DNA of 63,986 bases, filler included, from Elsinoe ampelina (taxonomy: Eukaryota), in assembly GCA_010093995.1 (NCBI GenBank). It is 4 parts of 4 records of this genome, joined end to end, with 100 filler letters (N's around TTAATTAATTAA, not from the genome) between each part and the next. Parts side by side here need not be neighbours in the genome. Positions count along the whole stretch, not along the records: positions 23,485 to 41,784 come from ML992562.1; 3 more parts are not named here. One strand, written 5' to 3'. The translations under genes were made by a program, and so were the position numbers. Below, one piece after another: positions 1-63,986 of this stretch (positions are counted from its first letter, which is position 1; every line of letters starts with the position of its first letter). Below the pieces are notes generated by a model that was not told the DNA's origin, ran no database searches, and saw only the letters and a program-made list of their open reading frames with translations.

Positions 1-42
1 TCTCTCTCACACTATCTCTCTCACACTATCTCTCTCACACTA
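1..42. repeat. Tandem repeat, 14-bp unit TCTCTCTCACACTA x3, at window start
   Basis: Directly visible in sequence. Confidence 0.9.
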
Positions 43-200
43 GGCCAACTCGCTTGATCTTTGTGTTGCAAACAAGTATCGCATCACGGTTCTCATATTT
101 GCCACATGAAAACGAGAATCTCATAAGAATAGTGCTATATCCGCATACCATGCAGGGGTATCATCCAATCCCAAACGCCGTTTCGTCCACCATGCCATTC

Positions 201-1307
201 CTAAAACTCCAACTCCTCAACCTCCATACCACACTCCACACACGTCTTCACCGGCACACCCGTTTCCGGATTTTCCACCGCCCTCCCCCACTCATGCTCA
301 TGCTTCCCACCCCTCAGCGTATCCCCAAAGCTGCCCCCCTCCATGCCCGCCTTCCGCCGCTTATACGCATCCACTCTCGTCCTCCTCTTCAGATCCGCGA
401 GCTTGCTCTTGAATTTGGCCTCTTTCCTCTTCCTCGTCTCACCTTGCCTGCGCTCGAACTCCTCGTCCAGTGCCTCCGCTGAACCCCACTTCTTCTCACT
501 GAAAGCGTACTCCTCCACTTGGAATCGTAGGTAGAGCATCATGTTGTTCCATGTACTCTTGTGCGGATTCGGCCTCTCCAGATGCGGCAACAGGTTCGGG
601 TCCTTCAGCTCAGGGTCCGTGAGGAGGTAGTCCTCCTTCGCCTCCGTCTTGGTCAACAGGCTGTACTTCTCCGCGAACTTCTCTTTGCACCCATTGCAGA
701 CGCGCACAGAGAATGCCTCTTCCCATTTGAAGTCGATCTCGAGGCTGCCACATTCGCGACACTTGCGCGCGGCTTGTTCGGGGTCGAGAGCGTTGATGCC
801 TGGTTCGAAGGGGCCAGTGCGGGCTTCTCGCATCTTCTTGACTAGTTGTCGTTGTTCCCATTCTTTTAGCGTCATACCCTCCGGCTTGTCTGATTTGTCG
901 TGGGCCATGGCTTTGTTGAACGGGTCGTCTTCTTGTGTGAGGAAACCGGCTTTGGTGTCTGTCATCTTGCTGAAGTCGTACTCGACGTACTTTTGGAACT
1001 TCTTCGCGGCGGTGATGCCGTTGTCTTTCGGGTAGGAGAGCCCATTTGAGGGGCCCTGACGAGCATCTCGCTGGTTCGGCGCGGAGGCACGAGTGGATGT
1101 GAGGGCGCTGTGTGGTCGTTTGTTGCCTGTCGTGAAGTCGGATGAAGTGTCTCGAGCGGCTGCAGCAAGCTGTTGATTGCGCAGTGCTTTCGCTTTGAGT
1201 CGAGCTTCTTCCATTCGTCGGACCTGTTCCGGTGTGATGGGGGCGGCGGGCAAGTCACCTGTATGAGTCCGCCTCGGTGGCGTGCTGGGACGGATAGATT
1301 CTGCCAT
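201..1307 (-). CDS. RAD14: DNA damage recognition protein Rad14/XPA (nucleotide excision repair), intronless
   Basis: YVEYDFSKMTDTKAGFL motif, C4 zinc finger (CREC...CNGC), XPA C-terminal motifs LLTKTEAKEDYLLTDPEL and PNPHKSTWNNMMLYLR, terminal CVECG. Confidence 0.96.
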   Translation of the reverse strand: MAESIRPSTPPRRTHTGDLPAAPITPEQVRRMEEARLKAKALRNQQLAAAARDTSSDFTTGNKRPHSALTSTRASAPNQRDARQGPSNGLSYPKDNGITAAKKFQKYVEYDFSKMTDTKAGFLTQEDDPFNKAMAHDKSDKPEGMTLKEWEQRQLVKKMREARTGPFEPGINALDPEQAARKCRECGSLEIDFKWEEAFSVRVCNGCKEKFAEKYSLLTKTEAKEDYLLTDPELKDPNLLPHLERPNPHKSTWNNMMLYLRFQVEEYAFSEKKWGSAEALDEEFERRQGETRKRKEAKFKSKLADLKRRTRVDAYKRRKAGMEGGSFGDTLRGGKHEHEWGRAVENPETGVPVKTCVECGMEVEELEF

Positions 1308-1721
1308 CTTGAAGTGATGAGATGGTCTCCAAGATCATTATAGAAAGAGGTATGCGGTAAGTAAACTCCAGCCTCTACCTACAGCACAAGGCAGGCAACG
1401 AGGTTCTTGGTGCAAGGAAAGTGTTTATAAGCTGGTCCAGGCCCGTGCGCGCAGCTCTGCACAAATAACTCATGCCCTCGCAACTTCGCTTCCTAATCTC
1501 ACTTACATCTCTGTAAGTAACAAGTACTAGGACAAGGAGACCTCCTCGAAGGCTTGAGAAGTATTACATGCGTGTAGATTAACCTTTCTGAATGTGCACA
1601 CGAAACGACAAGTCTGAGATCCCTTGCTATATAGCGAGGGAATAAGTACTAACGCTCCTAGACGTGCCGCGGAAATCATTACAACTATTGTGATCCATGC
1701 TACTTCGACCCTCCTAGATGA

Positions 1722-2123
1722 TCACCAGTCTTCCCACGACCGAATTTGCCTTCCTTGCCCCATGTCGCCCGTTTGGTAGTCAACGTGCCATTCCTCTTCG
1801 CCGCTCCTGTACTGAATATTCCAGTCATCGGGGTTAGGGGACTTCTCCTTCTCCAATCGAGTTTCATCCACTGGATTCTTCCATGTAGTCGTCTTCAACT
1901 TATGGTTACTGTAATAGATCCGACCTTTACCATCGATTTTCGCCTCCCAAGGATAAGTGACAGCCGGCGGGGAGCCTTCAAGTGGACGCAAGAATGTTTG
2001 CTTGCCGGTCTTGATGTTTGTGTACTGGTAAAGCTTGAAGCAGCTGAGATACTCGCGGATCCAACCCTCAGGCAGTGGTTTCTCCTTCTCTGCGGAGTTC
2101 CGCTTCATGAATGGAAAGCACAT
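1722..2123 (-). CDS. Small protein composed of two WW domains plus a degenerate third (133 aa from first ATG)
   Basis: LPEGW...YQYTNIKTGKQTFLRP and PWEAKIDGKGRIYYSNHKLKTTTWKNP match the WW consensus; ATG at 2123 (ORF track start at 2147 is TTG). Confidence 0.75.
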   Translation of the reverse strand: MCFPFMKRNSAEKEKPLPEGWIREYLSCFKLYQYTNIKTGKQTFLRPLEGSPPAVTYPWEAKIDGKGRIYYSNHKLKTTTWKNPVDETRLEKEKSPNPDDWNIQYRSGEEEWHVDYQTGDMGQGRQIRSWEDW

Positions 2124-2502
2124 GTCAGAGTTTGGAAAATCTTCCAAGAAGGACAGCTTCGAGCAAAGGCGCAGGCCCAGTGGACGAAGCTGGATGTGGG
2201 TTGTCTATTTATCCTTACCCCTGGCAAATGACTCAGCCAGCTCTTATGCAGGTTCCTTTGATCCATGTAGCCTTCACAGGCCTCCAGATGATGATTTCAT
2301 GTATGTACCACCACAATGCAGCTTGTGCACAGCTTCCTTTTAGTCTTGTTATTGTCGTTGTCGTTATCCTGAACAGCGGTAAGGCCAGGGACTTCTATTG
2401 CCGGAACGTCATTCCGCGAGGCAGCCATTGTCACGTTTTGCACCAGATTCCCACGCATCATGTACACAGAGATGTTGAGATTGCAAGACGTTTCTACAAT
2501 TC

Positions 2503-3904
2503 CTACGGTACTTTCGCCTTTGGCTTCTGCAACCCCCCTAATACAAGTCCTAGCACTGCACACATACCCATGGCTCCCAAGCCATAAGCATACTCTCGGC
2601 CAGTCCACCAATACAGCGTGCAGAAGCCTAGCGGACCTAGTGCTCGTCCCAACTGACCCCATGATCTGTGATTCCCGAGCTTCCCTCCCCTCTCGTCATC
2701 ACTGGCTTCAAAGCTGCTCAGACTGTTCAGTCCGGTCACTACAGTCGCGCTCGTCACTGCCAGTAGTCCAGCAGCGACGTAAAGCATCTTCTCCGTCTCC
2801 AGCCTGCCCAGGATGAAGAACGCAGCGGTGCATGACATGACACCCAATTGAACAACTCGAAGTGGATGCATACGACGAGTCACTGCGCCTTGCAGGATCG
2901 ACGCTACCAGGCCGATGAATCCGAGCATCTTTCCATTCTCTTTTGCGCCGTACGAGAAGAGGTCGTAGGTCATGAAGGTGAGGGAGAACTCCATGCCGCT
3001 GAAGAAGAGGACGAAGAAGAAGTGGGTGAAGTTGAGGATGAAGTGGGAGTTTGTCCGCTCTGTCTTCGGTTTGAGGGGGCTGGATATCTTCTCTTTGGTA
3101 TCACCGTTTGCTTGGGCATGTCCATTGCTAGTAGCATATCCATTGGCTGTACTCTTCTGGATGGTGTGGGTCTCTGGTAGCGCGAGGTAGAGATATATCG
3201 TCTCCGTGACGATTAAGAAGAGTGAGAAGCCAGCTGCAGCGGCGAAGGGATTGCTCGCGACTAGTGTGACGTTTGAGAGTGCAGCACCAAGCGCAGGCCC
3301 GAACGTAAACGCGATGCTGAAAGCTGCTCCAACCAGTGCCATTGTGGATCCTCGCTGCTTCTCGTCGCTGATATCCGTCGCGATTGCCAGTGCCATCTGT
3401 ACATTGCCTTCACTCAGTCCTCCAACGATGCGACTGGCCAGGAATGTCCGGAAGTCAGCTGCTACTACCCAGAGAGCTACGCTGAGTATGTTCCCCACCA
3501 TCGACCAGAGCAATGCTGTTCTGCGACCATATTTGTCTGATAGTCGGCCAATGATGGGCGATGCCACGGCCTGGCACATGGAGAAGAGCGAGCCGAGGGC
3601 TCCACCGAGCAGGACAATGTCATAGCGGTCGTTGATTGGTCGCTCGAAGATGTTCTTGTATGTGTTCAAGGCGTCGAGTACACTAGTAAGAATAGACTTG
3701 CTGGACTTGTCCGATTGAGCAGCATCGATGCCTCGGTAGAACTCGAGTAACTTGGGGAAGAGTGGGAGGATAAAGGTAAAGGAGATCTGTCTTTGTCAAT
3801 GCCGCCGCCTGAAAGGGGGACCGAGTGCTCCTTACGAGGTCAAGTAGCAGCGATATAAACAGGACCTTGAGGACCTGCTTTCTGTTGACACCAGCGACCG
3901 CCAT
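2503..3904 (-). CDS. MFS transporter, tetracycline-efflux/MFSD10-like; exons 3904-3836, 3786-2503
   Basis: MFS motif A GRLSDKYGRR; many TM segments; GTAAGG...TTGAC...CAG intron 3835-3787 joins LLLDL|ISFTFILPLFP in frame. Confidence 0.92.
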
Positions 3905-4663
3905 TATAGGAGGAGACCTTGCAGTCGAAAGCTGACGCGGTAAAAGGCAAGAGTGTGAGGGTTAGGAACAAAGGAACGGCATGGATGTCACGCTACTCAT
4001 AAACAGCTGGCATGAATTCACGAAACATGCCAGACCCGCAATTATTTTGGAACCTGCTCATCCCGGCGGACACACAAGATCTCGGACGTGAAGATCCGGG
4101 TGCGCCCAAGCACTGAAACCCTACGCCAATGACGATGTGCCGCCCTGCAAGGGAGCTTTCCCCAGGCCGTTCAGAGACAATTTGGGCGTCCGGAGATGCC
4201 ATGCTCCGGTGGGATCTGCATCAACGGCGACGAATGGGGAACGTGGCTTTCCTGATGATGGTAAAGTTTGGTGTCGGTGAGAATCAAATCACCATGTTTT
4301 GGGACGTCGATGATTGGGCCGAGGCTTTTTGATTGCCAGCAGAGTCGGGCATGGTATACGCGTGTGAAGCCGCGGCTTATACGAGGATTGTGAAGAAGAA
4401 GATGGCAGTTATGTTACGGAGCACGTATGACGCAGCCTTCCCCCTCCTTTCTACTTATTACTAAAGTGGACAGTTGTACAAATGCCCGTAGTTGACTGTT
4501 TCATTCATTTCGTAGTATTTGGCATCATGGTGCCTTGCTCTCGAGCCTGGGAGCTGTTTCTCTATTCTTTCGTATCCTGTCATTATCGTTCATCTCCGTA
4601 AGTGCTCATTGGACATCCAGATCAGGGTCGTTAGATATGCTAAGCGCTAAACATGTTGCAAGA

Positions 4664-5793
4664 TTAGGTCGTCGTGACGGTGTCTCCACTAAAGTTCAAC
4701 AAGGCAGTGTGCATGCTTCGGATGAACCGAGCTGGATCACCATTGAAGGAGTGGAAGACCATGTGCCTCGCGTCAGCGGCGACATCGGCACTACCTGGAC
4801 CTATAAGACCAAAGTCGCCAGACTGGAACAGAGGTCGTGATTGTCGTAGGTATGGACCGGTGACTGAGTTGGCAGTGGCATACGACACGGTGTAGGTGTT
4901 GTCTAAAAAGCATCCCTTACTGAAAAACAGGAAGTACTTTCCAGAAGCAGTCCTAGTAATGGTAGGAGCTTCAACGATACCATCGTCGGATATGCCCAGA
5001 TTATCGATAAGCCGGATAGGATCCCCTTGTAAGGTGTGACCGTCAGCAGCGACACGTTGCAGGTTCAGCGGAGTCGACTTGATCGGCTCGACTGTATTAC
5101 CGCAGAGACCGCCATTGCCAATGGAGTTCCCGTCTACCTTATAGACAAAGTAGCGCTGACCATTCGTGTCCTGGAAGGCGGTGGGGTCGATGCTGCCACC
5201 TTGTGCCAATGGACAGTTGAGCGGTGTGCCCGGCCCACTGTATGGACCTTCAATGTTCTGCTTACGTTTAGCGCATGATCACTGGATAGGATGGCACGTC
5301 GGCGGCTTACAGTCGCTGTTGCATAGCCTATGCAGTGGAACCTGGCGGAGCTGTCTGTGTTTGTGGTCGCCGAGAAGTACATGATGAAATTGTTCGGACC
5401 CTGCATGCGTTGTCAACCCCACCCTGCATTATGGCATTGGGATCATCTCACCAATTGAGCAATACTAGGTGCCCATGTGTTCCAATTAGTCTGGTTTACC
5501 CAGCCAGGAAGGCGAGGGAGGGCGTCTTTCTGAGATCCATCTGCATTGTTGACGACTTGCCAATTGGTAAAGTCTGTTGATTTGGCGATTTGAATGTGGA
5601 TGGTGGTGCCCTTTGTCCTTGTTGCAAAAGCATACCAGACATTGTTAACTTTTATCAGCCCTGGATCTGGGAAATTGGGGGCTATGACAGGTCCAGAAGG
5701 TGCTCGCTCCTTGATGATTCCAGCTCGCTCAAGGGGTAGACAAACGGCCAGAGCGGTCAAGGTCGCGAAGAGTATGATGATTGTCGGGAACAT
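4664..5793 (-). CDS. Secreted glycoside hydrolase family 43 (arabinanase/xylosidase-like); exons 5793-5452, 5400-5311, 5257-4664
   Basis: Signal peptide; GH43 motifs FPDP, WAPS, IDP, EAP, GPG; two canonical introns restore one frame. Confidence 0.92.
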
Positions 5794-6132
5794 GGCTTGT
5801 ATGGGAAGCTTTTGCCGATTAGCCATCGGTCGAGAGCGATCAAAGGTTGGACGACTACTCACCGGGCACCAGCTGTGATATACACAACATCGCCGAGAGG
5901 AAGAGGAGGGATGAGCATCTTTATCAACAGCCTCCTCTTGTACACAGACGTCAGTGCTATCAAATCCCATATAGGAGAGGGTTGGTAGAGCAATACGCTA
6001 GTCTTGAAAGAAATGATGAACCATGCGTGTCCAGCACAGCTGAATGAATCCCATGACGAAGGGCAGCACGAGAAAGGATGAAAGTCTCCAAATACAGGGT
6101 CAACGATCCAAACCTTCGCTGACCGAATGCGA

Positions 6133-6176
6133 GGCTAGGGAGTGGCCGCTTGGCCAGAGCAGATCTCTGGGCTAAA
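6133..6176. promoter_or_regulatory. Two possible XlnR-type sites (GGCTAG 6133, GGCTAAA 6170) about 350 bp upstream of the GH43 gene
   Basis: Match to the GGCTAR consensus upstream of a hemicellulase; short motif, may be chance. Confidence 0.3.
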
Positions 6177-7812
6177 AATGAGCAATCACTACCAGAAAAA
6201 GACCGAGCGGCGAGGGGATTGACTCGAGGGAGGCACGTTGAATATGATTGAGCAGGGAAGGCGGAGTCTCGGCGGATCAGCCATGTGGGCCAATTGTTCT
6301 TAGTCGATCAATATTGCATGCATTTGAGCATGCTTTGCGTGCTTGCTTGAGCTACCATGAATTTTGATCATGTGTGGAAGTCAACGAACGGTATCGGCGA
6401 GCAGACCGAACTCGATGGCGAGGCAAAATTGCGAATGAGAAATCGTGGGACGTGCAACTGGTAAGCAAAGTTCGTAAAATTATTGTGAGTTTGTGGTCAG
6501 GGCGGCCAAAATTATCGCTGCTAACTTTTGCCCTATGAGAGACAAGGCCTTTGCGGCTACTTCAGCTATCAGGCCGGCCAAGTCTGTGCGTAAGCACGTT
6601 GCTGTGTCCATGAATAAGTCACTCTCAGAGCATGACGAGACATTCGGATTGCCTGGGCAGTCGACGGTGACGAATGTGATGAGTGGGAAAATATCGAGAC
6701 GAGTCTCTGGGCGTCGCCCATGTTTGGGATCTGCTCGTCACTTGACCTCGAGTGTGGCCCCTCCACAACTTGGCGACCACTTCTCGGCCAAATGTCGATA
6801 TTGACTTTCAGCCCCCAAAGTCGGCTCGTCTTCTGGAAGGATGGAGGAAGGTGAAAACATGAATTAGTCTCGTGAGATCTGGGACGAGGCGTCGAGACGG
6901 ACAGTATTCACATGAGAGAAGGTGTGGGACATGACAACCAGCACATGTGTTTCCCATGTCCAGACCGGGAATCTCTACCCCTGCCGTTCCCATCTGCTCC
7001 CCACAAGCATATCATGTTTAGCACGGACGCTTTACCCACGAGTCTGGGTGCAGTAACCTGATCGATGCGGATCGTTCGTTGGATCGGACAACAGGTACAA
7101 CCTCACCTGTACCGCACCACGAAAAGTGAATCTTGAAGCTGGACGTGGCTGGCAATAGAGCGCCATACACTCCACGCCCAGCACACCGGTCTTTCTCTGT
7201 CCTCTTGCGAAAGGTCTGCCAGGCCACGAGGATAAATGTGCACGACCCTGGCAGTATATCGCTTGTGACCCGACACAGACCAGAAAGGACTCGGAGAGCT
7301 CGCTTCGAAGAGAAGCAGAAGACACCTGCGACCTGTCATTGGCTCTCGGATGCTCCTGCGACGCCACCAATGGCCTTCTCACCTTCGGGAAGGCCCAGAC
7401 TAATCAAACCCCGCATCGCTTTTTTCCATGTTCTGGGGAAGCGTCTGCTAGTCTTTGCGCCGCAGGATCTGACCACCGCAAAGTCACGCTACCGACTGTA
7501 ATATATATCTAATGTGCTCGAGCATCAACCCTGCACGGTATTTCTCTAAGCGCATACCGACACGCTGTGACGGCTGCACCTCTGGACCTGCGGCTCTGAA
7601 AGGCTCGCTGAGGCGTATGACGGAGCCCGCCACACAGCTGAAGCCCTCGTATTACGGAAGACAACAAACTTGTGACACCGTGCTCTTGCGCTGAAGAATG
7701 ACACGATCTGTGGATAGCGAACACCTTTATTGACCTCAACACCCTCGATTCTAGGAGGCGTGACATTATACACCTCCATCTCGAGTCCAGCTCACCAGGC
7801 TGAGTGTCCACG

Positions 7813-8878
7813 ATGACGCTCAATGTCGAGAAACCTCACGATGAACTCGGTCTCACCCTCGAGGCATGGGCAGGCGGATTCATGACTGGAAGTCTGGTAA
7901 TAATGGCTTGCATCACAGTCGCAAACATGCGACGGAGAGTTCTCTTGCATAAACTTATTCTGATCGAGGTATGTCTACGTCATCGCGCCCGAGTCAATAT
8001 CAAGCGCATAAACACTATTCATGGATAATACTGACACGACCCAGCTTGTATTCGGCATGGTTCAGGGCACGTCAATCTTTCCCGACCCTCCCTACTATGG
8101 CTGGTATCTAGCAACAGGAGGCATATTCCTCAACACAAGCTGGACATTACATAACATCATCGCATGGCTGAAGAACAAGCCCTTCTTGTCGAGAAAGGCA
8201 TCCATGATTTACATCTGGACCGTCATTGCTGCACAACCATTCTGGATCATCGAGATGGTCTCCGCCTTTCTCTACTTCAACAACATCAACAACCTCTTCA
8301 CCTATACCCGACCATGGGAAGCTCTCTTCCGCGATCCGTGGTGGGTCTTCACCTCGGCCTCGTTACTCTGGAACATCAAGCGCCGCTATGATTTCTCCCT
8401 CACCGAACTAATCAAAGTCTCACCACGCTTCGGCATTCTTCTCATCGCCATGGTCGTATCCATCATCTTCATAATCATCGACATCCTCTCCGTAACCCAC
8501 GTCATCTACGGCCGCGGCTCACCAGACGGCATCAACCCCTATTGGAAGCTCGCCTACGTCTTCAAGTGTCTCACCGATACCGTCGTCCTCGACGATTTCA
8601 AGACCGCCCTCGACAGGCTCAAGCAGCACAAGATGTCTGCCCTCGGTGGATTCGCCACGTTCAGCGCATTCGACCACGACGGCCCGCCAGGTACAGTCGA
8701 CAGGAGATACAGCGACGCAGTCACGAAGAAGCTAGAGTTGGCACGCAAGGACTCCAAGGGCATGTCGACCCAGAAATGGGATACGGACATTGAGGCGCTG
8801 GAGTTCTGTACCGTGCCGGAGAATGTCTACCAGAAAGACAAGCGACTGTCGAGGAGTTCAGACAGTCGTTCTGTCTAG
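7813..8878 (+). CDS. Fungal multi-pass integral membrane protein of unknown function; exons 7813-7968, 8045-8878
   Basis: About 6-7 hydrophobic segments; GTATGT...CTGAC...CAG intron joins LILIE|LVFG; motifs RDPWW and GINPYWKLAYVFKCLTD. Confidence 0.85.
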
Positions 8879-9506
8879 GCTAGCTTCTCCTTCTTCTACT
8901 ACAACTGATGATTGTACGTTTCTTGTTCGGCGCGCGAATACCGGCCCGCGCCATTACGATACCCCCGATACTTGCGACACGATCATGATCACGATCATTC
9001 CTGTTCGGTCCGATATATCTTTTAGTTTTATGCTGTCATGGTTCTATGATGATGGACAGGAAAAAATCAAGGCTGCTTTTGTCGGACCATGCTTGGATGA
9101 GGACTTCAAAGGGAAAAGGCAACATATTGTACCATAGCATGGCGCTGGATGAAATGTCTACAAGCTAGCTATCTATTTAGTTGTGTCATAGCTTATATGA
9201 GAAGCGACAGAATCATGTTTCATGAAAGTGATTCAAGTCGCTAGGTCTGTGCAATATCTTAATCACTGCATGTTGGAGAAGCTACATCATCCTTATTCTG
9301 AGGTTAAGCTTCTGCTGGGCGTCAATAATTACTCAGCTTCCAGCACGAGTGCGTAGACACAAGCACAGGTCTACACGTGTTTGCAGCAAGAATGTCAACT
9401 TTGATACCACATCTATATTACATGCGCACTGACTGCAGCACACACATCTACAGTCGCCCCCTCTCCCCTCCCATCTCTCCATGCATCACCCATGCATTTC
9501 TCCTAT

Positions 9507-10141
9507 CTACTCCTCCTTGACACCGCCCCTCCCCGCCTTCTCCGCAGCCTCAATACTCTTCTTATCCGTCTTGATCTCCTGGCCCCCCTGCATCGCGCCC
9601 ATCAAACCCCCACTCTGCTTCCACGGCCTCTTCAAATCCCCCGTCGCCTGCTGGCCCAACAAATGAATCTTGACCAGATTCCCCTCGAACGCCCCCTTGA
9701 GCGGGATAATACTCTGCACCAACAACGGATTCGTGTACTTGAGGTACAAATGCATGAAAGCCATCATGCCCACGCCCATGAGCTGGGCCTTGAACAGAGC
9801 CCGGAGTTGCTGCAGGTCGTAGGCGTAGACGGTCGTGGTCACGGCTTTGGGTTCTTCGGTGGAGCCCATCGGGGCGGGCTCGACGTATTTGAGGACGCTG
9901 CGGTCTTTCTTCTTTTCGATCTGGAGCTGGGTGTAGTAGTAGATGCCGGCGATGAGGAGGTTGGAGACGACGTAGAGGATGCGCACGCCGAGGAGGACGT
10001 TGGGGTCTTCGAAGGGGATCTTTTTGCTGACTTGCATCATGCCGCTGGGGGGAAGGGTTAGTGGATGTAGGGATGGGGAGGGGATGGAAGCGGAGCGTAC
10101 AGGATGATCACCAGGTTGGTGATCTGTGGGTTGATGGCCAT
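9507..10141 (-). CDS. PHO88: Pho88/Snd3 ER-targeting (phosphate transport-associated) protein; exons 10141-10101, 10044-9507
   Basis: Spliced N-terminus MAINPQITNLVIILGMMQVSKKIPFED; LKYVEP, YDLQQ, HLYLKYTNPLLVQSI, DLKRPW motifs. Confidence 0.95.
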
Positions 10142-10658
10142 GGTGGGCGGTGGCGGGGTGGTGCGGCGATGGAGGAGTTCGGTGTGGGTGAATTGATGTC
10201 GTGCGACAGGTGTGGTGGTGTCGTTGGACGTGGAGGCCTGCAGCTTGATGGTGAGTGCTGCAAAACTCATCCGGCGAAAGCTGGCCCTTTCGGATCATTC
10301 GGCCCGCGGACCATCGTCGGCCGATTTCTCCTCTTGGCAGCGGGCGTGGTGACCGACGGACCCAGAGCAGAATTTCTTGACGCTGTCCTTCACTTCTCCC
10401 CACTGGTCCCAAACGCGCTTGGTCCAGGGATCTGCGTTTCGAGTTTTTCTACGAGAAGCGACTGGGGACGGGTGTGCCTGCAATCAATTCGACAGATTAG
10501 GGTTGTTGCACAGGCACACGCTGCCGGAGGGACTTTCTGGATGTATTTCGGGTTGAGAAAAGGTCTGTTCTGGCTAATAATGGAGACATAAGTATCGATT
10601 GCCGCCTGTCATTCTTTTTGTATCTGTCTGTTCTGTCGTGGCATTGTCAGGGTTCATC

Positions 10659-11875
10659 ATGCGTATCCAATCTCTGTCGCTGGCTGGGCTGGCCAGCTCG
10701 GTTTCTGCTGTCAATCTGTACGCCTCTTCGTACGCTGGGACGGTGACTTCTCTTGCCCTCACGAAAGGGTACAATGGCTCTTACTCACTTCAAGCGAAGT
10801 CGACGGTCGAAGGGTGCGGAGTCGATCCAGCTTGGGTGACTCTTGATTCTGAAGCCGGCGTTTTGTACTGTTCAGATGAGGCCATCAATAACCGCGACAG
10901 CGTCGTGACTTCATATTCCACTTCCGAGTCTGGAGTGCTTGAACAGATTGCTACAGTTGGTACCATCTGGGGCCCAGTTGCGTCTGTCTTGTATGCCAAC
11001 AGGACCGCCATCGCTCAAGCACACTAGTACGTTGAAGATGCAACACCTCGCGATTCGGTCTAACGGAGATAAACAGCTTGGGATCATCCGTGACCACATT
11101 GGCCATCAAAGACGGCGAACTCCAAACACTTGAGAACTTCACCTTCACTCAGAATGGTCCTGGCCCCGATCCCGATCGCCAGGATGCTCCCCATCCTCAC
11201 CAGGTCATCCTTGACCCAACAGAGTCCTTCATCATTGTCCCGGATCTGGGCTCAGACCTACTTCGTATCTTTGCCATCAACGAAGACGCCACCCTGACAC
11301 CAGCCACCCCATATCGTGTTGTCCCTGGATCTGGCCCACGTCACGGTGCCTTTGTCAAGACCGGCGACGCTACATGGTTCTTCTTGATCTCCGAGCTTGC
11401 CAACACGGTCACTTCTTTCCATGTCGGCTACAGCAACGGCTCTCTCAGTTTCACCGAAGTCTTCACCGCTGGTACCTACGGAAACATGACGACTCCGACC
11501 GGCGCCGCGGCCGCCGAGCTGTTGATCTCGCCCGATCTCAAGTTTCTGCATACTTCCTCGCGCTTTGATGAATTATTCCAGCTACCCAACTTTGATCCAA
11601 GCAACAGCACCCTGATCCCATCGGATTCGCTTGCTTCATGGTCTATCGATGCCGCGACTGGGTCGCTGTCCTTCATCGGTCTCGCCGCTGCAGGTGGGAG
11701 AGTCCCGAGGCAGTTCTCACTCAACGCCGAGGGATCCTTGGCTGCCGTCGCATTGCAGTCCGACGGCACAGTAACCATTGTCGAGCGTGATGTTGAGACC
11801 GGTGTACTTGGCAGTATTGTTGCAACCGTCGATCTAGGAGCGGTCGGCGTCAATACTGTAGTCTGGGATGAATAG
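10659..11875 (+). CDS. Secreted lactonase-family beta-propeller (6-phosphogluconolactonase/carboxymuconate cyclase-like); exons 10659-11026, 11077-11875
   Basis: Signal peptide; RQDAPHPHQ, VPDLGSD, GSGPRH, PRQF motifs; GTACGT...CTAAC...CAG intron. Confidence 0.9.
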
Positions 11876-13155
11876 ACAACGCCTTTGGAATCAGGGATGG
11901 TATGCATATCTTCAACAAGTAGTTAGCAGTTTTATTCTAGGGCTCTGCATGTCGGGGAGCCGGTCTTCTGGACCACATTGTTTTGTCCCGTAGAAATGTT
12001 CCTAGGGTCCCTGACAGAGCGGGTGGCTTTCTCGATCGGAATCGTGCCTGTCAGGGACCGATCTCCAGCCACCGTCAATGGGCTGAATGATTCTTTGACC
12101 ACATAAAAAGGGCATAAAAGGGCACCGATATCAAGTGGCGTATCTGAGCCTTCATCGATGGCCGCAAATTAATGCTAGCAAAGCGCAGTTTACGCTGAGC
12201 CAGAGAGATCCCCTAAAGCAGAAAGTCTTATACGAGGCGTCGAGCAAATGTATGGTGGTTCACATGTCCGCTTCTCAAGGTCCTCGAGACACGATTGCAG
12301 CATGCTGTGTAATGAGGCACAGACTCCAACAAATGGCCATTGCATGCAACGTTTCTGCATAAGCACACGCGATAGCCAGAGTTAGATGCTTCATCTCGTG
12401 TCTGCTTGCCGAAAGATGGTCAAGCAATTCTTGACATGTTCACTTTTCGGTATAGCTCGTCCCACATGCCGGACACTCGTCCGAGCAGATCAGGAAATTT
12501 GCCTGCAAACGAAGCTCAAGATCCGACACCGATCTGTCAATCACTTGAACCATGTCATGTTGTGACGAGGTATAGGGCCCACTTTTGAACAAGAACGAAT
12601 GACGTGGATGGGTTCGTGCAAAGGCCGGGTGGATGCGCAATCCAAGTGCTGCGGGAACTCTGGCTTGACCACGTTCATTCACTTTGGGTTTTTCGCATTG
12701 CAAGTGACTCAATTGCTACCATTTTGTGAGGAGTAATATCACTTGAACGTGTACAATCAGCTACCACAAAGACTTGAAATCATCACCAATCGCTGCCTCA
12801 CAATCCAAGCCGGCGCAATCTTCATCCACGCACCTCCGCTTCGACGTCAACGTTACTGACTTTTCTCGCCAACAACAGCCCTCCGCTCTTCCCGCTGACA
12901 CTGCACATCAGTCGCAGGACGACTCAAACCTCTTTCATTGCTCTGGATCCCATGCGCGGCGATATGGACTGTACATAGATGCTCAGAACTGGCTCACTGA
13001 CCACGATACATCCCAATCAATACACACCGACCACCCCACCTGCATCCGCCCGAGCATAGCTCTGTTCATTCTCAGCCGCCAAACGAGCTCTTACCTGATA
13101 GAGCGAGAAAACGCCTTCCCTGCAGCACCGCCGTGTCTTTCAGACCCCGCCTAAC

Positions 13156-15336
13156 ATGCACTCCCCCGCCGACGCCCTCAAAAGATCTCCCAATACCCAA
13201 TCCCCTCTCGTCGGGCAGATCCCGCTCGCTTCGGCTGGGTTTCAATACCCGCAACCGGCCGGCACCATGAACAATCAATTCGACAACCAATTCGATCCCA
13301 ATGCCATGGACAGCACTGGATTCGATCCCGCCCTGTTCCCTCCTCAATTCCAGCCTGTCCAGCCAGATGCCTTTCCGATTGCGAACAACGTCATGAACAG
13401 TCCTTCAAATCAGCTTGTACGGAGACCCACCAACCATCAGCTCGCAACAAGGAGTCCTATGCTACCACAACAAGCATGGATGAGTCCGGTGCAGGCCAAC
13501 GGAAGAGCATGGGAAGAGCTGGGAGGTGAAGAAGATGAGTTGAACCAGAAAGCGGCTATAGCGAAGCGCGAGGCCCAGGCCAAGCGAAAGCAGATCCCGC
13601 CTTTTGTGCTGAAGTTATGGAGCTTCCTGAACGAGGACAAGAATACCGATCTCATCCGCTGGACGGACGAAGGGACTGCATTCACAGTGCTGGACGAGGA
13701 TGAGTTCGCCCGCACATTGATCCCGGAACTATTCAAGCACAACAACTACGCTTCATTCGTACGGCAACTCAACATGTACGGCTTCCACAAGAAGGTCGGC
13801 TTGAATGCAAATTCTATGAAGGCCGCGGAGAAAAAGACCAAGGATCCCAACGTCTACTGGCACGAGTACTTCCGGCAAGGGAGAGAGGATCTCTTGTGGT
13901 TAATCCAAAAACCGCAGACTAAGTCGACGTCCAACAAACGGAAGCGAGGAGCAGATTCGAGAGAAGAGGGCAGCGACGACGAGAAACGGACATCACCCGA
14001 TATGAGCGAAGCGACTTTGACACAGCTCAGAGATGCCAAGTCAGATCTCGTGGTGATGCCAAAGAGCGAGGTGTCAGCTCTACGACAAGAAGTACAAAAG
14101 CTCCAGCGCCAGCAGAATGTCATATCTCAGATGATCACACACTTGAAAGACCAAAATCAGCAGTTCTACCGACAAGCGAGTGAATTCCAGTCGTTGCACG
14201 ACAGGCACGAGAACTCTATCAACGCTATCCTGACCTTCCTCGCGACGTTCTATAATAGGAGTCTGGAAGCTGGCGTGGATCTATCAAACATGTTCGGCGG
14301 CCAGAACACACCACAGCAGCAGGGCACTGTGGTTGATATGGGCGATAATGAATATCAGGTCCCAGACACAAGCACTCCTTCTCAGCAAATACAGAAGTAC
14401 CGCAAACCACAACTCCTACTCCAATCGTCTCCGGCTCCTCGATCGTCCTCACTACAGCCGGGACAGGTCAATACACAACCCTCCTCCAATCGCAACTCCA
14501 AATCACCCTCCACCAATGACCGCATCAGCTCCGCCCCATCATCACGCAACCAATCCACCTCTCCTCAAGTCAAAGACTCTGACTCACCCACAAACCTCCT
14601 CAATTCTTACCCCGCCGACAACACCGAAATGATGTCCCTTATTAACGCCGCCAACGCCTCCACCCCACCAGGGTCCACCCCAAACCCAGCTCTCGACTTT
14701 TCGACTGCGCTCAACCACGCTCAGTCCGCCAACGGGTTCAACCCCCTCACCGCCCAACAACGCAGCAACATGCTCCACCTCATCAATCAACAACACCAAA
14801 CCCAAGCCGGCGCCACCTCCTCGGGCCCAAACCAAACCAACAACGCCCTCGTCTCCCCCACCCCACCTCCCATGCCCAACCTAGACCAATTCGCCAAACA
14901 ACAAGAACAACTCGAAATGCTCACCCGCCTACAAAAAGAACAAGAAGGCCGCGTGCAAGAACTCGCCGGGCGGATCCAACCCCTCAGTCCCAACGGCAGT
15001 ATCCCTGGTTTCGCAGGAGGCGAGGGCGGAGACGGCGAGGCAGGGTTCGACTTTGACGCGTTCCTCAACCAGAACTACGAGGGTGAAGGCGCGGGGTTGG
15101 GGATGCAAGGCGAGGGGGACGAAGGGGACGGGGAGCAGGGTATCGATTTTGGTTTCGGGGATGAGGACCAGGGCGGCGTCGGGGATGATTTGTTCGCCGA
15201 TCTGCCTGGGCCGGGCGGCGCGGAGGGGGAGGCTGGGTATTTTGGGACCGAGTGGCCGAAGGTGGAGAGTTTGGCGGGGACGGGGAGTGAGAGTGAGGGG
15301 GCGGTGGCGGGGGGAGTGGCGGGGGGAGTGGCTTAA
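13156..15336 (+). CDS. HSF1: Heat shock transcription factor, intronless
   Basis: HSF DNA-binding domain (IPPFVLKLW...FKHNNYASFVRQLNMYGFHKK), coiled-coil region with RHENSINAILTFLATFY, acidic C-terminus. Confidence 0.95.
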   Translation: MHSPADALKRSPNTQSPLVGQIPLASAGFQYPQPAGTMNNQFDNQFDPNAMDSTGFDPALFPPQFQPVQPDAFPIANNVMNSPSNQLVRRPTNHQLATRSPMLPQQAWMSPVQANGRAWEELGGEEDELNQKAAIAKREAQAKRKQIPPFVLKLWSFLNEDKNTDLIRWTDEGTAFTVLDEDEFARTLIPELFKHNNYASFVRQLNMYGFHKKVGLNANSMKAAEKKTKDPNVYWHEYFRQGREDLLWLIQKPQTKSTSNKRKRGADSREEGSDDEKRTSPDMSEATLTQLRDAKSDLVVMPKSEVSALRQEVQKLQRQQNVISQMITHLKDQNQQFYRQASEFQSLHDRHENSINAILTFLATFYNRSLEAGVDLSNMFGGQNTPQQQGTVVDMGDNEYQVPDTSTPSQQIQKYRKPQLLLQSSPAPRSSSLQPGQVNTQPSSNRNSKSPSTNDRISSAPSSRNQSTSPQVKDSDSPTNLLNSYPADNTEMMSLINAANASTPPGSTPNPALDFSTALNHAQSANGFNPLTAQQRSNMLHLINQQHQTQAGATSSGPNQTNNALVSPTPPPMPNLDQFAKQQEQLEMLTRLQKEQEGRVQELAGRIQPLSPNGSIPGFAGGEGGDGEAGFDFDAFLNQNYEGEGAGLGMQGEGDEGDGEQGIDFGFGDEDQGGVGDDLFADLPGPGGAEGEAGYFGTEWPKVESLAGTGSESEGAVAGGVAGGVA

Positions 15337-16004
15337 GTGGTTATGCGTGGTGGGCAGGGGAAGGATGGAGAGGGGGATGGTGGGAGGTAGGGTGATGCGG
15401 AGAGGAGAGTATACACTTGAGTGATCACGAGAGAGAAGGGATATGAGAGCAAACGACCACTTCTCCTTTTCCTGGTCGGGGAGTTTCGGGTTTTGATACG
15501 GATGAGCGACAGATGTAACGCGCAGAGGATACCCCCAGATTTTTTCCATACACGAAGCGATGGATGATTCGGTCAAGCGAGATGGGACTGGTGAAGAGTA
15601 AGAAGGAGAGAAGATAAGAAGTGGGTAACAAGGAGCAAAAAGAAGTGGAACGGGGAGGGTAAACACCTGGGGAGGCGAGGGGTGGATGGAGGTAGAGAGA
15701 GGTGTAGTAATACCCTCGCTTTTGAGGAAGGCAATGAGTACACGACTTTATCCCATCTCACAGCACGTGCTCTGATCCGTGATCTTGATGTGCGCCTCTC
15801 GTCCAGGTTGTGAGCGAGGCAAGAGAGAGGAGAATATTCAGAGCATGTTCCAAGAGTCCTGATATTCGTGATCATATCCCGCCCATTGACGCCGCGCTAT
15901 CTATATGCTGTCCCGTTGCACATGCCATGCTCTGTGTCCACAGGTCAGGGCCGTCATCGAAGACGATGCCCCACCACGTCTCCCTATTCCCGGTGTGGAT
16001 GCCA

Positions 16005-17172
16005 TCACTTCTTCTTCCTCAAACTCTGCCCCTCGCCCCAATCCCTCTTCTCGTCCTCCCCACCATCCTTGCCCTCCTCCTTCTTCTTCACAGGCTTGAT
16101 ATCGTACCCGAAGAAGAGCTTATTCGGCGGTAATCGCAGCGGCTGTGGACCGTTCCTCCTCACCCTCGCACCACCTCCGATCTTCACCTCTCCTTGCACG
16201 GGTGTACCTGGCTTCGGACTCGCGGCTGCGCTTGTCTGTGCTGATGCCCCCTTGCCTTTCTTCGTGACGAGCCTGTTCCCCGACCCGGAGAAGGCGGATG
16301 AGGCATTCTTCGCGCCTTGTGCTGCGGCGGTGCTCTCCGGCGCGATGGCGGCGTAGTTGATGGCTTGAGCCATGGTGCCTGCCGAGTGGATATTTGTGTG
16401 GCCCAGCCCTTTGCCGCCCAGGCTGCGTGGTGTGCTGGTTCCGCTTGCGCTGGCCGAGGCTTTACGCTTTTCCATCTCTTCTGCGTAGCCGACGGGCTCG
16501 TCGAAGTCGACAGAGAGGTCGGTCTCTTGGACAGATATGGCGTGCGATTCGGTGTCAGGCTTGACACTGAGGACCTTGATAGCATATTCGCTGTCGTTGT
16601 AGGAGAAGGTGAAGATGTCGTCTTGGGTGAGGCAGGAGAAGTTACGGAAGGCGGTTTCGAGGACAGCCTTGGGATCGGAAATGTCAAGGAAGGATGTGGA
16701 CTGCGGTTGTAATTTGATGTACGAGCCTGGGAGCAGGTCGGTGGATTTGACTTGTAGCAAATCGCCAGGTTCCAGCTCCAGCACGGTCATAAGCCAGTGC
16801 GGGAGATAACAGCGACCTTCTTCCGCGATGAACTCCAGGACACCAGAGTGTGTGCGTTTCGATTTTGCTCCATTGGTGAGCTCGAAGAGCATGGGATATG
16901 TGATGTGCAGGGTTGTGAGCTTGTCAAGAGCTGAGGCGGGTAGGAAGATCTTGCCGCCATGGTTCGTCGAGGACCGATCTGGGCCAGGTAGCATCACTAT
17001 CGGATAGCATCGGTAGTACTCGTCGAAGCGACGAGGTCGCCCTCTCGAATGCATCGCTCGCTGATACGTGGAGAAAGGGTCGCCGAATGGGTCATTGCCC
17101 GCATCGTAAGGATTGCGATACTGGAGCCTGTTAGTGGAGAGCAGGAGTGCAGTGGTTACTGGTGATTACCAT
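16005..17172 (-). CDS. UFD1: Ubiquitin fusion degradation protein Ufd1 (Cdc48 cofactor); exons 17172-17170 (ATG only), 17120-16005
   Basis: FDEYYRCYP, GGKIFLPASAL, THSGVLEF, FLDISDPKAVLE, SHP-box FSGSGNRL; ATG|GTAATC...CTAAC...CAG intron gives an in-frame extension. Confidence 0.95.
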
Positions 17173-17608
17173 GACGTCGAACTGCTTATGAACGAAGATG
17201 AAGAAACCTGTGAATCCGTGAAGTAGATAGAAAGGTGGGCGTGAAGTAGACGAGATTGCACGTGTGTGAATGCAGTGAGCAGTTCACTTTGAGCTACTGC
17301 GAGAACCTTCAAAATGACGACACCTGGCCCGAGCTCCGCGGAGGTGATTCTGTTGCAAGTACTGAGTTCTCTTGTCGACTGCAGCAGCTGTCGATCGATT
17401 CACAGTTGGTGATTTCTAATAGATTTCAAGATGATCAAGGACGATGCGCGAGTTGTAAGTCCTGTTGCAACGTCACCTGTAAGGTACAAACAAGGTGATG
17501 CAAGAGAGCATACGGATGAGCGGGCCGCATCCCCACTGAGTATTATTTTGTGATAGAGGGGCCTTTTCTTGCTCATTGTCCTGACCTTTCCACACATCTG
17601 ACACAACA

Positions 17609-18151
17609 ATGCCGCGCTTGCAACCAAATATTGTCATTACGGGAACGCCTGGCGTTGGAAAGACGACTCACTGCACAGCTCTCGCTGAAGCAACCGGGCT
17701 TACTCACCTTGATGTGAACAAAGTGGTCAAAGACCAAGACTGCGGAGATGGCTTCGACGAGGAATTACAGACGACCATTGTGGACGAAGATAAGCTTTTG
17801 GACGCAATTGACTCTGATCTGAGAAAAGGTGGCCAGATCGTCGACTGGCATGCATGCGACCTCTTCCCCGAGAACCTCGTCGACCTGGTTGTGGTGATTC
17901 GGTGCAAAACGGAGAATCTATACGATCGGCTGGTCAAGCGCGGCTACAGTGACAAGAAACGGGAAGAAAATATGGACGCTGAGATTATGGAAGTCATCTT
18001 GAGCGAAGCGAGAGAAAGCTATGACGAGGCCGTGGTCGTCGAGCTTTGGAGCGACGATGTCGACGCCATCGACAACAATGTGGAGCGCCTAGAGCAATGG
18101 ATTGAGCAATGGAAGAAAGATCACCCGGACGGCGCTGCTGAGGAGGATTGA
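17609..18151 (+). CDS. FAP7: Adenylate kinase 6 / Fap7 (40S maturation ATPase), intronless
   Basis: P-loop ITGTPGVGKT, VDWH motif, ENMDAEIM. Confidence 0.95.
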   Translation: MPRLQPNIVITGTPGVGKTTHCTALAEATGLTHLDVNKVVKDQDCGDGFDEELQTTIVDEDKLLDAIDSDLRKGGQIVDWHACDLFPENLVDLVVVIRCKTENLYDRLVKRGYSDKKREENMDAEIMEVILSEARESYDEAVVVELWSDDVDAIDNNVERLEQWIEQWKKDHPDGAAEED

Positions 18152-18207
18152 GATGACAGCAGTCTATATCATGGGTATCATACAGGACCGGTTGCTGGAA
18201 GATCTGT

Positions 18208-18960
18208 CTAAGAGGTGTTGGCTTTGAGCCAATCAGTCAGCTTCGCCAATGCCCGTCCTCGATGCGAGATTTTGTTCTTCTCGACCTTTGGCATCTCGGC
18301 ATAAGTCTGGCCTTCATATTCGAAGCAAGCGTCCCAGCCTGTCAAGTCAGCTATGCTCAGGTGTATCCAGTGGCGTAGACTCACCAAAATCTGTCGGACC
18401 TCGAGCCTCGACTATCTTGCCCTGTACAGAGATCAGTCGGAGTAGCAAGGGATGGGTCCGATCTCACTTACCGCTGTTCGTCCTTGAAATATGATTACTT
18501 CATGGCCCGGACCTTCACAGTAGCCAAAGGTGCAGACGGATTGGGCACTCTTGTCGTCGAAGCCGGCGAGGAGCTTATGGAGCTCTTTCACACCAAGTGC
18601 CTTGACGAACCACTTACTGTAATCAAGTCAGATGTGAGCCGGATAGAGTTGTACGGCCACGTACATGTATGGCCCGGGAAGTTCGTTGAAGGCATCAAAG
18701 CACAGGCAGGTGTCTTCGACCAGGACGGGTCCACCAACCTGAGGTTGTCAGTATACAATCATGGACGTCGGCAGAAGATACAGTACAATATCTGCTGCTC
18801 TTCTGCATTTATCCGTCGTGATCTCCTCGATAGTCCCTTGCAATTCGGGCAGATCAATTGCTTGACTCGATAATTTGACACCCGCCGTCTCCAAAATGGC
18901 AGAGACTTCTGCAAGCTTGTTCTTGTTGCCCGTGATGAAGTTGAGCTCTTTTGGCGCCAT
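18208..18960 (-). CDS. HAM1: Inosine triphosphate pyrophosphatase, four introns
   Basis: [24 protein letters not shown], spliced FGWD, KISHR motifs across exons; TAG at 18210-18208. Confidence 0.95.
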
Positions 18961-19491
18961 TCTTGCTGCAGGTCAATCTAGACCTAGACACTCTGTTGAG
19001 AAATTGGATATTCCGCTTATCTTGTGCATGTCAAAAGGGTAAAGAAAGGAGAATGCTGCATTTTATGATTTCCTTGCCAAGAAGGCAGATGGTGGTGGCT
19101 GATGGCAGTGCCTCTTTCGACACAAGATGACAAACCACTATACCACCTCGAAGTGACCTCGCATGAAGTCAAATATGCACGATAGCGCCTTTACGGGGCT
19201 GTGATCTTTGCGGTGTCGCTCTATAGACATTTCCGACATATTCCAGCCTCGCTTATCGGCTTATCCCAACCGCTGCAAAAACGCCTGTCAGCACTCCCGA
19301 GCCCTACCGTCGTATCCTCCGCAGCCACCAACTTGTGATCTGAGCATCGAGGACATGTTGGCTTGCTGACGGCAAGTCAACTTCCATCACGACCATTCTC
19401 ATCTGTCTCAACCATCACACTCTTTTGCAGCATCTCACCGTCCTGTCGATAGCGTCGTTGATACCATGAGCGGGTCTCTTCATTTCACAGT

Positions 19492-21261
19492 ATGGACGCA
19501 CTGAACATGCTCTTGGGCGGTCGAAACCAACAAGTCAAGCTGGACAATGTACTGAACGATCGCTTGACTATCATTGTAGCCGGTGTCGTCCTGCTTCTTG
19601 TCACTACTAGGATACTGAGCGGTCTCTTTGGCGGATCCAAGAGAACACCGAACGGCGACACAGTCCCTCTAGCTCCGTACTGGATACCGCTGATCGGCCA
19701 CATACCGTCATTCTTGATCTTTTCAAAGTCCTTCTTCCCATGGGCGAGAAAGACATATCGCGGTGGTGCCTTCGCCATCAACATGGGTGGCACCACTCAC
19801 AACATCATCTTCAAACCTGCTCTTGGCCAGATGCTCATGAACCAGAAGAACGAGATTGCAGACGGCAACTCGGTATCCAGGTACCTCATGTCTGCCATCT
19901 TCGCCTGGCCGAAGAAGGAAATGGATGCCTACGACAGAGCTTTGCCGGACATCCTCGTTTGCTACAGGGAATTGCTGTCCAACCCTGGTCTCTCCAAGTT
20001 GGTCGATGGTACGGTTCAAGAATTGAAAAAGAACATCAACAATTTGGTCACTTTCAATGAGAGCATTGTCGATCAGATGTATTGGGAACGAGTCGCTGAT
20101 GTGGAGCCAACCATTCTCGCGGACGGAGACCAAGGCGAAGAGGTTAGCTTGATGCTCCTCCTGCGAGACTTCGTTGCCGTGACTGCCAATCCTGCTTTAC
20201 TCGGCTCCGACTTTGTTCAGAACAACCCCAGCTTCTACTCGGATTTGTGGACAATGGATGCAGCTTTCATGTATCTGGCGACTGGTCTGCCAAGATGGAT
20301 ACCCATCCCAACCCTGACAAAGGGTGTCCTTGCAAGGGAGCGCATGATGAGAGCTATCCGACCTTATGAAGATGCACTTGACAAGTGGGCTTCAGGCGAG
20401 TATGCTGGCTCGGAATGGTCAGACTTGGACAACATCAGCGAACTGCTCAAGACTCGAGTGGCTGCTTATCGCAAGCACAATTTGAGCAACGAGGCTCGCT
20501 CAGCTTGCGAGTTGGCACTCGCCTGGGCCATGAATGCAAATGCCAATCCGCTCATTTTCTGGGTCATCACTCGAGTGTACGCAGACTCAACACTCCTCGA
20601 GCAGATCCGAGAAGAGGTTCGACCGTACATCAAGGTCAACATTCCCAAACAAGAATTTGCCGTACAGGAACTACCGCACTTGGAGGATGTCGACCACGAG
20701 GGGCTACTGAACCATTGCCCGTTGCTGAAGGCGGCATATGTTGAAAGTCTGAGACTCGATACCGGCGTCTGGAGCTTCAAGATCATGCGAGAAGACGTGA
20801 CACTTACCAGTCGAGAGAAAGATGCACAAAAGTACTTGATCAAGAAAGGCACCTTCTGCCATGTCGCACATGAGCTTCACCATCAGAATGGAGAGTACTA
20901 TGATGAGCCGGACGTCTGGCGTGTCGGCCGGCACATCAAGTACGAGCCAGGCAAGGAAGGCGAACCGGCTGTACCGAAAGCAGAGATTGGAACAGTGAGA
21001 CCATATGGTAAGTCAAGAAGAGCTGCGGTTCGGACCATACCTTAACGCTGCACCACAGGTGGAGGCCATAGCATGTGCAAGGGTCGTGCATTTGCCGTCA
21101 AGGAGATCCTCATCTTCACAGCAACCATTTTCACTTTCTACGACATGTTACCTGCCAAGGGGGGATGGCGTATACCGGACCCAGCCAAGACCACTGGTAC
21201 GAACGGTATCAAGGGCGACTTGAGGGTCCGCATCAAGCGGCGGAAGATTCCGACGGTGTAG
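19492..21261 (+). CDS. Cytochrome P450, CYP7/CYP8-like; exons 19492-21007, 21059-21261
   Basis: N-terminal anchor plus PYWIPLIGH; ESLR (ExxR); heme motif PYGGGHSMCKG formed across intron 21008-21058; I-helix WAMNANANP. Confidence 0.93.
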
Positions 21262-22575
21262 CCGATGATGTAGAGCTATTGCCATGGCTTGACTGGAAGC
21301 TGGATGCATTCACAGGGCACGAAACCAAATCAGCATGGTCAAGAAGTTCTCTTCAAGGAGCGCGGCCGCTCGACCACAATTTTCAAGCCTGTCAGCCCTG
21401 AATACTTCTTTGCCACATCGAAGGGGGAAATTTCTTCAGGTCTCATCGCTATAACGAGTGGATTCATGCTAGTTGCCTTATTGGACAAGCTTGCGGCACC
21501 CTAGCTCCATGTCACGCAGTTCCACAGTCTGGATACCGACGAAGACTTCTGGGATTCCTGCATGAGGAAGGCATTTGTTTCAATCGCGATAGCACGATTC
21601 TAGCTCACCGCTCGCCACCCTATAGCTTGACGGATTCAGAAATCCGCGGTCTGGTTATTCTACCCGAGGTTGAATAGTACACCAGGAAACACGCGCTACT
21701 ACGCATAAGTCCACAGTCACGGGCTAAGCCGGATCAAACTCAAAGTTACCAGCATGCAACATTCACGGGCATTGCGGCTCGACCGTTGTATCGACAGGCA
21801 CACTTTGCATAGCCCCGACTAGATCGACATGAATGGAGAGACATGCTAGATGTGAATTTAGTCTGGGCCACCTTTCTAGAAATCTACGCTGCCAATTTAC
21901 ACACTGCACGCCCCAAGTTGTCCATTCAACAGCTGCTTTTGCAATTTCTGAAGCCTCTTGACGCAACCAAGCCAATGTTGGTGTCGACCACGTAAGTGCT
22001 TCGTCAAACACAAACGGCCAAACGAGCGGCCAAGAGTCCCTCGCCTTACATCCGGGACTGAAGCTTGAAGCGTTTGCTCGAACGTTGGCATGGCCGTTGT
22101 AACGGAGCCGCATGGCTGAAGCAATGGTCGAGCCACAATCTTCAACGGTGCATGAGGCTCTCAAAGATTCTCAGATGCCGACAGGGCAAATGTAGATCAC
22201 CTCTCGACTCCAATAGCCAGCTTCAGCAGAGACACAGTCGGGTCTGCCCGAGATGGCGTTTGGCATACCCCAACGGCCAATACCTTTGGTCTAACGGCTG
22301 CTCTCTTCTGGCCATCGGCTTGGCTTGCTAAAGTCACTTAGAGCTTCCATATCGTTTCATCCATGCCGGTAGATCAATGGTATAACGCTCAGCGCTCAAC
22401 TTACATTCCGGCCGCGTGGCCGCCATGGGGCCAGCTCCACCATGTATGTGGAATGTTCAGATATAAACCTTAAGGCAGAGCACCCTCGTCTCTACTCATC
22501 CTCTCAAGAAATCTCTACAGCCAACCACAAGCAGATCGCATCTACCAGAGGCCATCCCGTATCTTCACCCTCAAG

Positions 22576-23384
22576 ATGCATTTCTCCACCACCACTGCCG
22601 CCATCCTCGTTGCCCCAGCTTTGGTGCTGGCGGCCCCTCAACCTCAGCGAGGATCAAGCCAGACAACATGCCAGAAGAGTCCTTACAGGGACTTACTGCC
22701 ACTGTCCGCCTATGTCCCGGCTATGGTCTACTGCTCTTGGCGCTATCCTCTCCCGACCAAGACGACCACTACCACTGTGACCGTCACCCCGAAGTCCAAG
22801 CCAATTCGTGGTCGCCAACGATACGTCGTTCCTCCTCAGGGCGGTCTCGCATCCCTAGTCGAGCGTGAGGCAGAAGCCGAGGCAGATGCAGGCCGTGGAA
22901 AGGGAGACGCTTTCCTTCGCACCTGGAACAGTGTTCTCATGAACGGTCGCAACTTCGCAAGCACCATGTGCAGCTGCATCGAGACTCCGGTCACGCGCAC
23001 CAGGACTATTACTGTCACCGCTGCTGTCACCACTACTACCAAGAGCGCGGCTGTCATCACCACCACTGCTGCTCGCACCAGTCAGACATCTGCCGTCGCC
23101 CCCAGCACTACCGCTGTCACGACCACTGCTGCTCAAACCACGACCTCCTCTGCCGCCGCCAGCTCTTCAACCACCACCTCTACTACGACCACCACCACAA
23201 CCACCACCGCAGTCCCAACCACTACGACCACGACTACCACAACTGCTGAGCCGACAACCACCACCACCACCACCACCACCGCAGAGCCGACAACCACCAC
23301 CACCACCACTGCTGAACCGACCACGACCACGACCACGACCACCACTACCGCTGAGCCTACCACCACTACCGCTGAGCCTACCAC
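22576..23384 (+). CDS. Secreted Cys-containing, Thr-rich mucin/adhesin-like protein, 3' end lost in gap
   Basis: Signal peptide MHFSTTTAAILVAPALVLA; YCS and CSCI cysteines; AEPTTTTT repeats running into the N block. Confidence 0.85.
23172..23384 (+). repeat. Coding minisatellite (ACN)n encoding AEP-T(n) repeats
   Basis: Repeated GCNGARCCN followed by ACC/ACG/ACT runs; probable cause of the contig break. Confidence 0.85.
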
Positions 23385-23484
23385 NNNNNNNNNNNNNNNN
23401 NNNNNNNNNNNNNNNNNNNNNNNNNNNNTTAATTAATTAANNNNNNNNNNNNNNNNNNNNNNNNNNNNNNNNNNNNNNNNNNNN
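23385..23484. other. Artificial contig-join linker N44-TTAATTAATTAA-N44
   Basis: Identical 100-bp structure at three places; the 12-mer places stop codons in all six frames. Confidence 0.97.
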
Positions 23485-23520
23485 TCGTGCGCTGCAGTGG
23501 TTTCGTGCGCTGCAGTGGTT
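23485..23520. repeat. 18-bp tandem duplication TCGTGCGCTGCAGTGGTT x2 at contig start
   Basis: Directly visible. Confidence 0.85.
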
Positions 23521-23753
23521 TGTCAAGTTAGCACTGTCGATGCAAGAAAGGGCGCAGTTCTTAGGGCTTGTCGGCTCAGATCTCGATCCTCGACATCATT
23601 CCCCTCCCAGACTTGTTGTCGGAGTATCAATCGGGAGTTCATTGGCCTCGAGCGATGCGGAGAATTCCTCTGGTGAGCACATACAAAACGCAATGCAAAC
23701 ATGACTTATCCGTCTATCTCGGTGTCTTATCTAATCAGAATGCCGTACGACCC

Positions 23754-24788
23754 TCATATTTCTGTGAAATTGACTGTCAATCGTACCTCCGGATCGGGAT
23801 TCCAAGGATTTCTCATGCCCCTGACAAAGGAAAATGCGACCTCTGTAGCAAAAGCCTTCACGTCAGTCACGGCCTCAGGCCAGTTCTCGGACACCCACGG
23901 CGCTTCTCCGAATCCTTTGTGGTACCCTTTGACAAGCTTCAACGTCCAATAAACATGCCTGAAGCTGAACGGAGTGCGACAATCCTGGCAAACAAAGATC
24001 CCAAGCAAATGACTGGCTGTCACCCTTGCCTCCTCAGATAACACATCAATGCCGATTCCATAGCGCCCAGCCACCTGTCTTACATCAACCTGCGTACTAC
24101 CAAGGTCCCCACTCATCAGCATTGGCCTCATTTTATCCTCCAACCAATTCATCTCGTCATCGGACAAACGCTTCCTCGGCTCCTCGCCAATCCAGTATCT
24201 CATCACATCCCTCGTAATCTCCATGTCGCCCTGCGCGTCAAATCCTTGCAACACCTTCATCTGATCACCAATCGCCACTTCCAAATCCCTACTCCACACC
24301 ACGCCCGGCCGTCGCCCCCTCCAATACTCCCTGCAATCATCCGGGAACTCATCCCAAGGACACAAAGCCGGGAACGCCACTCGCTGCCTGGCATTTGGCG
24401 CCTGTCGCACTTCCTGAACAGCTTTTCGCAAAATGGCACACCAGCGTGGCAGGGCAGTGAGTTCAGGGCGACGCACTTCTCTGAAGCGGTGCGGGAAGGG
24501 GCCGTGCATGTAGTCTTCGGCGAGAGCGAGGTATTTCTCGAGGTCGCGTAGGTCGTAGAGGATAAGTTCGTCGGGGATACGGACGAGGTGGGAGATGAGG
24601 CTGAGGTTGCATCCGATGGTGTCTTCGTGGTCGGAGACGAAGGGGACGAGGTAGCGGCGGTAGCCGGAGAGGTAGTTTGGGTGAGTGATTCTTGTGCGGG
24701 TAGTGGCCAGGCTCGAGTCATTGAGCTCCAGGGTCGGGAGCGTGGTGCCTTGTGCTGCTGGCGACGCGCCGTGTTGTGGTGTGGGCAT
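23754..24788 (-). CDS. Hypothetical protein (344 aa) with 'RRYLVPF' domain, paralog A
   Basis: Long ATG-initiated ORF; about 60-aa segment similar to the ORF at 26302-26886. Confidence 0.75.
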   Translation of the reverse strand: MPTPQHGASPAAQGTTLPTLELNDSSLATTRTRITHPNYLSGYRRYLVPFVSDHEDTIGCNLSLISHLVRIPDELILYDLRDLEKYLALAEDYMHGPFPHRFREVRRPELTALPRWCAILRKAVQEVRQAPNARQRVAFPALCPWDEFPDDCREYWRGRRPGVVWSRDLEVAIGDQMKVLQGFDAQGDMEITRDVMRYWIGEEPRKRLSDDEMNWLEDKMRPMLMSGDLGSTQVDVRQVAGRYGIGIDVLSEEARVTASHLLGIFVCQDCRTPFSFRHVYWTLKLVKGYHKGFGEAPWVSENWPEAVTDVKAFATEVAFSFVRGMRNPWNPDPEVRLTVNFTEI

Positions 24789-26301
24789 GATTGAAGCTGA
24801 CTTGTGCAGAATGCTCTACTAAGCGATTTTCGAAATGTGTTGTGGTTTCACGAGTCTGGCATGGTATTTGAAGGAAGAGTTTACACGGACTCGTGGCATC
24901 TATCGTTGTGTTTGTGTGACCTTGGGAGGGCGTGGTGACACAGAGTCATGGTGTATGTGCTCACATGATCTTCGAGTCTTCGAGTCAAGAGGAGACAACC
25001 ACACTCGGCGATTCAGCAAGTGGAAGGGGAAGAATTGTCCAAAGTGATCACTTTTGGAGGGATTGGGTTCTCAGTACCTTCCGAAGGTAGTTTAACGACT
25101 GTTCTCATTGACATCGTCCGAACGAGCACAAATAATCACACACAGTAGGCTTGATGGTTGATTCGACGACGACACGACACAGATCGATTGACAAAACTTC
25201 ATCTCGTGTCTTAGCTCTACATGACTTCATGGCACGAAAGAGAATGGCTGGGACAATGCTGGTTCGGTGACCTAGCGCTGAGAATGTACAACCTAGGCGG
25301 ACTTGATCACTGGTTGAGTCCCTCATTAACTGCGATTCGCGCAACAGCAGAATATGGTATACGTCCTCAATGATGTGGTGCGCATCATGACGTGTAAGTA
25401 TTCCTCTCATGACACCTATTCCCGTCACAAACATACTTCCCAAAGCAGAACTTACTCAACAATCACGACACATCTCCCACCGAGACAACAAACTTATCGA
25501 AACTACGAGATGTCTACTCAACAAGAATCATCAAGCAAGTCTTCCCCATCAAGATATGGTGCTTCAGGTCAGATTCACACAGATTTTTTGCAATAGCGCG
25601 CTAGCAGCCAGCAGCAATCGAGTGATCTGGATCTCCTCCCTCTTCTGACGCTTTGACGGATTGGGCAGAAGAAAGCACATCTCCCTGCAGTCGGTCCTTT
25701 GAGAATTGGAGAAGATCATTCTTAACCTACAACAGGGAGGAGAGTGGGTCGACAAGCAGGATATGCGTCGAAGCTACTGATACAAATAGATCGACCATAT
25801 TCTTCCCAGGTCGTCGACTTTCTCTGCCCCTCTTTGAAGGTCAGACAGAGGAGCAGGTCAAGTTGAACTCCAGCTTGCTAAGGAACCTGATGGCGTACCA
25901 AGAAGAGCTGAGTCTGTTCTTGTCAAGTCAAATGGATCACTTTGCAGTCGTGCTATCGACCTACATTCTACCTTCTCGCTTGGAATGGGTCAAGATCATT
26001 TCTTTCTGGAAACTGCCATTTGCAAGCTGAGGGTTGCCTCGTCGGATAAACTTTCCGCCTGCTGCGCTATACGCCCTTTCGATGACTATCCAGCCGCCTG
26101 AATTGCTTTCCTCGCCCAGTGTGCTGGGGTGTCAGACCTGTCATGGAAGCATCGCATCGCGATTCACTATAGTATTCTACATTGGCGAGGACCTATTCTG
26201 GTCAATATCTCTCAGCGAACATCAAATCTTAGCACCTCGACCTGGTCATGTTCCTCGATGTTGTCTCATCTGTTCTAGAGAGATGGGCGCACACCAATCA
26301 A

Positions 26302-26886
26302 TCAGTCCACCCATCCTCTACCCGTAGACAGCATGCAATCTACCCATACGATCAGTATCCCAAAGAGTGTAAGCATACCTTTCGTCGGGCGCTCGGCTGC
26401 AGCGATCTCACTCGACGGCAGGAGATCGCTATTGGGGACGCTCTGAAGCTGGTCTCCGGCAGCCTCCTCGGAGAAGGTGACTGCTTGACTGTATTCGCTT
26501 GCAAGCTGAGCATAGCGTCTGAGATCTTGTGCGTAGAAGTGGTCAAGATCGTTGTGGTAACCCACGAGCTTGACCAGAAGGCTCAGATTAAGACCGATGA
26601 ATGTTTCGCTAGTGGAAGCGAATGGTACCAAATAGCGGCGACACGTCGTGGGATAGTGCGGCAATATAGCTTTCGCTTTGATCTGTTCGGACATTCTCTG
26701 GTTCTTGGGTCTTTCCTCCATAGGGTTTTTACCCATATCGCCGTCAGTTGGATCTGAAGAGTCTACTTTTCGGCGCTTTGGAAGAGGACTATCAAGACTC
26801 GCTGGCACGTATTTCTTTTCCAGCTCTTCTGTCGCAAGTTGTTCCTGCAGATTGTGGTAACGAGCGCTAGTTTTCCTGGGTGCCAT
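26302..26886 (-). CDS. Hypothetical protein with 'RRYLVPF' domain, paralog B (start uncertain; may be truncated or decaying)
   Basis: Part of open frame 26302-27612; plausible start MAPRKTSAR at 26886; NLS-like PKRRK; shares RRYLVPF...IGxNLSL with paralog A. Confidence 0.55.
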   Translation of the reverse strand: MAPRKTSARYHNLQEQLATEELEKKYVPASLDSPLPKRRKVDSSDPTDGDMGKNPMEERPKNQRMSEQIKAKAILPHYPTTCRRYLVPFASTSETFIGLNLSLLVKLVGYHNDLDHFYAQDLRRYAQLASEYSQAVTFSEEAAGDQLQSVPNSDLLPSSEIAAAERPTKGMLTLFGILIVWVDCMLSTGRGWVD

Positions 26887-28513
26887 AGTTGTACCGTCGT
26901 CAGAGTACTCAGCTTGAGGAGGCAACCACTCTACTTCTTCTGCTGGGCGGGAGAATGCTTGGTCCTGCCAGTGCAGGAATGTAGTCATCCATGGACTATC
27001 GATGGCGAGACTTGTGCCATGGAGTGGATCTCCGATACCGAGCTTGGATGCGATTTCAACTGTCGTCATGTGCTCCGAGGGTATGGAAGAACGCTGCTCC
27101 AGGCGGCCAGCAAATTCATGCCTGAGTACCTCCGCTAAGGGAGCTTTCGTCATAGCTCGTCTCACACGAACGGCCTGCTTGGTGGACAAACCATGATTTC
27201 GATCGGGGACTCTCCTGCTCTGTTTGAAGACCATAGGTACAAGTGAAGGGCCATCGCCTGTAAGCGCTGCGAGTACCAGGCTCCTCTCGACGTTCCAGGT
27301 GCTCGTAATACCACCTCGATGTGTCGCCGACAGTGCGGCCGTTCCAGGAGAAACTGGTACTGTACGCAGTGTGTCAGGCAGTCCAAGCTTCCGCTGTCCT
27401 TGGTGGTTGTCCAGCTGCATAACGTGATCAGTACGCACGACGTTGCGCAAGAAAATTGACGGTCTAGCGGTATAAGTGATGTAGACAGCTGTGCTGGATG
27501 TTTGTGAATTGTTGTAGTGATTGGAAATTCCTTCTCGGGCTGGCGCCTGCGACAAACGGGTTGACAGCGCTAATACGAGAGCAGTGGGGGACCGCGCAAG
27601 GCCGACGATCACATGTGCACTACCCAGCGAGAATCTTCTTCATTCAGGTTCTCCATGAATCGTCACGCAGGAACATTCGGGTTATTCCTCGTTATTTTCG
27701 AAGGGTAATGGCATGTCGCCACTCACCGCCATGTGCCATCGTGCCTGTCAGGTGCAATGAAAGCCGATCTCACCACGTTGGACGAACCGATGGATCTACT
27801 AGCACTACAGATCAAGCGGCAAGCAGTACACGGCGTAATGATCTAATTTTCACCAATTGCAGGTTTCCATGAGCAGACACTGCGGAGTGCGATATAAGCT
27901 TGGTCATACATTTTCTCGGTCCAGCCACGTTAGGACAAGAGCATGGACGCCACGATTGGTCACGCGGCATTGTTGATGAAAGAAAGATGAATCAAGACTG
28001 GAAATGGAAGCAGACGGGAAACATGGGTATGCTTTTCTCAGCTGGACCGCTGAGGTTTGCGGAGCCGCTCGGGGATCACGCCTGTCAACAGAGCAACATT
28101 AGAGCGAAGGATGCCTCGAGTGTCGTCTTTGGGGGGGAGTTCTGGTGATCAAAGGGCAAAAGAGAGGGCCTACATCTGAGGATATAACATTATGTGGAGC
28201 CAGTAGTTTACAAGATGTCTGGATCCAATGAGCGACTGCATCCTTTCCCGTAACGGGATTGGACATGACGTCAAGCAGTGGAGGATACAATTCCATACAC
28301 AAGCACACAGAAATGATGGATATGATGGGAGATTGTGGCTTGCCTGCATAGTGAAGATCAAGTGTTGTGTTGGACAAGGAAGGATCAAATTTGGTGAGCG
28401 GGGCCGAACTGGATGCTTTGTCAACATCCCAACGCATGCCACAATCTCACTGCTGCCGAGTCTCCGAGGCATTTCAATGTGAACAGCGCCATTCGCACTT
28501 CACAGCTCACACA

Positions 28514-29509
28514 ATGATCAACTTCGGCGTCATTGGGACGAATTGGATCACTGACTGGTGGATTACATCAGCTCGAGCTTCAGGTCGCTGGAAGCTCACC
28601 GCGGTTTACTCACGAACCACGGATGCGGCAACTTCATTTGCGTCCAAATATGACGTATCCACAGTCTACACATCGATAGCAGACTTGGTGGCTGACAAGA
28701 ATGTCTCTGCTGTGTACATCGCATCGCCAAACTCTTTGCACTTTGAACATGCCAAAGAGGTGTTGAACGGCAAGAAGCACGTAATCCTGGAGAAGCCGGC
28801 AACCTCAACCGTGGAGGAGCTTATACAGCTGCAAGACCTTTCCCGCAAGAACGATGTATATGTCTTGGAAGCCTATCGTCATATCCAAGAAGTCAACTTC
28901 AAGGTCCTCAAGCAAGCGCTGGAGCAAAAGAAGCTTGGTCCTATCTATGGTGCCAGCTTCACGTACGCTAGTTTCAGCTCAAGATACCACAATGTTCTTG
29001 CTGGCGAAAAGCCCAACATCTTCACCTTGGACTTCTCCGGGGGATCCCTAGTCGACATTGGCGTGTATCCAGTCACATTCGCCGTTGCGCTATTCGGCCG
29101 CCCAACGTATCAGCTCTATCATGCTACGAAGGCCCCCACTGGAGTCGATGCCGGAGGTTTCATCTTGCTACACTACGATGACTTTTCGGTACAGATCAAT
29201 CAAAGCAAAGCATGGACCTCGTCCGCACCTTGTGAGATCTACGGCGAGAAAGGCACCATCATTACCAACGGAACAGCCGACATTGACAGCGTCAAGTTCT
29301 GGAGCAACAAGACCAAAGAGACCGAAGATCTCAGTCAACCGAAGGCTGACAAGAATATGCAAGAAGAGGCCGAAGAGCTCGGACGCATCATAGAAGAGGA
29401 TGACAAGAAGGGCGCCGCAGCCCTGCAGGACTTGAGCATGGCTGTTCTCGAGATCACCACCGACTTGCGTCAACAGAACGGCATTGTCTTCAAAGTGGAG
29501 CAAAAGTAG
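28514..29509 (+). CDS. Gfo/Idh/MocA family oxidoreductase (YgjR/YulF-like), intronless
   Basis: MINFGVIGTNWIT, AVYIASPNSLH, EKP, SSRY...GEKPNIF, GGSLVDIGVY. Confidence 0.93.
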   Translation: MINFGVIGTNWITDWWITSARASGRWKLTAVYSRTTDAATSFASKYDVSTVYTSIADLVADKNVSAVYIASPNSLHFEHAKEVLNGKKHVILEKPATSTVEELIQLQDLSRKNDVYVLEAYRHIQEVNFKVLKQALEQKKLGPIYGASFTYASFSSRYHNVLAGEKPNIFTLDFSGGSLVDIGVYPVTFAVALFGRPTYQLYHATKAPTGVDAGGFILLHYDDFSVQINQSKAWTSSAPCEIYGEKGTIITNGTADIDSVKFWSNKTKETEDLSQPKADKNMQEEAEELGRIIEEDDKKGAAALQDLSMAVLEITTDLRQQNGIVFKVEQK

Positions 29510-29677
29510 TTTCGTCGATATGTATCTAATGCACAGTCCGACAACTCGGCATCCGTTACGGCTGTCGACCAAGTCGAGCCACAGTCTGTCCCGAGCTGTC
29601 CCAATGCCTTGATCCAAAGCACCATCTCAAAACCGCCCACTCAAACTCGCGCCCGCTTGCATCGGTCCAACCTGAGG

Positions 29678-30177
29678 TCAAGACGCTGTACCCATGGTCA
29701 TACGAGAGTCACGGCGACGTTCCTGCTCGGCGATCGTCCCATAACCTTTGATCGACTCATAACTATCTCGACGACTCCCCCAATCCTCCTCATCTGACCT
29801 GAAACGTGTCGGGGAGGATATTGAGCCACGTGGTGTTGGTCCTCCTGGCGCATTGCCTCCCTTTCTCATCTCCACCCACAATATCAACATCCTGTACACC
29901 ATCTGTGGCCAATCAGCACAAGTCTTATCAATCACCAGTATGTACCTACGACCAAGCTGATCACCAGAAGACAGAACATTCCCATCGAGAGGATAAGCTC
30001 CCATGCTGTGGCGTCCACCTGGCCGTATGAAGGCTCCGCTGGCACGGACTCCGATGAGGTCGGTGGGCTTGGCACGAGAGCTGACCCTGTACTCTGTAGC
30101 GGTGCAGAAGTCGGCTGTCCGTACGGCATGGCCATATGTAGAGGTGCGTTTACGACCATGAACGGAAGTGGCGCCAT
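29678..30177 (-). CDS. Small membrane-protein array gene a (150 aa, 1 TM); exons 30177-29950, 29902-29678
   Basis: GTAGGT...CTGAT...CAG phase-0 intron joins LLVISLV|MVYRMLILW; charged tail with YGTI. Confidence 0.7.
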
Positions 30178-30637
30178 GGTCGTTCTCCTTCTGCGACGGA
30201 ACTCGTCTTCTCTCCTACACTGGTCGAACTTTGCTGGCTGTCTTGGTCACTGCAGCAAATCACTGGGCGTTTGCATCCGACATACAAACGATGTTGGAAG
30301 AAGGAGGCATGGCGAGGATCGACGGATTTTTGAGGCCACATCGCGATTCATCGAAATTCGCACAGTGTGAACTCTGTCCGGTAGTGTATCCACCCCGGAT
30401 CATACCGAGCAAAAGCATGAGGCCGCGACGCTACCAGAATGGGAGGTAGCGTCTCAACGTGGAGAGTCATGATCTGCGAGATCACTGGCTGGTGGAGATG
30501 TCGAACGTCTCAAAACTCATTCCGGCATTCGTACGTGCGGCTCTACTGCTTGCTACTCTACCGTGAAGGTGCCCTTTGGAGACCGCCATCTCCGGACAAG
30601 CTGGACCACGCTCGCTTTGCTTTCAGCCACGGTGTTC

Positions 30638-31126
30638 TCAATTGTCAGCTTCGCTAGTTTGCCTCTCCGATCTCCCCTCAGGCTCGACCTCAGCCTGGTT
30701 TTGCGTCATCCTATCCTCCAGCTGTTCCACAACCCCAGCAATAAAGCCCGGCATGCTAAAAGCAAACATGACCATGAGCATCAACCCCTCGACACGCTCA
30801 CGTGGAGATCGCTCTTTGAAATCCTTGAGGTCCCCGAAGATCAGATTTGTGGCCATGAAGAGGATTGTAGTTCCGGTGGCTATCATGCAGCATAATCTGC
30901 CTCCGGCTCTGAAGTTCTCAATCTCTCGCTTTCGCTCTTGATTACGCTCGAGTTGCCGTTCGTGTCGGACGATGGCCCTCATTTCTTGCCTATGATTTGT
31001 TATGCTAGGTCGGTTCGGCTCCGCAGAGAGAGCGGGGGCGGTGTTGATCTGGGCTGAAGCCTCCTTCAGGATTGAGCTGTATGGTGGAGCTTCATCTGGT
31101 ACTGGCCTGTAGGGATTATCCATCAT
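30638..31126 (-). CDS. Small membrane-protein array gene b (162 aa, 2 TM, intronless)
   Basis: ATG 31126; APPY motif, charged helix, two hydrophobic segments; TATAAA about 110 bp upstream. Confidence 0.7.
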   Translation of the reverse strand: MMDNPYRPVPDEAPPYSSILKEASAQINTAPALSAEPNRPSITNHRQEMRAIVRHERQLERNQERKREIENFRAGGRLCCMIATGTTILFMATNLIFGDLKDFKERSPRERVEGLMLMVMFAFSMPGFIAGVVEQLEDRMTQNQAEVEPEGRSERQTSEADN

Positions 31127-31681
31127 ATTGTGTGGTTGTCTCTGAAAAACGATCGTGTTCTGAGATGTCACGATATTCTTGACTGGATGTGCACTTTCTT
31201 GGTTGGGCTTGGACGCAGCCCCATACGCAACAGCTTTATATCATTCCTCGCTTCGACTATCTGTCCTCCTGAATTTCTTGCACATCATGAGTCACGACTC
31301 AGAGTTGCTGCTCGAGCATTCTGGAAGCCGCGAGATGGTTTCAAGGTGCTATGAATTGTATTACACGAGTGCTGCATCTCTCCATGCACCATCTGTCCCA
31401 GCGAATCACGAAATTGGTCGTTGGAACAAGAGGCAGTCTCAAGAGCTCTAGGAAACGATCGATGGCTTACATACCACCACTAGTTTCTAGTCTGGAAATG
31501 GAAACTCAAATTACAAAAGAAGCTGTGGACCAAATTTGCTGGATCGAGGGATCTCGAATGATCCCGTCGTGGAGATTTTCCAAACAATCAAATCGGCGCT
31601 GCTCCTGTTCCTGCTTCTGCTCCTGGGACCAATCCTTCCATTCTACATCATATCCGTCGTGGTTTTACAGAGCCTCGTGTC

Positions 31682-32402
31682 TCACACTAGCGGCCATGCA
31701 GTCGCAGGCGGTGCACTGATCTCTGTGGGGTCGTAATCGATGCTGCGTAATTCGATGTCGGAGCCGCCGATACCTGAAGATCCAGGCCTACGAATAGGAT
31801 GGATATCGCCTCGCAGACGCTCCTGGCGTGCCTCATGCTCCTGGATTCTCACCTGTCGTCTCCTCTCCTTCGCCGCGCTCCTCGAGAAACATCCTTTGAT
31901 GCAATACACCAAGTGTGCGGCAACAGCGATTAAGATCAACTAAGATGGTCAGCTTCTTCCCCCCTAATTGATGCGCAGACGGCACACTCACCAGGACAAA
32001 ACCGGCACCCATAATTATAGCTTCTATCACAAGGGCAAAACTCAACCGATTCTCAAGCTTTTCTGCTGTGGCGTCGTCTTTGGCGAAAGCTATGGGACCT
32101 AGGAATGCCATACCAGTCAGGGAGATGAGGCCACCGAACAGGGCCATGTCAAGCAACATTGAGAATCCGACGCATCTCCTAATTTGCTTCTTGGACTCGC
32201 GCCGGCGAGTGCGACTTTGGACGTATTCGATGTCTCGCCAGAGACTGTCTGATATAGGAGATGGGCGTGGCGTTGAGGTCGTGGTTGGGCGTGGTGCAGT
32301 AGCGCTGGCGTAAGATGGGAGGACGGTGCTAGCCTGTGACATGTTGGATGCTCTGGAGGGTGCCTTGGTGAATACCTTGGGCAGGGTGGGCGACATGGTC
32401 AT
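31682..32402 (-). CDS. Small membrane-protein array gene c (222 aa, 2 TM); exons 32402-31992, 31939-31682
   Basis: LPSY motif; GTGAGT...CTGAC...TAG phase-0 intron joins GAGFVL|LILIAVAA; charged tail. Confidence 0.78.
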
Positions 32403-32761
32403 GGTTTGTGTGTGTGGTATGCTGGGTCTGTTGAGAATGGATTCCGAATCGTGAGTTGAAGAGTGCTTTGAATGAAGGAAGGAGACAGAGAGGGAAGGTA
32501 TTTATGTTGCATCTCTTCACTTGCTATTTGCCTTCCTTGCACCCCAAGCGTTCTTTTGGTCTTATCCGGAACTCTAATAAAGCCCGGGATGAATTTCTGG
32601 TATCTTCGCAAGGAGAATCATTGCACATCCGCAGGACCCTGAAGCTTACACCTGTCTACGAGACATTATCTTGTGGTGTGCCTCAGCCCACGTCGCCGTC
32701 CATCCCACACATCAAGCTTGACTCCCCATAGCACGGCTCCACAAAGCAAGCCTTGCTACCG

Positions 32762-33055
32762 CTACAGACCAACCCTCACTCCATCTATGTGCGGATTTAC
32801 CTCTTGCATATAGACTAAGATGGTATGATGCCAATAGGCCTATGCTACATTAGCCTCCGCACGAGTCATCGAAGAACCGCCACTTACCGGAAAGACCAAT
32901 ATGTGATGAAGGATATACAGCGCCACCAGAGCGCCGAAGCAGAGTATTATGTTCGGTATAAAGTGCTCGACAATCAGCTGTCGTAGGCTGAGCGAATCTC
33001 GTCCATGGTAGTAGAACAGGAGACAGAAAGCCGGCAGGCAGAAGATCAGAATCAT
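32762..33055 (-). CDS. Small membrane-protein array gene d (about 81 aa, 2 hydrophobic segments); exons 33055-32888, 32839-32762; N-terminus uncertain
   Basis: GTAAGT...CTAAT...TAG phase-0 intron immediately after LYILHHILVFP. Confidence 0.5.
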
Positions 33056-33224
33056 GGTGTGGTGTGAGGTAGAAGGCGGACAGCTTCGCAAGAATGTATG
33101 GCAGTGCTATGGCTTTGCAAGAGGACATTGAAGTGATTATGAGGGAAGTAGGGTAGGTCTTTCTTCATTGCAGAGATTTTCTACCATTTCTTCTTCTCCA
33201 ACAGATTCGTAGTCTACCAACCTT

Positions 33225-33858
33225 CTAGGCCACTTCGGCGACGTCCTCCCAGTCCGCCTCATCACTCTCTGAGGACTTGTGGATCTGAGTCTCCTGCTTC
33301 TGGATCTCATCCCCATAACTACCTTCGTTCTGAGCTACCACCACAACCTGACCTTCTCTCTCTTGAGTCGTCTTCTTCTGCATCTTCACGTGAGCTGCCT
33401 TCTCAACCCTCTTCCGAGCCACTTTTGCCTTCAAAGCTCGAGTCTTCTCATCAACCGCATCATCAATCTCCCACTGGCACCTCCCCGTGAACTGTCATAA
33501 TCAGCAAATTCTTCCAACTCCAATGGACTACCATACTCACCACGAATATCCAGAAATACCATAACCACACCGCGCCGGTGGCCAGAAACGTACACACCAT
33601 GAGAAGTGGCCACGCGATGCAAATCACACTCCAAGAGGCAGAGAAGAGCTGCCATGTAAAGCCGGAAGCTGCCTGTGTCGCCGTGTAGATATTGTGAAAG
33701 AGAGGTCCATAGAACGATACGGCGTTGTCGATGTGCTCCTCCATCGGGAGGGGTTCGAAGGTGATGAGAACCCTTAAAGCGCCGACCACAGACGAGATCA
33801 TGAGTTCGGTGGCGAGCAGGTCGCGGATGAAGAGGCGGGTGGAACGGGCGGTGGGCAT
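33225..33858 (-). CDS. Small membrane-protein array gene e (194 aa, 2-3 TM); exons 33858-33541, 33491-33225
   Basis: GTGAGT...CTGAT...CAG phase-0 intron joins WYFWIFV|FTGRCQW into ORF 33225-33434; K/E-rich tail. Confidence 0.78.
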
Positions 33859-34197
33859 TTTGGGTGCTGTGGGGATGGTTACTGGTTGGATAGGGTGATG
33901 ATGGGATCGAACGTTGGTGGGTCCAAGTGCTGATCCAAGGGTAGCTGGTCGGATCAATCGCTGTAGGTTCTAGTGCGGGTGGGATGTAGACGAGTGAGGG
34001 AGTAAGGACGATAGAAAAGAGGGATATAGGTGAGGAGCGAAGTGCGATTTTGTCGGTGGGCGAGATGAAGGATAAGTTTTTACTATGGAGCAAAGCAATG
34101 TCTGCTCACTCCACATGTGGTGGAGACTACAAGTAAGTTACACCCTATCTCTTCTAGCTTGGAGACTCAATTCGTGGAGTCAATATCCGACACGTTT

Positions 34198-34700
34198 TCA
34201 ATTCTCTAGTTGCACGGCCCGGAGAAAATATTCTTGACGGTAAGTACAAGGATGCCCCGTTGCCTTGCGGGCCATGGCCACCTCATCACTCCTCTGCCTC
34301 TCGTCTGGTAGACCAAGCGTTGAGCTCCTAGCATAAGTTTTCTTCCACCTCTCCCACCAGACTTTCATGCCCGTCTTCCCTGTACTCGACACCGACACTC
34401 CACCGTTTTCCTAGTCCCCTTGCAATAATCCTTCCCTTACCGCTGCCAACCCGCAAACACCAGAAGCACACAAGAAATAGCATTAAGAATCCCAGGAAGG
34501 TCACGAAGCCATGCCCGGCCATGAGTCCGTGGGTCTTTATCCTCTGCGAGGTCGAGCTGAATCAAAGCTTGGGTGACTTGGTAGATGCTGTTTGCGAGAT
34601 CCAAGGCGATGAAGAAGACAAAGGCGGCGAGGAGAGTGAGGAGGAGTGGCACGATGGCCTGTAATAGCGGACGGCGGAAGGGGAGATTGGCAAAGAGCAT
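34198..34700 (-). CDS. Small membrane-protein array gene f (2 TM); structure ambiguous, possibly a frameshifted pseudogene
   Basis: Strong TM1 in ORF 34437-34700; a better TM2 (GFVTFLGFLMLFLVCFWCL) lies in a shifted frame; GTAAGG donor at about 34440. Confidence 0.5.
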
Positions 34701-35090
34701 CTTAGTCGAGCTCGGAGACTGCAGATATTTGTAAAATCGATTGAGGAATAGTGCCGGTCCTTGAGGGATGACTGTTGTGGAGGGATCTTGAAGGGGACAC
34801 AGGGTGAGATGTGTGTATAGTATGATCAGAGGAGATGAGAGTCGTAGACCGTATCATGGTTTAGACTGGGACAAAAGTAAGTCACTCTTGGAAAGAAGAG
34901 ATGTGAGAGTTCGATGGGTGCGGACGGCTGGCTTTGCTTTTACCGCCTTCAATGCTTTTACTGGAGAAGAAGTTCTGATTGGGAGAGCCTACGGAGGTTG
35001 ACCTGATAAATTTGTCATTTCACCTCGAAAGATTCTGCCTGATGAAGGACCGTAGAATGAAGTCCGGTGCCCTGAAGGCGTCCTCTTACC

Positions 35091-35551
35091 CTAGACTGCA
35101 GAATCAGCACTCGCCGCCTGCCTAGGAGCAGTCGCTGCAGCTGGCGGAGCAGTCGCCGCAGCTTGCCGAGCAGTCAAAGGCTGCGCTTCCTCCTCCTTCA
35201 CCGCAGATGCCACCGCGTTCAAGGTGACGCCGGACTGAAAGGTCAGTCAGCCTCATTGTCCTTGCTTGCAGCTGGGAGCAGACTTACCGCGACGATCATC
35301 AGCATGGTACATCCCGCGAAAAAGGCCCATAGAGTTGTTGCGAACTGAAGAGTGTCGAGCCATATGTCGGGGTATTTGAACTGGATGGCGTCGCTGAACA
35401 ACCAGAGGACCGCGGCGATGTAGGTGCTGATTATGAGTCCGAAGACGATGGAGAAGAAGAGGAGGACTAGACAGGTTACAAAAGCCGCAGAAGTGGAAAG
35501 TTCTGGCGGCGCGGTGCGTTGGGCAGAAGGTTGCTCTGTGGTGGATGACAT
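35091..35551 (-). CDS. Small membrane-protein array gene g (135 aa, 2 TM); exons 35551-35288, 35234-35091
   Basis: GTAAGT...CTGAC...CAG phase-0 intron directly after TM2 (TMLMIVA|SGVTL); Ala-rich tail. Confidence 0.78.
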
Positions 35552-35767
35552 GTTGTTGAAGTGGTTAACGATCGGCTGATGTGTTGTTCAGTGTGCTGGT
35601 ACGATCGTGGTGCACACGAAGAGATGGTGATTAATAAGGGAACGAAGGGTGACGATTAGACGAAGTCAATAGACAAGGTTCACAAGTATATCGTAGAGTT
35701 TTGCAGATTTGTCGAAGATGCTTGCTTCTGCCGCGACCATCTGGCGCTTGATGGAAGAAGCGATGTA

Positions 35768-36135
35768 TCACACATCTCCGCCTTGCTGCCACCAGCGGTA
35801 CCATGCGGGAATCCATTTGGCGAGCGCCTATGACAGTCAGTCGATATCGGCCACTTCGATAGTTGGAGTACTACCACTGGTAGTAAGCAGACGACGCCAT
35901 AGAAGAAAGCCTCTGTCGTGATCAAGAGATCGCAGAGGGTAGACTGATTGCCGAAATTCAGATTCAGCCTGCCAGTTGACTCGTCTTGAATGACATCTCG
36001 GAAGATGATGAACATCATGGATGCTGAGGTGATGAAGTAGAAAGTGAAGGCGGACAGGATCATGAAAGTGGCCCCTCTGTAGAACATTGTACCAATGTCT
36101 TTCGCAATGTCGGTCAAAAATGCCATGGCGCCCAT
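35768..36135 (-). CDS. Small membrane-protein array gene h (about 106 aa, 2 TM); exons 36135-35875, 35827-35768
   Basis: Two TM segments; GTAGTA...CTGAC...TAG phase-0 intron after VVCLLPV (donor weaker than consensus). Confidence 0.6.
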
Positions 36136-36454
36136 TGTTTCTGGCTGTCTCTTCCTTGATGGTGGATGCAGGTCTGAGAGATAGGAACATACAAGAAGCA
36201 AAGGCAACGTTGTTTTCTATACTTGATTGATTCGCTGCTCCATCGGCGAAATGAAACACCGGCTGGGGATAGGCTAGTGAAAAGGGTGAATACCTTATCA
36301 AGTGGCCTCCCCACAATGAGACAATATTGCTGTGAACAAATAGCGGAATTCGGATATAAATGCTTACCTAGATGGTAGTGATCATTCCCCCGTTATGCAT
36401 CCGGCAAATCTCCTCCATGTTGAATTAGCATGGATCGTCCAGTCGTTTGACACT

Positions 36455-38178
36455 TCATGACGATTCCCACGGCAGTCCAAATGTACCGACCCAGTCCTCA
36501 ACCTCATGTCGAAGTCCGACAATCTCGGTGACGTTTTGACCATCGCCGACAAACTCGTTGAAGCCCTTGACGGTCAGAGACTTCTTTCCTTCACTCTTTG
36601 CCTTCTCGGTGCCCTTCGCGTCCAATGTCTTTGCGATCTCCACTGCTCTGTGTACCACGTCGGCGACTCGCTTGAAGTCATCCTCGTGCAGTCCACGAGT
36701 GGTCATTGCAGGCGTGCCCATTCTCAGTCCACCAGGCTTCATGGCGCTCTTGTCTTCAGGTACGGTATTCTTGTTAGCAGCAACGCCAACCAGCTCGAGG
36801 ATACGCTCGACCCTGGCGCCGTCTATCGATCGATCCTTGAGATCGATGAGAACGAGATGGTTGTCGGTACCGCCAGAGACAATGTTGTATCCAAGACCAC
36901 CAGAGGTCTTTGCGTCACCCAGCCGTGATGCGAGAGCCTTTGCATTCAGGAGCACCTGCTTCTGATAGTCCTTGAACTCTTGACTTTGTGCTTGCTGCAA
37001 CGCGACTGCCAGGGCAGTAATGGTATGGTTGTGGGGTCCACCTTGGTGACCGGGAAAGACGGAGGAGTTGATAGGCTCCTCGAGGTTGTACAGCACCTCG
37101 TTGCCCTTCTTATCGACACTGCGCACACCCTTGCGGAAGAAGATCATGGCTCCACGAGGGCCACGTAACGACTTGTGAGTGGTTGTCGTGACAATGTCTG
37201 CATGTGGGAACGGAGATGGGATCACACCACCAGCAACAAGACCGGAGATATGGGCCATGTCAGCAAGCAGGTATGCTCCAATGTTGTTGGCAATCTTGCG
37301 CATGCGAGTGTAGTCAATCAGTCGCGAGTATGCAGAAGTACCAGCAATGATGATCTTCGGGCGGTAGAGTGTTGCGTGCTCTTCGAGCTTGTCATAGTCG
37401 ATCAGACCCGTCTTCTCGTCCAATCTGTAAGGGAATGTCTCAAAGTACTTTGAGATGGCCGAGATCTTCTTGGTGGGTGTTTGATAGCCGTGAGATAAGT
37501 GTCCTCCGTGGGGCAGATCCAAGCCCATGATCCGATCATGAGCGTTCAAGACGGCCGAGTATGCGTAAAGATTGGCAGGTGAGCCAGAGAGGGCTGCCCG
37601 GAAGTCAGATGTGTCCCTCGACAGCCTGCTCTGGCATATGCATACCTTGCACATTGACACCCCATTCTGCCGGGTTGAGGCCGAATGTCTGCAGAGCCCG
37701 CTCTTGACATAGTCTCTCGGCTTGGTCAATGTACTCGTTTCCACCGTAATATCTTGCGCCGGGGTAGCCTTCGGAGTACTTGTCTGCAGCACGTCTTAGC
37801 ATACTGTATGGGAACCTCGCCAGGAGCTGCCCTACTCTGCATCACACTGCCGAGAGCCTCGAGTACGGCCTGCGACGTAAAGTTCTCGGAAGGAATGAGG
37901 TTGATAAAGTGCTTCTGCCGTCTCTTTTCGCGCTCGATGATCTGGAAGATTGCTGGATCCGAGTTCTCGAGGTTCGATGCCAGGAGCTAGAGCTACAGTC
38001 AGTAAACACTCAGCCATGCAAGTCATGTAGCTCATCCCACCTTGTGTTGCTGGTCCGTCGACATTGCCCGCCGCCACTTTTGTGCTTGAGCATATCGACA
38101 CGTCTGCAGAATAGGTCGGCTAGCTGGCGTAGCTACCAGTGTAACGCTCTTCCCGAGAGCTTTCCTGGCCGACGACAT
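36455..38178 (-). CDS. SHM1: Serine hydroxymethyltransferase, mitochondrial (multi-exon)
   Basis: [39 protein letters not shown] site [12 protein letters not shown]; Arg/Ala-rich presequence in exon 38178-38041. Confidence 0.95.
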
Positions 38179-39549
38179 GTTGGCAAATCGAGACTTTGCA
38201 CAGTCAACAGCAGCGATATTATGGAGAGGTGTTGTATCTTGTTTGAACCCCGTCGGCTGCCGTCGGGATACTCGATACCGTCGAGGCAAGAAATTCCCCG
38301 ACCACCCAACTGGGACTAGCTTCGGGATGTCGGCCTTTGCCGCGTGAAGCGACGGTGAGCTCTTTCACGCGTTTGCCCATCGCTCTCTCTCCCTCTTTCT
38401 TCTTCACACAACTAAATCCAAGATGATGAGCTGGCTTGTATGGCAGACGAACGTCACTCGACTGGCTTCACGCTGGTATCGATGTGGTTGTTGTTGCTAC
38501 GCTCAGAGCCCACCGAACCACCTTTGAATGGGCGACGAGACCTTCTGATTGGAATCGCGTTGTGTACTAGGGCAGTCGTGCAGCTGTTACGCGTGGCGGA
38601 CGACATCTGGCCTCATTCGAGGCGTATTCATCCATCGATTGACGAATTACCTTTGGCGACACACCCAATTCTGCAGGTGATCCTTCGTTGGATGCCGGCC
38701 AAGGCGGAAATGGCAGAAGGAGACCCTTTTCTGACTCAACGGATGATTGACACTGACGCTGCTTCCGTACCAGCCAGACGAGGCAAACACAGACTTTTTT
38801 TTCCACTCCGGCGGATATACGCCGACTTGATGTCGCTGTTCGGCATGCTCGTCCGACCGAGGATGGCATGGCATGCTCAGGCCTGCGTAAGCCTCGCAAG
38901 GACGTCCAGGAACGCTTTCTTGTCACCGTCGAATACTTCCGGTTGCGGTATCAAAACGGCTCCAGATTAAGACAAAGCTTTACGGGCACCACCCAAGACG
39001 GTCGAGATTCCAATCGGTGCAGCAAAAAAAAAACTTAGGGCAATATTGTCAGTGCTGCATCACCGACAGCTAGCCCTGCACTTGTTACTGGCATTGACCC
39101 TGAAGGACAAGGGTAAGACTAAACGCTGAACATTAAGTTACCTGTACATCAGACCCTGTCTTTACCATCTGCGCCCGCGAGCTGTTAAAAATCCTACCTT
39201 ACCGCACCCTTCTTATTTTTGGCCCTCTTCTTTCTTTCCGCCCCGTTCGAAATACTAATTACGGCTTCTTTATCGAGACTATCAGGAGTCGTTGTCGGCA
39301 GCTTTGACAATCATCTGTACCTTGCATTCTGAGGCTCTTCCGGCTTTTTTTTTTATCCCCGCAAAACTCGCATAGGTTGACCGTGATCGACAACTATTGC
39401 AAATCACTCCAAATCAATTGCAAGAGTACCCGACCTCGCCTGAAATTCATCATCATCTGGCCTTGTTGCTCGTCAACTATCTTCGGCTTGAATAATAACT
39501 ACATGTGCTGCAAGACTTAGCCGTTCCCTCGAGATTGAGATAACACGCT

Positions 39550-40954
39550 ATGGCACCGGAAAGGAAACGAGCAGTGCGATCGATCCAGGCCCAATTGGCG
39601 GATGAATTGGAGGAAAAGAGGATCATCAACCCTCGCAAAGCATCATTGCCGCCTCAATACTCAGCAAGTGGTCGCCCCATTCGAAGGCCTTCGAAAAATG
39701 TCAAGGAAACAGCCTTTGCAGATTCCACCTTTGCAATCAGCGACGAGTCCTCAGCAAGCGAGATAGAGGTCGAGACTGTCACTACCGCACCCTCACGAAA
39801 ACGCAAACGGACACCTCCACCTGCATTGACCCCTGCTCGCCTTTTGGAGACGTCAGCCCGGAGCACACCCACTCCACCTAATGCTATCGACGAGACCTCT
39901 TACTCCAACTCAGTCCCAAAGCTGTCCACCAATCCTAATCAACCATTCTCTTTGACCTTTAATATTCCACTCGGCTTCCAAGGGCCCCTCACGATCAATA
40001 TCGACGCCAATGATTTGATAAGATCTTCTCAAACTCAGGCACCGTCATTACCTGTCTCGCAACACGCTATGCCGCCGACTGAAAAGGCTTCGGTGATCAG
40101 AAAGACGACAGAAGTCACCAGCAGATCTCTACCCGGAAAGGTAGGCTTCCTCGATCTGCCACCAGAAATCAGGAACGAAATATACCGTGCAACCTTCATC
40201 AAGGATCAACGACGTTTCAATTTCAGCACACCTAGCAATTTTCAAAGGACGACGGCTCTTCTTCGAACATGTCGGCAAGCTGCGCATGAAGGTGCCAGCA
40301 TGCTATATTCGGAAAGTGAATTCTACTTTCGCCGCAGTACCAGTTCTCGCACACCTCTGTGGACAACGGACAGCAAAGAGATTGGATTCTCTGACGTGCA
40401 CCGATTTCTCAAAATGATTGGACCGTCGAATGTAGCTCGTTTGAGGCACGTATTCTTTCTTCTCGAAGATGCTGTACCTTGCTTGAATCCGCAATTCAAG
40501 ACTGCAGAGGAACGAAGATATGTGCACGATGAGCATCTCAAGGCCGCGATTCGGCTCATTGCAGACCATGGCCGTCTGCAGACCCTCAAGCTTGTAAGCA
40601 CACATCGCCGAACTCGCAATCGCATTTCCCGCTAACTCTGTCCAGGGCTTCTTCGGCCGCCGCAACATTGCCGAATCCGACAGCAACTTCCTCAACGAGA
40701 TCAAAGCCATCAAGGCCGACAGCGTTGAAGTGCTAGCCCGCCGCTGCCACCCCGACTGGCCACGACTCTACAGCAACCTCCAATGGCCCAAAATCTTCTT
40801 CCACCTCGCCCTCGACGTCAAGACTGCTGTGACGAGAAAGAGAAAATTCTACCCACCCTGTGCACTAGGCAAGAAAGATTTCTTCGAAGAAGACACAGAC
40901 GAAGAGACACGCGAAGCCAAACTCTGCGCCGACTGCGGCGACATCCACGTCTAG
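39550..40954 (+). CDS. Fungal protein with F-box-like FLDLPPEIRNEIY motif; exons 39550-40593, 40646-40954
   Basis: FLDLPPEIRNEIY...LLRTCRQ...E...LY pattern; GTAAGC...CTAAC...CAG intron in frame with ORF 40730-40954. Confidence 0.82.
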
Positions 40955-41011
40955 GTTCCCCCGGTCTCCCCACCCTTCAAGATCAGATAGTGCTCAATCA
41001 AATCTCAATTC

Positions 41012-41701
41012 CTACAAACTCATCCCACTATCCAACAACAAATTCTGCCCGGTCATGCTCTGATTCCTCGCCAACGCCGCCACCTGATCCGCCACGTCCT
41101 CCACCGTCGCCAACCTCCCCAGCTTCGTATTCTTCCTACTCTTCTCCCTCTTCTCCTCGGGGAACTTCATCCCCCACTCGGTCAACAACAACCCAGGACT
41201 CACACTGTTCACCCTCACGTCCGGCGCCATGATATTCGCCAGGCTCTTGCTGAGATGAATCGCCGCCGCCTTTGTCACCGCGTACGGCAGACTGCTCCCG
41301 CTAGGCTTGACCCCCGCGATCGACGCCGTGGTGACGAACGCCCCTTGGGTCTCCTTGAGGGCGTTCCGCGCGGCGTACGCCAGCCACAGGTGCGCCTTGA
41401 CGTTGTACAGGAAGCAGCGGTCCCAGTCGTCGTCGACGAGTTGTTCGTCGAGGTTGAAGAAGTCGGTGACGCGGGTCCAGCCGGCGTTGGAGACGACGAG
41501 GTCCAGCCGGCCCATGGTGGATAGGGTTTGGGTGATGAGGGAGTCGATGGCCGGGCGGGAGCCGACGTCGGCTTGGATGGCGTGGAAGCGGGGGGAGGCT
41601 GGGGGGGAGGATGAGGGGAAGGATTTGGGGGACGGCGGGATGGTGGTGAGTTCGTCGATAAGGGTGGTGGCGCGGGTGGCGTTGTTGGCGTAGTTGATTA
41701 C
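41012..41701 (-). CDS. Short-chain dehydrogenase/reductase, 5' exon(s) lost in gap
   Basis: VINY, SNAG, YAVTK (YxxxK), VRVNSVSPG, TGQ motifs; acceptor CAG at 41704-41702. Confidence 0.92.
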   Translation of the reverse strand, partial: VINYANNATRATTLIDELTTIPPSPKSFPSSSPPASPRFHAIQADVGSRPAIDSLITQTLSTMGRLDLVVSNAGWTRVTDFFNLDEQLVDDDWDRCFLYNVKAHLWLAYAARNALKETQGAFVTTASIAGVKPSGSSLPYAVTKAAAIHLSKSLANIMAPDVRVNSVSPGLLLTEWGMKFPEEKREKSRKNTKLGRLATVEDVADQVAALARNQSMTGQNLLLDSGMSL

Positions 41702-41726
41702 CTGAGGGGGGGTTAGTTGGTGGGAT

Positions 41727-41784
41727 TGGGGAGGAGGGAGTGGTTGTGCATGGGGAGGAGGGAGTGGTTGTGCATGGGGAGGAG
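41727..41784. repeat. 24-bp tandem repeat TGGGGAGGAGGGAGTGGTTGTGCA x2.4 in SDR intron at contig end
   Basis: Directly visible. Confidence 0.85.
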
Positions 41785-41884
41785 NNNNNNNNNNNNNNNN
41801 NNNNNNNNNNNNNNNNNNNNNNNNNNNNTTAATTAATTAANNNNNNNNNNNNNNNNNNNNNNNNNNNNNNNNNNNNNNNNNNNN
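41785..41884. other. Artificial contig-join linker N44-TTAATTAATTAA-N44
   Basis: Same structure as 23385-23484. Confidence 0.97.
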
Positions 41885-42358
41885 AAGAAGGTAAAAGTAT
41901 TATATAAAAGAAAAGGCTACTACTATAAGTATAATAAAGAAAGGAGAAATTATAAAGAGGCTAGCTAGATACTTATATCTCTTTAATTAAGACTTATAAG
42001 CTAGTCTATTTATATAAATAATAGCTACCTAGCTATTATTAATAGTTACTATTATTGCTAGTAATTATAAGCTAAACTAATAGTAAATTCTTACTAATGA
42101 TTAGCTAATACTAACAATTATAAGCAATTATAAAGAGATAAAGTAATAAGCTAATTACTTTACTTATATATAATAGGATAGTTCTCTAGCTTTAATAATC
42201 TATACTAGAGGGGGAGTATTATAATAGAAGGCTAGTATAGCTTCTCTAGTACTAAAGAACTAGTACTAATAAGTCAGCGTACACACAGTAGATAAATCGG
42301 TTATTATAACTCTCTGAATGAAATACACGTCTCTCGATCCGATTTGCCAGTTACAACA
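41885..42358 (+). mobile_element. RIP-degraded 3' end of an LTR retrotransposon, probably Ty1/copia: PPT 42208-42216, 3' LTR 42217-42358
   Basis: AT/TpA-rich; GAGGGGGAG followed by TATTATAA (RIP form of TGTTGTAA), whose inverted complement TTACAACA ends at 42358. Confidence 0.7.
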
Positions 42359-43855
42359 AAGGAGACTTCCGCCCCGCCCCAAATCCTCCCGGAAGCAAGA
42401 TATACCCCCTCCCCGCGTCCCGCTGCAAGCACTCTAATCACTTCGACCCTGCTTCGATCAAGCTTCTACGCAATCAATCAAACGTATTTAACCAAGCTTT
42501 CCTCCGCGTCGCGGGCGGGAGAAGCTCAAGTGGTTGCGCCCGCCATACCTCAAGCCCAACACGGGCAGTAAGGGTCGTTGACATGGCCTACTAACCTCCA
42601 GTGCCATCCGCATACCACACAATATATACAAGAGCGGAGAACTGTCTGCATGGTAACTGTCCAATCGCAGCGTAAGGCAGGGCAGTCGACGTTACACTCC
42701 CCCCCCCCTCCCTCCCAAAAGCCACAATGCGTCACACCATCACACGTCCGCCAAGCCCTGACCACCATGCAAACCGCGAGTAGCAGACTATCATTGGCCC
42801 GGATCTCAAAACATGCATCCCCCGAGCGGACTTGCAAGGATGTCTGCGCCTGCGCCTGCGCCGAGCTGGACAGTAGCGAAGAAGCCTTGACCAGTCTGCA
42901 GGACGCGTGCATGAAGGTGGGGTGGAGTGGGGGACGACGTGCGGTGCGGTTGCGGTCGCGGTGCGTTGTTCACCTCACTTTTTGCGCACGCCGCATAGAG
43001 GTAGGAATCGGGGGGGGGAAGGAGGGTTTCATGTTCTTTGTCGGAAGGTCTTTGGGGACGATCACCGGGGAGGGGGGGAAGGAAGCATGCTTGGATCGGG
43101 GAGGGGATCTGCGGTTTCATCAGGTAGGAGCAAGTGGTGAGTGAATGCTGGGGTTTGGGGTGTTTGGACCAAGTATTGGTATGGCGGTTTGGGATCGAGG
43201 TAGGTGGGAAGTGCTTCTGTATCGCTTCTATAGGGTTGCATGGGAATCGACGGTCCCGGTCTTTTCGAGACTACAGCAGGCGAGCTGGACGCAGACTGTG
43301 AGGATTCGCAAGGATGCTGTAGGTACAGGTAGAGGATGTTTCTTGGTTGCTTCTTTCCGACCTTCGATATCCAGTCATTGTAATGCTCAGTCCTGCATTT
43401 GCATGCCTTAAGTATCTCACATTCCGCGCTCTTGTCAGTCCGAACTTGCTTGCACCCGACATCCCCTTCCGTCTCCTGAATCTTGCCCCTCGCTGCTCCT
43501 ACACTGCTTTTAGACGCCTCTCGTGCGACTGCCGAAGCTGCCTAATAGAAATTAAGATAGCTTCCGCGTCAAGCTGGTGAATTGCATCTCTGTGTGCTGC
43601 GGACCGATAAGTTGGTCAAAGAAATCCTCCTCCCCTTGTCCTCCCAATTGTCGATGTCGATTTGGATGATAAAAGAATGATGACGCTGCACTGAATTGAT
43701 GCTGCTGAATGCTGAAGGGTATCTTGTGAAGACTCGCGACGCAAATTAGGAGCTGCTTTCCGTGATGATCGCGCATCACACTGCTCCTGCTCCAGACTCC
43801 AAAAGTAGAAACGAGTGTCAAGAATGATATACATGAAGGTAGTCGAAATGTCAAA

Positions 43856-45168
43856 TTAGCCATTGCCGTGGTATTGACCATATGAGTAGCTAGGCTGTCC
43901 AGCAGGTCCCTGATACTCCATAGGCATGTGCTGAGTTTGGGTCATGCCTGGTTGTGGATAGCCAGTTGAAGTTGATGGTTGGTTGAAAGGCGGCGCAAGT
44001 GCTGGTCGTGGCATCGAAGCTTGCTGGTTTGGTGGCTGATAGTTCTGACCTTGTTGGATGTGACCAGCCTGCACCCCGTATGGCGCGTGTTCCTGCGATT
44101 GTTCGTGTGAAGGGGCTGGATTAGCTGGACTTTGCATCGAAAGGTTCGAGAACTCGGCAGAAGGTGTACCCAAGGGTGCGCCATAATTCTGCTGTTGAGA
44201 CTGTGTTGGAGGCACAATTGGGTAGTGCCCTGATTGCATGTGACCTTGAAATCCTGCTGGTTTGCTTGACGCGGTGTAATTGCCTGATTGCTGATTGGGA
44301 TCCATGATATAGTTGTAACCCTGATTACCACTCCAGCCAGGACGCTCGTGCGCGCTAGGTGTCGAATAAGATCGCTGTGATTGATCCATGGAATTCTGGG
44401 CGCTTAGAGAATGACCTGATGACCCAGTAGAGACTTCAGATGGATTCCTCCATGACACACTCCTGGACGGTTCAGGGCGAGATTGGTTGGACACATTGGA
44501 CTCTGTTGGTGAAAAAACACCAGGCTGTGATTGTTGTCTCCAGGCTTCAGGACGCGATGGTTGACCGCTCGAGGGTCCAGACACACTGTGTCTTGCAGCT
44601 TGTGATGCTGGTCGTGATATTTGCTCCGAGGTGAACTTTGTTTGTGGGGATGTTTGTGCTGAATGACCAAGTGCAGAGTCTGTGGGTCTCGCTGTTGTTT
44701 GTCAGTCTACTTCTCGAAGAATCACATGCTGAAAGACGGCAAGACTGCAGACACGTGTGACTCACACTCACTGTTGCTGGGCAGCTGCATTAGAAACGCG
44801 TCATTGCCCACGCGACTCCTGAGGTAAGCATTCTCCTGCTCTAGCTCCCTGACCCTTGCCTGGTTGGCAGCAAGCACGCGATCGCGCTGTTCAGAGATAC
44901 CAGTGTACTCTGCGACTTTGCGTTCCAAGCTCTCAATGTGCTCCTTGGTGCGAAGTCGAATGGCGCGCTGTGCTTCCCTATCGTTGGCGCGCTTCCTCTC
45001 CAATTGAGCGGCAGATAAATTGCTGACACTACGAGTGCCCGCCCTGGAAGCTCTCTTCCTTGGTTGGGAAGAACTGCCAGAAGGCTTCGACTCTGACTCT
45101 GAGGAGCCATACCGCTTATTAGAGTCGTCGTCGGGTTGAGACATGTCGGGCCCAGGATACTGACTCAT
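43856..45168 (-). CDS. Fungal bZIP transcription factor (KRANDREAQRAIR type); exons 45168-44772, 44691-43856
   Basis: Basic region QLERKRANDREAQRAIRLRTKEHIESLE plus zipper; GTGAGT...CTGAC...CAG intron joins to Q/P/S-rich ORF 43856-44584. Confidence 0.9.
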
Positions 45169-48100
45169 GACATGTCGAGTCGCGGACGGTGTACCAGGAT
45201 TGAGGTCGGCGGGAGGTGAGAAACTTGGTTGGGACGAGTCGCACTAGGGTTGACGTTCCTCGTGAAGTCAGGTCGAGAGTAAAAGTAGAGTATAAAAAAA
45301 TGTCTGTGATCTCGGCGGTGAAGAGACGAGATAGCCAGATGCGGCGACCAGAAGGCTTGGGTACAGTATCAAGAAAGAACCTTTGACACAAAAGGTGGCG
45401 CCCAAACAGGTGTTGGCTTTTTGGGAGAGCTTCGAGTGGAGAAATAAGGTATGGCTCGAGCAGATGATAAGTTTCGACGCTCGCGTGGCACGAGGCTGGA
45501 GTCGCACCCTGCACCAGTCGGAATGGTCGCCCGGGGATGTCAGACGGCGGTCAGACGGCGGGAGATGGAGAGGAAAAAGAGTCAGGAAAATGAAGACGAG
45601 TCGGAGAGGAGATGGTAAAAGCGGTGGCTGAAAGGGTTGTTGTTGGAGGGCCCGCGCAGGCAGTAATAACGAGATGATGCCCTGCTGGGCCTGCTGGAAC
45701 CCTCCTGGAGATGACAGGATAGGTGATCTGCCTCAGCGAGCCTTTTGACGACTGAGCTCCGGGATGGAACCAACGTTAGTGCTGTGGACGAAGCTTGTAA
45801 GCTCGAGAAGGCGAGGCCGGCGGAACAATGTCAATCTCTCCTGCGCCAGAGCCAGCGCGAGCCAGAGCCAGAGCCAGAGCGCCGGGGCTCCTCCCTCCAA
45901 AGACTGGTGGACAAAAGGGCGGATTGACAGACACGCGCACCTCCCGGGCTCCACGAAGAGGGAGAATTGGACGAATGGGAGCAGGCGAGGCACCTGAGAA
46001 CCAATGAGGTGGCCGGGGGGGACCGTCAAAGAATGGTCCTGATGTGCGGATAGCGTGCGAAGACAATTGGGGATATGACAGGCGAGGCAAAGTCTATTTG
46101 GCCCTGCTTCTCCTTCTCCATGCTCGAGGGGGACAAGAGCGTCAAGAGGCTTGACTCGGGATCCCACGTGGAAGGTCGGCAACCTAATTCACGCTGCCGA
46201 GGCCACGGCGAGGACTGTCTGACAGGAATATGTCGCTCGCTAATCACCATTTCACACCCACGGGAGGCATCCATTGGGCGCAGGCGGGAGCGGCGACGGG
46301 TCAAGTGGGGACTGCGTGTGGGAGAGACAAGAAGAAATCGGCGCAGAGGGCAGAGATCAGGGCACAAAAAACATGGACCACCAGGGCGGGAGAGATAGGG
46401 AGATGAGATGAGTGGGAGGCGAGGCGAGGCGAGACTCGAGAGGCGACAGGCGACGACAGGAGAGACAAGACAAGACAACCACTCCCATCGAATGAGAAAA
46501 CGCCATAGCTCCCCGCGGGTGGCAGATTGATTACAGCAAAGTACGGCATGATGTTAAAAATAATATAGCAAAGACGTGAGGTGATGGTGGTCAATTTCAC
46601 CAACGCGCCCTTACGGCCTGTCTAGCGGAGCTTGGTTTATTCGCTGGGAAGAGACCCGGATAGCGGGCGGATCGAGTAGGAGGAGGACAGTAGTCAGGGC
46701 CTGAGATGCTTCTTGCTCATCACACAGAACCTTGGGCCTCAGACATGCATTCTCCGCAACACCATGCTCACACTACAGTCCTGTACATACCTCGCTTGGC
46801 TTCACCTGCGGAGGCGGCAGAGGTCGTGGCTGCATGAGCCGGCTGTTTCGAGCTGCTCTGTCGGGACATTTTTTGTGATGAGCTGGAGATTTCCGAAACG
46901 TTGCTGATCTTTACGGAACAAGACACTAGCACTTCTGCCCGACAAGTCATGCGACAGACACAGATCTCTCTCGGCCCGCTTTTTTTTGGAGGAACTGGTC
47001 TCTTCAGGACCTTGGGAGTGGCAGTCTGCCACGCGAACGAGATTGGCCATGTGCTGTTCGACGTCGATCACTGTTGTCTCTCGCACCATCATGAACCGTG
47101 GTTTCCGGAACACAGTCCGCCAGGTCTTGGTCAAATCCGTCCGCGCGTCGACGAGTCGACCACTGAACCAGCTTCTGTTCTTCAACAAGCTTGTCTGAGA
47201 CTCTCAAAGTCAATTGCTCGCCTGGCGTCCAACCTCCCCACTTTGTCATCTTTTCTGACAGTCGGGCCTCAAAGGGGATACTTTCGTTTAAACCTCGGAG
47301 TCAGGGCTTCATGTCGATCACTCTTTGGGACCGATATTGGTTGTTTCCGCTTAGACAAGAATGTTGTTGTACGCGTGTTGGCCGTGTGGAATAGGGGTAG
47401 CCGAAGAATTGACGGGACTGATTGCGACCATTTCGATCAGAAACCTGCAAACGTCTCTGCTTGTGTGCAAGCGATTTGGTAGTGAATAATGCGCATCGGG
47501 TAGCGTGAATTACACCGGGAAGATGCCGGGTTTGGGGTAAGTATAGCACTGGCATGGCACTGATCCCACGACAAGTCTTCTCATGCTCTACGAATCAAGC
47601 CTAAACATGTTCACGAGCAATTCATCCTTTGGCGTCCACCCGATTCAAGACATGTCGTCTAGAATCACGTGGCAGGTGAGCTATGCGCTTTATTAGCACC
47701 CTAGACCTGCATTACTTGGGAAAGTTCATCAATCGACCCAGTGCCGCGGATAACGGACAAAGGTAATGCCCTGTGCACACAGACATCTGAGAAAAAGACG
47801 TGAAACTCATCGAAGATAAGCTGTTCGGACATGGATAGCCCGACGACCGTGGATTTGATGGACAAGTGGGCGGTCATGAAGATCTGGCTCCGATCATGCT
47901 TCCGTGAAGTCGTCTTGCGTGATGCCACATTCGATTCACCTTCCCACATCAGTTCTGCATCACAAACCACAGAGCTATTCGATTCACACGGCCACAATAG
48001 CAAGCGCTGGATCATCGATCTTGATCCTTTCCCAAGTCCGTTTTGACGCGCACACAAGACTACTTGGGAACAGGGAAGAGACATTTCGACCATCCCTGCT

Positions 48101-49361
48101 CTCAAGCGCTCGCTGTTCTCTGCACTACTGCAACCCACACCTCCAGTAGAATTTTCCTGGTGGGGACTCTCAACACCATTGAGACTCCAAAAGGAACGGT
48201 TGTAACCACTTCTGAACCTTGCACTCATTCACCAGACCGTCGAGGTTTTGAGAAAAGGCACTTCGTGTTCGAAGGAGGCTCTGTGACGGAGGGCTGCTTT
48301 GTCCATGGTTTTAGCTAGCGCCGTCGAAACAGACCATCTCCGTATCGCAGCGCAAAAACAGATAGTCGAGGCTCTGGCAGGAGAGGCTGTGCAGCCTGTG
48401 TGAAGCCTGTGCAGTGAAGCCTGTGCAGCCTGTGCTGTTGAGTCCGTTGGGGCAAAGCAAGGCCTCTCGAGGCTACCCATCGTTTGCCGTGGAGAGCCCC
48501 GCTGACAACGCAGAGAAGGCAGCGAGACCAAATCGGAACTCCAGTTTTTCCCGCTCTTTTCTTCTGTGGACGCCATGCCGCGTTCCTGAGCATCATGGCT
48601 TCCTGTCCAATCAGATCCCCGCAGGCTCCATGTTGTGCTTCGATCCCGACAATGCGCTATCCCATTTTAGACACTTCGGGCCGCGATTCAGGAACTGGTA
48701 CCGGTTGCGAAAACCACTCCACGGTCCTCCTCGAACTGTTTGAGAGCAACAACAAGCCCTCAAAACACTCGGGGGAAATGCTCAAAGCACAGCATGTGCA
48801 AAGTGTACGCATACAACCGTTTGTAGACCGTTGCGCGCAGCTACGGACGACGCGCTGAGCCTCTAGACGCGGCAGGTAAAGATGCGTTTATTGCTCCACA
48901 TCACGAAAAAAAAAAGCACAGGTCCGGCCGAAAAAAGAGTGCGTGTTCAGCGCTCAACATGCATAGACTCCTGCGCTAGACCATGTGCGGCGACGGTTCC
49001 TGGCAGGTCTGGCAGACTCACCCATCGAACTGCGGCCTCCCCCCTTGCCTGACATGGCCTTGTACAAAACTTGTCTGGCGCCAGGGCTGCATTCTCTTCT
49101 CTCCCTCACAACCTCACACGCTGACTTGACGTCTAGCATTCATTCCTTCCTTTTGAACAATTGTCACTCTCTTTGACAGCCGCTCATTCTTTTTATCAAG
49201 TTGTGATCAAAGTTTTCACACAATCAGTCTCTACCAATACCAACAGGACTCCAGATCCGATCAATCAACAGCTGACTTTTTTCACATCAACTCACTAGTC
49301 TTCACATCACTCATCGGACAGTCTTCCCTGGTGGAATTTTCTATTGATTCAATCAGAAATC

Positions 49362-50234
49362 ATGAAGTCTACTACCGTCGCCGCGCTCACTGCGCTCCTC
49401 TCCGCTGGCGCTCTGGCAGTGCCGATGGCTGGCCACCACAAGGCACCTGCCCATGGACACTGGCATATGCGCAACAAGCGCGATATCATTTGGGTCACCG
49501 AGTTTGAAATCGAGACTGTCGTCGTCATGAAGACTGTTTATGAGGATGGCACTTCTCCATCCGAGCCGACTGAGATTGCCACTACTCTCAAAGCGACTCC
49601 ATCTGCGAGCACCACTCCAGTCGCCCCGGCACCATCTTCACCATCCGAGACTGGCGCTTCTCCTCCTCCTCCCGCCTACACTCCTCCTAGTACTACCTCC
49701 GCCGCGCCTGTTCCTACATCTACTACTTCCGCCTATGTCCCACCACCACCTCCTTCCTCCACCACCACCGAGGCTCCAGCTCCTGCACCAACTACTTACT
49801 CTCCGGAGCCCGCACCAGCCCCAACTACTTCTGAGGCTGCTCCTCTGCCTTCCTACTCTGCGCCTGCCCCATCTGCTTCTCCCAGCCAGTCTTCCGGTGG
49901 CAGCTCTGGTGGTGCTACCTTCACTGGTGATGCTACCTACTGGGAGCCAGCTCTGGGCGCTTGCGGCTGGACCAACACCGCAAGCGAGGATGTTGTCGCC
50001 ATCTCCATGGCTGTCTTTGACCCCAAGACTCCTGGTGGCAACCCCAACAACAACCCTCTATGCGGCCAGTACGTTGCCATCAAGTGCAAGGACGGGAGCA
50101 CTACCAAAGCCAAGGTTGTTGACCGGTGCGTTGGCTGCCAAGCTGGTGACCTTGACATGACCAAGACTCTCTTTGACAAGGTCACCGGCAATGGCGATGG
50201 CCGTGTTAGTGGAATGGAGTGGTCATGGGCGTAG
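49362..50234 (+). CDS. Secreted RlpA-like double-psi beta-barrel (expansin/loosenin-like) protein with P/S/T-rich linker
   Basis: Signal peptide, KR site, GDATYW..LGACG, NPNNNPLCG, VVDRCVGC...DLDM. Confidence 0.92.
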   Translation: MKSTTVAALTALLSAGALAVPMAGHHKAPAHGHWHMRNKRDIIWVTEFEIETVVVMKTVYEDGTSPSEPTEIATTLKATPSASTTPVAPAPSSPSETGASPPPPAYTPPSTTSAAPVPTSTTSAYVPPPPPSSTTTEAPAPAPTTYSPEPAPAPTTSEAAPLPSYSAPAPSASPSQSSGGSSGGATFTGDATYWEPALGACGWTNTASEDVVAISMAVFDPKTPGGNPNNNPLCGQYVAIKCKDGSTTKAKVVDRCVGCQAGDLDMTKTLFDKVTGNGDGRVSGMEWSWA

Positions 50235-51716
50235 AGGAAGCGTCTTCTCACCCCGTATGACCTAGTAACGATCAATCTTCTTTTCGGCATGAACAAATTT
50301 GTACGGCTTGGATGGGACTGGCATGGCCCAGGCAGGGAACCAAACAGAAAATATAGGGCGTTTTACTTCCGGGCCTTGCACCTCCAGACAGGGCAGAAAA
50401 GGGCAACAGGCGTCGCCGAGGATCACCTATGCATGAGACACGCCTATTTTACGATAAACACATTTCTTGGACCTACTATTCACACACACTCCTTTACATG
50501 CACAATGGCATTTCTACCCTTCTGCTGTACAAATTACTCCATCGGTTTACCTTTGAGGACGAGTTTCAAATGTATCTTTCAAGCTTATGAAACACAATGA
50601 ATAACGTCGCCTGAGTTGTGACAAGGAGTGATATATGCGCCCATTGCCACCATACGAGTCTACATGACCAGCTTCCAAGACGACCGCACCTCAAGCAACA
50701 GAGTGCCAGACAGTCAGCACCACGCTGCCGTCAGCTGATGTTGATTCTCACCGTTGCAACCAGACCCTTCGTATGCTTCAACGGGCGGCATGAACAAAGT
50801 CAGATGCTCGCAAACGAAAAGTCTATTCTAAAACAAAGTGATGGAATGTGTCCTCAGTCCAGACTATGGCCGATTGTTGATCTTCTGCTGCGCAATAATA
50901 GCCCAGGTATAGTCTATAGACAGGGTAGCATCGATGACGCAGGGTTGTGGTCCGGTAAAGCGATGTGAATGATGAGCTGTCAGCCAAGTTTCCCAGTCTC
51001 ACATGTGCCCTCAAGCCCTTGACGGTTTACACGGCGCCGGCGATTGAGCGAACCAGGTTGCATTTGGCCATTTTCATTTCCGCCCGCGTTGACAAGAAGC
51101 GGGCAACGAGATTCGAGGAGTCTTGTCACTCATTGTCTTCACCTTGCTGGACAGTCCTTGTCTTCTCTATTTCCTATACTCTACCCTGTGACGTTCCCTG
51201 GTCCATCATATTCAACCATTCTGTCGATCATCCAGCAAATTGCATCCTCTTTTCTCGTGTTCGGCGCCGCATCGGGCAGGAGCTCGGACCGACGATTAAA
51301 TTCAGAGCAGCGAAGAATCAGGCGAAGCGCGAGAATCCGACGAGGGCAGCGATACTGAACGGGAAAAGAGACTCGTGTTAAACAGACTGACGACCACCTG
51401 AGGACAACTTCAACACCTTCGTCTCATCAATCAGCCTGTCATCAATACCCCAGATTGCATACGACTCGCCCTCTGCATGTCCGCGACCAATTAGCGCCCA
51501 AATTGCCTTTACTCGACCGATCTCTGGCGCCCTCATCAATCACACAAACCAGCCAAAAGCCCACCCTTCTTTGAGTCTCCCGCAATTCCACGTCTTCTGC
51601 GTGTCATTCTTGGAAAACCGAAACCGACTACCCGAACAAAGGGGTCGACGCGAGGTCATGTCGACAAACTCGACTGGTGCGCTTCATCTCTTCTCTTCGT
51701 CGTTACTATTCTAACC

Positions 51717-52853
51717 ATGACTTCAGTGTCGGCCACCACCGCTCCGCCTACTTCGGCGGCGCCTTCGACGACTGACCTCACCTCGTCCATAGCGTCTTCC
51801 GTCTCTTCCGCTATTTTGACACCCAGCACGACAACAATCCCGCCCACGACCACGATCGACACGACTTCTATTGTCTCTGCTTCCTCAGCTGCGCCATCGA
51901 CACAACTAATCACCTCGATCATCACTCAAACCCCCTCCGAACCTGGTCAGACTTCGATTCCGCCCGTCACAGTCATTGTTACATCGGAAATTACACCAAC
52001 CGCCACCACTGACCCAGTCAGCTCGTCCAGCTCAGCAGCAGCTTCTTCTTCCAGCGCCGCCTCACTACAGCCAAATGGAGGAGGTTCTACAACTTCCAGC
52101 GGATTGTCATCTGCGGGTCGCACAGCTATTGCTGTTGTAGTCCCGGTTGTCGCTGTTGCCTTGATCGTCCTCGCCGCCTTGTTCTTCTGGAGGAAGCGGA
52201 AACAACGAAAGAATGCTGAAGAGGCACGAAGGAAAGAAGTCGAGGAGTATGGATACAACCCGAACAATGATCCAACTCTTCCGGCTGTTGCTGCCGACGG
52301 ACACTCGGAAATGGCAGAAGATCACGGCAGTGGATACCGCGGATGGGGTGCTGCCATGTCCAACCGCAAGCCGTCTACTACACTATCTGGCGGACACACA
52401 CATGGACAATTGAGCGACGCAGGCAGCAATCCAGGCGGCTTCTCGCACAGCCCAACCGCTTTTGGTGGATCAGACGGGCAGAACAGTGATCAGTACTACA
52501 AACAACGGGACACCATGACCAGCGACGACCTAGCCGCACTCGGAGCCGCACCCGCAGCCAGCACAAACAACAACAACATGCGGAGAGGACCTTCCAACGC
52601 GTCAAGCAGCTACTCAGCCGGACACCGTAGTGACCAATCCGACCCCAGCTTTCACCAACGATCACCCAGCGAAGGTCCAGTATCACCACAGAACTATGCT
52701 GCATATAACACAGCTGGTCCTTATGGTGACGGCACATACGGTGGCAGTGACGGCATGCCCGTAGTTCGAGATGTGAGCGCACGACGAAACACCAGGATCG
52801 AGCAAGGAGGTGCCTACCAACAAGGAAACAGTGGCATCTCACAAAACTTCTGA
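51717..52853 (+). CDS. Mid2/Skg6-like single-pass membrane protein with S/T-rich ectodomain
   Basis: Long S/T-rich region, TM AIAVVVPVVAVALIVLAALFFW followed by RKRKQRK, cytoplasmic tail; start uncertain. Confidence 0.88.
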   Translation: MTSVSATTAPPTSAAPSTTDLTSSIASSVSSAILTPSTTTIPPTTTIDTTSIVSASSAAPSTQLITSIITQTPSEPGQTSIPPVTVIVTSEITPTATTDPVSSSSSAAASSSSAASLQPNGGGSTTSSGLSSAGRTAIAVVVPVVAVALIVLAALFFWRKRKQRKNAEEARRKEVEEYGYNPNNDPTLPAVAADGHSEMAEDHGSGYRGWGAAMSNRKPSTTLSGGHTHGQLSDAGSNPGGFSHSPTAFGGSDGQNSDQYYKQRDTMTSDDLAALGAAPAASTNNNNMRRGPSNASSSYSAGHRSDQSDPSFHQRSPSEGPVSPQNYAAYNTAGPYGDGTYGGSDGMPVVRDVSARRNTRIEQGGAYQQGNSGISQNF

Positions 52854-53433
52854 TCGTAGTCTGCACACAAAGCTATACGCAAAACATAATTCACGACGAA
52901 CGCACGATTCTTCTACTTTGTTCTGGTCATCTGTAATACTATCTCCGAGATAAGTCGTCTCGAGAACGCCAATCGTTTCGTGAACATACTGGGAGAGATA
53001 CGCCTGGGGTTGAAAGGAACCTAGGGGGGCTTTTGAGATAGGGCATGGACAAAGATTGATACGGCCGAGTTCGTTTTTCTTGAGACCAGGCAGTTGGTCG
53101 ACTTGTTGATATCCTACTGCATGAATTGAACATCTTTGTAATTACAGGAGCGTATTTGCTTGATGGGTGTGATTTGCCGAGCAAGATATGTTGCTAAATT
53201 GCTAGAGATGCTCGACCAGGTATCTCGCACGTGGGAAGAAAGTTGCTCTCTCTACTGGATGAACCTTTATCTGCAAGAGTTCAAACAGTAATCACTGACA
53301 CAATTTTCAGTACCTGACATTGACGTTACGCGCTAGTGCATGCGCCGCATGGCGTTTGTTCAACTTGAAGCTTTGTTCAACTCGATTCCTTCAACATCAA
53401 CCTCCTTTCTTCCGACTGTCAATTTTGCTCATC

Positions 53434-54752
53434 ATGGCTGAGCTGGATCAGATCAGGTCCGCCTTTGCTCAGGACAATGATCTGTGTAACCGTGTCCTAG
53501 CTGCTGCACGTCAGTCATACACATCTGGATTGACATAGCGACCCTCTAACTAGTCCCAGAACAATCTCGCGATCAATTACAACTCTCTCTGGACATCATT
53601 CGCTATTTCACCCAGTCCTCTACTGCCTCAGAACCCGCGTCCAAGAAGCGCAAGCTCGACGCGCCCACGAATGGCACGACATCATCTCTCGACCTGACCT
53701 CCCTCCCCTCCAACCTCTCTCTCCCCGATGTCTCCTTCACCATCCCCTTCCGCAAGAAAGCTAGCCTCGCATTCCACGCCTCTCCCGCCTCTCCCAGCGA
53801 GGGTGGGCTCCTTATTACCACCAAGGACACATCCTACACTATCCCCTTCTCAACAATCGCCCACCTCTTCTGTCTCCCCGTCCCCGAAAAGACTACCAAG
53901 CAACACAATTTCGTCCTCATCCTCTCCTCTCCTGCCTCAGGCGACTCCCAATTCGTCTTCACCCTCCCAGAAACACCCTACACCGGCTCCTCCTCAGACG
54001 CCGGCGAACACGACACCCAAGTCTCCCTCACCGGCCGCACGCTCAACGCCCACCTCTCTCCTTTCGGTAGAGGCATCGTCCTCCCCTCCGAGGACGACTT
54101 TGCGAGCGCCATCCCCCAGGCCCACCGTCAAGGCGAGGTCGCATTCCACGTCAAAGCACACTTGGGCAGTAAAGAGGGGTACCTCTTCTTCCTCTCCACC
54201 GGCGTGCTATTCGGTTTCAAGAAACCGGTCTTGTTCTTCCCATTCGACAAGGTGGTCAGCACGAGCTACACCAGTGTTCTCCAGCGAACATTCAACCTCG
54301 TCATCACCGTGCAGAAAGATGCGCCTGGATCCGGCGAAGGGGCCGCGGAAGAAGCAGGAGATGACACCGAGGACGTGGAATTCGGCATGCTAGACCAAGC
54401 CGACTTCGCGGGCATCGACGCCTTTGTCAAGGGTAAAGGGCTGGACGATGCGTCTCTCGCGGAGGCGCGAAAGGCGAAGAGGGTGGGGGTTAATGACCCT
54501 CGTCGCAAGAAGGGGGAGGAAGGGGAAGAGGGACAGAATGGTGTCAAGGAAGAGGAAGGGGAGACGGAGTTGGAGAAGGCGCAAAGGGAAATGCAGGATG
54601 CGGAGGACGAGGAGGATGAAGAGGAGGAGGATTATGATCCGGGCAGTGAGGGGGAGAGTGAAGGGGAGGGGAGTGAGAGTGAGGAGGAGGGGGACGGGGA
54701 GGGGCAGGAAGTGGAAGGGGAGGAAGGGGAGGAGGGAGAGGACGAGGAGTAG
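53434..54752 (+). CDS. RTT106: Histone chaperone Rtt106; exons 53434-53509, 53560-54752
   Basis: FHVKAHLGSKEGYLFFL, FGFKKP, SYTSVLQRTFNL, EFGMLDQADF, acidic tail; GTCAGT...CTAAC...CAG intron. Confidence 0.92.
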
Positions 54753-55943
54753 AGGTGATTGGGCAAGAGGGAGGACGCCGGATTGTATGAGTATCACATC
54801 AAGAGGCACAAACACACCTGGCCACTGACTCGTTCCGTTCTGCATCATCCTCATTGCCCGGACGATGCGAGGGCGCACAATCCTATCACCATTGAGCCCA
54901 TTCAAGACACATAGCCGAAGGACAAGTGTGATTGCTCAGGTGCGATCAATAGCGCCCCTGACCTCGTATCCAGATGTCAGGTGTGAACTCAAGGAGGAGA
55001 GCGGCAAGACCGTCAGACACATCCGTAGCTGACGAGGTAAGCAACTAGTAATGTGTATCACACCCAGTCAACTCCTCCTGCCCCCCCCCCCTTCCCAACC
55101 CACCCCTCGAACCCTCAATGGGGAAAACACAACCGTCGACCCAACCCCAAGCAGGATCCCAACCCCACCACCACCCCGTCACCAGAACAGAAGAGACAAG
55201 CGACACCACCTCCTGGAAACCCCACCCCCTGGCAGCCAGACCAACAATGCCCTGATCGACACCTAGGTCCAGGCTCCGCCCCCTTTCCTTTCCCCATTCT
55301 TTTCCGCCCGTGAACCTCTACGCTTCTCGGAGGGGGAGAGGACGAGGTGGGTGTAACGCGTGGGCGTAACTCGGGAATGAATGGGATTGGCGTCAAGGTC
55401 CGAGCTGAGTCCGAGGATGGACGCTGTTATGCCCCAGGGGTGTTGGACTGAGGACTGCAGACCGGGGACGGCAGAGTGTTCGGGAGGGAAGGAGGGGAGA
55501 GAAGGGCTGGACTGCTGAGCCAGGAGAGGTTGGGGGGAATGATCGACTGGAGACGCTGTGATGGAGATGGACGTGTGCGATGCTGGGAGATCAGGAAGGT
55601 TGGGGCTTTGAGATAGGGTGGTTGGTATGGGAGGGTAGTGTCAGGAGTGGAAGGTTATTGCGAGGGAACGTATCTCGGGTAAGGCTTGTTGCAAAGAGGA
55701 GGAGATTGGACGACGTGACGATGTGGCCACTATTCGGTATCGGAGGGCGGATGGCAGTGTGTCTTCCAGATGCTTGCATTCGTTCACCCTTGCTTTGTCC
55801 ATGCGAGATGCACGAGGAATTCAAGGGTACCTTGTCGGGATGAAGTGCAGCTTTACCTATCGGGGATGTAGAGGCGCTGTAGGTGGATACTGGGCTCTTC
55901 AGATGGTGGGACCCGGCCGAGTGCCTTTGTGGTTGATGACTCT

Positions 55944-56324
55944 CTACACAACCGACTTGAAGTAAACCATTAGAACCCCCTGATGTACCGTCTTTGCGTA
56001 CTCTCTGATCTCTGCATGAGCCTCACAGTGCTTGTCGTAGAATTCAAAGCCTTCTTTATCAGCAAACGTGGTCTGCGCCACGATCGTGTAGCCTTGGTTT
56101 CGTTGGTCTTCCTCCGTTCGGCCGGCTTTGGCTGATATGATGTATGGCTTGCCGTCCTGGAGGATATGAGTAAGATGATTCGGAGTGAAAGGATTGAGAG
56201 TAGAGGGGCTACCTACCTTTACAGCCTTACTTTGTAGTTGCTTGTACTTGGATAGTAGCTCTTCTTGTGCCTTTTGGTCGGAGATCTTGAAGAGGGTGAC
56301 ACGGTTGATCTGTTCGGATGTCAT
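55944..56324 (-). CDS. Dabb family stress-responsive A/B barrel protein; exons 56324-56217, 56156-55944
   Basis: RVTLFKI, K|DGKPYI, RNQGYT, FYDKHCEAH; in-frame GTAGGT...CAG intron. Confidence 0.9.
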   Translation of the reverse strand: MTSEQINRVTLFKISDQKAQEELLSKYKQLQSKAVKVGSPSTLNPFTPNHLTHILQDGKPYIISAKAGRTEEDQRNQGYTIVAQTTFADKEGFEFYDKHCEAHAEIREYAKTVHQGVLMVYFKSVV

Positions 56325-59300
56325 AGTGGAGTCGTTAGGCAGAGAATCATACAAAGAGGCAATGTGTAGTGTGCTCTACAAAGGCCTGCCACAACCGGAT
56401 GACATGAGGTTCTGGTAGGGGAAGCCGAAGGAGGGGGAGGGGCCGAAAGCGCAACAATTCCGCTCATGTCGGACGTGTTCCTCACTTCTCCTACCTGCCT
56501 TGTCCAACTTTCATTACCTCCGTACAGTACACCACAAGACTGATACTTTGGCGAACGATGTTTGCCAATCTGATTCCATCAGATCCGACAGTCAGGTAGG
56601 ATAAGTCTCGATCAGACCGACTTGTCCTTCGTAAGCCTACTCATGCTTCGGGGCTCGATATGACACTGTTCCCCCGTCGAAATTACGACTATCACGGCCC
56701 GAAAGCGCACAAGCTGAGCAGTGGGAGTGTCCTTTTGTCACGATGATTAAGCAAGCTTTGCTGCTCCCATGAGCGTGACCAGCAGTCCGCGCAAGGAGGG
56801 ACCCTGCACAGCAATACCCTTGTAAGTCTGCTGATCTTCAACCTACCATGTTTGATCATCAGAGGTCTGTATCTTGAGCTTGTTCCGGACTCCATCCGCG
56901 TACAAAACTATCAGAGACCCTCCAAGAAGTCTGGCTTGGATATCATGATCTTCCTCACGTGGCTGCTTGGCTTCTATCATGTCTCCTTCTTTGCATCGTA
57001 ACGGGCACTGAGCGGAGTGCGACAGTATCTTGGCATGATGGCACGATCAGGGCTCTCTATGCCACGAGAAAGAGATCCCAAGGGGTCAGGAAGTCTCGGA
57101 GACCCTATGAAGCACTCGAAATGCTTTGAGAGTGGATGATGGATCTGGACCCTGCTCAATACATCCGTGTGGCTTGCGCAGGCCCCGCTTGTATGCTGGC
57201 ATTGCTGATTGCCTACCTTTCCAGCTTCCCCATTCTGTCGAGTCTTTGAGCTTCGCCTCACTGCATCATTATCTTCGGTGAAGGGCGAGATCATGCAGGT
57301 AAATCACAGACTAGAGGTGCTACATGGCTGAGCTCGTTTGCTGCAAAAATTGCGTTGTACAGACATCAAGAATCCAGACCGATCTTCGTAACGGACTACT
57401 ACAGTCCGAGTGGTCTCCAAGTTGAGCCGTGTGGGTGCGCGCGACCATGCGCCGACAACGTGATCGAGGTTAACGTCCAGCAAGCAAGTGCAGATCAGTA
57501 AGACTGCTGGCCTGAAGCTCAGCCCTACTTGGAATACTGCCGACGACGCTTTCTCAGCGTACAAGCTGTAATGGCCAAGCAGGCAATGCAGGGCTTGTCT
57601 TACAATCCCAACGAGCGAGCCGATATTGAGCACGGCTTGGTGCGTGTCGCCGGGAATACGTGGATGCGAACGACCATTTCTCGCAGCCTTAGTCAACGTT
57701 CACACTCGCATGAATGTTCCATGCCGCTATCCAGACGAAGCCCTTTCCCCGTGGTGGACTTTGACATCGAACAGGTAGACCAGCGTATTGTCCAGTCTTT
57801 CTCGCAAGGGAATTTAGCCGGCCGACCTGGCAACGTGGCAAGTGATCCGTAGGGCGAAGCAAACCCTTTCGGCATTGATATGTACTTTCGCTTGTGGTCT
57901 CTCAATTTGAAACGTCTTTGACTTTGGCAGCAATATCGAGAATCATGGCAGGCTGATATCTTGGTCCAGAAGGAGCTGCCGTTCGCTTTCGTGGCATGAT
58001 CACGAGCTCCGAATTGCTAGCAGTAATTAATGTAGCGTAGATCCAAAAGCACTATCAGAAAGACCACAGAGTGTGCTACCATTTCTGCGGGCCAGATGTG
58101 GGTTCGCAAGCCAGAACTAATCGTATGTACCACCAAAAGTCGTTGAGTAGGTCTGCATTAGTGTCTTCCCGAGAAAGCCACATTGCGTACATAAGCTGGG
58201 TCAGCGACATAGCTCGACGAGCTTGTCGTTCGGTGGCTGCACCACCAAGGTCATGGCTGGAGTTCGGCGACACTGTCCTCGACTCGGTCGTTCCTGAAAC
58301 AGTTCAGCGGGTTCTCCTAGGCCCAGATGATCGTCCGGGTTTCCGTGCGGGAAGCAGTAGATGCACCAGAGATGGAAGTGGCCGTGATTCAGAATCAGCC
58401 TCTTCTTTTCGAGATCGTAGATTTCGCGATCCTCAAACGTTGCTATACCGCTTCCAAGCCGCGAATGACAACATGTTTGATGGCTTCAGGCAAAGATCAA
58501 CTGTGAAACAATACCCAGCCATCGAGGAAGACATGGACGTCCGAGGAGGAGCTTCAGCCGCCGCACGCACCCTCTTACATGCCAATGCTTGGATAATACA
58601 AGACTATACAAGGCATTCCGCGAAGCTCTGTGACCTTCTCGACACGCGGATGCTCGGATCAGTGGGTGTGGTAGTAAAAGACAAGGGAAGAGCTTGATTG
58701 GGTTCGTGGTGGGGTCAGCTCGCAGTGGTTCGGCACGATCCCGCAGTGTTCACACTTCACCGCTTCTCATCTGCTCTCTCTCCTGCATCTTCATCAACGA
58801 ATCGCCCGTCTCCCGGTCACGCCTTTATGCGACTCAATCAAAATGTACAGCTCATGTATCTCCTTCCAAGAGCCCCAACCTGACTCTCCCACCATCTGCC
58901 ATCGATCTAACTCGTGGTGTTCCGTTTCCTGGCAATCTCGGCAACCAACACTCGGGGACTGTTCACGTTGATCACCGTGATCTGCCTTGGCCTTTTTGCC
59001 CCCAAATCTACCTGAGTCGACGATGCGACTTAGCCGCTACTGATGCATCTTCCTTCGCAGATGACTGCCGCAGCAACCGCTTCACCACCTCACTGCTCCA
59101 CCTGCCCATCAGCCGCATTGCCATGTGCGAGTCAGTAAGAGTTCCCCTGCTTCTGCAAACGTTGCGACCTTCCAAGCCAGCCCTGTGTAGCACCACTTTC
59201 AATCCCTGACAGTGGCTGTTCATGGCCACTCTGCGCCCTTGATCAACAGAACGGGTAGAGCCTGTCATAGGACGACTACTCAATCTGAACGCTCCTGACT

Positions 59301-59627
59301 CGACGCCATGCATGAACCACGTTTGGAATCCGGTTCGTCTACCAATACCAAGAGCATTGGTCAATCTGGAGCTCAAACCCTCTCTCGACAACGATCCGCC
59401 ACCGTGAGAGGGTTTCTGTTCAACAGCCAGTCTATGGGACCAGTGTGTAACTTATGTGAGACTCTGTACGATCATGCCTGCGGGGTACTATGTGCAATCG
59501 CCGGTTGTCAATTCCATAAGAGCACTCTATCCAGCAGAAAAAGAGGCAGGTCTTTCGTCCATCCTTTCCTCACCCCTGTCATCCTTTCCTTGCGGCTGGT
59601 CCTATTCTTACTTCTCCTATCTGAACA

Positions 59628-60069
59628 ATGTCTTCGGAACCCCCTCAAGACAAGACAGGTACTCCCGTGTGGGCGCGGGCGTCCTATGCGGCACCCCCTG
59701 ATATCACCACGACAGAGAACATCACCCCAGTCGATGCCCCTTCTCCATCAACACCGTCAGAAAAGGAGGTCCAGACTGGTCTGACCCCTGAGACACCCGA
59801 ACAAGACGAGAAGAAGCTCAGCATCTCCCGCGAGAAAGACATGGACATCGAAGCCGACTCCCTCCCAAGCGACGACAAAGAGTCCTTCAAATCCGAAGTC
59901 AACGGCGATGTCGTCCTCATCGACTCCAACGGCAACGTCCGCCGCCTGCCCATCCCGACCAACGACCCGAACGACCCCCTCAACTTTCCCCGGTGGAAGA
60001 AATTTGTTATCCTCGGCTGCTGCTGCTGGTTCTGTACGCCCCCCTCTCCTCCCCCCCGCTCTATTCCCA
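59628..60069 (+). CDS. MFS transporter N-terminal fragment, remainder lost in gap
   Basis: LPIPTNDPNDPLNFPRWKK motif preceding TM1; GTACGC donor at 60034. Confidence 0.8.
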
Positions 60070-60169
60070 NNNNNNNNNNNNNNNNNNNNNNNNNNNNNNN
60101 NNNNNNNNNNNNNTTAATTAATTAANNNNNNNNNNNNNNNNNNNNNNNNNNNNNNNNNNNNNNNNNNNN
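60070..60169. other. Artificial contig-join linker N44-TTAATTAATTAA-N44
   Basis: Same structure as the other two. Confidence 0.97.
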
Positions 60170-61514
60170 TCGTCTAGGTATATAATATAGTAGTAGTCTA
60201 CTAAGCTACTTAAGTACTAATATATATAAGTCTAGAATATAGCTAGGGCATTAGTAAGGCTAAAAGGTATAATAGTATATTTAAAGTAGCTATAGTAATA
60301 GTAGAACGCTATCTTCTATTTATTACTATACTAGATATATACTCTATAGTAGGTATCTATAAGGTCTAGCTTACTAAATAAGTATACATCCTCGATGTAA
60401 TTAAGTATCTTAGCAATTAGAGGTAAGAGGTAATAGTTCTTAATAGTAACATTATTTAGCCTATAATAGTTAATATATAGGCGTAGCGAACTATTCTTCT
60501 TAGGAACGAATAGAATAGGAGACTCTATAGAGCTAGTACTATACTAGAGTTAACTCGTTACTAAGCTATTATCTATATACTCTCGAAGTACCTAAAGCTC
60601 CTTTTCACCGAGGGGGTAGATAGGTCCCTAGGGTAGCTATTTCTCCTCTTTAATATTAATAGAGTAAGTAAAATTGTTACTTAGTAGCGCTATTACTACG
60701 CTCTTATTAAAAACATCTACGTAGTTGTTAAGCTAGTATAGTAGAGTTAGAGTGCTAGGTTCGTTCTAGCGTATATATACTAGGTAGAGCTAGGCGTTAG
60801 GCTAATTTAGCTTCTAGAAGAAGGAGAGTATATCTAGAATTAACACCTATATAGCGCTAGTATAATGCCTCTATATACTAGTACTCTACTAAATCTTAGA
60901 GTTATAGAATAATAGCTATAGTAGGCCTAATATAAGATTATAACTAGTTATATTAACGCTTTTAAACTACTAGCGTAACACCTACATTATTTCTTTACTA
61001 TTCTTAATAGCAAAGGCTAACTTAGTATATCTATAGGTAGTTAATTCGTATTTGTCTAAGCTATGTACTTAGTATACTACTAGGGGGTTAATAGCGATAT
61101 AATAGCGTATAGTAAAATACTAGCTAATAAAGTTACTATCGGCGCTACTATCTATTAGAGCTATCTCTTTAATAGGGCCCTTAGGTAGGTTAACTATAAT
61201 ATTAGTGCGAATTTAGTATATATTCTACATCGCGCTAGAGCTACTTAAAATTAGTAAATATAAGAACACTATCTATTTTAAAGAGTTCTTCTAGAGATAG
61301 TTCGGCGCCTAATAGTCTAGGCTCTTATAGATATTATAAAAGTAAGTAGCGCTAGGTTAGAGAGCTATAAGAGTAGCGTTAGCGCTACTCTACTAGTCCT
61401 TTTAGCTCTTATAGTCTTCGTTATAGTAAGGCCTTTTAGTAAAAGTATTAGTCTTCTCTCTAGCGTTATGCTTATACTACCTCTATATAGAGTTAAAGTA
61501 GCCTAGTAGGTTCT
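60170..61514 (-). mobile_element. RIP-mutated Ty3/gypsy element, copy A (gag C-terminus, protease, RT N-terminal half)
   Basis: Reverse complement of 62642-63986 with no net indel, differing by transitions at the sites checked. Confidence 0.9.
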
Positions 61515-61712
61515 TATAAGGACCGACGTAGTAAGTATACTACGCTAGCTTACTCTAGAGATACTATTCTCTATAGGAGAATAAAACACTCCTCGCCTAT
61601 AGAATAGATAGAGTAGAGATTAGTCTTACGACAATCGAGGGTATACTAGTATAATACCTATTCTACTCCTATATACTTGTCTTTCTAGCTCTAATATTCT
61701 ACCTTCGTTACA
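61515..61712 (+). repeat. 5' LTR of gypsy copy B (198 bp)
   Basis: Starts TATAA (RIP form of TGTAA) exactly where the inverted match to copy A stops; ends TTACA; followed by PBS and gag. Confidence 0.75.
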
Positions 61713-63986
61713 ATTCTAATCTCTCTTATATTCTATTAGATAGAGCTATATAGATAAGATAGCACCCCGTACTTAGCGCTAGCGAAACGACTAACTACCG
61801 CTAGAGTAGCACTAGTATAGACAACTCCCTAATAGCTTAGCTATTAGTAAGACATTTACTAAATTAGCTATAACTCTAGAGATAACCCCTATTAAAGATC
61901 GCTAGGCCGGGGAAGAGCTAGCGCTAAGACTATACTACGCTAATATAGCTCCTATAGAAAGTATAGCTAACATAGGAAATAATGCTATATATAAAGCGCT
62001 TCTTACTTATATTACTTAGCTTAAGAATACACTTAGTAGTCGCTCCCTAGTTATAGCACTAGTGCTACGTAGTTGTTTCGATAATGTATAACCTAATAAC
62101 ATCTACCTAATAAACCTACAAATTGTAAGAGAGTATATACTAAACTTATACTACCCCGAGGCCTTAGAGTCTACTATTATAGTAAGAGTTAAGGAATTTA
62201 TACATATATATAATAATGTCTTTAAGATAGTACTAAATATCTACTTTAAAGAAGTTACTTAGTGCTATATAGCTACTAGCTACTTAAAAGGTTAGCTTAG
62301 CTATAATTAGGACTTATATACTAAGAGCGCTAGCGTTATACCCTTATAGAGCCTAATATAGTTCTAGCTTTAGAACTAAGCCTAGAGTTCTAAAAACTAT
62401 AGTAATAGCTACGTAGTAAAGTTCTTTACGTTGCACTAGCGTAGAGAATAGTTAATTACTAATTTCTATATATTCCTCGATAGTTACGAGTTCTATATTA
62501 AGATAGCGCTACTCCCGGACAATGCCTACTATATATAGCTTATCGCCTATACTATACTAGAGCTACGCTCGAAAGTACTCTATTAGGGGAACCTACCCCT
62601 AATTAAGGTAGAACTCCTAGTACATCTATCCTGTTTAGAGTAGAACCTACCGGGCTACTCTAACTCTATATAGGGGTAGTATAAGCGCAACGCTAGAGAG
62701 AAGACTAATACTTTTACTAAAAGGCCTTACTATAACGAAGACTATAAGGGCCGAAAGGACTAGTAGAGTAGCGCTAATACTACCCCTATAGCTCCCTAAC
62801 CTAGCGCTACTTACCCTTATAACATCTATAAGAGCCTAGACTATTAGGCGCTAAACTATCCCTAGAAGGACTCTTTAAAACGAATAGTGTCCTTATATTT
62901 ACTAATTCTAAGTAGCTCTAGCGTAATATAGAATATATACTAAATTTACACCGACGTTGTAGTTAACCTACCTAAAGGCCCTATCGAAGAGGTAGCTCTA
63001 ATAGATAGTAGCGCTAATAGTAACTTTATTAGCTAGTATTTTGCTATACGCTATTATATCGCTATTAACCCCCTAGTAGTATACTAAGTACACGGCTTAG
63101 ATAAACACGAATTAACTACCTATAGATATACTAAGTTAGCCTTTACTATTAAGGATAGTAAAGGAATAACGTAGGCGTCGCGCTAGTAGTTTAAAAGCGT
63201 TAATATAACTAGTTATAATCTTATATTAGGCCTACTATAGCTATTATTCTATAACTCTAAGATTTAGTAGAGTACTAGTATATAGAGGCATTATACTAGC
63301 GCTATATAGGTGTTAATTCTAGATATACTCTCCTTCTTCTAGAAGCTAAATTAGCCTAACGCCTAGCTCTACCTAGTATATATATACTAAGACAAACCTA
63401 GCGCCCTAACTCTACTATACTAGCTTAATAACTATATAGACGTTTTTAATAAGAGTATAGTAATAGTACTACTAAGTAACGATTTTACTTACTCTATCGA
63501 TATTAAAGAGAGGAAATAGCTACTCTAGGGACCTATCTACCCCCTTAATAAGAAGGAGCTTTAGGTACTTCGAGAGTATATAGATAATAGCTTAGTAACA
63601 AGTTAACTCTAGTATAGCACTAGCTCTATAGAGTCTTCTATTCTGTTTATTCCTAAGAAGAATAGTTTACTACGCCTATATATTAACTATTATAGGCTAA
63701 ATAATATTACTATTAAGAACTATTACCTCTTACCTCTAATTGCTAAGATACTTAATTATATTAAGGGCATATACTTATTTAGTAAGCTAGACCTTATAGA
63801 TATCTACTATAGAGTATATATCTAGTATAGCGATAAATAGAAGATAGTATTCTACTGTCGCTATAGCTACTTTAAATATACTATTATACCTTTTAGCCTT
63901 ACTAATGCCCTAGCTATATTCTAGACTTATATATATTAGTACTTAAGTAGCTTAGTAGACTACTACTATATTATATACCTAGACGA
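61515..63986 (+). mobile_element. RIP-mutated Ty3/gypsy element, copy B: 5' LTR, gag, protease, RT to window end
   Basis: De-RIPed motifs: CX2CX4HX4C at 62818-62859, protease ALIDS(G)A at 62995, RT GPIYPL, LF(V)PKK, FSKLDL, PF(G)LTNA, and YLD(D) at 63976-63986; many TAG/TAA stops. Confidence 0.93.

Follow-up and report, generated by a model that had tools for sequence, protein, structure and literature searches.

Eight small membrane-protein genes in a row in Elsinoe ampelina may descend from one old tandem family

Are eight adjacent orphan genes in the scab fungus Elsinoe ampelina unrelated, or could they descend from a single ancestor? We addressed this question for an array of 6.46 kb (29678..36135) located between a Gfo oxidoreductase gene and SHMT, within a window of 63,986 nucleotides (filler included), the whole stretch of DNA analysed here. 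As described in an initial annotation, the array consists of short genes about 0.8 kb apart, 8/8 of them co-oriented on the minus strand; the ORFs encode 81-222 aa, and their start-to-start distances are 584-1276 bp (mean 851; Table 1). Two hydrophobic blocks are present in 7/8 genes and one in gene a, and the members differ in length, helix number and tails. The neighbours on either side are housekeeping genes according to Pfam. Two members are weak: d, the weakest, has an unspliced contig across its intron, and protein searches found neither a public model nor an orthologue for it; f is intronless, and its orthologue was not found in the protein searches that gave E. batatas matches for other members.

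Table 1. Genes of the array and its flanks, with public protein models, E. batatas orthologues (identical residues) and public contigs
Feature	Positions	Strand	Product	Phase-0 intron	Public model	Orthologue	Contigs
Gfo/Idh/MocA oxidoreductase (flank)	28436..29509	+	Pfam PF01408, E 1.6e-26; convergent with gene a				
Gene a	29678..30177	-	150 aa; EPSY head, one 33-aa hydrophobic block, YGTI tail	29949-29903, after aa 76	P0127, identical	P0128, 129/150; exon 2 68/74	unspliced in X1 and X2
Gene b	30638..31126	-	162 aa (ORF); APPY head, two hydrophobic blocks, acidic tail	none	P0121, identical	P0125, 98/134	
Gene c	31682..32402	-	222 aa; Pro/Ser head with LPSY, hairpin, charged tail	31991-31940, after aa 137	P0122, 220 aa, start at second Met	P0123, 177/220; exon 2 69/85	unspliced in X1
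Gene d	32762..33055	-	81 aa	32887-32840, after aa 56			unspliced in X1
Gene e	33225..33858	-	194 aa; two hydrophobic blocks, charged tail	33540-33492, after aa 106	P0124, identical	P0126, 142/194; exon 2 61/88	junction covered by none among the pieces listed
Gene f	34437..34700	-	87 aa; two hydrophobic blocks, stop at end of block 2 on donor-like GTAAGG	none	P0129, identical		unspliced, 34202-34954 in X1
Gene g	35091..35551	-	135 aa; two hydrophobic blocks, Ala/Pro tail	35287-35235, after aa 88	P0130, identical	P0132, 102/135	spliced in X1 and X2
Gene h	35768..36135	-	106 aa; helical hairpin	35874-35828, after aa 87		P0131, 91/106; exon 2 17/19	spliced in X1 and X5
SHMT last exon (flank)	36455..37593	-	Pfam PF00464, E 1.3e-154; upstream of h, co-oriented				

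The claim of six phase-0 introns of about 50 nt at the last transmembrane helix held up on closer inspection. All six (a, c, d, e, g and h) have the form GT...CTRAY...YAG and a length of 47-53 nt, and 6/6 lie in, or at most 5 aa from, a window of KD>=1.6 representing the last hydrophobic block. Random placement would put them there with a probability of 1e-5 to 2.5e-5. A minus-strand search with a pattern fitted post hoc to these six introns recovered 6 distinct introns versus 0.39 expected, and 0/500 Markov-1 resamples reached 6. When a looser pattern for a phase-0 intron at a helix was used, 6 loci were found in the array, none elsewhere in the window and 3 in 400 kb strand-bases from 20 other stretches of the same genome, none of these 3 being a small gene. 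For the end of f, we rejected a candidate 61-nt intron of phase 2, which lacks a branch site and is not spliced in X1. Stop-codon read-through of the array genes would gain only 1-33 aa, with no sign of an editing-type extension.

Splicing was partly borne out in contigs from public sequencing runs, which we took as a guess to be RNA and whose contigs carry no strand. Among the contig pieces listed, 2/6 introns (g and h) are spliced, each in contigs from two studies, whereas 3/6 (a, c and d) are crossed by unspliced contigs; the public protein models agree with the spliced forms of a, c, e and g, and the three SHMT introns are spliced in all four runs. One explanation would be that the intron acts as a switch, with retention giving another tail, splicing giving the conserved tail and the choice being stage-specific, so that the intron position is kept for function. 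An unspliced contig (28199-33405) does span a, c and d, with a unspliced in a second study as well, while the same runs contain spliced g, h and SHMT, and retention would end the proteins 5, 14, 15, 25, 52 or 64 aa past the junction. However, this contig runs on without a break into the convergent Gfo gene and covers all the gaps between genes, a pattern more simply accounted for by antisense read-through, possibly originating from the Gfo/Idh/MocA gene, or by DNA in the run. We consider such a switch improbable. If the genes form an old tandem family, as we argue below, they are probably mostly off in the sampled conditions.

Upstream of the array starts, CAAAG, which we take to be an HMG-type core, occurs at 50-75 nt in 4/8 cases versus 6/82 background ORF starts (p ~0.002-0.005, with word and window picked after looking), and this enrichment is a weak lead. 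No 6-8-mer was significant as a common promoter word after allowing for the number of words tested, and none of the 9 HMG-box matches is on the array contig.

The initial annotation saw no primary-sequence similarity between the genes, and sequence, profile and junction-anchored tests agree. All-vs-all comparison of the 28 gene pairs by hhalign, suggested as a check for hidden relatedness, passed no pair (best probability 1.15%), and alignment with local shuffles gave a best z of 2.33. The g-c pair reached z 3.96 with full shuffles, but this rests on Ala/Pro-rich ends. Intron position and phase are common to 6/8 genes, with no peak at the register anchored on the junction, so that a residue-level match is not seen. 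Since similarity was absent in every test, paralogy is argued from gene architecture alone. Pfam returned nothing near the cut-off for 12 full-length proteins of seven genes and exon 1 of d, and no match above it for any member, consistent with the earlier failure to recognise a family. Both members that were folded (2/8), c (H50-105 and H112-181, pLDDT 59) and h through its orthologue P0131 (H3-54 and H61-105, pLDDT 71), are modelled as a single long hairpin of two helices, the second of which contains the junction, although these are low-confidence, generic hairpins built on two-row alignments (pTM 0.30 and 0.48). The proposed Foldseek check gave no match in the PDB at E<=0.001 for either model, and the ESM Atlas gave no usable match for c and the h orthologue (best feature score 0.83).

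These results could reflect unrelated orphans of separate birth, such as de novo origin from T-rich DNA, gathered in one fast-evolving interval, with the common layout arising by convergence or local bias. The lack of similarity in 28/28 pairs after allowing for composition and the variation in length, helix number and tails are in keeping with this explanation. In Neurospora, according to passages of PMC11628664, clusters of 6 and 10 lineage-specific genes consist of single-copy members that do not resemble each other, and for yeast part of PMC12684174 reports membrane genes that arose de novo from T-rich DNA. Nevertheless, separate births would leave unexplained the six phase-0 last-helix introns (1e-5), the placement of 8/8 genes on one strand and the lack of comparable small genes across the 400 kb of background, and we regard them as rather unlikely.

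Comparison with E. batatas, whose protein models may be projections from the E. ampelina annotation, identified one orthologue each for 6/8 genes (a, b, c, e, g and h; 73-86% identity), on a contig of the same size as the one carrying its SHMT. Pooled identity is 739/939 versus 477/483 (98.8%) for SHMT and 357/368 (97%) for RAD14; the array genes evolve fast relative to both, as had been anticipated. Exon 2 is kept in the spliced frame in 5/5 orthologues of intron-bearing genes, and LPSY, APPY and EPSY are retained in 3/3 orthologues (c, b and a, respectively). Differences affect 57/348 positions in hydrophobic blocks versus 143/591 elsewhere (Fisher p 0.005), indicating that helices are better kept than tails. 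By our own arithmetic with a noisy clock, identity at the array rate would fall to ~40% in E. fawcettii, 25% in E. australis and 10% in Myriangium, so that old copies would be unrecognisable. Searches for relatives outside E. ampelina gave E. batatas matches only (mixed-gene profiles against annotated proteins; all representatives for a and c); a third match, P0141 (E 4e-4), was dropped as a hydrophobic repeat protein. For c and a, 1.84 billion representatives yielded no E. fawcettii relative despite the ~40% identity expected, which may equally reflect missing annotation or real absence. None of 26 metagenome loci on contigs with SHMT was near-identical.

The initial annotation further suggested non-self recognition, a membrane toxin/antidote or meiotic drive. 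The wtf killers, as described in passages of PMC5478263, are likewise small, fast-evolving membrane proteins, and the sexual stage of this species is poorly known according to part of PMC8295512. However, all eight genes are single-copy in the genome, and 6/8 have one orthologue each. The array contains no repeats or RIP signature, and the 4 HET-domain matches are on four other contigs. Another strain differs at only one site in the thinly covered parts of g and h. Because there is no copy turnover and no HET gene on the contig, drive and allorecognition are unsupported; the better conservation of helices than tails and the absence of an HMG gene from the contig do not favour them either, and a toxin/antidote, spore-killer or allorecognition locus seems very unlikely.

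While the ORFs, the introns, the splicing of g and h, the orthologues and the rates are directly established, common ancestry is what we infer: with a probability of about 0.6, the array goes back to an old tandem family whose products are helical-hairpin membrane proteins and whose members now persist as stable single copies. This retains the earlier proposal of an old family keeping topology and intron position, which explains the architecture most economically and whose expectation of rapid evolution holds, although sequence, profile and junction-anchored comparisons fail to link the members. One ancestral small gene for a hairpin membrane protein, with a phase-0 intron in its second helix, would have been copied in tandem long ago, and the copies would have diverged past recognition, leaving b and f without the intron and a with one hydrophobic block. 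Purifying selection on the present-day genes would be weak and act most strongly on the helices. Each protein may insert as a hairpin with both ends cytosolic, exon 2 completing helix 2 and adding a polar tail particular to that protein. LPSY, APPY and EPSY are presumably Rsp5 motifs, the strict pattern occurring in LPSY only, and the PY-like and YGT motifs of a, b and c might sort the proteins via the Rsp5/endosome-vacuole route. We tentatively propose that the proteins are small endomembrane adaptors or cargo used in a sexual or spore stage outside the public runs, with g and h perhaps partly transcribed by read-through from SHMT. More speculatively, and with little likelihood, they could belong to an older fungal family of hairpin proteins recognisable by gene architecture alone, in which the helix-2 intron persists because splicing in particular stages exchanges the cytosolic tail and turns inert truncated forms active in sexual or spore development.

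If the array is indeed an old tandem family, intron position and topology would still record a shared ancestry where sequence no longer does, and what look like eight orphans may belong to a single family. This bears on whether fungal orphans originate de novo or by divergence, and gene architecture would offer a way to look for such diverged families. For Elsinoe, the array is a single deletable 6.5-kb block for testing whether it acts in the sexual stage, about which little is known, although its reach is limited while the relatives found are confined to two species and its function is a guess.

Our literature searches returned nothing on the array locus. Clusters of single-copy lineage-specific genes are described for Neurospora crassa (NCU06896-06902 and NCU07144-07152) in passages of PMC11628664 and PMC10684091, and the Elsinoe array resembles them as a row of small lineage-restricted genes without mutual similarity. 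In contrast, the Elsinoe members share membrane topology and a phase-0 last-helix intron, whereas the word 'transmembrane' is absent from the main texts of PMC11628664 and PMC10684091. In Neurospora such clusters are linked to HET-domain genes or chromosome ends; the Elsinoe row has housekeeping neighbours and shares its contig with no HET gene. An orphan row beside the Neurospora SHMT, which we take to be NCU05805, found no support, as the genes around it are mostly old. Lineage-specific clusters of Pezizomycotina reportedly share a helix-plus-intron layout, in which case the novelty of the array would be lower. The array also recalls wtf of Schizosaccharomyces pombe, whose products are portrayed in passages of PMC5478263 as fast-evolving, lineage-restricted membrane proteins encoded by genes with introns. 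The same passages describe wtf genes as recognisably related and dispersed, with 5-6 exons, flanking LTRs and two start sites. The array differs in having 0-1 intron per gene, no repeat and no Pfam match above the cut-off. In budding yeast, the DUP240 family comprises two-helix membrane proteins in tandem rows whose copies are alignable, unlike the array members, and no profile of DUP240 or Pmp3-Sna3 type matched near the cut-off in the 12 proteins and exon 1 of d. Sna3, Bsd2 and Rcr1 of the same yeast are small membrane proteins with Pro-rich cytosolic ends carrying PY motifs. The array resembles both groups, sharing tandem two-helix proteins with DUP240 and Pro-rich ends with PY motifs with Sna3, Bsd2 and Rcr1.

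The gene models bear out an array of eight minus-strand genes carrying six phase-0 introns, as the initial annotation had proposed. Its array-bearing stretch is present once in the 28.3 Mb genome. Six genes (a, c, d, e, g and h) have a single intron of the form GT...CTRAY...YAG, 47-53 nt long. Two hydrophobic blocks occur in seven of the eight proteins and one in a, and the exon junction falls inside the last block in all six intron-bearing genes, which agrees with the suggested position in or after the last helix. Gene f has its stop on a donor-like GTAAGG where the second helix ends (34380-34440, minus strand). A 61-nt intron there would add an acidic 16-aa tail; it was rejected, having no branch site, and the f end is perhaps a decayed intron. 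The flanking serine hydroxymethyltransferase gene (SHMT) is 96% identical to that of Elsinoe fawcettii. Within 36587-37378, four SHMT positions in three sequencing runs depart from the window sequence; by our interpretation, three of these changes alter a residue, a high number for so conserved a gene. Beyond the Gfo gene, the two orphan ORFs share a 57-aa block (46% identity, E 2e-11) and form a separate tandem pair, barely covered in the four runs.

Coordinates of the array, its introns and neighbouring features
Feature	Coordinates	Strand	Details
Orphan ORF	23754-24788	-	344 aa; no Pfam match
Orphan ORF	26302-27420	-	372 aa; no Pfam match
Gfo/Idh/MocA oxidoreductase	28436-29509	+	flank
a	intron 29949-29903	-	150 aa
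b		-	162 aa
c	intron 31991-31940	-	222 aa
d	intron 32887-32840	-	81 aa
e	intron 33540-33492	-	194 aa
f		-	87 aa
g	intron 35287-35235	-	135 aa
h	intron 35874-35828	-	106 aa
SHMT	end at 36455	-	flank
ORF divergent from SHMT	38440-38970	+	176 aa; no Pfam match; contigs in 4/4 runs
AT-rich block past last gap	60170-63986		G+C falls to 30-35%; probably RIP-altered

In resampled DNA, a pattern fitted to the array introns is expected 0.39 times, and six were reached in 0 of 500 resamplings. A looser screen for a helix with a phase-0 intron matched the six array loci and nothing else in the window, and 400 kb strand-bases elsewhere in the genome yielded three loci, all larger genes. Random intron placement within the six proteins has a probability of 1e-5 to 2.5e-5, although such intron-layout figures are somewhat generous because the pattern was noticed before testing. 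All 28 pairs were compared by local alignment, by hhalign (best probability 1.15%), in the junction-anchored register and against locally shuffled nulls (best z 2.33), and the lack of mutual similarity was confirmed throughout. For c and the orthologue of h, structure prediction gave low-confidence models, each a long hairpin of two helices whose second helix contains the junction, and neither model had a fold match. By our own arithmetic, the measured rate would bring identity down to about 10% at the Myriangium distance, and old duplicates would therefore be invisible. Because of this and the negative sequence tests, the case for paralogy is architectural, and we regard the array genes as probable paralogues (about 0.6). 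The proposed old tandem family has shared architecture in its favour and similarity in none of the sequence tests. That the genes are unrelated de novo orphans, which would fit the absent similarity but leaves the introns unexplained, seems unlikely. In yeast, membrane genes born de novo out of T-rich sequence have been reported (PMC12684174).

Orthologue searches with mixed alignments of four genes each kept 8 of 1633 candidates in one case and 4 of 332 in the other, namely proteins of E. ampelina itself together with orthologues from E. batatas for genes a, b, c, e, g and h. Public E. ampelina models are letter-identical to spliced a, e and g, and to c when it is read from the second Met; going by accession order, slots appear to be left for b, f and h and none for d. 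In E. batatas, the six orthologues, SHMT and RAD14 each lie on a contig of one same size. Rapid evolution, as anticipated, is evident from 73-86% identity (pooled 739/939); the only two controls, SHMT and RAD14, keep 477/483 and 357/368 respectively. Exon 2 is kept in the spliced frame in all five orthologues of intron genes (a 68/74, c 69/85, e 61/88, g 31/47, h 17/19), and the helices carry proportionally fewer differences (57/348) than the remaining sequence (143/591; p 0.005). A c+a profile, a two-gene profile retaining about 65-80% of the score, was run with HMMER in full against 1.84 billion representatives and found nothing beyond two clusters of these same proteins and one repeat artefact. 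At present sensitivity, the array appears limited to two Elsinoe species. All eight genes are single-copy (h checked via its orthologue, d via exon 1). A drive or allorecognition locus, as first suggested, would be expected to show copy turnover, repeats, HET neighbours or deep polymorphism; no such sign appeared, the polymorphism data being thin, and we consider this reading improbable.

Transcript data were contigs from four of five listed public runs, presumed to be RNA. Exact excision of the g intron is seen in contigs of runs X1 and X2, and of the h intron in those of X1 and X5, in each case from different studies. A single X1 contig holds spliced SHMT, h and g, and g contigs from two studies end at 34973 and 34961 (at most 12 nt apart); 34961-37990 may reflect transcription that runs on from SHMT as far as a terminator after g. 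An X1 contig (28199-33405) runs through the a, c and d introns without splicing, which counts against the proposed reading, and a 245-nt X2 piece does so through that of a; no contig piece among those listed covers the e junction. The predicted splicing holds for g and h, while a, c and d are crossed unspliced. Since the long contig extends without a break from the convergent Gfo gene, covers every intergenic gap and reaches 3.9 kb into the array, and 25500-28084 is nearly bare of contigs, our preferred explanation is possible antisense read-through across a-d; the contigs are strandless, and DNA in the run is a possible alternative. A retention switch in the introns would also yield unspliced contigs, but read-through explains them more simply and the switch is improbable. 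As only g and h are spliced in the sampled runs, the others may function at a stage outside these runs. Little is known about E. ampelina's sexual stage, according to PMC8295512.

The products would be small membrane proteins of hairpin form, each with polar ends of its own. Their Pro/Ser-rich heads carry EPSY in a, APPY in b and LPSY in c, all conserved in E. batatas, and the tail of a carries YGTI; these resemble Rsp5-binding and vacuolar sorting motifs. Together with the hairpin anatomy, they prompt a tentative guess that the proteins could be endomembrane adaptors or cargo. CAAAG, a motif chosen post hoc, lies 50-75 nt upstream of 4/8 array starts versus 6/82 background starts, a weak hint of HMG-type control.

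Similar clusters sharing gene architecture have reportedly been described. Literature searches, which took in a minority of subscription journals, found nothing on this locus; the array is real, undescribed as far as the literature was searched, and its function is testable. The wtf genes differ from it in how many exons they have, in how similar they are to one another and in their LTR linkage, according to PMC5478263. The main texts of PMC11628664 and PMC10684091 make no mention of transmembrane segments. The Neurospora lineage-specific cluster described there is the nearest published case, its members being single-copy, lineage-specific and without mutual similarity.
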